Positions 1-55,833 of a stretch of DNA of 55,833 nucleotides are shown piece after piece (the stretch's first letter is position 1; each line of letters begins with the position of its first letter). Below the pieces are notes generated by a model. It searched no databases. It worked only from the letters and a program-made list of their open reading frames with translations, and was not told the DNA's origin. Location: contig JAPLDB010000070.1 of assembly GCA_026391975.1 (NCBI GenBank), positions 1 to 55,833 of the forward strand. The letters run 5' to 3'. The translations under genes were made by a program, and so were the position numbers. The DNA is from Bacteroidota bacterium (GTDB taxonomy: Bacteria > Bacteroidota > Bacteroidia > AKYH767-A > 2013-40CM-41-45).

Positions 1-891
1 AACGGCGCACTGTTGCTTGATAACTTCGCATTCCGCACAGCTACTCCTTATATTGATGTTCCTGCAGGCGTGATATTGAATATCGGTGTTGCTCCGGGTA
101 CAAGCGCATCAGTAGCTGACACACTGAAAAACTTCCAGGTGTCGTTAACAAACGGCCAGACCTATGTAGCGATCGCTAACGGAGTATTGAACCCATCTAA
201 CTTCGCAGTTAATCCTGATGGCAGAAGCACAGCATTCACTTTGTTCCTACAGGACAACATGCGTGAAGAAGCGACTTCAACTGATGTAGACTTCAGGGCT
301 GTTCACGGTTCAAGTGATGCACCGAACGTTGACGTTGTTGCGGTTGGAGCAGGTGTGATTGTTGACAATGCTTCATACGGAGACATTACTCCTTATATCA
401 CAGTGCCTGCAGCAGCTTATACACTGCAAGTTACACCGGGCAATGACAACACTACAGTGGTAGCATCATTTATTGCTGACCTGAGTACATTGGGTGGTGG
501 CGCTGCAGTAGTATTCGCTTCAGGATTTCTTGCACCGGGTGCAAATCAAAACGGACCTGCCTTTGGATTGTTCGCAGCACTTCCTAACGGAACAGTGGTG
601 GCGTTTACAAACAACACAGGAATAGAGGAGAAGAACATCTCTATCAATGGCAGCCTGTTCCCGAATCCGGCTTCACAGTCAATCACAATACCTGTGAAAG
701 TATTGAGTTCAGAAAACGCTACAATTGAAGTGATGGATGCAACAGGAAGAAAAGTATTGGAGAGAAGCATCACCTTCACCGGTAACCAGCAAATAAAAAT
801 TGATGTGAGTTCACTTGAGAATGGAATTTATGCAGTAAGCATAAACAGCAAGGATGGACGTACGTCAAACAGTTTTATCGTTAACCGATAA
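1..891 (+). CDS. DUF4397-repeat secreted protein with T9SS type-A C-terminal sorting domain; 5' end lies outside the window
   Basis: The frame is open from base 1. It has VHGSSDAPNVDV and VFASGFL DUF4397-type motifs and a C-terminal LFPNPA...IDVSSLENGIY...FIVNR sorting signal. Confidence 0.8.
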   Translation, partial: NGALLLDNFAFRTATPYIDVPAGVILNIGVAPGTSASVADTLKNFQVSLTNGQTYVAIANGVLNPSNFAVNPDGRSTAFTLFLQDNMREEATSTDVDFRAVHGSSDAPNVDVVAVGAGVIVDNASYGDITPYITVPAAAYTLQVTPGNDNTTVVASFIADLSTLGGGAAVVFASGFLAPGANQNGPAFGLFAALPNGTVVAFTNNTGIEEKNISINGSLFPNPASQSITIPVKVLSSENATIEVMDATGRKVLERSITFTGNQQIKIDVSSLENGIYAVSINSKDGRTSNSFIVNR

Positions 892-903
892 TTGAGAGAC
901 CTC

Positions 904-941
904 AAAAAATGCACGTATCAAATCTGATGCGGGCATTTTTT
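904..941. terminator. Probable bidirectional intrinsic terminator
   Basis: AAAAAATGC...TATCA-loop-TGATG...GCATTTTTT hairpin just after the stop at 891. Confidence 0.7.
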
Positions 942-1007
942 CTTGTTTAATGGAATTGATCAATATTAATAGAATAACCTTATAAACGGCGAAGCGCCTT
1001 TTTTACA

Positions 1008-1889
1008 ATGTTAAATCGTTTTTCAATACAGGAAATATCAACACTTACCGGTATCAAGGCCCACACTTTACGCATCTGGGAGCAACGGTACAACATCCCG
1101 AAACCAAAGCGCACTTCGACGAACATTCGCTTTTACGATGACGATGATTTGAAATTACTGTTGAATATTTCCCTGCTGAATAATGAAGGGCATCGTATTT
1201 CACAGATCGCAAAACTTACAGCTGAAGAGATCAATGTCAGGGTAATAGAATATGCCTCCCACAGCAATGATCTTACAGTTCACCTTCAGGCATTGACCTC
1301 TGCCACGCTCAATCTCGATGAGGCTTCTTTCGAGCGTGTCCTTTCTGCAAGTATTTTGCAAATCGGAATGGAGCGTACCATGTCAGAAGTGATATTTCCT
1401 TTTCTGAAAAAGATCGGTGAGATGTGGATGTCGGGAAGTATGCAGCCTGCGTATGAGCATTTCATTTCAAATCTTATCAGGCAGAAGTTGATTGTGGCAA
1501 TTGACGGGCAGGTTCGAGTCAGTCAGAAACATCAGCATAAATATTTGGTTTTTCTTCCGGAAGGAGAAACTCATGAGCTGGGATTGCTTTTTGCAAACTA
1601 CATGATACGTTCACGCGGGCATATTGCTATCTATCTGGGGCAAAGCACGCCACTCGTTGATCTTGAAAAAATATCTTTAAAATTTCAGCCTGATTTTCTA
1701 TTTATGACATTGACTGCAGGCCGTTTACGAAAACCGCTCAGTGACTATATCCGTGCCCTGACTGAGAAATTCCCGGAAGCCAAAATCATCCTCACGGGAC
1801 AATATGCCATATCACAAAAAGAGCAATTGCCTCCTGATACAATGCTCATAGAATCGACTGAGCAATTCATAAAGTTGCTGGAGGAATAG
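1008..1889 (+). CDS. MerR-family cobalamin-binding (light-responsive) regulator, CarH/LitR-like
   Basis: N-terminal MerR HTH (HTLRIWEQRY), W-x9-EH (WMSGSMQPAYEH) and ExHxxG (ETHELG) B12-binding motifs. Confidence 0.88.
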   Translation: MLNRFSIQEISTLTGIKAHTLRIWEQRYNIPKPKRTSTNIRFYDDDDLKLLLNISLLNNEGHRISQIAKLTAEEINVRVIEYASHSNDLTVHLQALTSATLNLDEASFERVLSASILQIGMERTMSEVIFPFLKKIGEMWMSGSMQPAYEHFISNLIRQKLIVAIDGQVRVSQKHQHKYLVFLPEGETHELGLLFANYMIRSRGHIAIYLGQSTPLVDLEKISLKFQPDFLFMTLTAGRLRKPLSDYIRALTEKFPEAKIILTGQYAISQKEQLPPDTMLIESTEQFIKLLEE

Positions 1890-2003
1890 ATAAAAAGGAG
1901 CTTTTCCGCTCCGCTGTCATTGCGATTTTCTGGTATCACCGGCTGTTTTTTGATTCAACGAAGAGAAAAAACGCTCAAGAATCGCTAAAAATCGAGAATT
2001 TTA

Positions 2004-2037
2004 TTTGTTTAACTATTTAACTAAAAACTTAAACAAA
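2004..2037. promoter_or_regulatory. Candidate operator upstream of the ECF sigma gene
   Basis: Perfect inverted repeat TTTGTTTAA-N16-TTAAACAAA; a TTGTTTAA half site also lies upstream of the merR gene near 943-950. Confidence 0.5.
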
Positions 2038-2063
2038 AATGTCGGGCGTATTGTTGAAGTATA

Positions 2064-2071
2064 TACATTTG
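2064..2071 (+). promoter_or_regulatory. Bacteroidota housekeeping promoter -7 box
   Basis: TACATTTG matches TAnnTTTG, 19 nt upstream of the ATG at 2091. Confidence 0.65.
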
Positions 2072-2090
2072 CATCATAAAATCAACCACA

Positions 2091-2609
2091 ATGGAACAAA
2101 CAAATTTTAACCAGATCGTTACTGAGCACTCAACTCCTCTAAAAAGGTTTGCAGTAAAACTCACCCAGGACACAGAAGAAGCACAGGACCTTGTACAGGA
2201 CACCATGCTGAAAGCAATGACCAATGCAGAAAAGTTTCAGGAAGGAACTAACCTGAAAGGCTGGTTGTTTACCATTATGAAAAATATCTTCATCAATAAA
2301 TACCGCAGGGCGATGAAGAGCAAGATATTTAATGATGATACAGATAATCAGTTCTACATTAACTCAGCGTCTATTTCTACCGGTAATGTAGGCGAAGGTT
2401 CATTGGTCATGAAAGATATTACCCAAGCTGTAGGGCAGTTGTCGGATAACCTCCGCACGCCTTTTATGCTGAGTTATACAGGCTACAAGTACGAGGAAAT
2501 CGCCGAACAATTGCAAATCCCTCTCGGTACAGTAAAGGTCCGCATTCACAATGCCAGAAAGGAACTGATGGGTAAACTCAGTACGTATGGCGCCGGGAGA
2601 AGGAAGTGA
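2091..2609 (+). CDS. ECF-type sigma-70 factor
   Basis: Region 2 (AQDLVQDT...LKGWLFTIMKNIFIN) and region 4 (YEEIAEQLQIPLGTVKVRIH). Confidence 0.92.
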   Translation: MEQTNFNQIVTEHSTPLKRFAVKLTQDTEEAQDLVQDTMLKAMTNAEKFQEGTNLKGWLFTIMKNIFINKYRRAMKSKIFNDDTDNQFYINSASISTGNVGEGSLVMKDITQAVGQLSDNLRTPFMLSYTGYKYEEIAEQLQIPLGTVKVRIHNARKELMGKLSTYGAGRRK

Positions 2610-2701
2610 TTTAAATTAATACCGGTTTATTGAATAGGATCTGTAGTAACAAATTTCAGAATGAAATTCCAATAACCGGGTGATTCAATTCTATTTTCAG
2701 A

Positions 2702-3325
2702 TCATTCCTTCTCGTCGTAACTTTTGTAACCAATCTTTTTTCGTGGTGGATTTGGCGGCTGCATCAATTGGCTGCTTTGCTCCGCACGCTGACGCTGACG
2801 CTGGAGCTTTAGCGCAGGTGCCTGAAGCTATGCGAAAGCGATGATGGCTTCGAATAATATTTTTAATTCTTTGTCGTGCTCATTTAACCTACCTCCCAAC
2901 TTACGTTCTAACAGTTCTATTTTCACTGAAATGTCCCTGTTAACAGCAAGCACTTCTGTGATTTTTATAAAGATCTTGACTACCTGTATGCTTGCCTGAA
3001 TGGCAACAGGGCTGTTCAATACATTTGCTGCCATTACTGCTCCATGTTCTGTAAAGGCATATGGCAGATACTGACTGAATTTCAACTTATGGAGGTGGTC
3101 ACAATTTGTGACCACATAATTTTTCTCTTTTTCATTCAACCGGAACATGAACTCCTCAGGGAAGCGGTCAATGTTTCTTTTTACCGCCTGATTGAAAACT
3201 TTAGTTGGAACTCCATAAAATGCTGCAAGGTCAGCATCAACCATCACTCTTTTTCCTCGTAAAACCAAGATGGCATTTCGAACCTTTTCTTCCGGAATGA
3301 TTAATTGTTTTGTCATCATCTTCAA
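2702..3325 (-). pseudogene. ORF6N (KilA-N-like) DNA-binding protein, copy A1, interrupted by a 69-bp in-frame insertion carrying a TAG
   Basis: RGKRVMVDADLAAFYGV and PYAFTEHGAVMAANVLNS motifs. The ORF stops at 2828, but the paralog tail QLMQPPNPPRKKIGYKSYDEKE* resumes in the same frame at 2770-2702. Confidence 0.85.
2774..2842. mobile_element. 69-bp REP-like insertion in ORF6N copy A1
   Basis: Absent from the three paralogs. It contains CCTGCGCTAAAGCTCCAGCG, related to the CCTYCGCCAAGGCTTCG element at 5489 and 50911. Confidence 0.7.
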
Positions 3326-3368
3326 AATATGTTGTTGTTAAAATTTCTAACAATAATTCTTCCATCAT

Positions 3369-3926
3369 TTATTCAATACCATCTTCGTATCTCTTGTACC
3401 CGATCTTTCTTCGTGGCGGATTGGGTGGTTGCATCAGTTGGCGAATTGCTTCAAATAATACTTTTAGTTCTTTGTCGTGCTTACTCAATTTACTTCCCAG
3501 TTTACGTTCTAACAGTTCCATTTTGGCTGCCAGGTCTTTATGCGCAGCAAGTACTTCTCTGATTTTAATAAACATCCTTACGACTTGAATGCTTGCCAGA
3601 ACAGCCACAGCGCTGTTCAAGACATTGGCTGCCATCACTGCGCCATGTTCTGTAAAGGCGTATGGCAAATACTGACTGAACTTCAACTTTCTGAGGTGGT
3701 CGCAATTTGCGACCACATACTCTTTCTCTTTTTTTGTAAGCTGGAACATAAACTCAGCAGGGAAACGATCAGGGTTGCGTTTTACCTGTTCATTCAATCG
3801 TTTGGTTGAGGTTCCATAGAAATCAGCAAGGTCGGCATCAATCATCACTCTTTTCCCTCGTAAAAACAAGATGGCATTGCGAACTTCTTTTTCCTGAATG
3901 ATTAATTGTTTTGTCATCATCTTCAA
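3369..3926 (-). CDS. ORF6N (KilA-N-like) DNA-binding protein, copy A2
   Basis: Same ORF6N motifs; a close paralog of A1 including about 45 bp of upstream sequence (601-bp period). Confidence 0.9.
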   Translation of the reverse strand: MKMMTKQLIIQEKEVRNAILFLRGKRVMIDADLADFYGTSTKRLNEQVKRNPDRFPAEFMFQLTKKEKEYVVANCDHLRKLKFSQYLPYAFTEHGAVMAANVLNSAVAVLASIQVVRMFIKIREVLAAHKDLAAKMELLERKLGSKLSKHDKELKVLFEAIRQLMQPPNPPRRKIGYKRYEDGIE

Positions 3927-4019
3927 AATATGTTGTTTTCGAAATTTCTAAAAAAGATTCTTCAATCTAATATGCGGCGATCTCATCGGTAGTTACGCAG
4001 TTTGAATATTTTTGAAAAA

Positions 4020-4084
4020 CTTTGTGCCTTAGTGTCTTTGTGGCAGATTCTAAGTTATTGCCACTAAGGCACAAAGGCTCGAAG
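4020..4084. repeat. Inverted cluster of degenerate octamers
   Basis: ctttgtgc-cttagtgt-ctttgtgg-ca ... tg-ccactaag-gcacaaag-gctcgaag. Confidence 0.75.
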
Positions 4085-4107
4085 GAAATCAAATCATTAA
4101 AAGCAAT

Positions 4108-4665
4108 TTATACCTTTTTTTGAAACTGAGACACAACCATCTCATCATAGCTTTTATACCCAATCTTTTTTCTTGGCGGGTTGGGCGGTTGCATCAGTTG
4201 TCGGATGGCTTCGAAGATTGTCTCAATGGCTTCGTCATTCTTATCAAGGCGACTTTCTAATTTTTTCAACTGCGCAGCAAGTTCTTTATGTGTTTCAAGT
4301 AGTTTACGCATTCTCACAAAAGTGCGCATGATGTAGATGTTAACCTCTCTTGCCCTTTTGCTTTTCAAAACACCGGAAAGCATAGCAACACCTTGTTCGG
4401 TAAAGGCCATCGGTGCATATCGTGTACCTCCCCATTTTGAGGTGCCAAATTGGCTCCTCAAGTTATCCCACTCACCTGGATTGAGTTCAAACATGAAATC
4501 CCCGGGAAAGATGTCCATGTTCCTTCTCACCGCACGTTTCAATGCTTTAGTCTCAACATCATAAAGTAAAGAGAGCTCAAAATCGAGCATAATTTTTTCC
4601 CCACGGATGAAATAAATCTGCCTGGCAATATTTTCCTCTTTTATTATGAATGTTTGTTTTGTCAC
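4108..4665 (-). CDS. ORF6N (KilA-N-like) DNA-binding protein, copy B1
   Basis: IRGEKIMLDFELSLLYDV and PMAFTEQGVAMLSGVLKS motifs; GTG start. Confidence 0.9.
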   Translation of the reverse strand: MTKQTFIIKEENIARQIYFIRGEKIMLDFELSLLYDVETKALKRAVRRNMDIFPGDFMFELNPGEWDNLRSQFGTSKWGGTRYAPMAFTEQGVAMLSGVLKSKRAREVNIYIMRTFVRMRKLLETHKELAAQLKKLESRLDKNDEAIETIFEAIRQLMQPPNPPRKKIGYKSYDEMVVSQFQKKV

Positions 4666-4804
4666 GGCAGATGTTTAGGAAATTATCAGTGTAGTATCCG
4701 GTGTTTCCTGCCGCTAAATTACTTTGCTAAATATGATTTATAGTCCCGGTAAAAGCAGGATATTATAAAATCCCGTTAATCAGTTAGTAAATTTTCATAC
4801 TATG

Positions 4805-5359
4805 TCAATCCTTCTCATCATAGCTTTTAAACCCAATTTTTTTTCGTGGCGGATCGGGAGGTTGCATTAATTGGCGTATGGCTTCGAAAATTGCATCAAT
4901 GGCTTCGTCATTTTTATCAAGCCGGCTTTCTAGTTTTTTTAGTTGTATGGCAAGTTCCTTGTTTGTATCAATCAGTTTACGCATTCTCACAAAAGTGCGC
5001 ATGATGGAGATATTTACGTCCCGTGCCCGTTTGCTTTTTAAAACACCGGAAAGCATTGCAACACCTTGTTCGGTAAAAGCCATCGGTGCGTATCGGGTGC
5101 CACCCCATTCTTTCTTGCCAGCATTTAAACTTGAGGCCGCAATTTGCGACCTCAAGTTCACCATCTCGTTTGGGGTTAACTCAAACATGAAATCATCCGG
5201 GAAGCTTTTGATATTTCTTCTCACAGCCTCTTTCAACCGTTTTGTTGGAACACAATAGAGTGCTGCTAAATCAAAATCGAGCATTACTTTTTCCCCACGG
5301 ATGAAATAGATCTGTTGAGTAATATTTTCCTCTTTTATTATTAAGGTTTGTTTTGTCAC
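4805..5359 (-). CDS. ORF6N (KilA-N-like) DNA-binding protein, copy B2
   Basis: Close paralog of B1 (694-bp period); the upstream blocks 4666-4774 and 5360-5468 are also duplicated. Confidence 0.9.
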   Translation of the reverse strand: MTKQTLIIKEENITQQIYFIRGEKVMLDFDLAALYCVPTKRLKEAVRRNIKSFPDDFMFELTPNEMVNLRSQIAASSLNAGKKEWGGTRYAPMAFTEQGVAMLSGVLKSKRARDVNISIMRTFVRMRKLIDTNKELAIQLKKLESRLDKNDEAIDAIFEAIRQLMQPPDPPRKKIGFKSYDEKD

Positions 5360-5482
5360 GGCGGAAGTTTAGGAAATTATAATAATTGTATCTGGTGTTT
5401 ATGGCCGCTAAATTACTTTCCATGATATGATTTATAGTCCCGGTAAAAACAGGATATTATAAAATCCCTGTCTCAAATCAAT

Positions 5483-5582
5483 AATCCGCCTCCGCCAAGG
5501 CTTCGGCGGACGAGAGGCTGGATTAATTCCCCGCAGCTTTCTGCGGATTTTTGGTTTCAAGGCTTGCCCTGGGGTTCATACC
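5483..5582. repeat. Cluster of REP-like palindromes
   Basis: TCCGCC-AAGGCTTC-GGCGGA hairpin nested in AATCC...GGATT, followed by CCGCAG-CTTT-CTGCGG. Confidence 0.65.
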
Positions 5583-5662
5583 ACTTGAATTGCAAAAGAC
5601 AGCAACTCAATTTTCCGACTTATTGAAATTTGATTCTTTACATTTGCAGGAAATCACATCAG

Positions 5663-6043
5663 ATGAAAAAAATCCTGACCTGGTCAATAGCCATCATCGT
5701 CGTTGTCCTTTCATTTTTAATTTACTGGAATTACTACAACACCTACAGCGAGGGCAACCGCTCCGGCATCCTGCAAAAATTTTCCAAGAAGGGAAATATT
5801 TTCAAAACCTATGAAGGCGAACTGATCATGAGCAGTATTGCAAGCACAGGGAATGTAACCATTGCTTCAGAAAAATTCTTTTTCTCTGTGACCAGCGACA
5901 GTCTTGCCCAGGTCCTTTTCAACCTGGAAGGCAAACGTGTTACATTGCACTATGAGCAGAAGCGGAAACACTTGCCGTGGAATGGGGAGTCGGATTACTT
6001 TGTGAGCGGGGTGGTGCAGACGGAGAAGGATCCCGTCGAATAA
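5663..6043 (+). CDS. Conserved hypothetical single-TM membrane protein
   Basis: N-terminal TM helix, then YSEGNRSG-LQKFSKKG-IFKTYEGEL. The ATG at 5663 follows TACATTTG at 5639-5646, so it is preferred to the TTG at 5630. Confidence 0.75.
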   Translation: MKKILTWSIAIIVVVLSFLIYWNYYNTYSEGNRSGILQKFSKKGNIFKTYEGELIMSSIASTGNVTIASEKFFFSVTSDSLAQVLFNLEGKRVTLHYEQKRKHLPWNGESDYFVSGVVQTEKDPVE

Positions 6044-6079
6044 CAAATCTCAGACGAATATGCGAATTCCTAAATCTGT

Positions 6080-6234
6080 CAATTTTGTTGCTGCCGGGTC
6101 TTCGCGCCTGGATTGTGCGGCTGTGAGACCCGGCATATCTAATGAACGAATGTAGAAATAAGTAGCTTGGTTTTAAATTGCAGGTCTCTCAGCGCTTCTT
6201 GCTTTGGTTCGAAGACCTGCCAGCAAATAAATTG
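6080..6234. mobile_element. About 140-bp REP-doublet/MITE-like element, copy 1
   Basis: Terminal inverted repeats CAATTTTGTTGCTG...CAGCAAATAAATTG and two internal hairpins (GCCGGGTCT..AGACCCGGC; GCAGGTCT..AGACCTGC). A second copy lies at 9054-9203. Confidence 0.8.
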
Positions 6235-6372
6235 TCCAATTGAAAAACTAATCTCAAACGAAGATGCAAATTACTAAAGTTGCATGCTCTAATGTATTCG
6301 AGCAGAGATTATACAGTTGAGGCACCAATGCTTTCTGACCTTTTTCTTAATCAAAATCACAATAAAAACATC

Positions 6373-7458
6373 ATGAAAAAAATTCTCATCCTCATTTTTT
6401 CTCTATGCTTCCGGCTTGGATTTTCACAGGCAGGTTCAGGTACCGAAAACATCATCGTTGTCACCACTGATGGTTTTCGTTGGCAGGAAGTTTTTGGCGG
6501 GATGGATTCACTCATTGCCGTGGATTCGGCCTTCAACCAAAATGACATGAAGGGGATATTTAAAAACTACTGGGCATTCACCCAGGAAGAAAGGAGAAAA
6601 GCACTGATGCCGTTTTTATGGGGCACCATGGAAAGGCACGGACAGATTTACGGCAACCGCAAGTACCACGTGGATGTGGACAATGCAAACCCCTACTGGT
6701 TTTCCTACCCGGGCTACAGTGAAATTTTCTGCGGATATGTGGACACGGCCATCAACAGCAACAAGTATCCTCCAAACCCGCATACGAACGTGCTGGAATA
6801 CATCAACCACCAGCCCGGTTTTGCAGGAAAAGTTTCAGCCTTCTGCGCCTGGGATGCATTCGACAGGATTCTGAATGAAGAGCGATCCGGTTTTCCGGTG
6901 ACCTGCGGCGCTGAAATGTGCGGCGGAAAAAATCCTGATGTTGAAGAAAAAACGATCAACGCACTGAAGGCAGATTCTTATTTGCCATTCGGAGAAGAAG
7001 AATACGAAGACGTGTACACACATTACATGGCCATGGATTACCTGCAGAAGAAAAAGCCACGTGTGCTGTATATCAGCTATGGCGAAACAGATGAGTGGGC
7101 TCATGCAGGGCATTACAAGGACTACCTCGATGCTGCTCACCGGGTAGACAAGTGGCTCGGCGACCTATGGAATTTTATTCAGACTGACCCGCAATACAAA
7201 AACAGAACGGCCCTTTTTGTAACCGTCGACCATGGAAGAGGGGATAGGGTGAAGGAAAAATGGACGAGTCACAACAATAAGATCGAAGACTCCCACCAGA
7301 TATGGTTTGCCGTAATGGGTCCGGGGATTCCTGCCAAAGGAGAAATTAAAACGCCGGTGCAGATTTACCAGAAACAGTTTGCAGAAACGATTGCGGAAAT
7401 GCTTGGATTGCAGTTTAAATGTGAGCACCCGGTAGCGGATGGATTGAAGGGGAGATAG
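6373..7458 (+). CDS. Secreted alkaline-phosphatase-superfamily (metalloenzyme/phosphoglyceromutase-like) protein
   Basis: Signal peptide MKKILILIF, plus TTDGFRWQE, FSYPGYSE, GETDEWAH and TVDHGRG metal-binding motifs. Confidence 0.8.
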   Translation: MKKILILIFSLCFRLGFSQAGSGTENIIVVTTDGFRWQEVFGGMDSLIAVDSAFNQNDMKGIFKNYWAFTQEERRKALMPFLWGTMERHGQIYGNRKYHVDVDNANPYWFSYPGYSEIFCGYVDTAINSNKYPPNPHTNVLEYINHQPGFAGKVSAFCAWDAFDRILNEERSGFPVTCGAEMCGGKNPDVEEKTINALKADSYLPFGEEEYEDVYTHYMAMDYLQKKKPRVLYISYGETDEWAHAGHYKDYLDAAHRVDKWLGDLWNFIQTDPQYKNRTALFVTVDHGRGDRVKEKWTSHNNKIEDSHQIWFAVMGPGIPAKGEIKTPVQIYQKQFAETIAEMLGLQFKCEHPVADGLKGR

Positions 7459-7560
7459 GGAAAATAACTGTCACTGCCGGATGCGTGTTATTTACCTGTG
7501 TTCTACAGACAAGTTTTGAAGTGATGTCCCGACGATTATAAAAATCATAGATCTCATGGA

Positions 7561-8841
7561 TCAGAAAAACGCCAGGAGCAAAGGGCTCACAAGGAAGACA
7601 AGCCATAAAAGGACAAAAATGATTTTACCCGACACAGGAAGATCCTTTGTGATTTGCACTTCTGCCAGTGATTTTATTTTGCTGATGATGGAATCTTCTA
7701 CGGACGTAGAGTAATCACCTGATTTTATATCTTGATACTTATTGTTTCCTGCAATAACGTGTGAACGGATTTTAGCATACTCTTCATTGGTGAGTTCCCC
7801 GAATGGCTTGTTGCAATCGATGCCTTCTTCTTTCAATGCTACCTGTATTTTTTTTCTCTTTGCCTGTGCAGAGATTCCGATGACCATGAAAAATGGGAAT
7901 AATAGAAAGAAGTAATCCTTGAAGTAAATAGCGAAAATGACAAGACCGGCTGCAGAGAGGATAGTAAAAATGTTTTGCAGTAATTGCCGGGTCAAGAAGA
8001 AAAGTGTTTCAATCAATTTCCCTCCATCGAACGGAGTGATGGGAAGAAGGTTAAATGCGTTGATGATGATAAACAGGTTTGCTGCCGACCGCATATATGG
8101 GTTTTCTGTTGCACCGGTTTTGTAAAGTACAAAGCCGATGATCATTCCGGGAACAGGTCCGGCAAGTAGGATGATGGCGCGGTGGCGTTGGGATATTGTA
8201 TTTTTCACACCGGAAACCATGGCCCCGAGCAGGGGAATGAAAAACATTTTCACTTCCGAATAGTGAAAAGCCTTCATGGCAATATAGTGTCCGAGTTCGT
8301 GAATGAAGATGACAATTACAAGGATGAGCACATTGGCCATGCTGTGGTCGAGGGCAACGTAGTAAATAAGTACAAACAGCAATAAACTCCTGAAGGTAGT
8401 CAGCCAGGGATATTCATCCGTGGTTTCCACAGGTTTTGGCGGGAAGGGATGTTCAGCAGGTATTTCCAGACTTCGTTTCAGGGCCATTTCCTTTGCTTCT
8501 TCCAGCGCTTCCTTCGACCACTCTGCAGGGTTTGCCATTACTTCTTTCAATTCATCATCTGAAAAGTCCTTCAGGAACGGTTCCTCTTTTGAGACAAAGT
8601 GGCTTTGTCCATCTTCTGAAAGCAACGGTTCCTTTTCAAGGAGCTCATTTGTCTTTTGAAAATCTTCCTCTTTAAGCATCAGGATGAATTGCCTCAACCA
8701 AGGGTTTTCTGCTGATACCACTTCAAAGCGCATGGAGTGATCATCAAGCCTATAGGGGATGTGATGTCTTTCCAGCAATTCAGTAAATGCTGCTGCTTTT
8801 TCTATCTCAGGAAAGCGGAGAAATTCTTTGAATGATTCCAT
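7561..8841 (-). CDS. Site-2 protease (peptidase M50) family membrane protein
   Basis: HELGH and NLLPITPFDGG motifs within TM helices. Confidence 0.88.
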   Translation of the reverse strand: MESFKEFLRFPEIEKAAAFTELLERHHIPYRLDDHSMRFEVVSAENPWLRQFILMLKEEDFQKTNELLEKEPLLSEDGQSHFVSKEEPFLKDFSDDELKEVMANPAEWSKEALEEAKEMALKRSLEIPAEHPFPPKPVETTDEYPWLTTFRSLLLFVLIYYVALDHSMANVLILVIVIFIHELGHYIAMKAFHYSEVKMFFIPLLGAMVSGVKNTISQRHRAIILLAGPVPGMIIGFVLYKTGATENPYMRSAANLFIIINAFNLLPITPFDGGKLIETLFFLTRQLLQNIFTILSAAGLVIFAIYFKDYFFLLFPFFMVIGISAQAKRKKIQVALKEEGIDCNKPFGELTNEEYAKIRSHVIAGNNKYQDIKSGDYSTSVEDSIISKIKSLAEVQITKDLPVSGKIIFVLLWLVFLVSPLLLAFF

Positions 8842-9053
8842 GTATGGTTTCAGGTCAGGACCATTTTTTTTAAAAAAGAGTTCTAATGGTGCAATCTAAA
8901 AATAAATATCCGGAGAAGGACATAGAATTATTTAACTGCAATGTGACAGTTTAATCCGGTCTACCGCGACCCCAAACTTTCATGCATTCATGTTTAATTA
9001 TTTCTTTTTTAACAAATGTCCTCCGAAAATCAATAAGCCCAAAGCAAGAGACT

Positions 9054-9203
9054 CATTTTATTGCTGCCGGTTTTCGCGCCTGGATTGTGCGGCTATGAGA
9101 CGCGGCAGATCTAATGAACGAATGTAGAAATAAGTTGCGAGGTTTTAAATGGCAGGTCTCTCAGCGATCTTGCTTTGGTTCGAAGAGCTGCCAGCAAATA
9201 ATG
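9054..9203. mobile_element. About 140-bp REP-doublet/MITE-like element, copy 2
   Basis: Direct, highly similar repeat of 6080-6234. Confidence 0.8.
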
Positions 9204-9292
9204 TGGTTTTCTGAATCAGACTTCCTTTGTCAGTTCTATAAACCCTCGAATCGAAAAAAGTTAATGCGTCAGCAAGGATTTTTATTGTTAAA

Positions 9293-9367
9293 TGGTGGTC
9301 CCGCCCGGAGTCGAACCGGGAACACAAGCTTCGGAGGCTCATATTATATCCATTTAACTACGGAACC
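9293..9367 (-). tRNA. tRNA-Arg (anticodon CCG), CCA encoded
   Basis: GGTTCCG/CGGGACC acceptor stem, CT-CCG-AA anticodon loop, GGTTCGACTCC T-loop and terminal ACCA. Confidence 0.95.
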
Positions 9368-9370
9368 ATA

Positions 9371-9509
9371 GGTGCGAATAACTAATGCTTGCGAATCAGC
9401 GAATTTTCGAATTGCGAATGAAGACCTTCAATTAAACCATTGACTCAAAATTGAAATTGTGATGCCTATGGCTTAATTCGAAAATTCGTAAGCATTAGTT
9501 ATTCGTACC
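9371..9509. repeat. CGAAT-unit inverted-repeat (MITE-like) element
   Basis: Left end GTGCGAATAACTAATGCTTGCGAAT matches the reverse complement of the right end, GTACGAATAACTAATGCTTACGAAT, at 23/25. Confidence 0.8.
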
Positions 9510-11912
9510 GACAGGCTGCAAAACTAAATGATTCTTGCAATCTCTTACTATTTCATTTTTATTCATCCACTCTGTCCTTGTTTTACATTGAATGAACATC
9601 TCCGCCTGGTCATCGTAATGTTTGCTCATCAGGTTTCCTGATTGACCTGTCGGTAAAATACTTTCACCGTGCTCAGGATCAGCGAAGTCTAATGTGCGCC
9701 GGAGGGCCGGGCCGAATTTTACTTTGTAAACGCCGTCAGCATATAAATCAAAACCAGCATTGTTCACTGTTTCGTTTCCGCCTGGATCAGGGAACGGACC
9801 AACATTGAAGAACTTGTTCAATGGTTTCTGCTTGCCAACAGGGTGCCCGTGTTCGAGTACATGCACACGGCCCCATTTCCAGGACTGAATATCATCACCC
9901 AACTGCTTTTGAAGTGCAGCAATCGCATTGTCAAAAGCGAGATCAAAAATTTCCCTGCGGGTTTCGGTTTTTTCTTTTGTTGTGATGTTGTCAAACCAGG
10001 CACTTGAATCATTCATCAGCATTGGTACAATGGAACTCTTTTCTATGTGTGTCTGCTGGAACAGGAAAAAATCTTTTTCGCCCAGCTCATCACCCATCAT
10101 GTTCCAGAGAACTTCATATTCCAGTTTATAAAAAATCGTAGGAGCAACATCTTCTGTTTGCATCCTGCCATCCCATGCTGTAAGGATTTCTACCGCTTTT
10201 TTTGAAAGATCAGATTTCGACTTTGCACTTTCACTTGTATTTGATACAATGAAATGTGCAAGATCTCCTGCAACAACAGATGTCACATTGCTGTTGAGCG
10301 TTTTCATGTCAGCAACGAAAAACTTTTTGTCCTGACTTAAAAAAGCTGTAACAACCCTTGCCCTGTCTTCAGGAGTAAAATATCCGGGAACTGAAATGCC
10401 TTCTACCGTATCGGGTGCATTGTTGCAAGTGTACACATAACCTGAAGATGGATTTATTGAATGCGGGTTTTCAGAAAAATCATAAAAGCCCAGCCAGTCA
10501 TCATTTCCTGATGAGCCGTCAAGCAAGAGTCTCGGTTCAACATGGGATGGCCGCTTCACAAGTTTGGCCGCTGTCCACCATGCTATATTTCCTGCATCAT
10601 CACCATATATTACGTTGAGACCGGGCGTGGCAAGCAATGAAATGCCATCACGGAATTCATTCATTGATTTTGATTTGGCCAGCTTGTAGGTGATCTCACA
10701 CAAGTTGCTCGGGAACTGCAACAGCGTCCAGCAGGCGGCTACCGGTGCAGATGTTACATCGGCAAAATCATGAATTACGTCATTACACACAGGCCCATGT
10801 GTTGTAGTGCGGCAGGTGAATTTCAGGTCACCGCTGTCTTTCACATGAATGACTTCTTCACATAATTCCATCGGCTTCCACTCATTCTTATACAAATATT
10901 GATTTCGATGGAGGGAGTCTGTCTTCTCTTCGAAAAAATCAAGGTCGTCATTTTCAAGTATCGTTAATCCCCATGCATGATCCTTCGTATGCGCGATTGC
11001 CGGAAATGGAAATCCTGCGAGGAAATTTCCATACAGGTTAAAGCCGGGGCATTCTAAATATGCTTCATACCAAACGCTTGGTTGCTGGTAGCCGATGTGT
11101 GTGTCATTTGCAAACAACACTTTTCCTGACTGTGACTTCGAAGGCGAAACAGCCCAGCAATTGCTTCCCATCCAGGGTTGAACAGGCATCTGACTGAAAA
11201 TATTTGAAACCGAACTGGTCTGTGGAGGAGTTGTGTTAACGGAATCGTAATTCACGGGCACGTGCAGCGTACCTGGGTAGGTTCCCAGCACAATATCCGT
11301 CAGGTATTTTTCGCCAAACTGTTTTTGGATCTTCGACATCAGCGGATCGGTACGGAATGCCATCTGGAAATTAAATGACATAAAATCCACAACGAGAAAC
11401 ATGTCATTGATCGTAAACTTTTCTTTTGGAATGCCGAGTAAGCGAAATTCAACAGGCGTCTTACCGTTTTCGATGTATTGATTAATTCCTGCGATATAAG
11501 CGACTGCATTTTTATAAAATTGTTGATCTTGTTGTTTTGAAAATTCTCTGGCACTCCATGCTGCATGCTGTGCAAGTCCCATCATCCTGAAAAATTTATC
11601 TACATCAATCATCGGACTGCCGAATAGCTCACTAAGGCGTCCGGCACCAACCCTTCGGATAAGTTCCATCTGAAACAGGCGTTCCTGTGCATGCACATAT
11701 CCAAGTGCGCAAAAAACATCTTCTTCGTTATTTCCAAAAATGTGGGGCACTCCGAAATCGTCAAAGTACACATCCACTTTTTCGCTGATGTTTCTGATAG
11801 GGAGCGTGCCGTTGTAAACAGGTTTTTGCGTGAGCAGAAAAATGTAAATGGCACCAACTGCAACAACAATAAATATTAGTAAGGAAAAAAAAATGCGCTT
11901 GAAATATTTCAT
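9495..11912 (-). CDS. Penicillin acylase family (S45, Ntn-hydrolase) protein
   Basis: DDFGVPHI, GYVHAQERLFQM and the GSNCWAV...ANDTH autocleavage motif. Confidence 0.92.
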   Translation of the reverse strand: MKYFKRIFFSLLIFIVVAVGAIYIFLLTQKPVYNGTLPIRNISEKVDVYFDDFGVPHIFGNNEEDVFCALGYVHAQERLFQMELIRRVGAGRLSELFGSPMIDVDKFFRMMGLAQHAAWSAREFSKQQDQQFYKNAVAYIAGINQYIENGKTPVEFRLLGIPKEKFTINDMFLVVDFMSFNFQMAFRTDPLMSKIQKQFGEKYLTDIVLGTYPGTLHVPVNYDSVNTTPPQTSSVSNIFSQMPVQPWMGSNCWAVSPSKSQSGKVLFANDTHIGYQQPSVWYEAYLECPGFNLYGNFLAGFPFPAIAHTKDHAWGLTILENDDLDFFEEKTDSLHRNQYLYKNEWKPMELCEEVIHVKDSGDLKFTCRTTTHGPVCNDVIHDFADVTSAPVAACWTLLQFPSNLCEITYKLAKSKSMNEFRDGISLLATPGLNVIYGDDAGNIAWWTAAKLVKRPSHVEPRLLLDGSSGNDDWLGFYDFSENPHSINPSSGYVYTCNNAPDTVEGISVPGYFTPEDRARVVTAFLSQDKKFFVADMKTLNSNVTSVVAGDLAHFIVSNTSESAKSKSDLSKKAVEILTAWDGRMQTEDVAPTIFYKLEYEVLWNMMGDELGEKDFFLFQQTHIEKSSIVPMLMNDSSAWFDNITTKEKTETRREIFDLAFDNAIAALQKQLGDDIQSWKWGRVHVLEHGHPVGKQKPLNKFFNVGPFPDPGGNETVNNAGFDLYADGVYKVKFGPALRRTLDFADPEHGESILPTGQSGNLMSKHYDDQAEMFIQCKTRTEWMNKNEIVRDCKNHLVLQPVGTNN

Positions 11913-11918
11913 TGGAAG

Positions 11919-12653
11919 TTACTCATTTTCTTTCTTCATCCTGTTCAGAAAACTCATCAGCGCAGCCCAGTAATCCTGGTTTTCAGGTTTCGACGACCAT
12001 AATACTTTGGAGCCATGATCACCTTCTCCCTTAGGAATAAACTGAACTTTAACGAGTGATATAATATCTTTCGACAGCTCTGTTACCCCGGGAGCTTCTT
12101 CTTTTGAAGATGTGAGAAAAACGGGTTTCTTCAGTCCGTTCACATGTGTGGCAATGAAATTCTCCCCATCAAAATATTCTCCCGGACTAAAAGCAACAGC
12201 AGCAAAGACGTGGTCATTTTCATTTGCAACTTTTAATGCAAGTGATGCGGAGTAAGAACTTCCCAGTAGAATAATTCTTCTTTTGTATTTGGAATACAAC
12301 CATTCAACGGCTGCGGTGATGTCCTGTTCGGCATTGATGAATGTAAGCACCTTCTTTTTATCCTTTGCATCTTTTGCTGTTTCATTCACGACGCCATTTA
12401 CTTCGACTCCAACCCGCTGATCGATGGCCAGGCAGTTGAATCCAAGCTTATTCAGTTTCACAGCTGTTTCGATGTATTCGCCCCTGCTGAATCCATTCTG
12501 ATGACAAAGCAGGATGGTTTGGCTTTCGGAGTTAACAGGATACCAATCGGCAGTGATGGCCACATCGTCCTTTGAAGGGAAGGTGATTTTCAACTGTGCG
12601 ATTGCTGAACTTGTAGTGGCTAAAAATAAAACAATAAGAATATTTGTCCTCAT
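11919..12653 (-). CDS. Secreted alpha/beta hydrolase (dienelactone-hydrolase-like)
   Basis: Signal peptide, GSSYSA nucleophile elbow and C-terminal HGS. Confidence 0.75.
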   Translation of the reverse strand: MRTNILIVLFLATTSSAIAQLKITFPSKDDVAITADWYPVNSESQTILLCHQNGFSRGEYIETAVKLNKLGFNCLAIDQRVGVEVNGVVNETAKDAKDKKKVLTFINAEQDITAAVEWLYSKYKRRIILLGSSYSASLALKVANENDHVFAAVAFSPGEYFDGENFIATHVNGLKKPVFLTSSKEEAPGVTELSKDIISLVKVQFIPKGEGDHGSKVLWSSKPENQDYWAALMSFLNRMKKENE

Positions 12654-12700
12654 CTCCTTGCGGAATATTATTAAGAATGCAATTTAAAACATATTCCTGA

Positions 12701-13270
12701 TTATTGCTGATCAAGTATTTTTTCGATCACCTTCGGGTAATGTTCATGCTCTAAGTTGTGAATTTTTGCGGCCAGTGTTTCAGCAGTTTCGTTTACATCT
12801 ATATCACAGGTTGCCTGAAAAATGATCTTGCCCTCATCAAATTTTTCGTTCACAAAATGGATGGTGATCCCGGATTTTTTATCGCCTGATTTGATCACAG
12901 ATTCGTGCACTTTAGCTCCGTAGAACCCCTTACCTCCATGTTGTGGAAGCAAGGCAGGGTGGATGTTAATGATCTTTCCGGAGTATTTTTTTATGAGCGA
13001 TTCAGGAACAAGCCAGAGAAATCCTGCCAGTACTATCAGGTCAATTTGAAGGCGTTGCAGAAGCTTTTCAATCTTGTCCGATCCGTAAAAGTCCTCTTTA
13101 GAAAAAATAAAAGAGGGTGTATGGAGGTTTTTTGCGCGTTCTATTACGACTGCCCTGGGATTATTGGTCAACACTACCTCGGTAATCGCTTTTCCATTGT
13201 TTTTGAAGTGACGGATGATCTGTTCTGCATTTGTTCCCGAACCGGAGGCAAAAATGGCGATGCGTTTCAT
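12701..13270 (-). CDS. purN: Phosphoribosylglycinamide formyltransferase
   Basis: IAIFASGSGTN, INIHPALLP and SGITIHFV..FDEG motifs. Confidence 0.95.
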   Translation of the reverse strand: MKRIAIFASGSGTNAEQIIRHFKNNGKAITEVVLTNNPRAVVIERAKNLHTPSFIFSKEDFYGSDKIEKLLQRLQIDLIVLAGFLWLVPESLIKKYSGKIINIHPALLPQHGGKGFYGAKVHESVIKSGDKKSGITIHFVNEKFDEGKIIFQATCDIDVNETAETLAAKIHNLEHEHYPKVIEKILDQQ

Positions 13271-13371
13271 TGATGGCCCAAAAATAGTTTTTAGTATCAA
13301 ACCATCTATTATTTAACATTAAGTTTACATGGAAAAAATTTCTCTACTTTGGCACAATAAACCAAAATCAC

Positions 13372-14019
13372 ATGTCAGCAAATTCATTTTTTCAGTTATT
13401 AATACCCAAGGACAGAAAATTCTATCCTTTATTCGAAGAAGCATCAGCCAACCTCGTTGCGATCGCGAAAGTATTACAGGAAATGCTTGTCACAACCAAC
13501 GTTGAAAAGCGCATTCTGCTTATACGCCAGATAGAGAAATTAGAACATACAGGTGATGATATAACGCATCGTATTTTCAAAGAAGTGGGAATGACATTTA
13601 TCACTCCTTTCGACAGGGAAGATATTCAACGTCTGGCTTCAGTACTGGATGATATTCTTGATTTTATTCATGGTGCTGCCAAAAGGGTGGAGTTATATAA
13701 AGTGGACCCCATTCATCCTGCAATGATTAAATTGTCTGATCTGATTTTGCAAAGCTCAGAGCAAGTGAACATTGCAGTGTGTGGACTCCGCAACAGACGC
13801 AATTATACCAAGGTTCGGGAAGCACTCGTAAAGATTAACAGTCTGGAAAACCATGCTGATGATGTATTCGACAATGCTGTTGCAAGATTATTCGAAGACA
13901 ATGTAAGTGCGATTGAGGTTATAAAAGTGAAAGAAGTATTATCTGCTTTAGAAACGGCAACAGATAAATGTGAAGATGCTGCCAATGTGATGGAATCGGT
14001 GATTGTTAAATTTTCATAA
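13372..14019 (+). CDS. DUF47/PhoU-like phosphate transport regulator
   Basis: LEHTGD, TFITPFDREDI and LETATDKCEDAA motifs; directly upstream of a PiT transporter. Confidence 0.9.
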   Translation: MSANSFFQLLIPKDRKFYPLFEEASANLVAIAKVLQEMLVTTNVEKRILLIRQIEKLEHTGDDITHRIFKEVGMTFITPFDREDIQRLASVLDDILDFIHGAAKRVELYKVDPIHPAMIKLSDLILQSSEQVNIAVCGLRNRRNYTKVREALVKINSLENHADDVFDNAVARLFEDNVSAIEVIKVKEVLSALETATDKCEDAANVMESVIVKFS

Positions 14020-14052
14020 GGCATTTGTTTTTCATCTGCAAAAAATAAAATT

Positions 14053-15039
14053 ATGACATTATTCGTAGTCGTTGTAATACTGGCGCTCGTCTTTGATTTC
14101 ATCAACGGATTTCATGATGCAGCCAACTCGATAGCCACCATTGTTTCTACAAAGGTTCTTTCTCCGCTCACTGCCGTTTTATGGGCAGCAGGATTTAACT
14201 TTCTGGCTTTCTGGTTATTTAAACTGAAGGTAGCTGATACTGTTTCCAAGACTGTACAAACCAATGCCATTACACTTGAAGTTATTCTTTGCGGAATAAT
14301 CGCTGCAATAATCTGGAATTTATTCACCTGGTGGAGGGGAATTCCCTCCAGCTCCTCGCACACCCTGATTGGCGGTTTTGCAGGAGCAGCCATTGCTCAT
14401 GCCGGATGGAGTGTAGTGAAAATGGATAAAGTGACTCCGGTTCTCGAATTTATTTTACTTGCACCAATCATTGGATTGCTGGTCTCGTATTTTATTTCCG
14501 TTCTCATGCTACACTTATTTAAACGGGCCAATCCTCACAAAGTCAATAAGCTCTTTCATGTTCTTCAACTCGCATCTTCGGCTGCATTCAGTTTAGGGCA
14601 TGGTGGTAACGATGCGCAAAAAGTGATGGGAATTATAGGTGCTGCCATGATTGTGAACGGAACAATAACGGATGTTAATTCATTGCCTGCCTGGGTTGAA
14701 ATTGCATGTTATACTTCTATTGCTTTTGGTACGCTATTCGGTGGATGGCGCATTGTAAAAACGATGGGAAGTAAGATTACGAAGCTCGCACCTTTTGAAG
14801 GATTTGCTGCGGAAACTGCAGGCGCCATAACACTTTTCAGTACCGGTGCGCTCGGAATTCCTGTGAGCACCACGCATACAATTACAGGTGCCATCATTGG
14901 CGTTGGTATTACAAAACGTGTTTCTGCGGTGAGATGGGGAGTTACGATTGACCTGATCTGGGCATGGGTGCTCACCATACCGGTTTCAGGATTGCTTGGC
15001 GCAATTATCTATCATGTGGTTAAGCTGTTTCTGAAATAA
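14053..15039 (+). CDS. PiT-family inorganic phosphate transporter
   Basis: NGFHDAANSIAT and HGGNDAQK PHO4 signatures. Confidence 0.95.
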   Translation: MTLFVVVVILALVFDFINGFHDAANSIATIVSTKVLSPLTAVLWAAGFNFLAFWLFKLKVADTVSKTVQTNAITLEVILCGIIAAIIWNLFTWWRGIPSSSSHTLIGGFAGAAIAHAGWSVVKMDKVTPVLEFILLAPIIGLLVSYFISVLMLHLFKRANPHKVNKLFHVLQLASSAAFSLGHGGNDAQKVMGIIGAAMIVNGTITDVNSLPAWVEIACYTSIAFGTLFGGWRIVKTMGSKITKLAPFEGFAAETAGAITLFSTGALGIPVSTTHTITGAIIGVGITKRVSAVRWGVTIDLIWAWVLTIPVSGLLGAIIYHVVKLFLK

Positions 15040-15050
15040 AGCGTTCTTCT

Positions 15051-15674
15051 TTATTGTTTGCCTGAATTAACCAGGCATCTCGGTACATTCCATTTCCACG
15101 AATATTTTTTCAGGTCTATGATGTTATTCTTGCAATCCATGGAGTTACCCAATGCATCTTTCATAATGACTTTCATTTCACCTACAAGAATTTTGGTACA
15201 AATCAATTTTTGAAGTTCTTCTTTTGAAATCGTTTTATTTTTCCTGCCGATTTCCAGTCCTTTTTTATTGTTGAACAGATCCATAGATCCTGCAATAGAA
15301 TCAGAAAAATATTCTTCACCGCTTCGGTGTTTTTTAAAGTCAATGTAATTACCGCGTTCATGTGCTTTGCCAAGTGAATATGCTTTGCGCCAACACATCT
15401 CCTGCGCCAACCGTGCCATCCAGTATGAATGACGAAATGCATCCACCTGTCCGCCATCGGGATCATGATCAAGGAGCGTATCCTGTTCCATTTCTTTTGA
15501 AATGCTTCTTGCTTCTCGCGAAATGTTGTATGCCTTCTTTGCCACGAAGGGATGAAGTACCACCCACCATTTTTCAGGGCGGGATATTTTTTTGAATTCG
15601 GAGGCCGGAAATTGTGAGAATGAAATCAGCGGCAGGAAAAGGATGACAATAATTATGCGGCTATTATATTGCAT
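15051..15674 (-). CDS. Secreted hypothetical protein (DUF6973-like)
   Basis: Signal peptide and DAFRHSYW...AHE...MDLFNN motif. Confidence 0.6.
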   Translation of the reverse strand: MQYNSRIIIVILFLPLISFSQFPASEFKKISRPEKWWVVLHPFVAKKAYNISREARSISKEMEQDTLLDHDPDGGQVDAFRHSYWMARLAQEMCWRKAYSLGKAHERGNYIDFKKHRSGEEYFSDSIAGSMDLFNNKKGLEIGRKNKTISKEELQKLICTKILVGEMKVIMKDALGNSMDCKNNIIDLKKYSWKWNVPRCLVNSGKQ

Positions 15675-15676
15675 AA

Positions 15677-15737
15677 ATGACCTAATGACCTAATGACCTA
15701 TTGACCTAATGACCTGAAGACCTGATGACCTGATGAC
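15677..15737. repeat. Octamer tandem repeat (ATGACCTR, about 7.6 copies)
   Basis: Read directly from the sequence. Confidence 0.9.
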
Positions 15738-15816
15738 GGCTGCTCCCGGCTGTTTCTCTGACCAATAAGGGCTGTTATTCCTTTCCCCCTTCGGGGGCCA
15801 GGGGGCCGGCTGCTCT

Positions 15817-18800
15817 TCACTTCTCATCCCGAATCACCTCTATCCATCCATGATAATTCCGCTTCCGCGTTTCAAGGATATAATAGAAAACATCTGCCTT
15901 TAGTCCGTGGGCATCCCAGTCGTTCTTGTAATCATCAGAGGTATAAACAAGCAATCCCCACCTGTCCCAAATTTTTATTTTGCTTCCCTGAGGAAGATTT
16001 TTGATGACGAAAAAATCATTGTATCCCGGAGTTCCCGGATAAGGTGTAAAAACATTTGGAATAATAAACGGCTCAAAGTCGATAACGAAAAAGTCTGTTG
16101 CTGTTCCGCATGGTCCGGTTACAACGACAGTGATCACAACTGAATCCAGGGAATAGTCATCAGCGCTTGGAATATAAACGCCGGCTACGTCGGAATCATT
16201 TGGAGAAAAAGTTCCGGAACCACTGGTTGTAAAATTGACAGATGTAGTATAGCCGCTAACTGTGGCAAGCGGAATTTGAACACCGCTTCCATCACTGATC
16301 AATGTATCAGGACGGGTATTTACGAATGGTGGTTGGCTGAAAAACAACTGCATCGTGTCTGTCAGGTTAAGGCAAGCACCGGTTGCATATGCCACAATGA
16401 ATGTTGAACCTGCTGCTGTGTCGTTCGGTCCCGGAATATAGATTGTGCTTTGCTGAGTGCTGCCTGAAAAAGTTCCGTCACCAAGGGTGTTCCAGTACAT
16501 CTGCCCGGCATTAAGGACAGAACCGGTTAGCGGAATAGAATCACTCAGACATGAAATTAAATCAGTGCCTGCATTCGGAATACCCGGAGGTATCACATGA
16601 ATTGTTACAGATTCTGTATCGGGACAATTGAAAGAATTATTTACGATAACTGTAAAAACAGAATCTGCAGTCGGACTTGCAAAGATCGTTGGTGTAAGCG
16701 CCCCATTGTTGGTCCAGTTGTAGGTTCCGCCTCCGGTAGCAGTGATGGAGGTTACGCTTCCCCAGCAAATTGTATCTGGAAGAGCGGTGATGATTGTATT
16801 TGGCGCCGGCACTACAGTCAATACAACGTGTGCAGAATCACTTCCGCAACTTGCCGATGTCAGTATCATAGTGAGGCTTACTACACCTGAATCGGATGGT
16901 CCCGGAATGTAAACCGGAGAAGCGATGGTGGTGTCGCTGAAAGCTCCATTCCCTGATGTTGTCCAATGTATTGTTCCTGCTGTTGCTGTACCTGTGATCT
17001 GCAATGGAATATTTCTGCACAAAGAAGCAGAATCAGGAGTCGCCGTTGCCACAGGAAGCGGAGCCATGCTGACACTGAAATTTGAGATGGCGCTGGCACA
17101 TCCATATTGATTGATGGCGATTAGTGTGATCATTCCGGAAGTTGCTGTTGTATCCCAGTTGACCGATATGCTGTCAGTATTCAGTCCGCTCACAATTGTT
17201 CCACCGGTTACAGTCCAGCTGTAGGTTACACCGCCAACCAGCGGACTGTTGTAAACCTGCATCGTATCACCTGCGCAAACTGTTGCTGCTCCAAGGATTG
17301 CAGGTGTTGGCGGAATCGGGAAAATATAAACGGTCATTAGCACAGATGTACCGGTGCAGCCTGCAGCATTGGTTTCATTTACCTGAAGGGTTCCTGTTCC
17401 TGAAGAACCCCATTGAATGCTCACTACATTATTTGTATTGCTTCCCGAAATGGTACCATTGGTAACACTCCAGTTGTAAGTTGAGCCTGCATTGGGCGTT
17501 ACGAAGTATGTTGTCAGGCTGTTCTCGCAAACAGAATCTTGTCCGCTGATGGGAGAAGTGACAGGAAGAGGATTGATTGTTACAGAAATTGTTTGTGGAA
17601 TTCCCGGACAACCGAATGCATTGGTGTCAACAACAGAAATTGTTCCGGTGCCCGTTGAATCCCAATTGACAGTTATGGAATCATTGCCTTGTCCCTGTGT
17701 GATCGTACCATTGGTGATCGTCCATGTATAATTTCCATTTGGCGGAGTCACGGAATAGACAAGCCCTGTCGCACTGTCGCAAACGCTCTGCAGACCATTT
17801 ATCGGTGATGTCTGCGGAGTCGGATTCACAGTGATGGTAATGGTATCTGATGCTGAACAACTGCTAATGGTTCCTGTAACAATATACTGGTACGGTGAGC
17901 CGGCTGCTGTTAGGCCTGTAACGTTGATAGAGGATGTTGTATCTCCGCCGGGGTTCCACAAAAAACTGTTTGCTCCGCTTGCAGACAGCGTTGTTGAGTC
18001 ACCTTCGCAAATGGTTGGATCAGTTGATATCGTTAATGTTACTCCAGTTACAACGGTAACGGTTTGGTTTACCCGTTTGACACAACCGGAGACGGCATCA
18101 GTAACAAGAATTGAAAAAGTATAAATGCCTGCCCCACAGGAAGTGAAATCAAATACCTGTGAATCGGAATTGGCTGTATTCGGAGTTACGCATGAAGGAA
18201 TGGTATCCCATAAAAAAGTAGATCCCGGACTTGCTCCGGAAATAGTGATCGTCGATTGCAATACCGGATCACTGGTGCAGATGAATGGATTGGCTGCTGC
18301 AATGGAAGGTGTAGGATAAACCGATACTGTATCTGCAAATGTTGAATCGCACCCCAGTGTATCTGTAACGGTGAGATAAAAAATAGTTGCTGTGCTTATG
18401 GTCGCAGTTGTAATCAGCGCAGTTGTATCTGCAAAGACTGCAGATGGATTATTGGAAGTCCAGAGATAAGTAGTTCCGGTGGTAGTATCGCTGCCTGTCC
18501 CGTCAAGAAGGATGGTTGTACTGGTTGCATCACAAATGAGATTTGGCGTACCCGCAGCAACAGCGGCAGGTAATGGATTTTGTATCGCAATTGCAGATGC
18601 CGTATCTGCACATCCGGTTGAAGGGTCTGTAACAATGAGGACAAAAGAATCACTTGTGCAGATGAATGAAGTTGCATCAATCTGATTTGAATTGCTGATA
18701 CCATTGCCGGAAGTGCTTGTCCAGTTATAATTCATCCCCGGAGTACTGAGTATCCCGGTTAGATTAACAGTTGCGCAACCGCAGAACAAAGGAATGAGTG

Positions 18801-21570
18801 AAGCAATGGCATCAGGTTTTGCATTCAACGTGAGCGTATATGTAATTGCCTGACTGCATCCGGCAGCCGTTCCTGTAATGGTGAATACTGTTGTAACTGC
18901 AGGAAAAAAAGTTTGCGTTGCTGAAGTTGAATCTGCAAACACATAGGCCGGTGAAGCAGACCAGGAATAATTTGAAGCACCGCTTACTGTAAGCACAGCA
19001 GAGTCGCCTTCGCAGATGGCAGATGGTCCGCTCACAGTCATGTTCAATCCCGGTGTCATTGTAAATGTTTGCAGAAGTGTATTGATACAACCTGTTATTG
19101 CATCCACTACAACAACAGAGAAAGAATAGGTGGCTATTGAATTCTGTGGAAGTGAAATCGTTACAACAGAAGAATCTGCATTCGATGAAGTGATCAGTAC
19201 ATAATCAGGAGAGTTTCCCCAGCTGTAAGACGATCCCGGTGCAGCGCCGGTAACTGTGAATACGGTTTGCGGATTTGGAGTGGTTGCACAAAGTGTAGCC
19301 GGAGCCGCATTGATTGCCGGTGGCGGATAAACATTCAATGTTACACACTGGCTGTCGCTGAAGCAGGAGTGGATATCGATTACAGCAGCGCAATAGGTGG
19401 CAGGGGCACTGATCGTTGCCGTAGGATTTTGTAAAAGAGAATCATTTAATCCGGCAGCAGGTGACCACACATAAAAATAGGGCGGAGTGCCACCTGAGCC
19501 GTTTGAAAAAATCTGCACCGGTGTATTCGGACAAACCGTAGTATCATTGGATACAGTGATAGTCGGCCGTGCATAAACATTCATGGTATCAGTTACTACC
19601 TGCGTACAGGTGCCAACGGTTCCTGTTACAGTAAAAACTGTTGTAACTGAAGGAATGATCAACTGTGTGGCCAATGTTGAATCAATGAACGGATAAGCCG
19701 GACTTGCTGACCATGCATATGCATTTGCGCCTGCCGCTGATATGGTTGTCGGAATTCCGATACAAGCTTCGTCGGGAATATTCACGACCATGTTTAATCC
19801 GGATATTATCTGGTAGGTGGAAGTAACGGTATCACGGCATCCGGTGATGCCATCAGTAACAACACAAGTAAAATCATAATTTGCAGCAACACCATTTGGA
19901 AATGAAATGGTGATCGAAGATGAATCTGCATTGGTTCCGGTTATCAAAGCATAATCAGGGGATAAGGTCCATGAATACGTTGATCCGGCACCGGCACCAT
20001 TAACAGTCAGTGTCGTTTGTGGATTAGGGTCTGTTGCACACAACACGCCGGGAGCAGCGCTGATGGCCGGCGGCGGAAGAATGTCAATGCTGATGCAATC
20101 AGGGTCGGAGGTGCAACCAATGGCATCCTGTACAACTACACAGTAAGTGACAGGCGCTGAGATAAAAGCGACGGGATTTTGAATTGTGGAATCATTGAGA
20201 CCTGCGGAAGGGGACCAGCTAAATGTAAATGGTGCAGTCCCTGCAGTGATTGCAGCATTAAGTTGAAGCGATGAGTACCGGCATACGATTGTGTCATTGC
20301 CTGCATCAACAACGGGTTTTGGGTTGACGGTAATATTCAATGATGAATCAGCCAGGCAACCATTTGCGTCAGCGATCTGAATGGAAATCGGGTAAGGACC
20401 TCCTGATGGCAATCCGCTCAAAACAGTTGAGGCGCAGGTATCACATGCAAATACGCCGACACCGCTCCACTGATAACTTACGGGCAATGCTCCATTGGTT
20501 ACGATGGCAGCAATCGTTGCATCTTCAAATTCGCATATGACCTGATCAGGGCCGGGATTAACAACAGGTTTTGGATTTACATGGACAGTGGTAGTAACTG
20601 TGTCGTCTCCACAATCTGCGCTTGTAACAATAAGAGTAACCACAAAATTTCCACTGTCAGAAAAGGCATGCTGAACATTTTGTCCGACGGCAGTATTGTT
20701 TGCTCCAGAGCCCGGGTCGCCAAAATTCCAAGCCCAGGAAACAATATTTACCGGAGTGAATGGTGGGTCAGGCAGGTATTGTGCATCTCCGGCAAAATCA
20801 ACGGGAGCATTTTGACAAATGTTTGCAGGTGGCGTAATGGTTGAAACCAGCTCCTCCACATCAATAAATTGTGTAACGGAGGCGCATCCACATTCTGCAT
20901 TGCAAACCTTGAGGTCTATAGTATGACTTCCTGTTGTTGCGAAAACAACCGTTGTATCATTGCCGGTCGCATTCACATACGATCCTCCGTCTAGCCTCCA
21001 CTGGTAGGTAATGTTGGTGCCTCCGCTCAGTGCTGTTGTATTTTGAAGAAATACAGAGAGTGGCGCACATCCGGAAAATGTATTTGGAATAAAGCCCGGC
21101 AATGGACGTCCAATAATTGAATTGGTTGCAGAAGTTGCGAGGATTGTAAATCCTTCCTGATTTCCTGAAGCTCCATCAATCATGATGTAATAGGTAGAAC
21201 CCGCTGCCACGGCAAATGTCAGGTTCATGGAGCCGCCCGGTCCGTTGGCAGAATTACAATTTGCAGTGCTTACCAATGCCCCACAAGAGCCACTGTAAAC
21301 CTCCATTTCCAATCCCGGGTTGTTGTTGATCTGCCCTACATTAATGGTACATGTTCCTGTTGTATTTGCAGTTACTGAGTACCAAACACTGTTATTCACG
21401 GTCAGGTCTCCGCATCCCAAGGCAGGATCATTGACTGCAACCGTTGCTCCGAATGTAGTTGAGGCAATGGTATTATTGGCGCAAAGGGGTGTAGCATTGG
21501 AACAATTGTCCTGCCCTTTTATATATCCCGATAAAAGGAGGGCAACTCCCAATACAAAACGATTCCTCAT
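15817..21570 (-). CDS. Large PKD/Ig-like repeat surface protein with gliding-motility-associated (T9SS type-B) C-terminal domain
   Basis: Signal peptide, WNFGD PKD motif, repeated YSWS/DAxGC beta-sandwich units and C-terminal IPNVFTP...NDFF...WDRWG...NDWD. Confidence 0.9.
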   Translation of the reverse strand: MRNRFVLGVALLLSGYIKGQDNCSNATPLCANNTIASTTFGATVAVNDPALGCGDLTVNNSVWYSVTANTTGTCTINVGQINNNPGLEMEVYSGSCGALVSTANCNSANGPGGSMNLTFAVAAGSTYYIMIDGASGNQEGFTILATSATNSIIGRPLPGFIPNTFSGCAPLSVFLQNTTALSGGTNITYQWRLDGGSYVNATGNDTTVVFATTGSHTIDLKVCNAECGCASVTQFIDVEELVSTITPPANICQNAPVDFAGDAQYLPDPPFTPVNIVSWAWNFGDPGSGANNTAVGQNVQHAFSDSGNFVVTLIVTSADCGDDTVTTTVHVNPKPVVNPGPDQVICEFEDATIAAIVTNGALPVSYQWSGVGVFACDTCASTVLSGLPSGGPYPISIQIADANGCLADSSLNITVNPKPVVDAGNDTIVCRYSSLQLNAAITAGTAPFTFSWSPSAGLNDSTIQNPVAFISAPVTYCVVVQDAIGCTSDPDCISIDILPPPAISAAPGVLCATDPNPQTTLTVNGAGAGSTYSWTLSPDYALITGTNADSSSITISFPNGVAANYDFTCVVTDGITGCRDTVTSTYQIISGLNMVVNIPDEACIGIPTTISAAGANAYAWSASPAYPFIDSTLATQLIIPSVTTVFTVTGTVGTCTQVVTDTMNVYARPTITVSNDTTVCPNTPVQIFSNGSGGTPPYFYVWSPAAGLNDSLLQNPTATISAPATYCAAVIDIHSCFSDSQCVTLNVYPPPAINAAPATLCATTPNPQTVFTVTGAAPGSSYSWGNSPDYVLITSSNADSSVVTISLPQNSIATYSFSVVVVDAITGCINTLLQTFTMTPGLNMTVSGPSAICEGDSAVLTVSGASNYSWSASPAYVFADSTSATQTFFPAVTTVFTITGTAAGCSQAITYTLTLNAKPDAIASLIPLFCGCATVNLTGILSTPGMNYNWTSTSGNGISNSNQIDATSFICTSDSFVLIVTDPSTGCADTASAIAIQNPLPAAVAAGTPNLICDATSTTILLDGTGSDTTTGTTYLWTSNNPSAVFADTTALITTATISTATIFYLTVTDTLGCDSTFADTVSVYPTPSIAAANPFICTSDPVLQSTITISGASPGSTFLWDTIPSCVTPNTANSDSQVFDFTSCGAGIYTFSILVTDAVSGCVKRVNQTVTVVTGVTLTISTDPTICEGDSTTLSASGANSFLWNPGGDTTSSINVTGLTAAGSPYQYIVTGTISSCSASDTITITVNPTPQTSPINGLQSVCDSATGLVYSVTPPNGNYTWTITNGTITQGQGNDSITVNWDSTGTGTISVVDTNAFGCPGIPQTISVTINPLPVTSPISGQDSVCENSLTTYFVTPNAGSTYNWSVTNGTISGSNTNNVVSIQWGSSGTGTLQVNETNAAGCTGTSVLMTVYIFPIPPTPAILGAATVCAGDTMQVYNSPLVGGVTYSWTVTGGTIVSGLNTDSISVNWDTTATSGMITLIAINQYGCASAISNFSVSMAPLPVATATPDSASLCRNIPLQITGTATAGTIHWTTSGNGAFSDTTIASPVYIPGPSDSGVVSLTMILTSASCGSDSAHVVLTVVPAPNTIITALPDTICWGSVTSITATGGGTYNWTNNGALTPTIFASPTADSVFTVIVNNSFNCPDTESVTIHVIPPGIPNAGTDLISCLSDSIPLTGSVLNAGQMYWNTLGDGTFSGSTQQSTIYIPGPNDTAAGSTFIVAYATGACLNLTDTMQLFFSQPPFVNTRPDTLISDGSGVQIPLATVSGYTTSVNFTTSGSGTFSPNDSDVAGVYIPSADDYSLDSVVITVVVTGPCGTATDFFVIDFEPFIIPNVFTPYPGTPGYNDFFVIKNLPQGSKIKIWDRWGLLVYTSDDYKNDWDAHGLKADVFYYILETRKRNYHGWIEVIRDEK

Positions 21571-21742
21571 GAATTTAAATAAGTTTCTAAATTACTCCTG
21601 CCTGCCATTCTGAGAGGGAAAATGAGGGTGAATTATCAACAATAAAAATAGCCTGTAAATTATTTTTTCATTGATAAAAAAAAAGCGGAGGCTTGCTGTA
21701 TCGCCTGTCAATTCAGATATTGTATGCACTTTTGTACCCGAC

Positions 21743-22765
21743 ATGAATACCCATCCCCGCGATCTTTTCAACATTGCTTCTAAGCTGAGCCTTAAAAAAG
21801 CAGCAAATGCTGCAAAGGTGTTGGGTAGTTTTTATTATTCACGGATGACCGGTTCTCCTAAACAAAAAGGCTTACCTGTTTCAATTGCCATTGAACCTAC
21901 AACTTCATGCAACCTTCGTTGTCCGGAATGCCCGAGTGGATTACGTTCTTTTTCCAGACCTACCGGAATGCTGCAGAGGAACTTTTTTGAAAAAACAATT
22001 GATGAGCTTTCAGACCATTTACTATATCTCATTTTTTATTTTCAGGGAGAGCCATATCTCAATCCGGATTTCCTTGACATGGTAAAATATGCTTCAGGAA
22101 AAAAGATCTATACGGCAACATCCACCAATGCGCATTACCTCAATGATGAAAACGCCAGGCGTACTGTGGAATCAGGCCTGGACAGGCTGATCATTTCCAT
22201 TGATGGAACCACCCAGGATGTTTATGAGCAATACCGGATCGGTGGATCTCTTGAAAAAGTACTGGAAGGAACCCGAAACATTTTGAAATGGAAAAAGGAA
22301 TTGAAATCAAAAACACCTCATACCATTTTCCAGTACCTCGTTGTGCGACCGAATGAGCACCAGATAGATGACCTGAAAAAAATTGCAAAAGAAATGGGAG
22401 TCGATGAAGTGGCTTTCAAGACTGCACAGGTCTATGATTTTGAGAATGGCAATGACCTTATTCCAACCATTGATAAATATGCGCGGTACAAGAAGAAGCC
22501 TGACGGCAAATGGAACATCAAGAACAATCTGTTGAATCATTGCTGGAAAATGTGGCATTCATGTGTGCTAACATGGGACGGAACGGTGGTTCCATGCTGC
22601 TTCGACAAAGACGCTTCTCATTCTCTTGGCAGTCTGAAACAAAAAACATTTAAGGAAATCTGGTTTGGGGAAGCGTATCAAGAATTCAGAAAAAACCTTT
22701 TGACAAGCAGGTCAAAGATTGACATCTGTACGAATTGTACGGAGGGAACGAAGGTGTGGGCGTAG
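21743..22765 (+). CDS. Radical SAM protein with SPASM/twitch domain
   Basis: CNLRCPEC, FQGEP and C-terminal CWKMW..VVPCCFD..CTNC. Confidence 0.9.
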   Translation: MNTHPRDLFNIASKLSLKKAANAAKVLGSFYYSRMTGSPKQKGLPVSIAIEPTTSCNLRCPECPSGLRSFSRPTGMLQRNFFEKTIDELSDHLLYLIFYFQGEPYLNPDFLDMVKYASGKKIYTATSTNAHYLNDENARRTVESGLDRLIISIDGTTQDVYEQYRIGGSLEKVLEGTRNILKWKKELKSKTPHTIFQYLVVRPNEHQIDDLKKIAKEMGVDEVAFKTAQVYDFENGNDLIPTIDKYARYKKKPDGKWNIKNNLLNHCWKMWHSCVLTWDGTVVPCCFDKDASHSLGSLKQKTFKEIWFGEAYQEFRKNLLTSRSKIDICTNCTEGTKVWA

Positions 22766-22797
22766 GCCTCATCCCGGCCTTCTCCAAAGGAGAAAAA
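22766..22797. repeat. REP-like element (CCTCAxCCxGCCxTCTCCxAAGGAGA family)
   Basis: TTCTCC-AAA-GGAGAA hairpin; related to CTCACCCCTGCCCTAAAGGGAGA at 33345 and 33606. Confidence 0.5.
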
Positions 22798-22820
22798 CCA
22801 AATACAATAGGAGCTCGATC

Positions 22821-23732
22821 ATGAATAAAATAAAAATTGAGAAACTTCGGACATATAAAGGTCACGACGGGCCGGTGTATGCGCTGGAGCAGTCTCCTGA
22901 AGGATATAAATTTTTTTCGGGGAGCGGCGACAGGATCGTTGCGGAATGGGACCTTGAAAAGGATGAACCTGCAAAAGCATTGGTAAATGTTGGGGGAATC
23001 GTTTATGCGCTTCGATACATCAAAGAAAAAAATGAACTGCTGATTGGCACATCTGCTGGAGCCATTCACGTAGTGGATTTAAATACCAGGAAAGAAACAA
23101 GAAATATTGCTTTTCACAAATCTCCCATATTCAATCTTCAATATTCTTTTTCGCAGGGAAAGATTTTTGCTGCTACCGGTGAGGGAAACATATCGGTTTG
23201 GTCACTTGATGATTTCACACTCCTGTATAACATCAATCTTTGCAAAGAAAAGTTGCGGAGCATTGCGTTGAACCGAGATCATTCTCTGCTGGCTGTTGCA
23301 TGCGGTGATGGGACCATCAGGATTTTCGATGTGGTTTCCATGCGGGAATTTCATCGTATTGAAGGTCATCATCTCTCTGTCAATGCTGTTTGCTTTCATC
23401 CGGAAGATAATTACCTGCTGAGCGGGGGTAAGGACGCACACCTGAAAATCTGGAGTACGGAGAATTTTTCACTGATAAAATCCATTCCTGCACATAACTA
23501 TGCATTGTATGCATTTTCTTTTTCGGGAGATAATAAAATGTTTGCGTCAGCCAGCCGAGATAAGACATTAAAAATCTGGGATGCCGATACTTTTGAAATT
23601 CTTCAGCGTATTGATAAAGAAAAACATGGAGGCCATCTCAATTCGGTGAATAATGTATTGTGGATGGAAAACGGTTTGCTTGTTTCAACCGGTGATGACC
23701 GGGCGGTTTGTGTTTGGAAAATTCTGAAATAG
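22821..23732 (+). CDS. WD40-repeat protein
   Basis: Repeated GH...SGxxD...WD units. Confidence 0.9.
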   Translation: MNKIKIEKLRTYKGHDGPVYALEQSPEGYKFFSGSGDRIVAEWDLEKDEPAKALVNVGGIVYALRYIKEKNELLIGTSAGAIHVVDLNTRKETRNIAFHKSPIFNLQYSFSQGKIFAATGEGNISVWSLDDFTLLYNINLCKEKLRSIALNRDHSLLAVACGDGTIRIFDVVSMREFHRIEGHHLSVNAVCFHPEDNYLLSGGKDAHLKIWSTENFSLIKSIPAHNYALYAFSFSGDNKMFASASRDKTLKIWDADTFEILQRIDKEKHGGHLNSVNNVLWMENGLLVSTGDDRAVCVWKILK

Positions 23733-23746
23733 CAGTGCTGTTTCTT

Positions 23747-23793
23747 AATTCTCATTACTCAATACTCATTACTCATTCCTCAATACTCTTACT
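23747..23793. repeat. Heptamer tandem repeat (AWTACTC, about 6 copies)
   Basis: Read directly from the sequence; lies between convergent genes. Confidence 0.85.
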
Positions 23794-23851
23794 TTTTGCC
23801 TCCCTGCATAATTCAGAAAACTGAGCCCAAAAATAGCAGGCGCTGAATTGC

Positions 23852-25333
23852 TTACTGTTCTTTCTTTAAAAATTTCAGCAACTGATCAGCTGCAACCTTA
23901 CCGGAAATGATCGAAGGTGGAACTCCCGGGCCGGGAACTGTCAGCTGTCCTGTATAAAAAAGATTTTTGATCTTCTTATTTCTGATCTTCGGTTTCAGGT
24001 GAGCGGTCTGCATTAATGTATTTGCAAGTCCGTAGGCATTTCCTTTGTATGAATTGTAATCGGCAACAAAGTCATTAACGCAATAACTTCTTTTAAAATC
24101 AATATGTGATGAAATATTTTCTTTCACCTGTTTTTCCAGGCGGGCCATCATCATTAAATAATATTTCTCGCGCATTTCTTCGCTGTCAGCCAGTCCGGGC
24201 GCAAGCGGCATCAATAGAAAAAGATTTTCATGTCCTGCCGGCGCAACTCCTTCATCTGATTTTGAAGTACAGCAGACATAAAACAATGGTTTGGAGGGCC
24301 ACTGTGGTGTTTTGTAAATTTCTCTTGAATGCTGATCCAGGTCTTCATCAAAAAATAAGGTATGGTGATGAAGTGAATTAATTTTTTTGTTGATGCCGAG
24401 ATAATAGATCAGGCTGGAAGGTGCGAGAATTCTTTTCTCCCAGTAACTCTCACTGTAATTTCTGTATTCAGGTTGTAACAACTTACTCTCCACATGGTGA
24501 TAGTCAGCCCCGGCAATTATTGCATCGCAGGTCAATTCTTCTCCGTTTACGACCATTTTTGATGCGCGGTCTTTTTCGACAACGATCTTTTCTACATTAG
24601 CATTAAGGTGAAAGACAACACCATTTTTTTTCGCAACCTTCACCATGGCGTCGATTACTTTTCCAAATCCTCCTGCAGGATACCAGGTGCCAAGCTTCAG
24701 TCCTGCATAATTCATCAGACTATAAAGTGCCGGTGTGTCCTGTGGCATGGCTCCCAGAAATAAAACCGGGAATTCCATCAGTGCGATCAACTTTGGATTG
24801 GAGAAATATTTTCGCACATGCTTGCTGAACGATGAGAAAACCTGCAAACGAAAAATGCCTTTGATCATTCCTGCATCTGCAAATTCTGTGATGGAAAGTC
24901 CGGGCTTGTAAACAAGATTTTCAATTCCAGTTTTGTATTTGAATTCTGCTTCGGCCATGAACTTTTTTAGTTGCACGGCGCTGCCGGGTTCAATAGATTC
25001 AAACAAACTGCATAAGGCATCAAAATTTTCCGGGACATGCATGGTGTCATGTTCACCGAAAACAACATCGAAGGAAGGATTCAGTAACTTCAGATCATAA
25101 AGATCAGAAACCTGATAGCCAAAATCTTTAAAAAACTTTTCAAACACATCAGGCATCCAGTACCAGCTGGGGCCCATGTCAAACATATAGCCTGTTCCGG
25201 TTTCAAATTGTCGTGCCCTACCGCCAAGAGATGTATTTTTTTCAAATACATGTACCTCATGGCCTGCTGCTGCCATGTAACAGGCTGCACTTAATCCTGA
25301 AAAACCTGAACCGATGATGAAAATCCGTGACAT
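23852..25333 (-). CDS. crtI: Phytoene desaturase
   Basis: GSGFSG FAD motif, FDMGPSWYWMP and GQLTVPGPGVPP. Confidence 0.88.
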   Translation of the reverse strand: MSRIFIIGSGFSGLSAACYMAAAGHEVHVFEKNTSLGGRARQFETGTGYMFDMGPSWYWMPDVFEKFFKDFGYQVSDLYDLKLLNPSFDVVFGEHDTMHVPENFDALCSLFESIEPGSAVQLKKFMAEAEFKYKTGIENLVYKPGLSITEFADAGMIKGIFRLQVFSSFSKHVRKYFSNPKLIALMEFPVLFLGAMPQDTPALYSLMNYAGLKLGTWYPAGGFGKVIDAMVKVAKKNGVVFHLNANVEKIVVEKDRASKMVVNGEELTCDAIIAGADYHHVESKLLQPEYRNYSESYWEKRILAPSSLIYYLGINKKINSLHHHTLFFDEDLDQHSREIYKTPQWPSKPLFYVCCTSKSDEGVAPAGHENLFLLMPLAPGLADSEEMREKYYLMMMARLEKQVKENISSHIDFKRSYCVNDFVADYNSYKGNAYGLANTLMQTAHLKPKIRNKKIKNLFYTGQLTVPGPGVPPSIISGKVAADQLLKFLKKEQ

Positions 25334-25552
25334 AACTTATTCAAATTGTAGAAACACCGTTGTCAGGAAAATGTTCAAATTGAATTAATCAATGAAAGAA
25401 GGTAGAATAGTCAATGATTGTGAGTATCAGAACTATATAAATCGCCCCGGCGTAAAAAATAATTCAAGGTTTTGAAACCTTCTGAAACTTCGTACCGTTA
25501 TAGGTACTGTTTCATGTTAAGTTTTAAGTTAAGTAATTTTTGAATTGTTGAT

Positions 25553-25585
25553 CAGCCCCGGTTCCAGACCGGGGTTGTTTTTTTT
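25553..25585 (+). terminator. GC-rich hairpin with T-tract
   Basis: CAGCCCCGGT-TCCAG-ACCGGGGTTG-T8. The T-tract is on the + strand although both flanking genes are on the - strand. Confidence 0.6.
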
Positions 25586-25586
25586 G

Positions 25587-25652
25587 GTACGAATCGCAGA
25601 GGTACGAATCGCGAATGCTTGCGAATCTACCTATTGCGAATCTATTCGAATT
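25587..25652. repeat. CGAAT-unit repeat cluster (left half only)
   Basis: GTACGAATCGC twice, then repeated GCGAAT units. Confidence 0.7.
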
Positions 25653-25721
25653 AAAACAGTTATCCTGAATGGAGGCTGGATTTCATTTGCACACCTGCAC
25701 ATCGGTCCATTTGCACATTAG

Positions 25722-26279
25722 CTACACTGTCATTATTTCTTTCTCTTTTGCTTCAAGGTGCTTGTCAACAGCTAGAATAAACTGATCGGTCATTTTCTGA
25801 ATGTTTGCCTCAAGGCTTTTTACCTGGTCTTCAGGAAGTCCTTTGCTGTCTTTCTTAATGGCTTCATTTGATTCGCGCCGGTGATTTCTTATTCCAACTT
25901 TTGCATGTTCAGCTTCTGCTTTCGCTTTTTTTACAAGGTCTTTTCTTCTTTCTTCTGTAAGCTGGGGGACAGAAATGCGGATCACGATTCCGTCATTCTG
26001 CGGATTGAATCCGAGATTCGCAGCCTGAATCGCTTTCTCAATCGGAACAAGCATTGACTTCTCCCACGGCTGGATCATAATGGTACGTGCATCCTGGATG
26101 CTCACATTTGCAACCTGACTTACCGGCATATAGGAGCCATAATAGTCAACCTGAACACTGTCGACCATGCTCGGATTCGCACGGCCTGCACGTATTTTAG
26201 TCATTTCGGATTCAAGGTGCGTAACTGCTTGCTGCATTTGCGCCTTGGTTGCATCAATAAGTTTATTCGGGTCTATCAT
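25722..26279 (-). CDS. frr: Ribosome recycling factor
   Basis: IRAGRANP, LGFNPQNDG and LTEERRKDLVK motifs. Confidence 0.97.
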   Translation of the reverse strand: MIDPNKLIDATKAQMQQAVTHLESEMTKIRAGRANPSMVDSVQVDYYGSYMPVSQVANVSIQDARTIMIQPWEKSMLVPIEKAIQAANLGFNPQNDGIVIRISVPQLTEERRKDLVKKAKAEAEHAKVGIRNHRRESNEAIKKDSKGLPEDQVKSLEANIQKMTDQFILAVDKHLEAKEKEIMTV

Positions 26280-26313
26280 ATAAGTTTATAGTTTTTAGTT
26301 CGGGGTTCGGAGT

Positions 26314-27024
26314 TTAGACTTCTACAAGTGTACCAATTTGTTTTCCTTCCAGAATATTCAACAGGTTGCCGGTCTTATTCATATCGAACACGATTATCGG
26401 TACATTATTTTCTTTGCAAAGTGTGAATGCAGTCATGTCCATGATCTTTAATCCCTTTTCATATACTTCATCAAAGGTAACAGTATCATACTTCACTGCA
26501 TTTTTGTCTTTCTCCGGATCAGCGTTATATATACCGTCTACACGGGTTCCTTTTAATATGACATCGGCTTCAATTTCAATGGCGCGGAGCGATGCAGCTG
26601 TATCGGTAGTGAAATAAGGATTGCCTGTTCCCGCTCCGAAAATAACCACTCTTCCTTTTTCGAGGTGACGAACTGCCCTGCGTTTGATAAATGGTTCGCA
26701 GATCTCTTCCATCTTAATAGCAGACTGAAGCCTGGTGTTTACGCTCATTTTTTCCAGCGCACTTTGCAAAGCCATGCTATTAATGACGGTTGCAAGCATG
26801 CCCATGTAGTCGCCTTGTACGCGGTCGATCACATCCTCAGCATCATTGCCAACCCCACGAAAGATATTACCTCCGCCAATGACGATTGCTACCTGAGTGC
26901 CTTTGTCGACGATGGATTTGATGTCTTCTGCATATTGCTTCAGACGGTCATGATCAATGCCGAATTCCTTCTCGCCCATCAGGGCCTCCCCGCTTAACTT
27001 GAGTAGTACACGTTTGTATTTCAT
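26314..27024 (-). CDS. pyrH: UMP kinase
   Basis: [17 protein letters not shown] and GNPYFTTD motifs. Confidence 0.98.
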
Positions 27025-27131
27025 TTCCGGCAGCTTTAATTATGGCGCGAATTTAGGATTAAATTTTTTTGTTTTGCTGTTCAAATAACGAAAGCTTGCG
27101 AATTTTCAAATTACCGTAGATTGTTCCCTGC

Positions 27132-29021
27132 CTACCGGTAAGTAGACTTCACGAATTTACTGCGGAATGTTTTTTCGCCTGCAGTAATTTCGATGTAATA
27201 TAATCCTGATGCGAGCTCTGAAACATCCAAGATTGTTTCGGTCCCGATGGTTATCGGGATGATGTTTGACGTTTGAAGTTGAACAGCCAATACCATTTCA
27301 CTAAGCATATTGTAAATCGAAATCTCAACGGCTGTTTCTCTTGTGACTTCTATCCCGATAGCTATCGGGATTTGAATTATGACTTTGTCCCCAACCGGAT
27401 TTGGATAAAGCTCAAACATTAAACCCCTGACCTCAGAATTCACGCTTGCTATCACATCAAATATTACAGCTTCAACTTCGCAATTGTTTGCATCGGTGCA
27501 CACCACATTGTAGTCACCACTTTGCGGAGCGATGTAAAAATAGTTTGTTGCACCATTTATGATATTGCCGTTCAAATACCATTGATAGGTAATGGCTCCC
27601 TGATTTGCAATAAGCGTATCACCCGCTTGCGAAATTCCCTGAGGTGCAGGATATGGATATACCGTAATATAATTTGAAATGGTAATCGTATCAATCAACG
27701 CACCATTTGTAGCAATGAGCGTAACATCATAGTTGCCCGGAGTATTGTAACAAATGTTTTGCGGATTTACATCGGTACTTGTGTTTGGATTTGCTCCGGG
27801 GAAGGACCATAAATAGGAGGTTGCATTGATGGAAAAGTTTGTGAAGTTAGTACACGTTCCCGGACAGATAAGCGAATCAACAGATTGAAATGATGCAATA
27901 ATTGAAGTGCATGATATAACATTCAGATTGAGTGTATCCGACGCATTGCAGCCGGGATTGCTTACCGAAACGAAATAAATTCCTGAAGTGTCGGCAACAA
28001 AAGTGGGAGCAGAAGAGCCGTCCTGCCAGGCATAAGTCGTTATTCCAGTGCCAGCCGCATTCAGCATCATGCTTTGTCCCTGACAGATTGTAGTATCGTT
28101 ACCGAGGTTTACATTCACTTGCGGATAAATTGTAACAGGAATAATAACTGTATCAACTGAAGTATTTACATAGGTGCGAATTACACGTACAAGAAAAATT
28201 CCGGTGGAAGTGAAAACGTGTGAAGGATTAAATAAGGTGGAAAAGTTATTGATACCTGATGCAAGATCACTGAAATTCCAGTCGGCCGAAACCATTGAAG
28301 TGGTATCGCCCATCAAGAATACAGTTGTATCGCCGAAGCAGACGTTTGCGAAATTTACCGGCTGCATTAAATTAATATTGTCAATGTAAATATATTCAGC
28401 GCAGTTGAGTGCGCATCCCGGAGTGAACACAACAAAATCAAGTGCGGAGGGGGCAGTAAAATTGATTGTGTATTGCAGCCAGTTTACATCGCTCACGGTA
28501 TCGCAACAACCAAGCAATATTGCTCCCGGAAGCTGGTCAGTACAAATATTTGTTTGTGCTCCTCCTGCAACAGGGTTGCCGTTGAATCCATAAACACAAA
28601 CGCCTGTGCATACGCTGCTGTAAAATCCGGAGTTGCTTCTCTTTGCATAAAAACTGATGCGATAGGAATTTCCTGCTATTAAAGGTGTGGCAAGAAATTG
28701 ACCGAATGATTCGGCCGCACCATTAGGATTGCCATACGTTGCGAAGCCGGCATAGCCCAATCCGTTTTGAGCACCGGTAACAGCTTGTGGTGTCCATCCC
28801 TGGTAAATACAATTCATGTAGTCGGCGCTGTAAACAGCATCAAGCCAATTGTCTGCTTTTTGCAGCTCGCCATTTCCAACAGGACAGATGGTGAATTGTT
28901 CGAAGTCGGGATTCACAACAATGTTTTGTGCGAATGCCTTTTGACTCACAAAGAGAGATAGGAAATAAATTACGAGTCCCCATGCGTTGAAACTTCGGCG
29001 GATGAAAATATTTTTTTTCAT
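27132..29021 (-). CDS. T9SS type-A cargo: carbohydrate-binding-like head, PKD/Ig stalk and sorting domain
   Basis: Signal peptide, NPDFE head, CPGTCTNF...CEVEA stalk and LYPNP...FRSKFVK C-terminal domain. Confidence 0.8.
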   Translation of the reverse strand: MKKNIFIRRSFNAWGLVIYFLSLFVSQKAFAQNIVVNPDFEQFTICPVGNGELQKADNWLDAVYSADYMNCIYQGWTPQAVTGAQNGLGYAGFATYGNPNGAAESFGQFLATPLIAGNSYRISFYAKRSNSGFYSSVCTGVCVYGFNGNPVAGGAQTNICTDQLPGAILLGCCDTVSDVNWLQYTINFTAPSALDFVVFTPGCALNCAEYIYIDNINLMQPVNFANVCFGDTTVFLMGDTTSMVSADWNFSDLASGINNFSTLFNPSHVFTSTGIFLVRVIRTYVNTSVDTVIIPVTIYPQVNVNLGNDTTICQGQSMMLNAAGTGITTYAWQDGSSAPTFVADTSGIYFVSVSNPGCNASDTLNLNVISCTSIIASFQSVDSLICPGTCTNFTNFSINATSYLWSFPGANPNTSTDVNPQNICYNTPGNYDVTLIATNGALIDTITISNYITVYPYPAPQGISQAGDTLIANQGAITYQWYLNGNIINGATNYFYIAPQSGDYNVVCTDANNCEVEAVIFDVIASVNSEVRGLMFELYPNPVGDKVIIQIPIAIGIEVTRETAVEISIYNMLSEMVLAVQLQTSNIIPITIGTETILDVSELASGLYYIEITAGEKTFRSKFVKSTYR

Positions 29022-31096
29022 TGTTTCACAAATTTACTGCGGTAGGTTTTTCCGCTAGAAGTTATTTCGATGTAATATAATCCGGGAGAAAGAAGTCGGC
29101 AGTCAACGGTCAACTCCCGATAGCTATCAGGACGACTGTCAATGGCGAGAGAAATTTTTTCACCGAGTACATTGTAAATCGAAATCTCAATGGTCCGAAG
29201 GACTCCTTGCGGAGCTGTTCCACTTTTAACTTCTGACTTTTGAATTATGACTTTGTCACCTACCGGATTTGGGAAGACAGTCCACAGTCCACGGTCAACT
29301 GTCGACAGCACATCCGCTATAACATTGAACACCGCCGCTTCCACTTCACACCCATTCTCATCCGTTGCAACAACATTGTAATCTCCGCTGGATTGTGCTA
29401 CATAATAATAATCTGTTGCGCCGCTGATAATGTTCCCGTTGAAATACCATTGATATGAAGGTGCTCCCGCAAGTGCAAACAACGTATCTCCGCTTTGATT
29501 AATGCCCTGTGGTGCCGGGTATGGATACACATTTATATAATTCAGTAGTGTGAGTGTATCTGAGCCAAGTGAATTCGTTACAATCAATGTGACATCATAA
29601 CTACCCGGTAAATTATAGCAGATATTTTGTGGAGAGAAATCTGTGCTGACAGAAGTGCTTGACCCGGGAAAAAACCACAAATAGGAATTCGCGCCCGTTG
29701 AAAGATTAATAAAGTCAGTGCATGTGCCCGGACATACATGGTTTGGTGCGGTAAAAGCAGCAACCGGAATACTGCCACATGAAATTGTACAGGAGGAATC
29801 AGGAGTGAACACCCACATGTCACTATAAAATGCTGTGTTGCAATTCCACCCGCCATAGAGATAGAAACGGTCATCATCGCCCCACCATGCAAGCCCGCCA
29901 ATATGCGATGGAGGAAGGTTGCTTGCCGAAGAAACTCCGAGCGAACCGAAAGAACCATTCTGACTTGCAGTTGACGGCCCGGCAATCCATTTCCATTGAA
30001 GAACATCCGGATCGAAAACCCAGAGATCACTGAAAGGATTACTCGTTGATGATCGTCCGCCAAAGGTCCAGAACCTGCCGCAACGATCGGTGACTGAAGA
30101 ACGCTGTTCGGCACGGCTGCCGGGATTGGAAATGCTATCAGTGTTACAATATGAAATAAATACGCCGGGGTCTCCCATTGTTGAAGTTCCAGCCATCCAT
30201 GTCCATTCATTGTTGCCGATATTATACCTCCACATATCATTTAATATTCCTCCCTGCGATCCGGAACCAAGCCAAAAGAAACCATTGCTGTCTTTATATT
30301 TTGTGTATGTCCACCTCCCGCCCGGATCATTCAACGGACTACTTATTTCTTTGATTCCGTAGTTCGTCGCTGCATTTGTTAAATTAGATCCTTTCATCCA
30401 GGTCCACTCATTTGTGCTAATGTCGTATTTCATCAGGTCATTCAAAAATCCCGTCGTCCCGAAATCACCATAACCATCTCCGCCGAAAAGCCAAAGGTTA
30501 TTCAATGAATCTGTCCACTGGCTGGCAGATTCATACCGGGAGCCCGGAGTATTCGATGGGTCGGGAATGCCTTGTGTGCCGTGGGATCCAAAAGAATTCA
30601 CGGTGGTATCGCCTTTCATCCACGTCCATTCATTGGTTCCGATATCATATCTCCATAAATCATTTCGATAGGGAAGTCCACCAAAGAGCCATAGATTTCC
30701 TGTTGTATCAACCCACGTTCCTGCCCCGAAGTAGCGTTGTCCGGGGCTGTTGGCGGGATCAGAGACTCCCTGACTTCCGTAAACCGGATTCTGACCGGAT
30801 AGTCCTGAACCTTTCACCCATGTCCACTCAAGTGTTAACGGATTAAATTTCCAGAGGTCGTCATCAAAATTAGAATACCCTGAATACACCCAAAAATTTC
30901 CCTGCTTATCCTTCCACTCACATGCTTCATAAACTGCAGGTGGATGGTTGTTTACAGACGGCACACCCTGAATGCCATATATACCGCCAACATTTGGAAT
31001 ATTTGAACCGCTGATCCAGGTCCAAAGGCCGGCCTGAGAATATGCGTTCTGAAAATGAATGGCGATTACTAGCAGGCAAAATAATTTCTTTTTCAT
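29018..31096 (-). CDS. T9SS type-A cargo: Kelch/galactose-oxidase-like propeller, PKD/Ig stalk and sorting domain
   Basis: Repeated LWLFGG...DLWxY...EWTWxxG units; same stalk and sorting domain as its neighbours. Confidence 0.85.
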   Translation of the reverse strand: MKKKLFCLLVIAIHFQNAYSQAGLWTWISGSNIPNVGGIYGIQGVPSVNNHPPAVYEACEWKDKQGNFWVYSGYSNFDDDLWKFNPLTLEWTWVKGSGLSGQNPVYGSQGVSDPANSPGQRYFGAGTWVDTTGNLWLFGGLPYRNDLWRYDIGTNEWTWMKGDTTVNSFGSHGTQGIPDPSNTPGSRYESASQWTDSLNNLWLFGGDGYGDFGTTGFLNDLMKYDISTNEWTWMKGSNLTNAATNYGIKEISSPLNDPGGRWTYTKYKDSNGFFWLGSGSQGGILNDMWRYNIGNNEWTWMAGTSTMGDPGVFISYCNTDSISNPGSRAEQRSSVTDRCGRFWTFGGRSSTSNPFSDLWVFDPDVLQWKWIAGPSTASQNGSFGSLGVSSASNLPPSHIGGLAWWGDDDRFYLYGGWNCNTAFYSDMWVFTPDSSCTISCGSIPVAAFTAPNHVCPGTCTDFINLSTGANSYLWFFPGSSTSVSTDFSPQNICYNLPGSYDVTLIVTNSLGSDTLTLLNYINVYPYPAPQGINQSGDTLFALAGAPSYQWYFNGNIISGATDYYYVAQSSGDYNVVATDENGCEVEAAVFNVIADVLSTVDRGLWTVFPNPVGDKVIIQKSEVKSGTAPQGVLRTIEISIYNVLGEKISLAIDSRPDSYRELTVDCRLLSPGLYYIEITSSGKTYRSKFVKQ

Positions 31097-33148
31097 TGCT
31101 TCACAAATTTGCTGCGGAATGTTTTTGATCCGTCTGTTATTTCGATGTAATATATTCCAGGAAAAAGAGTTCGGCAGTCAACGGTCAATTCCCGATAGCT
31201 ATCGGGACGACTGTCAACAGCGAGAGAAATTTTTTCACCGAGTACATTGTAAATCGAAATCTCTGTGGCTGTTCTTTTGAATTGTGACTTTCTCTTCAAC
31301 CGGATTCGGGAATATCAATATCTCCTGATCCTCAATTGCGTTCACCAATGCCACAACATTAAAAACCGCTGCTTCAACCTCACACCCATTCGCATCTGTT
31401 GCAACCACATTATAATCTCCGCTTGCCTGTGCAACATAAAAATAATCTGTTGCACCGTTGATGCTATTGCCGTTGAAATACCATTGATAAGATGCCGAAC
31501 CAGCGACTGCAAAAAGGGTGTCGCCACTTTGGGTGATGGATTGCGGAGGAGGATAAGTATAAACGGTGATGTAATTGGTGAGTAATAAAGTATCGCTGCC
31601 GTTGGCGTTGGAGGCGATGAGTTGGACATCGTAGCTGCCGGGAGCGGCATAGCAGATATTTGTTGGATTTATTGCTGTGCTTGTATCGGGAATAGCACCC
31701 TGGAATGACCATTGATATGTGCCGGCATTTGTTGAAATATTTAGAAAGTTTGTACAAGTACCCGGGCATAGATAACGCGCGGCAATGAAGTTGGCGTTGA
31801 ATGTACTGTCACAATATTTTGTGATCCAATAGTCATTTAAACCCTGTGGCGATTGTGTCTTGTCTCCTGCCGATAATGCATCAGAGCGGTTTCCAATAAT
31901 AAAGCATCCGTCAGCCGATTGAACGGCAAATGTATTTTCATCGTGACTCAGGGTATGAAGCGTTTTGTCCCATTGTTGTATTCCCAAAGAATCGGTTTTG
32001 ATCACCCAGGTTTGTTCAATTGAAAGATTGTTTTCTGTTTTGTCGCCTCCAATATTTGAATATGATGTTCCTGAAAACAGAAACCCGCCATCGGTCGTTT
32101 TGAAAACATTGCCGAACTCATCTTCTGTTCCTGTTCCTACAGCAACTTTTTCCCAGAGTTTGTTGCCCTGAAAATCCATTTTAATAATCCAATAGTCGCC
32201 TCCTCCCCAGCAAGGCTGGGCCTTATTTCCGCTGATTACTGATGATGATACTCCTGCGATTACAAAACCGTTGTCGTTTGTCTGCACCAGTGAATAGGCC
32301 AGGTCAGGAAAGTCGCCTCCGAAATCCAGGTCCCATTGCTTGTTGCCTGTTGCATCAAGCTTCACAATCCAATAGTCATAAAAACCCCAGGCTGGTTGGG
32401 TTTTATTTCCACCAACGGGAGAGTCGGAAGAGCCTGCCAGTATGTATCCGCCATCAGAGGTTTGTTTCAGGTCCTGAAGTTGGTCTGTCGCCAGTCCTCC
32501 AAAATCTTTGTCCCATTGCTTATTCCCCAATGAATCAATTTTGACCACCCAGTAATCAGGTGTAACCCATCCCGGATCCCAGTTGTCTTCCGTTTTATCT
32601 CCGCTGATTCCTGAAGTTGAATAACCGCCAAGGATATAACCACCATCCGATGTTTGGGCAATAGAAGTCATCAATTCATCAGCGAGTCCTCCAAAGCTTT
32701 TTTCCCACTGGATGGTTCCAAAGAAATCGAGTTTCAGAATCCAGTAATCGTAACCACCCCAGGTGTCTTGAGTTTTATTTCCACTGATGCCAGAAGAAGA
32801 GTATCCACCAATGATGTATCCCCCGTCCGGAGTTTGTTGCAGGCATGTAAGGACTTCATCATCGATTCCGCCAAAGTCTCTGTCCCATTGTTTGATGCCG
32901 AGTGAATCCAGTTTCACAATCCAGTAATCCACATCATTCAATCCCCATGTACCTTGTGTTTTATCTCCGCTGTTTTGGGACCGCGAATAACCACCGAGCA
33001 CACAACCTCCATCGCTGCTTGGTGCAATGCAAGTAAGATAATCATAATTGGCGCCGCCATACCTGTAATCCCACATCTTCACCAACGGATTCTGCCCTAT
33101 CGAAAAAAGCGAACAGAAAATAAAAAGTATGGGGAGCAAATGTTTCAT
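31093..33148 (-). pseudogene. T9SS type-A cargo: beta-propeller (DYWIVKLD repeats) and PKD/Ig stalk, with the sorting domain frameshifted near 31275
   Basis: ORF 33148-31235 leaves homology after KVTIQK. The rest of the domain (TATEISIYNV...FRSKFVKQ*) is in another frame ending at 31093, with an ATGA overlap to the next gene. Confidence 0.8.
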
Positions 33149-33155
33149 GGCACAC

Positions 33156-33163
33156 CAAAGTTA
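33156..33163 (-). promoter_or_regulatory. Bacteroidota -7 box for the T9SS trio
   Basis: TAACTTTG, 7 nt before the ATG; TTTG lies 18 nt further upstream. Confidence 0.6.
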
Positions 33164-33252
33164 GAAAAGTATTTGTCCCGGCAAATGATGATTGTGGCCA
33201 AAGTGGCTTGGTGGGTTGTGAAGGGAAGCCAAAGGCTTCAGTACTATCTTGG

Positions 33253-33290
33253 GGAGATTGCTTCGTCCGCTGCGCTTCCTCGCAATGACT
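33253..33290. repeat. REP-like element GAGATTGCTTCG...CTCGCAATGAC
   Basis: Imperfect palindrome of a type commonly seen as a dispersed repeat; single copy in this window. Confidence 0.5.
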
Positions 33291-33311
33291 ACTTTTTTCG
33301 GGGAGATTGCA

Positions 33312-33705
33312 AATAAAAACAGCAACCATTTCCTGCTGCCCCCGCTCACCCCTGCCCTAAAGGGAGACCCACGCACAAATTCCGTTTAGATTAACCGCTA
33401 AGAAACTTCTGAATAAAAAAAGAGCAACCATTTCGGGCTGCTCTATTCGTATTTTCGTATGTATCTATTCGTTCCCGATAGCTATCGGGATCGGTGAGGT
33501 CAACCTTACCTAACTCTAAAGGGAGACCTGCGCACAAATTCCATTTCGTTATTCTGCGAAGAAACTTCTGAAAACAAAATGAGCAACCATTTCGGACTGT
33601 CTCCGCTCACCCCTGCCCTAAAGGGAGACCCACGCACAAATTCCGTTTAGATTAACCGCTAAGAAACTTCTGAATAAAAAAAGAGCATCCATTTCCGGCT
33701 GCTCT
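33312..33705. repeat. Tandem amplification of the tsf terminator region
   Basis: 33342-33426 is identical to 33603-33687 (85 bp), with a diverged unit near 33516-33602 and four AGCAWCCATTTC hairpin copies in total. Confidence 0.9.
33676..33704 (-). terminator. Intrinsic terminator of the rplM-rpsI-rpsB-tsf operon
   Basis: Minus strand GAGCAGCCGGAAATGGATGCTC-T7, about 50 nt after the tsf stop. Confidence 0.75.
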
Positions 33706-33754
33706 TATTCGTTATTCGCAAATTCGAACGTTTCGTTATTCGTACAAGGGAAGA

Positions 33755-34591
33755 TTATCCCAGTTTTACTCTTTTGAAGCTAACGATCTTCAAACCTTTA
33801 TCGATACTCTCAAGATACTGACGCACCGTTAACTTCTCGTCCTTGATGTAAACCTGGTTCAATAAAGTATATTCATTGTAGAACTTGTTGAGTTTGCCCA
33901 AAGCAATTTTCTCAATCATGTTCTCCGGCTTGCCTTCCTGGCGCGCCTGGTCTTTTCCGATCTCGATTTCACGCTCGATCATTTTTGCATCCACATCGTC
34001 CTTGTCGATTGCAACAGGAGCCATGGCTGCGATCTGCATCGCTACATTTCTTCCGGCTTCGTCAATGCCTGCAGGATTCATGTTGAAAGCAACAACTGCT
34101 GTAAGCTTGTTTCCGGGGTGATTGTAAACGATTACTTTTTCTGAAGTGAGGTTCTGGTAATCCACAACATCAATTTTCTCTCCGATCTTTCCCATCTGGT
34201 CGAGCAATGTCTGCTCAACTGTAATGGTTCCGAGATTCAATTTTTTCAGGTCTTCGATTGAAGCAGGATTGCTTGCCATGGCAAGATCCAGAATCGATTC
34301 TCCATATTTTACGAAGTCAGCATTGTTGGCAACGAAGTCTGTTTCGCAACATACGCTTACTGCAACAGCACGTTTTCCGTCAGCAGTTGTTTTACCGAAT
34401 ACGTATCCTTCTTTCGCTTCCCTGTCCTGGCGGTTCGCAGCGATCTTCTGTCCTTTTTTGCGGAGGATGTCGATTGCAGCTTCAAAGTCGCCATTGGCTT
34501 CCATGAGGGCTTTCTTGCAATCCATCATTCCTGAACCTGTTTGCTGACGCAGTTTGTTAACGTCACTTGCACTTATTGTCATTGTAGTCAT
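33755..34591 (-). CDS. tsf: Elongation factor Ts
   Basis: LRQQTGSGMMDCKKAL and CETDFVA motifs. Confidence 0.98.
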   Translation of the reverse strand: MTTMTISASDVNKLRQQTGSGMMDCKKALMEANGDFEAAIDILRKKGQKIAANRQDREAKEGYVFGKTTADGKRAVAVSVCCETDFVANNADFVKYGESILDLAMASNPASIEDLKKLNLGTITVEQTLLDQMGKIGEKIDVVDYQNLTSEKVIVYNHPGNKLTAVVAFNMNPAGIDEAGRNVAMQIAAMAPVAIDKDDVDAKMIEREIEIGKDQARQEGKPENMIEKIALGKLNKFYNEYTLLNQVYIKDEKLTVRQYLESIDKGLKIVSFKRVKLG

Positions 34592-34762
34592 TGAATTATT
34601 TTGAATTAATTTGGCATCCCGGATTCGTCTTGAGTTTTGGAATTGAATAATTTCGAAAAAAGAATATCGAAATTCGAAAGAATACCTAATCTTGAAAATT
34701 AAATATTTTGAATTGAAGTTTTTTTCGAATTTCGGGATTAATAATTCGAAATTCTCTTCAAT

Positions 34763-35623
34763 TTATTCCGTTACTTTCTTCTTGCGTGGGCGTTTGCCTG
34801 CAGCAGTGGCGGCAATGGTTTCAGGGGCAATGCCTGTTACAGCAGCTACCTCTTCGTCATCTGCTGCGATCTCTTTTGGCTTGGCTTCAACCATTACTTC
34901 TTCTTCTGAAGCTTTGGCTTCTGCATCCTTGTCCATCTTGCGTTCGCCCAAACCTTCTTCGATCGCGGCAACCATTACGTCAACGATAATTCCAATGCTC
35001 TTGGTTGCATCGTCATTTGCAGGAATTGCAAAATCTACCTGTGTAGGATCTGTATTGGTATCAGTGATAGCGAATGTAGGTATGTTCAGCTTTTGTGCTT
35101 CAGCAACTGCAATGTGCTCCTTCATGATATCCACGATGAAGATCGCAGCCGGAAGACGGGTAAGGTCAGTGATGCTTCCAAGGAAGTGTTCCATCTTGGC
35201 TTTCTGACGTGTGATCTGCAAACGCTCTTTCTTGGAGATGTTCTCAAATGTTCCGTCTGTAGCCATCTTATCGAAACCTGTCATTTTCTTTACTGACTTG
35301 CGCACAGTAGCGAAGTTGGTAAGCATTCCGCCCGGCCATCTTTCAGTGATGTAAGGCATTCCTACTTTCTTGGCAGCGTTGGAAACGATTTCCTTTGCTT
35401 GCTTCTTCGTAGCTACAAAAAGAATTTTGCGTCCCGATTTTGCAATCTGTTTCAATCCTGCAGCAGCTTCATCAAGCTTCACCACAGTTTTATTGAGGTC
35501 AATGATGTGGATACCGCGGCTTTCCATGAAAATATAAGGAGCCATTTTCGGATTCCATTTGCTCTTCAGGTGACCGAAGTGCGCGCCTGCTTCGAGAAGC
35601 TGATCGTAAGATACTCTTGACAT
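34763..35623 (-). CDS. rpsB: 30S ribosomal protein S2
   Basis: LLEAGAHFGH, RWPGGMLTN and IPANDDA motifs. Confidence 0.98.
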   Translation of the reverse strand: MSRVSYDQLLEAGAHFGHLKSKWNPKMAPYIFMESRGIHIIDLNKTVVKLDEAAAGLKQIAKSGRKILFVATKKQAKEIVSNAAKKVGMPYITERWPGGMLTNFATVRKSVKKMTGFDKMATDGTFENISKKERLQITRQKAKMEHFLGSITDLTRLPAAIFIVDIMKEHIAVAEAQKLNIPTFAITDTNTDPTQVDFAIPANDDATKSIGIIVDVMVAAIEEGLGERKMDKDAEAKASEEEVMVEAKPKEIAADDEEVAAVTGIAPETIAATAAGKRPRKKKVTE

Positions 35624-35625
35624 AT

Positions 35626-35735
35626 GTTACTAATTACTAATTTTTACTAATTTACTAAATACTAATTTGGACGTGGTACTTAAATCGAATGTCATACGTA
35701 CCATTTGTATATTCGTATGCATTCGTATTTGGTAC
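35626..35735. repeat. TACTAAT / ATTYGTA inverted heptamer cluster filling the rpsI-rpsB gap
   Basis: Read directly from the sequence. Confidence 0.7.
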
Positions 35736-36115
35736 TATCGTTTAGAGAACTGGAAGCGTTTCCGTGCCTTCTTTTGTCCCGGTTTTTTACGCTCCACCAT
35801 GCGGGGATCGCGGGTCATCAGGCCTTTTGCTCTCAAAGGCGGTTTGTTATTTTCATCCACCTTCACCAGTGCACGTGCAATGGCAAGACGAATGGCTTCT
35901 GCCTGTCCTGTGTAACCGCCACCTTCAACATTTACATTGATATCGTAAATGTCTTTCTGGTTAATGGTTTCCTGAGCCTGATTAATAATGTATTGAAGGG
36001 GACCAGTTGTGAAATAGTCTTTGTAATCCTTCTTATTAATAGTGATGGTGCCTTTACCCGGCTCCATGTAAATGCGGGCAATGCTTGTTTTTCTTCTGCC
36101 GATAGCGTGAATCAT
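35735..36115 (-). CDS. rpsI: 30S ribosomal protein S9
   Basis: GRRKTS, GGGYTGQA and ERKKPG..KARKRFQFSKR motifs. Confidence 0.98.
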   Translation of the reverse strand: MIHAIGRRKTSIARIYMEPGKGTITINKKDYKDYFTTGPLQYIINQAQETINQKDIYDINVNVEGGGYTGQAEAIRLAIARALVKVDENNKPPLRAKGLMTRDPRMVERKKPGQKKARKRFQFSKR

Positions 36116-36130
36116 TCGGATATCTGTTGA

Positions 36131-36577
36131 TTAAGAGAATTTAACTTCTTTTGGTTTCTGTGCTGCATGTGGATGCTCAGTTCCTGCATATACATGAAGG
36201 TTGCGGAAAATTTCTGCGCCAAGCTTGGTTTTTGGCAACATCATCCTCACAGCATGTTCGATCATGAATTCAGGTTTTTTCTTCATCATAAGCGTAGGAG
36301 TAGAAAAACGCTGTCCGCCCGGATAACCTGTGTAGCGTACATATTCTTTCATGTTCCATTTCTTTCCTGTGAGCTTAACTTTCTCGCAGTTGATGATGAT
36401 CACATTGTCACCACAGTCAACGTGCGGTGTGTAGTTCGTTTTGTTTTTTCCACGTAACATGACAGCGACATTTGAAGACAAACGACCCAGAATCTGGTCT
36501 TTGGCATCAATGATCACCCAGTTTTTGGTCACCGTTTTTACATTTGCATGCACGGTTTTGTAACTATTCAGTTCCAC
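36131..36577 (-). CDS. rplM: 50S ribosomal protein L13
   Basis: ILGRL, YTPHVDCGD and YTGYPGG motifs. Confidence 0.98.
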   Translation of the reverse strand: MELNSYKTVHANVKTVTKNWVIIDAKDQILGRLSSNVAVMLRGKNKTNYTPHVDCGDNVIIINCEKVKLTGKKWNMKEYVRYTGYPGGQRFSTPTLMMKKKPEFMIEHAVRMMLPKTKLGAEIFRNLHVYAGTEHPHAAQKPKEVKFS

Positions 36578-36612
36578 TTCTTTACTGATTTAAAGGGTTT
36601 TACAATTAAAAT

Positions 36613-36663
36613 CCCCCATATTTTGGGGGACGCAAAAGTATAAATCTTTTCTTATTGAGCAAA
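36613..36663 (-). promoter_or_regulatory. rplM operon promoter and leader hairpin
   Basis: TTTG-N19-TACTTTTG consensus followed by CCCCCA-AAATA-TGGGGG. Confidence 0.75.
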
Positions 36664-36780
36664 CATTGCTTTAAATATTATTAAAGAGGGGGTTGTGGAG
36701 GAAGAAAGCTGACAATGGAACGCTTATTTGTTATGATTATGATGATAAAAATGATCTAAAATCTTATAAAATCATAACCA

Positions 36781-38589
36781 TCATAATGGATCAGCATTCG
36801 TTTTTTGCGTAAAATGAGCGATTACAAGCTCGCTTTTTGATTTGCCAATGATTTCCGCCAATTCCTCCTGACCGGCTTCTTTAATCCTTTTCACCGATTT
36901 GAAGTGCCGCAGGAGCTCATCGGCTGTCTTTTCTCCAATGCCTTTTATTTCATGTAACTCCGTCTTTACGAACGCTTTACTTCTCTTATTTCGGTGGTGT
37001 GTGATGCCAAAGCGGTGGGCTTCATCTCTGATATTCTGGATTACCCGAAGCGTTTCGGATTTTTTGTCCAGATAAAGCGGAGCAGAATCTCCAGGATAAT
37101 ATATCTCTTCCAGTTTTTTGGCGATTCCAATTACAGCAATTTTTCCCCTGAGATCTAATTTTTCCAGACTGCTCAATGCTGCGCTAAGTTGTCCCTTGCC
37201 TCCATCAATAACGATAAGCTGCGGAAGTTCCTGCGCTTCTTCTGTCATTCGCTTGTATCTCCTGAAAACAATTTCTTCCATTGAAGCAAAATCATCAGGT
37301 CCTTCAACCGTCTTTATATTAAAGTGCCTGTATTCTTTTTTTGATGGCTTGGCATTTCTGAAAACTGTTAACGCAGCAACAGCAAAGTCGCCCTGGAAAT
37401 TAGAGTTATCGAAACACTCAATATGACGCGGAAGGTCTTTCAGTCGCAAATCTTTTTTCATGACTTCCAGTAAACGCAGCACTTTGTTCTCCGGATTCGT
37501 TTTTTCAAACTGAAGTTGTTTCTCCTGAATATAATAATGAACATTTTTTTCAGAGAGCAACAGCAAATGTTTTTTGTCTCCGATCTTCGGAACCGTGATC
37601 TCAACATCTTTTATTTCAAGGTCAAGATGAAAAGGCAAAATAAGTTCCGTGGAATCACTGCTGAAACGTTCGCGCAATTCGGCAATGGCCAATTCAAGTA
37701 ATTCTTCTTTCGTTTCGTCCAGCTTTTTTTTCAATTCAACTGTGTGTGCCTGGATAATGGATCCATTCATCACCTTCAAAAAATTCACCACGGCAAAGTC
37801 TTCTTCAACTTTAATAGAGAACACGTCTACATTATGTATGGCAGGATTAACGATCACACTCTTCTTATGGAACTTGTCCAGCCTGTCCAGTTTTTCTTTG
37901 ATCTGCTGCGCCTCTTCATACTCAAATTTTTCAGCATGCTGCTGCATCTGATCATTCAGGTGTCCGATCACTGAGTTGATATTCCCTTTTAATATCAGTC
38001 TGATGTGCTGAATATTTGCATTGTACTCTTCTTCTTTTTGCAAGCCCTCGCAGGGTCCTTTGCAATTGCCAATGTGAAATTCCAGGCAGACTTTGAATTT
38101 CTTCTTCGCTATATTTTCAGGAGAGAGATTGTAGCTGCAGGTTCGTAATTTATAAAGCTGTGAAAAGAGATCAAGCAGGGTTTCTATCATCCGCACAGAA
38201 GTATATGGACCGAAATATTCCGATCCGTCCCTGATCAGCGTCCGCGTATAAAACACCCGCGGGAAATTTTCTTTTTTAATGCAGATCCAGGGATAAGTTT
38301 TATCGTCTCTTAGATTCACATTGTATTTCGGCTGGTGCTTTTTGATGAGGTTGTTCTCCAGCAGCAAAGCATCCATTTCTGTTTCTACCACAATTGTCTT
38401 GATGTCAGATATCTGCCGCACCATCACCTGCGTCTTCCCTGAATCATGTTCCTTGTGAAAATAACTGCTCACCCTTTTCTTCAGCGACTTGGCCTTGCCT
38501 ACATAGATAAGCCGCCCGTCCTTGTCATAGAACTGGTACACACCCGGACTTTCGGGGAGAACGGACAAATGATGCTGATAATCAAACAT
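36781..38589 (-). CDS. uvrC: Excinuclease ABC subunit C
   Basis: GIY-YIG (PGVY..IYVGKAK), IECFDNS, IDGGKGQL and RDEAHRF motifs, plus a C-terminal HhH. Confidence 0.97.
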   Translation of the reverse strand: MFDYQHHLSVLPESPGVYQFYDKDGRLIYVGKAKSLKKRVSSYFHKEHDSGKTQVMVRQISDIKTIVVETEMDALLLENNLIKKHQPKYNVNLRDDKTYPWICIKKENFPRVFYTRTLIRDGSEYFGPYTSVRMIETLLDLFSQLYKLRTCSYNLSPENIAKKKFKVCLEFHIGNCKGPCEGLQKEEEYNANIQHIRLILKGNINSVIGHLNDQMQQHAEKFEYEEAQQIKEKLDRLDKFHKKSVIVNPAIHNVDVFSIKVEEDFAVVNFLKVMNGSIIQAHTVELKKKLDETKEELLELAIAELRERFSSDSTELILPFHLDLEIKDVEITVPKIGDKKHLLLLSEKNVHYYIQEKQLQFEKTNPENKVLRLLEVMKKDLRLKDLPRHIECFDNSNFQGDFAVAALTVFRNAKPSKKEYRHFNIKTVEGPDDFASMEEIVFRRYKRMTEEAQELPQLIVIDGGKGQLSAALSSLEKLDLRGKIAVIGIAKKLEEIYYPGDSAPLYLDKKSETLRVIQNIRDEAHRFGITHHRNKRSKAFVKTELHEIKGIGEKTADELLRHFKSVKRIKEAGQEELAEIIGKSKSELVIAHFTQKTNADPL

Positions 38590-38636
38590 TGAAATTTTTC
38601 AGAGGTGACGAAATTAGTTCAAAATCTATTACCACA

Positions 38637-38729
38637 TCGAATAGCGAATCTCCTCCGAATATACGAATTGCGAATACCATGTGTCGAATTCGTATTTCGC
38701 ATATTCGATTGATTTTATTCGCTATTCGA
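38637..38729. repeat. CGAAT-unit inverted-repeat element
   Basis: Perfect 13-bp ends TCGAATAGCGAAT / ATTCGCTATTCGA. Confidence 0.8.
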
Positions 38730-38774
38730 CGGGATAATCGGAATTTAAATATCTTTGAAACTTAATCATCAACA

Positions 38775-39044
38775 ATGGACCGATACATCATCATCTCCGA
38801 ACATACAGCCGAAGACTGCCGTATGGTCGTTAAGGAATTTGTGCATTATCACGCAGGATTTTTAACAAACTTTGAGTGGGGGTGCTACGATAACGACCAC
38901 CATGCATATACAATCCTCGAAGCAGAAAATCATGCACAGGCATTGATGGCTGTTCCTCCTGCTTTAAGAAACAAAGCGCGCGCCATCAAACTCACACACT
39001 TTAAGCCGAGAGAAGGGAAGGACACGGCGCACCAGTCTGCTTAA
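38775..39044 (+). CDS. Small hypothetical protein
   Basis: 89-aa ORF preceded by a TATCTTTG -7 box; HTAEDC and WGC motifs. Confidence 0.65.
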   Translation: MDRYIIISEHTAEDCRMVVKEFVHYHAGFLTNFEWGCYDNDHHAYTILEAENHAQALMAVPPALRNKARAIKLTHFKPREGKDTAHQSA

Positions 39045-39135
39045 TCAACTGGTCTTTTTCGTTGGTATTTTTTGATTAGCCCCTAACCTGAATTGGACGC
39101 TACATTCCGTGACCAATGATTTTTTTTTCCTCCAA

Positions 39136-39162
39136 TGTCCTGATCTACCGACCTCATTCGTT
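39136..39162 (+). promoter_or_regulatory. Putative ECF-sigma promoter 1
   Basis: TGTCCTGA-N11-CATTCGT, repeated with identical spacing at 39594. Confidence 0.7.
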
Positions 39163-39200
39163 ATCAGGTTATATTCAAAACAATATAAAATAATATTTAA

Positions 39201-39581
39201 ATGAAAAAGGACGTAAACTCACTCAACTGGTTCGAGATTCCCGCTAAAAACATCAAGCGCTCTAAGAAATTCTATGAAAACATTTTCGGAATTAAAATGG
39301 AAGAAATGGAAATGAATGGCATGCAAATGGCTTTCTTCCCGTGGAAGGAAGGTTCAGGAAAGGCAAACGGGGGACTGGTACAAAGCAAAATGCACAAGCC
39401 AAGCAAAGATGGAGCGGTAATTTACCTGAATGCAAATCCAAAGCTGGATAAAGTGCTTGCTAAAATTCCTAAAGCGGGAGGAAAAGTTGTGATGCCGAAA
39501 ATGCAGGCAGGCGACTTTGGGTTCATGGCTTTTTTTATTGATTCTGAAGGTAACAGGGTTGCGCTGCATTCACAAAAATAA
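39201..39581 (+). CDS. VOC (glyoxalase/bleomycin resistance) family protein
   Basis: NWFEIPA...FYENIFG...FIDSEGNRVALH. Confidence 0.9.
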   Translation: MKKDVNSLNWFEIPAKNIKRSKKFYENIFGIKMEEMEMNGMQMAFFPWKEGSGKANGGLVQSKMHKPSKDGAVIYLNANPKLDKVLAKIPKAGGKVVMPKMQAGDFGFMAFFIDSEGNRVALHSQK

Positions 39582-39593
39582 TTTTTAGACAGA

Positions 39594-39620
39594 TGTCCTG
39601 AATTGCCCCAGGCATTCGTC
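39594..39620 (+). promoter_or_regulatory. Putative ECF-sigma promoter 2
   Basis: TGTCCTGA-N11-CATTCGT. Confidence 0.7.
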
Positions 39621-39663
39621 TTACAGATAATTCAAATAATTAAATCTAAAAAAACCAAGTAAA

Positions 39664-40005
39664 ATGGAAAAGTTCATGTATTTATTTCGCGGAGGAATGG
39701 CCGGCGAACAAGCTGCAAACGTGCCACAGGATCACATGCAAAAATGGATGAAGTGGATGGAGTCGCTTGCTGAAAAAGGGATTATGGTCGGTGGAGAGCC
39801 ACTGGTGCCAACCGGCAAACAGGTGAATGGCTCAAAGAAGGTCGTAACCGACGGGCCGTTTATTGAAGCCAAAGAACTCGTCGGCGGATATCTCATCGTA
39901 AATGCCAAAGACATTAATGACGCAGTGGAAATATCCAAGGGCTGTCCGATTTTTGAAGTTGATGGCAAACTGGAGGTTCGTCCGATTCAGAAAATGGAGA
40001 TGTAA
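39664..40005 (+). CDS. YciI/DGPF family protein
   Basis: VTDGPFIEAKELVGGY...EVRPI. Confidence 0.92.
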   Translation: MEKFMYLFRGGMAGEQAANVPQDHMQKWMKWMESLAEKGIMVGGEPLVPTGKQVNGSKKVVTDGPFIEAKELVGGYLIVNAKDINDAVEISKGCPIFEVDGKLEVRPIQKMEM

Positions 40006-40006
40006 T

Positions 40007-40120
40007 GTACGAAGTACTGATCACTACGAATATACTAAGTACAAATTGCACAAATTAGAGTGATCGAACTTTAATGGAAAATCGGTAATTAGTATATTCG
40101 TAATAATTAGTAATTAGTAC
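40007..40120. repeat. GTACGAA...TTAGTAC inverted-repeat element
   Basis: 36-bp terminal inverted repeats matching at 30/36; fills the intergenic gap. Confidence 0.8.
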
Positions 40121-40123
40121 CCG

Positions 40124-41386
40124 ATGAGTGATCAGCAAAATGTTTATAAAACAGTAGACCATCTTTTTCGTCACGAGTCGGGAAAGATGGTTTCTGTTTT
40201 AACGCGCATTTTCGGGTTCTCCAATATCGAGCAGGCTGAAGATATTGTGCAGGACACTTTATTGAAGGCGCTGGAGATCTGGAAGTGGGGAAAAATTCCT
40301 GACAACCCGCAGGCATGGTTGTACAAGGCTGCAAAGAATAAAGCCATCGACATCATCCGCAGGGAAAAGCTGAAGTATAAAATTGAAAATGAAATCGCAG
40401 TATTGCTTCATTCAGAATATTCTCTTGCGCCAAAGGTGAATGAGATGTTTACCGATGGAGAAATTAAAGACAGCCAGCTGCGAATGATGTTTGCCTGTTG
40501 TCATTCATCAATTTCACAGGAAGCACAGATCACACTAATGCTGAAAACACTCTGCGGACTCAGTGTAAAAGAAATCAGTAGTGCATTTCTTACAAATGAG
40601 GAAACCATCAGTAAGCGTCTTTATCGGACGAAGGTAAAAATCCGCGAAGAAAAAATTCCTATCGATTACCCCGGCGCAGGCGTCATGCCTCAGCGCATAG
40701 ATGCAGTACTCAAAACACTATATCTTCTTTTCAATGAAGGATACAATTCTTCTCATCCGGAAAAACTCATACGCGAAGACCTTTGTGAAGAGGCGATGCG
40801 CCTGGCAATCATGCTTTCTGAAAATTTTAAAACCAACCTCCCGCAAACAAATGCTTTGCTTGCACTGATGTGCTTCCAGGTTTCCCGTTTCGGTTCGCGG
40901 CTCGACGACAAAGGGATGATCATATTACTGAAAGATCAGGACAGAAAAACGTGGAATAAATTCCTTATTCAAAAGGGAAATGAATACATGACACATGCAT
41001 CATCAGGAGACAGCTACCATGATTTCCATATTGAAGCCGGTATTGCTTCCATCCATGCCAATGCAGCAGCATATGATCAAACCAACTGGCAGATCATTCT
41101 TGGCCTTTACGATTCTCTCTTCATTCGAACTAATAATCCTCTTGTTGCCCTCAACCGCTGTCTGGTTCTTGCAGAGTTGGAAGGACCATCCATAGCAATA
41201 GAGGAACTTTTGAAGATGAATGGACTCTCGGAAAATTGTCACTACCATGCTTCCCTTGGAGAAATGTATTTTAGGTCCGGAGAAAAGACCGAGGCAAAAA
41301 AATATTTTTTAAAAGCACTCGATTTAACAACTTCAAATGCGGAGGCGGATTTAATCAGACGGAAACTTAGTTTATTGGAAAGCTAA
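40124..41386 (+). CDS. ECF sigma factor with C-terminal DUF6596/TPR extension (ECF42-like)
   Basis: LRMMFACCH, LYLLFNEGY and LCEEAMRL motifs; follows a DGPF gene. Confidence 0.9.
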   Translation: MSDQQNVYKTVDHLFRHESGKMVSVLTRIFGFSNIEQAEDIVQDTLLKALEIWKWGKIPDNPQAWLYKAAKNKAIDIIRREKLKYKIENEIAVLLHSEYSLAPKVNEMFTDGEIKDSQLRMMFACCHSSISQEAQITLMLKTLCGLSVKEISSAFLTNEETISKRLYRTKVKIREEKIPIDYPGAGVMPQRIDAVLKTLYLLFNEGYNSSHPEKLIREDLCEEAMRLAIMLSENFKTNLPQTNALLALMCFQVSRFGSRLDDKGMIILLKDQDRKTWNKFLIQKGNEYMTHASSGDSYHDFHIEAGIASIHANAAAYDQTNWQIILGLYDSLFIRTNNPLVALNRCLVLAELEGPSIAIEELLKMNGLSENCHYHASLGEMYFRSGEKTEAKKYFLKALDLTTSNAEADLIRRKLSLLES

Positions 41387-41462
41387 AACCAATTTCATTG
41401 AAAAATATTTATTGCCTGTATAACGTGGAATAGATTATTTTTGAAGATAATTTTTTAACCCC

Positions 41463-42884
41463 ATGCAACCAGCCACCATTGAAGAACTCAGAAAAGTCAT
41501 TTGCCTCACGGACTTGCCGAAGGAACATTTGCAATGGATCCTCGAGCATGGCGAGGTTTCGGAACATGCAGATGGGGATCTTATTATAAAGACCGGCGAC
41601 CCCATAGACGAAATGATTATGGCCCTTGAAGGCAAAGGTCATTTCTATATGAATGTGAATGGCAAACTTGTATTCTATTTTACTTTTGAAAATGATGTGC
41701 AGACAGGTGGCGTAGGTGGATTGCTGCCTTATTCACGCATGAAAATATCACCTGGAGATAATTTCGCTGTTGGAAAAGTGCGGTTATTCCGCCTCCACAA
41801 AAAACATTTCAGGGAACTTGAACAGCTCAATCCTGAATTTATCCAACGGCTCATCGGTTATATGACGGAACGCGCCCGGCATTTCGCAACAGAAAAACTG
41901 CAGCAGGAAAAAGTTGGTGCATTGGGTCAGCTTGCTGCCGGCATTGCACACGAGCTGAATAATCCCGCCGCTGCCATAAACAGGATTTCTTCTGAACTCA
42001 TCAAACGCCTCATGCAGAATTATGATCTTACAGAAAGATTGATGCGGGATCATGTAAAGCCTGAGTTTATAACAAGTGCAAGACAATTAGCGGAAGAAAA
42101 AAAAGCAGTCATTACCCAAAAAATAATGCTTACCGCCATGCAACGCCTCGACAGGGAAGACGAGATCAATGCATGGCTTGAGAAAAACAGCGCATCCGAC
42201 GGACAAGTCGCAGAGACATTCACCGATACAGGGATTACCATTAATGATCTGGAGAAAATCAGTAACAGTGTCGGCAAGGAAGCGCTTCCGGATGTACTTC
42301 AATGGCTGGAGAACAACCTCAGCTCTCAACGTATATTGAAAGATCTTGATGATGCCTCATGCCGCATTTCAAATTTAGTTGGAGCAATAAAAAGTCATGT
42401 TCACATGGACCGCACCAGTGACATGCAGCCCACAAATATTCATAAGGACCTGGAAAACACGCTTACGTTACTGGGCTATAAACTCCGTGAAAAAAATATT
42501 ACGGTGAGGAAAGATTTTTGTGCCGACATGCGTGAAATTCCTGCATACGTTGGTGAACTTAACCAGGTGTGGACCAACCTGCTTGACAATGCCATCTATG
42601 CTGTTCCGAAGAACGGAACAATCAGTGTTGAAACAAAATGTAGCCAGCATGACGTCATCGTTAAAGTAATTGATGGTGGAGCGGGCATCCCTGAAGAAAT
42701 CCAATCAAGGATCTTCGATCCTTTTTTCACTACAAAGAAACAGGGAGAAGGCACCGGCATCGGCCTTGACACAGTGATGCGAATTGTAAAGAGGCACAAC
42801 GCAGAAATAAAAGTTGTTTCAGTTCCGGGAAGAACTGTATTCACTGTTTGCATTCCATTCCCTAAAAAAGAAAATGCAGAATGA
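41463..42884 (+). CDS. Cytoplasmic histidine kinase with N-terminal cNMP-binding-like domain
   Basis: AHELNNP H-box, LNQVWTNLLDNA, FDPFFTTK and GTGIGL. Confidence 0.9.
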   Translation: MQPATIEELRKVICLTDLPKEHLQWILEHGEVSEHADGDLIIKTGDPIDEMIMALEGKGHFYMNVNGKLVFYFTFENDVQTGGVGGLLPYSRMKISPGDNFAVGKVRLFRLHKKHFRELEQLNPEFIQRLIGYMTERARHFATEKLQQEKVGALGQLAAGIAHELNNPAAAINRISSELIKRLMQNYDLTERLMRDHVKPEFITSARQLAEEKKAVITQKIMLTAMQRLDREDEINAWLEKNSASDGQVAETFTDTGITINDLEKISNSVGKEALPDVLQWLENNLSSQRILKDLDDASCRISNLVGAIKSHVHMDRTSDMQPTNIHKDLENTLTLLGYKLREKNITVRKDFCADMREIPAYVGELNQVWTNLLDNAIYAVPKNGTISVETKCSQHDVIVKVIDGGAGIPEEIQSRIFDPFFTTKKQGEGTGIGLDTVMRIVKRHNAEIKVVSVPGRTVFTVCIPFPKKENAE

Positions 42885-44542
42885 AACTACCATACATCAT
42901 TATTGTTGATGACGACAGGCAGGTACTCGGTGCCATTCAACGCGACATCCGGAATAAATACAGAGAAGAATATCGAATTGCAGCAACCGAGTCTGCACTT
43001 GAAGCCCTTGATCTCATCAAAGAACTGAAGTTGAAAAATGAAGCGGTAGCTCTTTTTATCTCCGACCAGAAAATGCCGGAGATGGAAGGTGTAGCCTTTC
43101 TTGAAATTGCAAAGCAAACGTATGAAGATGCCGGAATGATATTACTCACCGCCTATTCAGACATTGACGCAGCCATCAAAGCAATCAACACAGTAAAGCT
43201 TGATCACTATTTGCTAAAGCCGTGGAATCCTCCGGAAGAAAAATTATATCCCATTGTAGATGACCTGCTTGAAGAGTGGCATTCGCTTTACAAGCCCGAC
43301 CATGAGGGTATTCGCATTATCGGTTTTCAATGGAGCCCGAAGTCGCACAAGCTTAAAGAATTTCTCTCAGGCAACTTGGTGCCGTTTTTATGGATGGATG
43401 TTGAGCATAATCCTGATGCAGAAAAATACCTCACCAGTGCCAATGTTACACATGCATCGTTGCCGCTTGTAGTTTTGAAAGATGGATCATTTCTTACTGA
43501 TCCTGAACTACCGGATCTCGCTGCGGGAATAGGTCTGAAACAAAAAGCCACGGAGGCAATGTATGACGTCCTCATTATCGGTGCAGGCCCTGCCGGACTG
43601 GCAGCATCAGTATATGGTTCATGTGAAGGATTGAAAACACTGCTGATTGAAAAAAGCAATCCCGGCGGACAAGCGAGCAGCAGTGCGCGCATTGAAAACT
43701 ACCTGGGATTTCCGAATGGCTTATCAGGAGCAGAACTTACCCGAAGGGCCATTGCACAAACAGTACGCTTCGGAACGGAAATGCTTACGCCACAGGAAGT
43801 GAAAAAAATCAATGTGAAAGACGGTTATAAAATTGTGGTAATGGCTGACGGCTCTGTGATCCACACAAAAGCGATTGTGATTTCTACCGGCGTTGCCTAC
43901 GCAAAGCTTGAAGTTGAAGGGATCGAAAAATTTACCGGTGCCGGCGTGTATTATGGTTCTGCTGCCATTGAAGCGCACGCTTGTCGCGACGGTGTTATTT
44001 ATTTAGTCGGCGGGGGAAATTCTGCATGCCAGGCAGCAATGCACCTTTGCAATTTTGCAAAAGAGGTTAACATATTGATCAGGCGCGACGAACTGAAGCA
44101 CGTTGCTGCCAATTACCTCGTAGAGAACATCAGCAAGGTCCCCAACATTCATGTACTTGCAAACACTGAAGTAACTGCTGTACATGGAGCAGAAGTGCTT
44201 GAACAAATCACATTAAAAAATTCCAAAACAGGAGAAGAAAAAACCGTTCCTGCAAAAGCACTGTTTGTTTATATCGGTTCCCGCCCGGGAACATCATGGC
44301 TCAATGATTTATTGTTGAAGGATGAGCGGGGATTCATCATCACAGGCAGAGAGCTCATTGATCAAAAAAACTTTCACTCCCAATGGAAACTGAAACGTGA
44401 GCCTTTCTTGCCTGAATCGATCGTTCCCGGAATTTTTGCATCGGGTGACGTGCGCTCGGGTGCAATGACGGGAATATCCTCAGCAGTTGGTGAAGGGGCA
44501 ATGGCAATACGGTTTGTGAGGAAGTACCTGCAGGAGAACTAG
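42881..44542 (+). CDS. Receiver domain fused to a thioredoxin-reductase-like flavoprotein
   Basis: VDDD...ISDQKMP...LTAY...KPW receiver, then GAGPAG, IENYLGFP, GGGNSA and FASGDVR. Confidence 0.9.
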   Translation: MKLPYIIIVDDDRQVLGAIQRDIRNKYREEYRIAATESALEALDLIKELKLKNEAVALFISDQKMPEMEGVAFLEIAKQTYEDAGMILLTAYSDIDAAIKAINTVKLDHYLLKPWNPPEEKLYPIVDDLLEEWHSLYKPDHEGIRIIGFQWSPKSHKLKEFLSGNLVPFLWMDVEHNPDAEKYLTSANVTHASLPLVVLKDGSFLTDPELPDLAAGIGLKQKATEAMYDVLIIGAGPAGLAASVYGSCEGLKTLLIEKSNPGGQASSSARIENYLGFPNGLSGAELTRRAIAQTVRFGTEMLTPQEVKKINVKDGYKIVVMADGSVIHTKAIVISTGVAYAKLEVEGIEKFTGAGVYYGSAAIEAHACRDGVIYLVGGGNSACQAAMHLCNFAKEVNILIRRDELKHVAANYLVENISKVPNIHVLANTEVTAVHGAEVLEQITLKNSKTGEEKTVPAKALFVYIGSRPGTSWLNDLLLKDERGFIITGRELIDQKNFHSQWKLKREPFLPESIVPGIFASGDVRSGAMTGISSAVGEGAMAIRFVRKYLQEN

Positions 44543-44543
44543 C

Positions 44544-44650
44544 AATGTAAAATGTAAAAAGTAATATGTAGTTGTTGCACTCGTACTTTTTATTAAAGTA
44601 CTGATGCTAAAACTTACATCTTACATAATACATATTACATATTTTACATT
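44544..44650. repeat. AATGTAA / TTACATT inverted heptamer cluster
   Basis: 10-bp perfect ends AATGTAAAAT / ATTTTACATT between convergent genes. Confidence 0.75.
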
Positions 44651-45879
44651 CCGTTAATCTCAATCACCTTCGCCAGCGCTTTCAACGCCGTATCATGTTT
44701 TTTCACAAAGGGATTATTCAGATCCCACACATAACCCGCAAGCACGGAACAGATCTGGCTTTTGAAACCTTGATTGATGTCGCGTGCGAAAAAGATGTCG
44801 TGTAAAGTGCCGTCATACCATCCTGAAACATAGCTGCGAAAAGTATTGATGCCCTGCATCATGTGTGCAGTGTATTCTTTGTTCCAGTCAATGGTTGAAT
44901 CATTGCGCAGATGACGCGCAACCAATTTTGCTGCCGTATGTCCGCTCTCCATGGCGAATGTAACTCCCGAAGAAAAAACCGGATCAAGAAATTCAGTTGC
45001 ATTTCCGGTGAGCACAAATCCGTCACCGTATAATTTTTTGGTGGTGATCGCATAACCCGTAATCACCGTTGGCTGAAGAATGATTTCAGCATCACGAAAA
45101 CGATCAGCAGTATTCGCATCAGCGGAAATCATTGCTCGGTACGATTTTTCATCTGTGCCATTGAATTGCTCAAAAAATTCAGGTGTGCCCACGAATCCTA
45201 CAGATGTAATTCCATTACTGAAAGGGATAATCCATATCCACACGTCCTGCCTGTGTACCACAACAGTGATGCGGTTTCCGTCAATGCCTTCCGGACGTTT
45301 TAAATCTTTGATATGTGCAAAGAATGCCTTGCGCGTTGGAAATCCGCTCGGCTCATCCAGGTTAAACATGCGCGGTATCACGCGGCCATATCCGCTGGCA
45401 TCCACAATAAACTTTGCTTCGATTTCTTTTTTCGATCCGTCGGCGTGTTCAACAGTTGTTACTGAATGATCATTGTGAAATTTGATGTCGGTAACACCTG
45501 TGCGGTAATCGATCGGAACACCTTTTTTCTCAACAGTATCTGCAAGTGTTTTATCAAACTGCGCCCGCGGTACTTGCCAGGTCCAGTTCCATCCTTTGGT
45601 AAACTGATCTGCAAAATTGAAATCACAGATCTCATCCCCACGTACAAACTTGGCTCCGAATTTTTCCTGGAAGCCCTGGGCTTTCACAGCATCGAGTAAT
45701 CCAGCTGCTTCCAGATGATCCATGCATCGCGGCAGTAAACTTTCTCCGATCACAAAACGTGGGAACTGTTGCTTCTCCACCATTCGAATATTGAATCCCT
45801 CCTTCTTTAATATAGAAGCGGCAATGGTTCCGGCCGGACCGGCACCGATTACGAGTACATCAGTCTTTTCTTTAATCAT
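44644..45879 (-). CDS. FAD-dependent oxidoreductase, flavin-dependent halogenase family
   Basis: GAGPAG, FPRFVIGES, WIWIIP and FLDPVFSSGV motifs. Confidence 0.85.
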   Translation of the reverse strand: MIKEKTDVLVIGAGPAGTIAASILKKEGFNIRMVEKQQFPRFVIGESLLPRCMDHLEAAGLLDAVKAQGFQEKFGAKFVRGDEICDFNFADQFTKGWNWTWQVPRAQFDKTLADTVEKKGVPIDYRTGVTDIKFHNDHSVTTVEHADGSKKEIEAKFIVDASGYGRVIPRMFNLDEPSGFPTRKAFFAHIKDLKRPEGIDGNRITVVVHRQDVWIWIIPFSNGITSVGFVGTPEFFEQFNGTDEKSYRAMISADANTADRFRDAEIILQPTVITGYAITTKKLYGDGFVLTGNATEFLDPVFSSGVTFAMESGHTAAKLVARHLRNDSTIDWNKEYTAHMMQGINTFRSYVSGWYDGTLHDIFFARDINQGFKSQICSVLAGYVWDLNNPFVKKHDTALKALAKVIEINGM

Positions 45880-45889
45880 GGTTCTTTAC

Positions 45890-45940
45890 CCCGTCGAATA
45901 GCGAATTCGCAAAGGCGAGACGAATGTACGAATTACGAAA
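45890..45940. repeat. CGAAT-unit repeat cluster (left half only)
   Basis: CCCGTCGAATAGCGAAT is the exact reverse complement of 38717-38733. Confidence 0.7.
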
Positions 45941-46081
45941 GTAGAAAATTCAATCAGGCAAGATGGAGTGTTTGCACTTTTTAAAATGCTATCATTTTCA
46001 GCGTACCCAGCTGGCTGATCCTTTGCGCCCGGTTCCGAGGTGTCGCATCCACATCTGCCTAATTCTCTGATTTGGCTGCAT

Positions 46082-46154
46082 TGTCCCGGAGGGACATTAT
46101 ATTGGTAGGACCAAAGCGCTTAGTGAAGCCAAGTCCCATAGGGACGACATATTT
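46082..46154. repeat. REP-like hairpin doublet (GTCCCnnAGGGAC)
   Basis: TGTCCC-GGA-GGGACA and GTCCC-ATA-GGGAC, each followed shortly by ATATT. Confidence 0.6.
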
Positions 46155-46284
46155 AAAAGGATTGAATAGATATTGATTTATTGCCCCTCAGTGAATGCCC
46201 GCGTTGTGAATTAATTTATAGTTGAAGCGAAAGTGATGCGTCGGGAGATTTCGCCGACTTCGTTATAAAGACTGCTTCACAAAA

Positions 46285-46665
46285 TTATTTCGCGTGACCA
46301 CGGGCAATATTCGGACTTTCCGGGTTTACGCTCAGTTTGAGCAATTTTGGAAGTACGACCAGATCCATATCCTCCATTGGAACAGCGCCAAGCAAAACTT
46401 CATTTCCCATAATCAAAGCACCAACAAAACAATTCCTGTTTTCAAAAGTGATGCGCACAGGACCTGCATATGGTACAGTGTGTGAACTTCCATCTGCTGT
46501 TGTAGCTTCACGCGTTTCAAGAATCGTAAGCTGAAGCTGTGTTGCAATGTGTTCAGGGATCACGAGATATGTTGATCCGCTGTCAGCAAGGCATTTTACA
46601 GTAATGGGTTGTAATTCCTTCCTGACCGGATTTGATAATTTTATTTCGGAGTATACAAGGCCCAT
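46285..46665 (-). CDS. Clan AA aspartic protease (AF_0612-like)
   Basis: LADSGST and VLLGAVPMEDMDL motifs. Confidence 0.85.
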   Translation of the reverse strand: MGLVYSEIKLSNPVRKELQPITVKCLADSGSTYLVIPEHIATQLQLTILETREATTADGSSHTVPYAGPVRITFENRNCFVGALIMGNEVLLGAVPMEDMDLVVLPKLLKLSVNPESPNIARGHAK

Positions 46666-46761
46666 GATTATTTCTTTTTGCAAAGATAAAGTAAATCCAA
46701 GGGAAAAGATTTAATGTTAATGCAATAAAATAGAATAAATTTAAGTGCATTAAATCACATT

Positions 46762-48129
46762 CTACAATCCATATTGGCTGATCAAATAGATCATCGCTGC
46801 CATAGACGCCGCGCCCAGCTCCAGCTCCCGCCGGTTCACTTTGTCGAAGGTATCGCTTGCTGCATGGTGAAGATCAAAGTAGCGTTGGGAGTCAACAGAC
46901 AATCCAAACCCAGGAACACCCTTGTCTGTTATTGGTGAAATGTCAGCGCCGTCACCGTCACCATCCCAGCTCCACAGACCATAAGGGAGTAATAAACTTT
47001 TCCACTGCAATACTTTTTCGCGCTGCTCTTTTTTCATATTCAGTCCGAAGCCATGCGGAGTAAATCCACCTGCATCGCTTTCCATCGCTGCAATGTGTTT
47101 TTCTTTTTTTCGTTCCGCTTCCGCACCATATTTCTTTCCGCCCTTTAATCCATTCTCTTCATTCATGAATGCGATGGCACGTATTGTGCGTTTGGGTTTC
47201 ACGCCTGTTGTTTTGAAAAGCCGCAACACTTCAATGCTTTGTGCAACTCCGGTACCGTCATCAGTAGCGCCTTTTCCTGTTTCCCACGAATCAAGGTGTC
47301 CGCCCACATCAATGATTTCTTCAGGATGCTCGCTTCCTTTGATCTCTCCAATTACATTATAAGATAAAACACTATCCATCATTTTACAACTTTGCTTCAG
47401 GTAGAACCTTGCTTCGGGGTTTGTTTTTAATATCTGGCTGATTACCTCAGCGCCATTGGTACTGACGGCAGCCGCCGGAATTTTCGGAAGTGAGTCATTG
47501 TATCCCATCGCTCCTGTATGCGGAAAATCATCCTGGTTGATCGCCATGCTGCGCACAATAGAAGCAACAGCTCCGTATCGTGCCGCTTCACTGGCTCCTG
47601 CCCACCGGTATTTACCCGCCTCGCTATATGCATCGAAGGTATTGATGAACGTCTGGTCAAAAGGATGATTATAAAAAACAATTTTTCCTTTGATCTTTTC
47701 CGTACCCAGCTTCTTCAGCTCATCAAAAGACTTCACCTCAATGAGCGGTGCAGAAACACCCCAGTCGGGCGTGCCGATGCTCATGCCCAGCGCACATACA
47801 GGAACTTCTTTCATGCCTTTTCCATCCTGTACCATTCCTTTTTCTTTTTCACCGCGCACCCAGTGCGGAACCCATACTTCCTGCAGCCACACGGTATCAG
47901 CGCCGGCATCGATCATGGCCTGCTTCGCCCATTCAACAGCGCGTGCAGCTTCCGGTGATCCGGCAAGTCGCCCGCCGATGGTATTCACAAGCTTGTCAAG
48001 GTTTTTATACGCCACGCTGTTGGTTAGCGCTTCGTTAAAAAACTTTTTAATGGTAACGGAATCCGTTTGCTGTGCGTTGCTGTGCACAGTGAAAATGACA
48101 AGGAAAGAAAAAAGCAGGATTTTTCTCAT
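46762..48129 (-). CDS. Secreted M28 metallopeptidase (carboxypeptidase Q-like)
   Basis: GGHLDSW, GATDDGTG, NEENGL, ESDAG and HHAASD motifs. Confidence 0.9.
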   Translation of the reverse strand: MRKILLFSFLVIFTVHSNAQQTDSVTIKKFFNEALTNSVAYKNLDKLVNTIGGRLAGSPEAARAVEWAKQAMIDAGADTVWLQEVWVPHWVRGEKEKGMVQDGKGMKEVPVCALGMSIGTPDWGVSAPLIEVKSFDELKKLGTEKIKGKIVFYNHPFDQTFINTFDAYSEAGKYRWAGASEAARYGAVASIVRSMAINQDDFPHTGAMGYNDSLPKIPAAAVSTNGAEVISQILKTNPEARFYLKQSCKMMDSVLSYNVIGEIKGSEHPEEIIDVGGHLDSWETGKGATDDGTGVAQSIEVLRLFKTTGVKPKRTIRAIAFMNEENGLKGGKKYGAEAERKKEKHIAAMESDAGGFTPHGFGLNMKKEQREKVLQWKSLLLPYGLWSWDGDGDGADISPITDKGVPGFGLSVDSQRYFDLHHAASDTFDKVNRRELELGAASMAAMIYLISQYGL

Positions 48130-48392
48130 GGAAGAATTTTTTTCCAAAGAAACGAAATATTCATGAGGACTGGCTGTAAGTTGTAGTTAATGTACCCATT
48201 GCCGGGTATTAAACTCCATTTCGAAATTCAAAATAATTATCTCAAATTTACCGGATGACCATTGGCCTCAAACCAGTTTCACAGAATCTCTGATATACTC
48301 TACTCATCGGCATCTGGAGGTTTAGTTGGAGGTTGATTTAATAGTCAATAGAGAATACAGGTATTGAATTTTTTACTAGTGAATAAAAGCAA

Positions 48393-48897
48393 ATGAAGAA
48401 AATTGATTACGGAATTGATGCACCACATGTAATAAGGAACCTTTTTATTTTTAGCGTTGCCGGGTTTTTTGCGGCGGTTTTTTTTCCAATGATTAAAATT
48501 GGACAGGTCAACATACATTTCTCCGGTTTTATATGGATGGGTGTTTCATGCGGACTCATGGCCTTATGGATGTTGCTTTATTCGGTATATGGAAAACTTA
48601 AACACCGGGATCGGATTTTAGACCTGGTTGACTGGAAAGGAAATGAAATGGTATTGGATATTGGAACAGGAAGAGGATTGTTGGCTATTGGTGCTGCCTG
48701 CTCAAGACAGAAAAAAGGCCTGTCAGGAAATAGGTAGGGTCCTTAAAAATGGAGGCATTGGAATTATTTCTGATTTTAAGCACATGAATGAATATAGAAC
48801 GAATTTCCTTGCTTTGGGGTTGAAAACAGAAATGTTGCCGGCATCATTTTTTACCACATTTCCTCCACTGGCTATTTTGAAGATTTATAAAGTTTGA
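48393..48897 (+). pseudogene. Class I SAM-dependent methyltransferase with internal deletion and frameshift
   Basis: YGIDAP...VLDIGTGRGLLAIGAA jumps near 48697 to ACQEIGRVLKNGG..IISDF in another frame; the intervening motifs are missing. Confidence 0.8.
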
Positions 48898-48913
48898 ACT
48901 GGAATTGTACTGA

Positions 48914-50941
48914 ATGAAAAAATTGCTGTATGCTATCTTGTTTCTTTTTTCTGTTTTGACTTTTTGTAAGGTTGAAGCGAAAGAAAAATACCTGCTGACG
49001 AGAGACAGCCTGAATGATAATTCCAACTTCATTCCTAAAAACTGGTTGTTCAGCAATGGCGATGATTCGTGTATGGCTTCGTTAACATATAACGACAGTC
49101 AATGGAAAGAGGAAAGGACATCGCTTATCTTTTCCGATACTTCAAAACCGGCTTTTAATGGAATTGGCTGGTTCCGCTTGCATTTTATTTCTGATACTAC
49201 TGTTGCAGGTAAGCCGCTTGCCATGACAGTGACCCATTACGGTGCGTCGGAGATATACATCGATGGCAAACAGATAAAAAAATTCGGGACGATAAACGGG
49301 CCCGACAGTTCTGAATATTATGACCCGCGGGAGGTTCCATTTATCTTTTCAATAGCAGAAGCCGGAGAACATGTTCTTGCTGTGCGCTATGCGAATTACG
49401 AAGCAGAAAAGAATTTTAAAACATTTGGACGTGCGAAGGCGGGATTTGAAATGATGATTGGAATGCCTGATGATTTTATTTCTCAGAAAAACCAGCGAAG
49501 CCTTGCGCTTACTTTCCTTCTTGTTCTACTGGGAGGAATATTCCTCGCATTATGCTTCATCCATCTTTTCCTTTTTTTCTATCATCGGTCCGACCAGTCA
49601 AATCTTTTCTTCAGCATTTTTATGTTCTGCATTGGCGTCCTGTTTATTATTGGCTTCATCACTTATGCCAGCACCTCGCCATCATTTTCAATGAAGTCCA
49701 TTTTCATTGTAAACCCACTTGTTGTTATTGCCTGCATTTCACTTTCAGGATTCATAAAGGAACTGTTCCTCAAAAGCAGCTGGCGCTTCAACGTCATCAT
49801 TTTAATTGGTGTAGTTTCTTTCCTGATGCATATCTTCGGGATTTCTGAATATGCTTATGTAACAGTCGGACTGATTATTACCGTATCGTTTGAAGCCGTT
49901 TTTACGGTCATCTTCGGAATGATTAAGCGGGTCAAAGGGGCGCGCATCATTGGGACCGGAATACTTTTCTTTACACTATTCATACTTACGCTTTTCGCCA
50001 TCGCATTAATAAATGAGGGTAAGTTTGACGTTGACGACAGTACTACAAGCGGACAAATCTGGGAGTTCTTGCTGGCTCTTGCAGTCATCAGCATTCCTGT
50101 TTCGATGTCATTATACCAGGCCTGGCGTTTTGCCAGTATTAATAAAGACTTAGGACTTCAACTTGAACAGGTGCAAATGCTATCTCTTAAAACACTTGCA
50201 CAGGAAAAAGAGAAGAAAAAAATTCTTGAAGCACAAAAGGAAACACTTGAAGAAGAAGTTCTTTTGAGAACAGAGGAGTTGCGGACTGAAAAGAAAAAAT
50301 CGGATGACTTGCTTTTCAATATTCTTCCGATGGAGGTTGCCAATGAGCTTAAGGAAAAAGGGAGTGCTGACGCAAAGCAGTTTGAAGATGTAACGGTAAT
50401 GTTCACTGATTTCAAAGGATTCACACAGCTTTCTGAAAAACTTTCTCCGGCTGAACTGGTTACGGAAATTCATACATGTTTCAAGGCATTCGACGACATC
50501 ATTGGCCGGCATAACATTGAAAAGATCAAGACCATTGGGGATTCTTATATGTGTGCCGGCGGCTTACCTGTGAAAAACACAACCAATGCAGTTGACGTTG
50601 TAAGTGCTGCAATGGAAATTCAGGAATTCATGGATAAGCATTTGCTTCTAAGAAAAAGTGAAGGCAAGGAAATATTTGAAATAAGAATTGGAGTTCACAC
50701 AGGTTCTGTTGTTGCCGGAATTGTAGGGGTCAAGAAATTTGCTTACGATATCTGGGGCGACACAGTTAATATTGCATCAAGAATGGAATCATCCGGAGAA
50801 GCTGGAAAAGTAAACATCAGCGGGAGCACCTATGTATTGGTGAAAGATAAATTCAGTTGCACGCACAGGGGAAAAATTAACGCGAAGAATAAGGGAGAGA
50901 TTGATATGTACTTTGTTAACCGAAGCCTTGGCGAAGGTTAG
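48914..50941 (+). CDS. Membrane class III adenylate cyclase with periplasmic sugar-binding-like domain and about 7 TM helices
   Basis: FTDFKGFT, KIKTIGDSY and YDIWGDTVNIASRMES; the Lys/Asp pair indicates ATP specificity. Confidence 0.9.
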   Translation: MKKLLYAILFLFSVLTFCKVEAKEKYLLTRDSLNDNSNFIPKNWLFSNGDDSCMASLTYNDSQWKEERTSLIFSDTSKPAFNGIGWFRLHFISDTTVAGKPLAMTVTHYGASEIYIDGKQIKKFGTINGPDSSEYYDPREVPFIFSIAEAGEHVLAVRYANYEAEKNFKTFGRAKAGFEMMIGMPDDFISQKNQRSLALTFLLVLLGGIFLALCFIHLFLFFYHRSDQSNLFFSIFMFCIGVLFIIGFITYASTSPSFSMKSIFIVNPLVVIACISLSGFIKELFLKSSWRFNVIILIGVVSFLMHIFGISEYAYVTVGLIITVSFEAVFTVIFGMIKRVKGARIIGTGILFFTLFILTLFAIALINEGKFDVDDSTTSGQIWEFLLALAVISIPVSMSLYQAWRFASINKDLGLQLEQVQMLSLKTLAQEKEKKKILEAQKETLEEEVLLRTEELRTEKKKSDDLLFNILPMEVANELKEKGSADAKQFEDVTVMFTDFKGFTQLSEKLSPAELVTEIHTCFKAFDDIIGRHNIEKIKTIGDSYMCAGGLPVKNTTNAVDVVSAAMEIQEFMDKHLLLRKSEGKEIFEIRIGVHTGSVVAGIVGVKKFAYDIWGDTVNIASRMESSGEAGKVNISGSTYVLVKDKFSCTHRGKINAKNKGEIDMYFVNRSLGEG

Positions 50942-51065
50942 CTTTGTTAACCGAAGCCTTAGCGAAGGTTAGCTTTGTTAACCGAAGCATTGGCGAAGGT
51001 TAGCTTCGTTAACCGAAGCATTGGCGAAGGTGAAATTCCTTAACAGTAGCTTTAGCAGAGGTTAA
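50911..51065. repeat. 31-bp tandem repeat, four copies plus one degenerate
   Basis: CTTTGTTAACCGAAGCCTTGGCGAAGGTTAG with no spacers. Confidence 0.92.
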
Positions 51066-51120
51066 TATTGGTTTAACTGCTTTTCAAAAATGTTTTGCAA
51101 AGAAAGATCAGCCTTTCCGG

Positions 51121-51478
51121 TCACTCAATAACGATTTTCTTTTTTGAAGTCATGTCACCACTTATGACTTCTGCAAGATAAACTCCTTTTGCAAAACCAG
51201 AAACATCCATCGTTGCAGTATTTTTTCCCGCAATAGATAAAACTATTTTTTCACTGCCGATCCGTCCGGCTACTTCTGAAATTCACAAAAGTGCGGGTTC
51301 GTTTTTCGCCGTGTAAAATGAAATCGTGATTTGATCTGTCGCAGGGCTCAGAAACCTGATTTGAAATGTCGACGATCTTTGTTAGCGTAAAAACTCCGTT
51401 CAGGTAGTTGTCAATATAATTTTGCGCGTTTGCTGAAAGGGAAAGGATGAAGCATTCCGTATGAAGGTTCTTATTCAT
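51121..51478 (-). pseudogene. Collapsed T9SS cargo gene (N-terminus and sorting-domain remnant only)
   Basis: Signal-peptide-like MNKN...ANAQNYIDNYL start and, in another frame, MDVSGFAKGVYLAEVISGDMTSKKKIVIE*. Confidence 0.7.
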
Positions 51479-51614
51479 TGTAAAGTTATTTTTCAGGAAG
51501 GGCAAATATGTAAGAAGGATGAGTTCAAAAGTGGTTTTTATTGCCTTCCTTAAAGTTGGATAAAAGCAAAATGAACGTAGGTTTGTGTTTCTTTTGAAAT
51601 AAAAACAATTATAG

Positions 51615-52684
51615 GTGAAAGAACCACAGCCTGCCGGTTTGAAATTTGTTTATTGGTTTGCGTATTACAACCTTTCTTCACCCAGCGTTCGCTACCGCGG
51701 CTTGTATGCGCTTCGATTTTTAAAAAATGAATACAAAATAAACTCATATTTTATTGTTCCGCGCTATACACCTTCCGGAGTTTTTGAATTCATTTGGGCA
51801 TTTTTGTCTGCTTTAATATTCAGAAAAGCTGGATCAATAATAGTCATACAGCGGATCCATTCAGGTTTTATTTACAGCACACTTTTAAAGTTGCTGATTA
51901 AAATCAGGAATGACAATACATTTTACGATCTTGACGACGCAGATTATCTGGAGCACCCTCCAGCAACAATTTATTATTTTATCAGGAATTGTTCAGCCGT
52001 CTTCACTGGAAGCAGAGAACTCATGAACAACCTTTCCCCTTTGAGTAAGAAAATATTATTGAACACGTCTCCGGTACCTGATCCGATTGTTTTTAAGAAA
52101 AATAAAAACCAGCTTCTAACGATTGGATGGATCGGTGATTTCAGGGGAGGTCATAGTGAAAGCATGAAAAGTGTTTTCTTCCCGGCCTTATCCTCATTGC
52201 CATTTAACATAAAGCTCATTCTTTTAGGTGTAACAAAAAATCTGAATACGAATTTCTTACAGATTATTTCAAGTCTTTCAAGAATGTGCTATTGGAAATA
52301 CCGCGCAACATTGACTGGAATGATGAACAAAGCATCCAGCAAAAAATTGCAACCTTAGACATTGGTATTGCCACACTGCTTAATACTGAATTACAACGTT
52401 CCAAATCTGCTTTCAAGGCCAAACAATATCTGAATAACGGCGTTCCTGTGCTGAGTTCAGATGTTCCGGAAAATAATTCTTTTGTTGTGCACGGTCGCAA
52501 TGGTTTTCTTTGTTCAACACCTGATGAATTCAGGCAAAGAATTATTGAAATAAATAATATGGGACAGGAGGAATACTGTAAATTATCGTTTGAGGCGATG
52601 GCAACAATTCCCCGGTTTAACCTGAAGGGTTATTGCAGCAATATTCGCGAAGCATATCACGAAAACTCAGGACAATCTCAATAA
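51615..52684 (+). pseudogene. Glycosyltransferase (GT4-like) split by a frameshift in an A6 run at 52235-52240
   Basis: YDLDDA and IGWIG in the first ORF; KSAFKAKQY..GVPVLSSDV..NGFL in the second. One extra A gives a single 356-aa ORF. Confidence 0.8.
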
Positions 52685-52687
52685 AGA

Positions 52688-55228
52688 TCACTTCTCCAAA
52701 AACACCTTCACGCTTTTCTGAAAATCGCCTGCAGTAAGTTGCACCATGTACATTCCCGGAGGCAAAGCGGACTGCTGTGCATTCAGTTTGATCTGGTACA
52801 AGCCCTGTTGTTGCCGGCCTTCGCTTTTGATCTGCATCACTTCTTCTCCGAGCAATGAATAAATTTTAATTACAGGAGTAACATTGAAAGGGAGGTAATA
52901 TTCTATGGTTGCCTCCGACGAAATCACGTTCGGAAATACAGTGATGTATGGTTTCTCGCTTTTGACTGCAGGTGGGAGAATTCCGGTAGGAGTCTGCGTA
53001 AAGTGAACAACAAGCGTATCTCCTGTTGTAAGATTCACTTGCGGATTAATTGCCATTGATGATGGTAAATAGGTGGTATTGTTCGATGTCCAGTGATCAA
53101 ACTGGAAGTTCACAGTATCAGTTACGATAGCACGCATATTTACGCTGATGCCGCCGAAATAAAAACCACTCCATGGAAAATGATCGATCGTCATAGAGTT
53201 CATTGACACCTTTCCTGCATTCGCCGGATCGGCATCCAATGTGAGTGGGTAAGGTCCTGTTGTATTGTAACAGCCATTCATAGTGGTTGCAACCAGCGAA
53301 CAACGTGCAGCAACGAAATTCCGCAGCCTGTTAAAATTTGTTTGCCATTCTGTGTAAGTACCAAACCATCTGTTTGCATGTTGTGTCATTTCCGGATCGA
53401 TCATGGCTTTCCATGCATCTAGTTGTCCGAGCATTTCGTCGCAACTGAAAGCGGTATTCATAAGATCAGCATATCGTGAAATATAAAAGTGATTGAAGTC
53501 AGGATTTTGACGAAGGTGTGCAAGCAGGTCAAGGTGTCCGTCCGGATCACTTAAGCCACCGGTTTCAACCTGACACAAGGGGGCATATCTGCTTGTATCA
53601 GGGATGCCGGTATAGTTGATGTAAAAAGCAAATACTGCATCGTTGTCCCAAAGAATGTATCCCCATTTTTTGTGTCCGCCATTCGGATTAAGGCCACGCC
53701 ACCAGCCTGTGTTGTAATTCAGCCAGTCTGTGGTATTGACCAACGCATTTACAATGATGTAGTCAGCAAGACTCTGCACATCAAGCTGAGAAGTGACAGT
53801 TGCATAGTCAGCGGCATTGGTCATATTGTGGCTCATTGTCCAGTTGTAAAAAGTATCCCAGTCGCTCATGGCCTGGTTGCCGCCATATTCAGCCCAACGG
53901 TTTCCCCATCGCTCTACATATTGAATTTCATACTTGCTTTGACCATAGTAATAATTGGTGAAGTCATGGTCGTCGCATCGTTCCCGTAAATCATATACAC
54001 CCCAGTATTGACCATTAATATAGACAATGCATTTATCAGCGCCACGTACATCCAGGTCGAGGCCACCACGTTTTGCAAGCATCTGAACGTAGGAATCACG
54101 CAGGTGAGCGCTGCCGGCATTTTGAGAATGATGCGCTGCCGGATAGTTATCATCTCCGGCTGCACGCATAATAAACCGCTGAAACTGATCGCGGTCACTG
54201 TATGGAAACATTTTTTCATGCAGGGCATCGCTGTAGCCCATTTCATCACGTGCAATAAAATCAATGCTCCGTTGATCATTTGCCCATGAGTCCTGACCGT
54301 GGCGGTTAAATGTTCCGTATGACTTTGAAGTGCGCACTCTCGTCGTGTCAAAATATTCCACTGATCCGAAAGGCACCAGACCCCCGCTACCATTGGCAAG
54401 GGTTGTAAGGCTTGTTCCGGAAATAGAGACCACTTTCAGCGTATGCGATACATTCATGAAATAAGTATTATAAACCATGAAACTTGGCAATATTGTAGGA
54501 TCACTACTGATCGTAATTGCTTTTAATACTGTTGTTGCCGCAATTGTTATGGGAGACGAATACAATGCAGAAGTTCCGGTAGGCTCAGTTCCGTCAGTTG
54601 TAAACCGGATCACTGAGTTTGGCTCAGAAGTATAAAGTGAAACTGTGAAGGAACTTGTGTAATATCCTGCCGGCATGCTGGCATCTGGCTTAGCAGCATA
54701 AGCCGTATAAGAGGCTGTCGTGTTTGAAGTACTGGAAGTTGGCGTTGTAAAAACTCCCCACGTTGCACTGCCATTGGCGATACGTCCAAAGGAGTGACCC
54801 ATCATTGTCCTGGTAAGTTGTGCATAATCAATAATATTCCCGGAAGAATTAGCAAGTACAACGAAGTCGGGATTGTTTTTAGATTGGGTGAGCTTAAAAT
54901 TGGTATGGTAGTTTACACCTGCAGAAACATTTCTGCCTGAAGCCCAGAAACGTTTGAACCCATTGGCAGTTATTGTAACTCCGGCCGGAACCTGCCACAT
55001 GGTTGGATCAGCAGGATTGTCGCTGAGGTAGTATCCGCTGATATCAACGGATGCTCCGCCGGTATTATAAAGTTCTATCCAGTCGCCGTAATCGCCATAG
55101 TCATCTGCTACCTGTGACATGTTGCTGCAGGAATATTCGTTGATTACGATGTCGGCTTGTGCATTTAAAGATGCGATAAGGAAAAATGAAATAAAGATTG
55201 GGAATAATAAAAGTCTTTTTGATGGCAT
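52688..55228 (-). CDS. CotH-kinase family T9SS cargo with lamin-tail and Fn3-associated domains
   Basis: VINEY..DWIELYN, FTTDGTEP, YINGQYWGVY..RE, DWLNYN..WDND and a C-terminal sorting domain. Confidence 0.87.
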   Translation of the reverse strand: MPSKRLLLFPIFISFFLIASLNAQADIVINEYSCSNMSQVADDYGDYGDWIELYNTGGASVDISGYYLSDNPADPTMWQVPAGVTITANGFKRFWASGRNVSAGVNYHTNFKLTQSKNNPDFVVLANSSGNIIDYAQLTRTMMGHSFGRIANGSATWGVFTTPTSSTSNTTASYTAYAAKPDASMPAGYYTSSFTVSLYTSEPNSVIRFTTDGTEPTGTSALYSSPITIAATTVLKAITISSDPTILPSFMVYNTYFMNVSHTLKVVSISGTSLTTLANGSGGLVPFGSVEYFDTTRVRTSKSYGTFNRHGQDSWANDQRSIDFIARDEMGYSDALHEKMFPYSDRDQFQRFIMRAAGDDNYPAAHHSQNAGSAHLRDSYVQMLAKRGGLDLDVRGADKCIVYINGQYWGVYDLRERCDDHDFTNYYYGQSKYEIQYVERWGNRWAEYGGNQAMSDWDTFYNWTMSHNMTNAADYATVTSQLDVQSLADYIIVNALVNTTDWLNYNTGWWRGLNPNGGHKKWGYILWDNDAVFAFYINYTGIPDTSRYAPLCQVETGGLSDPDGHLDLLAHLRQNPDFNHFYISRYADLMNTAFSCDEMLGQLDAWKAMIDPEMTQHANRWFGTYTEWQTNFNRLRNFVAARCSLVATTMNGCYNTTGPYPLTLDADPANAGKVSMNSMTIDHFPWSGFYFGGISVNMRAIVTDTVNFQFDHWTSNNTTYLPSSMAINPQVNLTTGDTLVVHFTQTPTGILPPAVKSEKPYITVFPNVISSEATIEYYLPFNVTPVIKIYSLLGEEVMQIKSEGRQQQGLYQIKLNAQQSALPPGMYMVQLTAGDFQKSVKVFLEK

Positions 55229-55381
55229 AGGGCAAGTGTTAAAGGGTGAGAATTACAAACTTACACTATTTTTTAACATTGAAAAAGCGTTTAAATGATC
55301 GGAAATATTAATAAAACCCTGTAACTTCGACTTTCCCCTAACCGTCCCATACCTGAACAACACCTACTTTCGCCACCGCGA

Positions 55382-55833
55382 ATGACTGCCAGCGAATACA
55401 ACAAATGCGTAGACGAACATGCCGACGGGCTTTATCGCTTTATCCTTAAGAATATGAAGGATGAAGAAGAAGCACGCGACGTGGTTCAGGATGCATTCGA
55501 GAAAATGTGGCGGAACCATGAGAATGTAGACGGACAAAAATCGAAATCGTACCTCTTTACAACAGGATACCATACGATGATAGACAGGATCAGGAAGAAG
55601 AAGCACATCAGCGATTTTACAGAAGTGAATGAAGAAAGTCTGTTTCATACAGAACAATACAGTGATGCGAAAAAGATATTGAATGACGCAGTGAACCTGT
55701 TGCCCGACATACAAAAGGCCGTAATCACGCTCCGCGATTTTGAAGGATACAGCTACTCGGAAATTGGAGTCATCACAAAACTGAATGAATCGCAGGTAAA
55801 GGTTTATATCTATCGTGCTCGATTATTCCTGAA
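55382..55833 (+). CDS. ECF-type sigma-70 factor; 3' end lies outside the window (not in the ORF track)
   Basis: MTASEYNKCVDEHADGLYRF...ARDVVQDAFEKMW...YSYSEIG...QVKVYIYRAR. Confidence 0.9.
   Translation, partial: MTASEYNKCVDEHADGLYRFILKNMKDEEEARDVVQDAFEKMWRNHENVDGQKSKSYLFTTGYHTMIDRIRKKKHISDFTEVNEESLFHTEQYSDAKKILNDAVNLLPDIQKAVITLRDFEGYSYSEIGVITKLNESQVKVYIYRARLFL

What the first reader, a model, noticed from the sequence alone, without database searches (positions are those of the whole stretch)
3095..5158. Each ORF6N gene carries a co-varying palindrome, read in two different frames
Seen on the coding strand: A1 (3095-3115) GTGGTCACAA-A-TTGTGACCAC, perfect; A2 (3696-3716) GTGGTCGCAA-A-TTGCGACCAC, perfect, with a paired change in both arms relative to A1; B1 (4437-4461) TTGAGGaGCCAA-T-TTGGCaCCTCAA; B2 (5128-5158) AACTTGAGGtCGCAA-A-TTGCGgCCTCAAGTT. 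All lie at the homologous site between FMFxL and PxAFTExG. The 17-bp cores of A2 and B2 match at 16/17 yet encode VANCD and SQIAA because the frame differs, so the DNA symmetry is conserved while the peptide is not. The central base is flipped in B1, and a 7-aa indel abuts the B2 palindrome. Inference: this could be an intragenic operator for the protein itself, a hairpin that diversifies this segment by template switching or inversion, or a domesticated palindromic insertion. I do not know of a described mechanism, but cannot exclude that one has been published.
Basis: partly seen in the sequence, partly recalled or inferred. Interest (0 to 1): 0.88.

Follow-up and report, generated by a model that had tools for sequence, protein, structure and literature searches.

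The report
Conserved DNA palindrome inside ORF6N genes
Nearly every gene of the ORF6N DNA-binding family, across at least 17 bacterial phyla, carries the same 27-base mirror-symmetric DNA element at one spot in its coding sequence, kept symmetric at the expense of the protein, which most likely marks a binding site for the protein itself.

Summary
The four window palindromes are local cases of a family-wide element: a fixed 27-bp dyad (13-1-13, core TCRCAAWTTGYGA, centre always A or T). It lies 31 or 33 nt after the FMFxL codon in 215 of 220 distinct ORF6N genes, from 17 named phyla among the genome loci, plus metagenomes, viral contigs and plasmids.

Codon-shuffle controls, arm covariation and strict coupling of synonymous codons to amino acids in the opposite arm show that the constraint acts on DNA. 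It does not act on the peptide. G·U pairs are not favoured, so it does not look like an RNA constraint either.

Two of the three reading frames are used. The third is closed by stops in 161 of 214 elements.

Further copies of the same element lie 0-120 bp upstream of 31 of 214 genes, sometimes with the gene's own unusual arms. The genes have no constant neighbour.

Best reading (about 40%): the cognate duplex-DNA site of the ORF6N/coiled-coil protein, used for autoregulation, with arm symmetry reinforced by a pairing-dependent process. Hairpin/cruciform function and self-maintaining quasi-palindrome remain live rivals. I found no published description.

The parts
2828..3325 (-). ORF6N gene A1. 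Its C-terminal tail is interrupted by a roughly 72-nt insertion with an in-frame stop, and remnants of the tail continue to about 2705.
   Evidence: ORF; PF10543 at E 1.7e-29; insertion read.
3092..3118 (.). 27-bp element of A1, centre 3105. The perfect part is 3095-3115 (10-1-10). It is read as Y-V-V-T-N-C-D-H-L, with the centre at codon position 2.
   Evidence: 1 of 100 codon shuffles reach its score.
3369..3926 (-). ORF6N gene A2, full length (185 aa): ORF6N domain, long helix and PPNPPRRKIGY tail.
   Evidence: AlphaFold2 model with pLDDT 86.9.
3693..3719 (.). 27-bp element of A2, centre 3706. The perfect part is 3696-3716. The k=4 pair is G-C where A1 has A-T (Ala GCA with Cys TGC, against Thr ACA with Cys TGT).
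   Evidence: 2 of 100 shuffles; codon coupling.
4108..4665 (-). ORF6N gene B1 (185 aa).
4436..4462 (.). 27-bp element of B1, centre 4449 (T on the coding strand), with a 12-1-12 dyad carrying one A·A mismatch at k=6. It is read as L-R-S-Q-F-G-T-S, with the centre at codon position 1.
   Evidence: 1 of 100 shuffles. The same mismatch recurs in relatives.
4805..5359 (-). ORF6N gene B2 (184 aa).
   Evidence: AlphaFold2 model with pLDDT 82.4.
5128..5158 (.). Element of B2, centre 5143, extended to 15-1-15 with one T·G mismatch on the coding strand. It is read as N-L-R-S-Q-I-A-A-S-S-L.
   Evidence: 0 of 100 shuffles.

Best explanation
The palindrome is a cis-acting element that works as DNA. It is a fixed 27-bp dyad (13-1-13) with a sequence-conserved core, TCRCAAWTTGYGA, and covarying outer arms.

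I think it is most likely the cognate duplex binding site of the ORF6N/coiled-coil protein encoded around it. In this reading a symmetric oligomer binds the intragenic site. Where they exist, it also binds the 1-2 further copies counted 0-120 bp upstream of the start (three in one locus, L013, under looser criteria). Binding would hold down expression of this solitary, defence-island-type gene by roadblock or looping.

The near-perfect symmetry of the outer arms probably needs a second ingredient that depends on arm-to-arm pairing. Candidates are transient hairpin or cruciform formation, or template-switch correction of quasi-palindromes.

Shown here:
- the constraint is on DNA and overrides the peptide;
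- it is family-wide and fixed in position and geometry;
- extra copies sit at promoters;
- there is no constant partner gene.

Inferred: who binds the site, and what binding does to expression.
For: **The element is family-wide.**
- In the window's own genome, the top palindrome of 9 of 9 ORF6N copies or fragments lies at the homologous site.
- Across loci, the best palindrome of the whole gene lies at this site in 215 of 220 distinct genes.
- The 80 genome loci come from 17 named phyla.
- Plasmid genes of Segatella, Butyrivibrio (Bacillota) and Treponema also carry it.

**The constraint acts on DNA.**
- The mean site score is 11.2 against 4.7 in synonymous-codon shuffles. In 161 of 220 genes, 0 of 100 shuffles reach the observed score.
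- Watson-Crick pairing is 89-98% at k=2-12, 77% at k=13 and 38% at k=14.
- On 150 distinct sequences, 91.7% of cells are paired, against 67.3% in shuffles (0 of 500 reach it) and 32.5-41.6% when partners are slid. Cells changed on both sides number 454 against 129.
- Ser TCA goes with Val GTG (59 genes) and Ser TCG with Ala GCG (49), with 0 crossed. Ala GCA goes with Cys TGC (40) and Thr ACA with Cys TGT (26), with 0 crossed.

**The pattern points to duplex DNA rather than RNA.**
- At k=2-13, coding-strand G·T/T·G pairs number 42, A·C/C·A 53 and other mismatches 90, out of 2568 cells. I summed these by hand from the table.
- The centre is A in 132 genes, T in 81 and G in 1.
- 219 of 220 elements are odd-centred.
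- Half-site spacing is invariant inside genes (229 of 230) and outside them (62 sites at the canonical spacing against 20 spread over the nine other spacings).

**Extra copies sit just upstream of the genes.**
- Loci and window held 320 family palindromes in 1.43 Mb, against 2 with a control core. Of the 34 within 400 nt upstream, 29 lie within -100..0.
- By strict criteria there are 38 upstream sites in 31 of 214 genes, self-complementary at 87-100% for k=1-12.
- Their arms match the gene's own intragenic arms at 9 or more of 10 positions in 7 of 38 cases, against 1.68 expected.
- Clear examples: G000 C71; Butyrivibrio pCY186, with arms ATCGAGATGCCAA at -29 (13/13) and +222 (11/13); and G018, with upstream, internal and downstream copies.

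**The element goes with ORF6N genes.**
- All 6 strict-core hits in the own genome lie in or just upstream of ORF6N genes.
- Twenty-one related genomes hold 39 sites, against 1 for the reversed control pattern.

**No other constant partner exists.** The 148 neighbour proteins scanned, a random 148 of 253 candidates, fell into 173 Pfam families, and none is common.

**The protein looks DNA-binding, but only weakly so.** The models show an alpha/beta N-domain followed by a roughly 40-residue helix. Fold matches are weak, Z 4.5-6.1, to a granulovirus Orf22 N-domain, Dachshund/SKI, Mbp1 APSES and pSK1 Par DNA-binding domains.
Against: **Promoter copies are not general.** Only 31 of 214 genes have a strict upstream copy. 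None of the four window genes has one. A promoter-proximal operator is therefore not a general feature, and repression from about +215 alone would be unusual.

**The arms behave more like pairing partners than like protein-read bases.**
- Outer arms covary freely. The minimum number of changes on a FastTree tree of 202 genes is 43 at k=4 and 47 at k=11.
- The arms change at a rate not far below that of flanking coding DNA.
- This pattern is expected from arm-to-arm pairing. It fits less well with bases read by a protein.

**Two sites of one locus often differ.** Many upstream copies have outer arms unlike the intragenic copy of the same gene, yet each copy is itself symmetric. Examples are L025, L029 and L081.

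**Relics keep the palindrome.** The pseudogene on C123 has perfect 16-bp arms and the orphan in L289 has 17-bp arms. These could not be kept by binding of a product made in cis.

**Protein evidence is thin.** Fold matches are weak, and dimerisation was not established.

**Sampling limits the counts.** The sequences are related to one another, and each scan kept only its best 80 hits. The counts are therefore not independent events.
Confidence: 0.4

Rival explanations
1. The element works as a DNA hairpin or cruciform. A conserved apical part (TCRCAAWTTGYGA) is recognised, and a covarying lower stem is needed only for pairing. It would serve recombination, mobility or replication of the gene, as hairpin sites do for HUH enzymes, integron attC sites or rolling-circle origins.
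For: - The pattern of a conserved top and a covarying base is that of hairpin sites.
- Two copies in one locus can have different arms, yet each is self-complementary.
- The genes are solitary, patchy among close relatives (12 of 21 genomes, 0-9 matches) and often in tandem.
- A relative (G004) has a solo palindrome, between the same two flanking genes, where the window's genome has palindrome plus gene.
- One gene (G018) is flanked on both sides by same-arm copies.
- Two Segatella plasmids of 2955 and 4140 bp carry only a Rep gene and an ORF6N gene.
Against: - The k=1 and k=2 pairs cannot form in a hairpin with a 1-nt centre, yet k=2 is A..T in 95% of genes and the centre is always A or T.
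- No loop-length variation is seen, even in non-coding copies.
- No recombinase, HUH protein or integrase recurs among the neighbours.
- Flanking copies are rare, with 5 downstream among 320.
- The strain difference in copy number in the window's own array has its boundaries in homologous 5' regions, not at palindromes.
Confidence: 0.2
2. The element is a self-maintaining quasi-palindrome with no present function. Once formed, template switching during replication copies any change from one arm to the other, so symmetry persists and drags the peptide along.
For: - Changes are concerted in both arms, with almost no intermediate states. There are 0 crossed codon pairs in 174 genes.
- Palindromes persist, or are longer, in a pseudogene and an orphan.
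- A/T flips at the centre are frequent, with at least 54 changes on the tree.
- Asymmetric centres occur in both orientations: AA 29 against TT 17, and AC 14 against GT 6.
Against: - The element is lost in only 5 of 220 genes across 17 or more phyla, although it lies in an indel-tolerant segment.
- The boundary is sharp at 13 bp in both reading frames, and at 12-13 bp in non-coding copies.
- The core is conserved in sequence.
- Copies recur at promoters.
- An internal A·A mismatch persists in one subfamily instead of being corrected.
Confidence: 0.12
3. The element is the site of another trans-acting factor. This could be a paralogous ORF6N protein, a phage-encoded ORF6N/antirepressor-type protein or a host protein, so that the gene is controlled or sensed from outside.
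For: - Upstream copies often carry arms typical of another subtype. Genes of the EVVANCDHL type often have CTTGAGG or TTCAAGG arms upstream.
- Genomes hold up to 9 paralogs.
- Viral contigs encode relatives that carry the element.
Against: - Arm sharing between upstream and internal copies of the same gene exceeds chance.
- No factor other than the gene itself co-occurs with the site.
Confidence: 0.1
4. The element works as an mRNA hairpin, acting in processing, stability or translational pausing.
For: - It is always transcribed with the gene.
- Upstream copies could lie in the 5' UTR. In Butyrivibrio the copy sits between a TGnTATAAA-like box, which I read by eye, and the ribosome-binding site.
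- Covariation is strong.
Against: - There is no excess of G·U over A·C (42 against 53).
- The G·U intermediate TCG with GTG is seen in 0 of 108 genes.
- The centre is symmetric and interchangeable between A and T.
- A 1-nt loop is impossible in a hairpin.
- No Rfam match at E up to 1.
Confidence: 0.05

Closest known systems
Phage lambda ori iterons inside gene O, and similar cases: parS inside spo0J/parB, operators inside purR, pac sites inside terminase genes (all recalled, not tested here)
   Same: A cis site for a DNA-binding protein lies inside that protein's own coding sequence, so site and binder are inherited together.
   Different: Here a single 27-bp perfect dyad is conserved at one position through a whole protein family in many phyla. 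It is read in two frames, and its arms covary. Binding by the product is not shown.
Dimeric DNA-binding domain plus coiled-coil proteins that bind inverted repeats: pSK1 Par, RacA, MerR-type winged helix proteins
   Same: The architecture is shared: an N-terminal alpha/beta DNA-binding domain followed by a long helix. Structural matches are weak, Z 3.8-4.6. pSK1 Par binds sites next to its own gene (recalled).
   Different: There is no sequence relationship. The Z scores lie in the range the tool itself calls common. The ORF6N site lies inside the gene.
Quasi-palindrome template-switch mutagenesis (recalled from the E. coli literature)
   Same: It explains changes copied from one arm to the other and inversion of the centre.
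   Different: It is known as a mutational hotspot, not as the keeper of a conserved element over deep evolutionary time.
Rickettsia palindromic elements and REP/MITE insertions in coding genes (recalled)
   Same: Palindromic DNA is translated as part of a protein.
   Different: Those are dispersed repeats inserted into many unrelated genes. This element sits at one fixed site in one family and is not dispersed.
PADLOC candidate defence system PDC-S05
   Same: A2 and B2 match its profile PDLC04856 at E 9e-57 and 1e-58 over the whole length. A preprint reports that one PDC-S05 representative lowered plating of T7 and T5 about 1000-fold in E. coli (passages read).
   Different: The tested representative is described as carrying a RhuM domain, so it may be another branch. 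I could not see its sequence because the supplements are closed. Nothing in the passages I read concerns a palindrome.

Membership tests
Pfam PF10543 ORF6N domain | Match to the family profile above the curated cut-off (27.8 bits). | tested here: met
   102.4, 104.5, 102.2 and 111.1 bits for the four window proteins.
PADLOC PDC-S05 candidate defence gene | Match to the PDC-S05 profiles. | tested here: met
   PDLC04856 at E 9.2e-57 (A2) and 9.8e-59 (B2), covering positions 1-176 of 177.
PADLOC PDC-S05 candidate defence gene | Protection against phage. | not testable with these tools
   Only a preprint's passages on one representative were read.
Autoregulatory operator bound by the gene's own product | A dyad-symmetric duplex site with fixed half-site spacing. 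| tested here: met
   219 of 220 elements are odd-centred. Spacing is constant in 229 of 230 sites inside genes, and 62 sites outside genes have it.
Autoregulatory operator bound by the gene's own product | The site overlaps or adjoins the gene's promoter. | tested here: inconclusive
   Upstream copies occur in 31 of 214 genes, mostly within -100..0. The four window genes have none. Transcription starts are unknown.
Autoregulatory operator bound by the gene's own product | The product binds the site. | not testable with these tools
   No protein-DNA modelling or assay was available.
Structured RNA element | Covariation that tolerates G·U pairs on the transcribed strand. | tested here: not met
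   G·T/T·G 42 against A·C/C·A 53. At k=4: GC 65, AU 58, CG 22 and GU 1.
Structured RNA element | Match to a described RNA family. | tested here: inconclusive
   No Rfam match at E up to 1 in 2500-5700. Only curated families are covered.
Dispersed palindromic repeat (REP/MITE/RPE-like) | Many copies scattered in unrelated places of the genome. | tested here: not met
   6 of 6 strict-core sites in the own genome are in or beside ORF6N genes. The position in the gene is fixed at 31 nt (69 of 69) or 33 nt (125 of 145).
Hairpin recombination or nicking site (attC-, IS200/IS605-, rolling-circle-origin-like) | An associated recombinase or HUH enzyme. | tested here: inconclusive
   None appears among the 25 commonest neighbour families shown, out of 173 families in 148 neighbours. 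Only immediate neighbours were scanned.

The most novel reading that the evidence does not exclude
A self-referential element. The 27-bp dyad would be both the recognition site of the ORF6N protein and the coding sequence for part of that protein's DNA-facing surface. Hairpin-driven template switching would change both arms, and therefore the encoded residues, in a single step. Site and reader would then diversify together, producing many mutually insulated paralogs of a defence protein.
Probability: 0.1. Interest if true: 0.95.

Novelty: new variant of a known kind. Interest (0 to 1): 0.8.

Why it matters
Here a non-coding constraint demonstrably overrides protein sequence across a whole family. 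Synonymous codons predict amino acids in the opposite arm, residues as unlike as Leu and Ser swap places, and the same DNA is read in two frames. In one frame it encodes confident short helices and in the other a low-confidence loop.

The element gives an uncharacterised, very widespread family a concrete and testable cis element. The family matches the candidate defence system PDC-S05.

It also warns that conserved 'protein motifs' such as LRSQIATS or EVVANCDHL may be shadows of DNA elements.

If binding is confirmed, the family would offer a natural set of orthogonal protein-site pairs. If pairing-dependent correction is confirmed, it would be a case of a mutational mechanism preserving a functional element.

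Tried and rejected
**Searches that found nothing or little**
- Rfam: no match at E up to 1 in 2500-5700.
- Solved structures by sequence: only a designed coiled coil matched the C-terminal helix. Foldseek against the PDB gave nothing at E up to 0.001.
- NCBIfam: no family.
- Cultured-phage records: only 5 matches.
- Longer relatives: mostly tandem fusions or read-through gene calls. They were not pursued.

**Jobs without a usable answer**
- Complex prediction for a homodimer returned no verdict. It counts neither for nor against.
- The look-up of sequencing runs: no RNA holder listed.
- Read laying could use assembled contigs only. It listed no alternative letter at the four centres, but contigs drop rare variants, so flipped centres remain untested.

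**Ideas tested and dropped**
- That the palindrome is a recombination junction between the N- and C-halves. Frame type needs 34 changes on the N-half tree and 36 on the C-half tree, against a mean of 53 for shuffled labels. Half-identities correlate weakly (r = 0.31). No clean chimeras were found. Short noisy trees may explain all of this, so it is left open.
- That centre flips are faster than background. The four flips seen at about 90% flank identity are a single event.
- That the absence of A2 in the close relative G002 reflects palindrome-mediated deletion. The junction lies in the homologous 5' regions of A1 and A2.
- That the solo palindrome in G004 marks an excision scar. The occupied site in G000 has no matching right-hand copy. 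This is unresolved.

**Papers**
- Five searches: 'ORF6N' (12 papers hold it, 10 listed, none on a palindrome by title or abstract), 'PDC-S05', four 13-mer core strings (one unrelated hit), 'KilA-N' with 'palindromic' and 'binding site' (2 unrelated hits), and a search on palindrome, own coding region and autoregulation.
- I read passages only, from bioRxiv 10.1101/2024.09.26.614923 and PMC10111431.
- Supplementary Data 4 of the preprint may say which PDC-S05 protein was tested. It could not be seen.
Full report
**What is in the window.**
- Positions 2828-5359 hold four tandem minus-strand genes: A1 2828-3325, A2 3369-3926, B1 4108-4665 and B2 4805-5359.
- Each matches Pfam ORF6N at E 1.7e-29 to 3.1e-32.
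- A2 and B2 match the PADLOC candidate system PDC-S05 at E near 1e-57.
- In 100 synonymous-codon shuffles per gene, the observed score at the site is reached 0 to 2 times.
- The paired A1/A2 change, the 16/17 core identity of A2 and B2 in different frames, the T centre of B1 and the 7-aa indel next to the B2 element are all as described.

**The element is family-wide.**
- tblastn of the laid genome found five more ORF6N copies or fragments. In 9 of 9 the strongest palindrome of the gene is at the homologous site. This includes perfect 13-bp arms on C196 and perfect 16-bp arms in a pseudogene on C123.
- With an alignment of six paralogs I collected 80 loci each from species genomes, metagenomes and viral contigs. 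Each set is only the best 80 of 185 to more than 580 confirmed relatives.
- A profile search of their open frames gave 261 genes with both flanking anchors, of which 220 are distinct.
- In 215 of the 220, the best palindrome of the whole gene lies between FMFxL and PxAFTE.
- The 80 genome loci come from 17 named phyla.
- Plasmid genes from Segatella, Butyrivibrio (Bacillota) and Treponema carry the element too, including two longer proteins with an extra C-terminal domain.

**Anatomy.**
- 219 of 220 elements are centred on a single base. Among the 214 with score 7 or more, that base is A in 132, T in 81 and G in 1.
- Watson-Crick complementarity is 68% at k=1, 89-98% at k=2-12, 77% at k=13 and 38% at k=14. 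The unit is therefore 13-1-13.
- Positions k=2, 3, 5 and 6 are conserved in sequence, giving the core TCRCAAWTTGYGA. Positions k=4 and k=7-13 vary as pairs.
- The centre lies exactly 31 nt after the Leu codon of FMFxL in 69 of 69 genes of one type, and 33 nt after it in 125 of 145 genes of the other. The distance to PxAFTE varies.
- Five genes carry two family elements in tandem inside the segment. One of them, L107, has one element in each frame.

**The constraint is on DNA.**
- Codon shuffles give a mean site score of 4.7 against 11.2 observed. In 161 of 220 genes no shuffle out of 100 reaches the observed score, and in 208 of 220 at most five do.
- On 150 distinct 41-mers, 91.7% of cells are paired, against 67.3% in column shuffles (0 of 500 reach it) and 32.5-41.6% when partners are slid by 1-3 columns. 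Ten of 13 pairs show changes on both sides, and 454 cells are doubly changed against 129 expected.
- The clearest evidence is codon coupling.
  - In the RSQ-type frame, Ser TCA goes with Val GTG (59 genes) and Ser TCG with Ala GCG (49). Neither crossed combination occurs.
  - In the VVANC-type frame, Ala GCA goes with Cys TGC (40) and Thr ACA with Cys TGT (26). Again none is crossed.
  - A synonymous choice in one arm thus predicts an amino acid in the other.

**Two frames.**
- The centre is at codon position 1 in 145 genes, position 2 in 69 and position 3 in none.
- The third frame contains a stop inside the 27-mer in 161 of 214 elements. The other two frames are closed in only 4 and 8.
- The two frame types are not clean clades. 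On a FastTree tree of the flanks, frame type needs 28 changes. Flank identities within and between types are alike. These trees are short and noisy, so I do not press the point.
- In the A2 model the element encodes parts of two confident short helices, with block pLDDT of 94-98. In the B2 model it encodes the end of a helix and a low-confidence loop, with block pLDDT of 49-56.

**RNA or DNA.**
- At k=2-13, coding-strand G·T/T·G pairs number 42, A·C/C·A 53 and other mismatches 90, out of 2568 cells. I added these by hand.
- The natural G·U intermediate, TCG with GTG, occurs in 0 of 108 genes.
- The centre is interchangeable between A and T, and asymmetric centres occur in both orientations.
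- The spacing between half-sites never varies, even in copies outside genes: 62 sites at the canonical spacing against 20 spread over nine other spacings.
- Rfam has no match.
- Together this points to a two-fold symmetric DNA element rather than an mRNA hairpin.

**Copies outside the coding site.**
- The strict core occurs 6 times in the 3.6-Mb genome. Four are the coding sites, and two lie 30-60 bp upstream of the ORF6N genes on C71 and C196.
- In 21 related genomes the core occurs 39 times, against once for the reversed control pattern (my sum of its table). Some of these sites are bare core matches without arms. Others are true orphans.
- Over all loci, 320 family palindromes were found in 1.43 Mb, against 2 with a control core. 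Of these, 271 lie inside genes (261 in the +200..+250 bin), 34 lie within 400 nt upstream (29 of them in -100..0), 5 lie just downstream and 10 lie elsewhere. Some loci overlap, so a few sites are counted twice.
- By strict criteria, 31 of 214 genes have 38 upstream copies. These are self-complementary at 87-100% for k=1-12 and have A or T centres in nearly equal numbers.
- Their arms resemble the gene's own internal arms more than chance: 9 or more of 10 positions match in 7 of 38, against 1.68 expected.
- The Butyrivibrio gene is a clear case. The unusual arms ATCGAGATGCCAA appear at -29 and again at +222.
- The four window genes have no upstream family copy.

**Context.**
- The genes have no constant neighbour. 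The 148 scanned neighbours, a random 148 of 253 candidates with proteins over 900 aa left out, fell into 173 Pfam families. The commonest were ORF6N itself (6) and HTH_3 (5).
- Among 21 related genomes, 12 have the family, with 0 to 9 matches each.
- Two Segatella plasmids of 2955 and 4140 bp carry only a replication gene and an ORF6N gene.
- The N-domain gives weak fold matches, Z 4.5-6.1, to a granulovirus Orf22 N-domain, Dachshund/SKI, Mbp1 APSES and the pSK1 Par DNA-binding domain.

**Interpretation.**
- Three findings make the ORF6N protein the most economical reader of the site: the element is tied to ORF6N genes, it recurs at their promoters, and there is no partner gene. Negative autoregulation is the most ordinary purpose.
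- A pure operator model does not explain three things:
  - free covariation of the outer arms (at least 43 to 47 changes at k=4 and k=11 on the tree);
  - arm divergence approaching that of the flanking coding DNA;
  - pairs of sites in one locus that differ from each other yet are each symmetric.
- These features call for a pairing-dependent process. The candidates are hairpin or cruciform formation with a function of its own, or template-switch correction that copies one arm onto the other.
- The long perfect palindromes in a pseudogene and an orphan fit template-switch correction.
- The near-absence of loss, the sharp 13-bp boundary and the promoter copies argue that the element is also under selection.
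- I therefore put about 40% on a self-binding site kept symmetric by such a process, 20% on a hairpin or cruciform function, 12% on a functionless self-maintaining palindrome, 10% on another trans factor and 5% on RNA.

**Novelty.** The searches named under Tried and rejected found no paper describing this element. Cis sites inside the gene of their binder are known. A single dyad fixed through a whole family, read in two frames and overriding the peptide, appears to be a new variant.

Noticed in passing
window 2705-2845: The C-terminal tail of A1 is interrupted by a roughly 72-nt insertion that carries an in-frame stop. A close relative (G002) and contigs of two runs lack 37 nt of it (2785-2821) and 9 nt near 2702. 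The conserved QLMQPPNPPRKKIGYK tail is therefore out of reach in both.
   Followed up: partly
window 4011-4093: An inverted repeat with 15-nt perfect arms (4020-4034 and 4062-4076) lies between A2 and B1. It is conserved at the same place in G002.
   Followed up: no
G000, 22 sites, e.g. C217:23621 and C163:17538: A separate REP-like family of about 27-nt palindromes centred on GCCTNAGGC (consensus near CCGTCTCGCCTWAGGCGAGACGG). There are 22 copies with at least 10 of 13 pairs in the window's genome. Look-alikes lie upstream of ORF6N genes in L034 and L047.
   Followed up: partly
G002:C36 (L296) against window 2560-4010: The close relative G002 has the array B1, inverted repeat, A1, without A2. 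The junction lies in the homologous 5' regions of A1 and A2, which suggests unequal recombination between tandem paralogs.
   Followed up: yes
L281 (G004:C466) against L003 (G000:C71): Between the same two flanking genes (3-hydroxyacyl-CoA dehydrogenase-like and thioesterase-like, named by me from their sequences), G004 has only a solo family palindrome where G000 has palindrome plus ORF6N gene.
   Followed up: partly
L295 1483-2379 and L294 1468-2460: The Treponema and Butyrivibrio plasmid proteins join ORF6N to an extra C-terminal domain. In the Treponema protein it gives a weak, sub-threshold PLD-like match (PF13091, E 0.003). The Treponema gene sits between a DNA methyltransferase gene and a restriction endonuclease subunit S gene.
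   Followed up: partly
L289 (G020:C60 near 18546): An orphan palindrome with 17-nt arms lies between convergent genes. Its arm and left flank resemble the coding left arm of the window's A1 element, as if a relic had grown by copying one arm.
   Followed up: no
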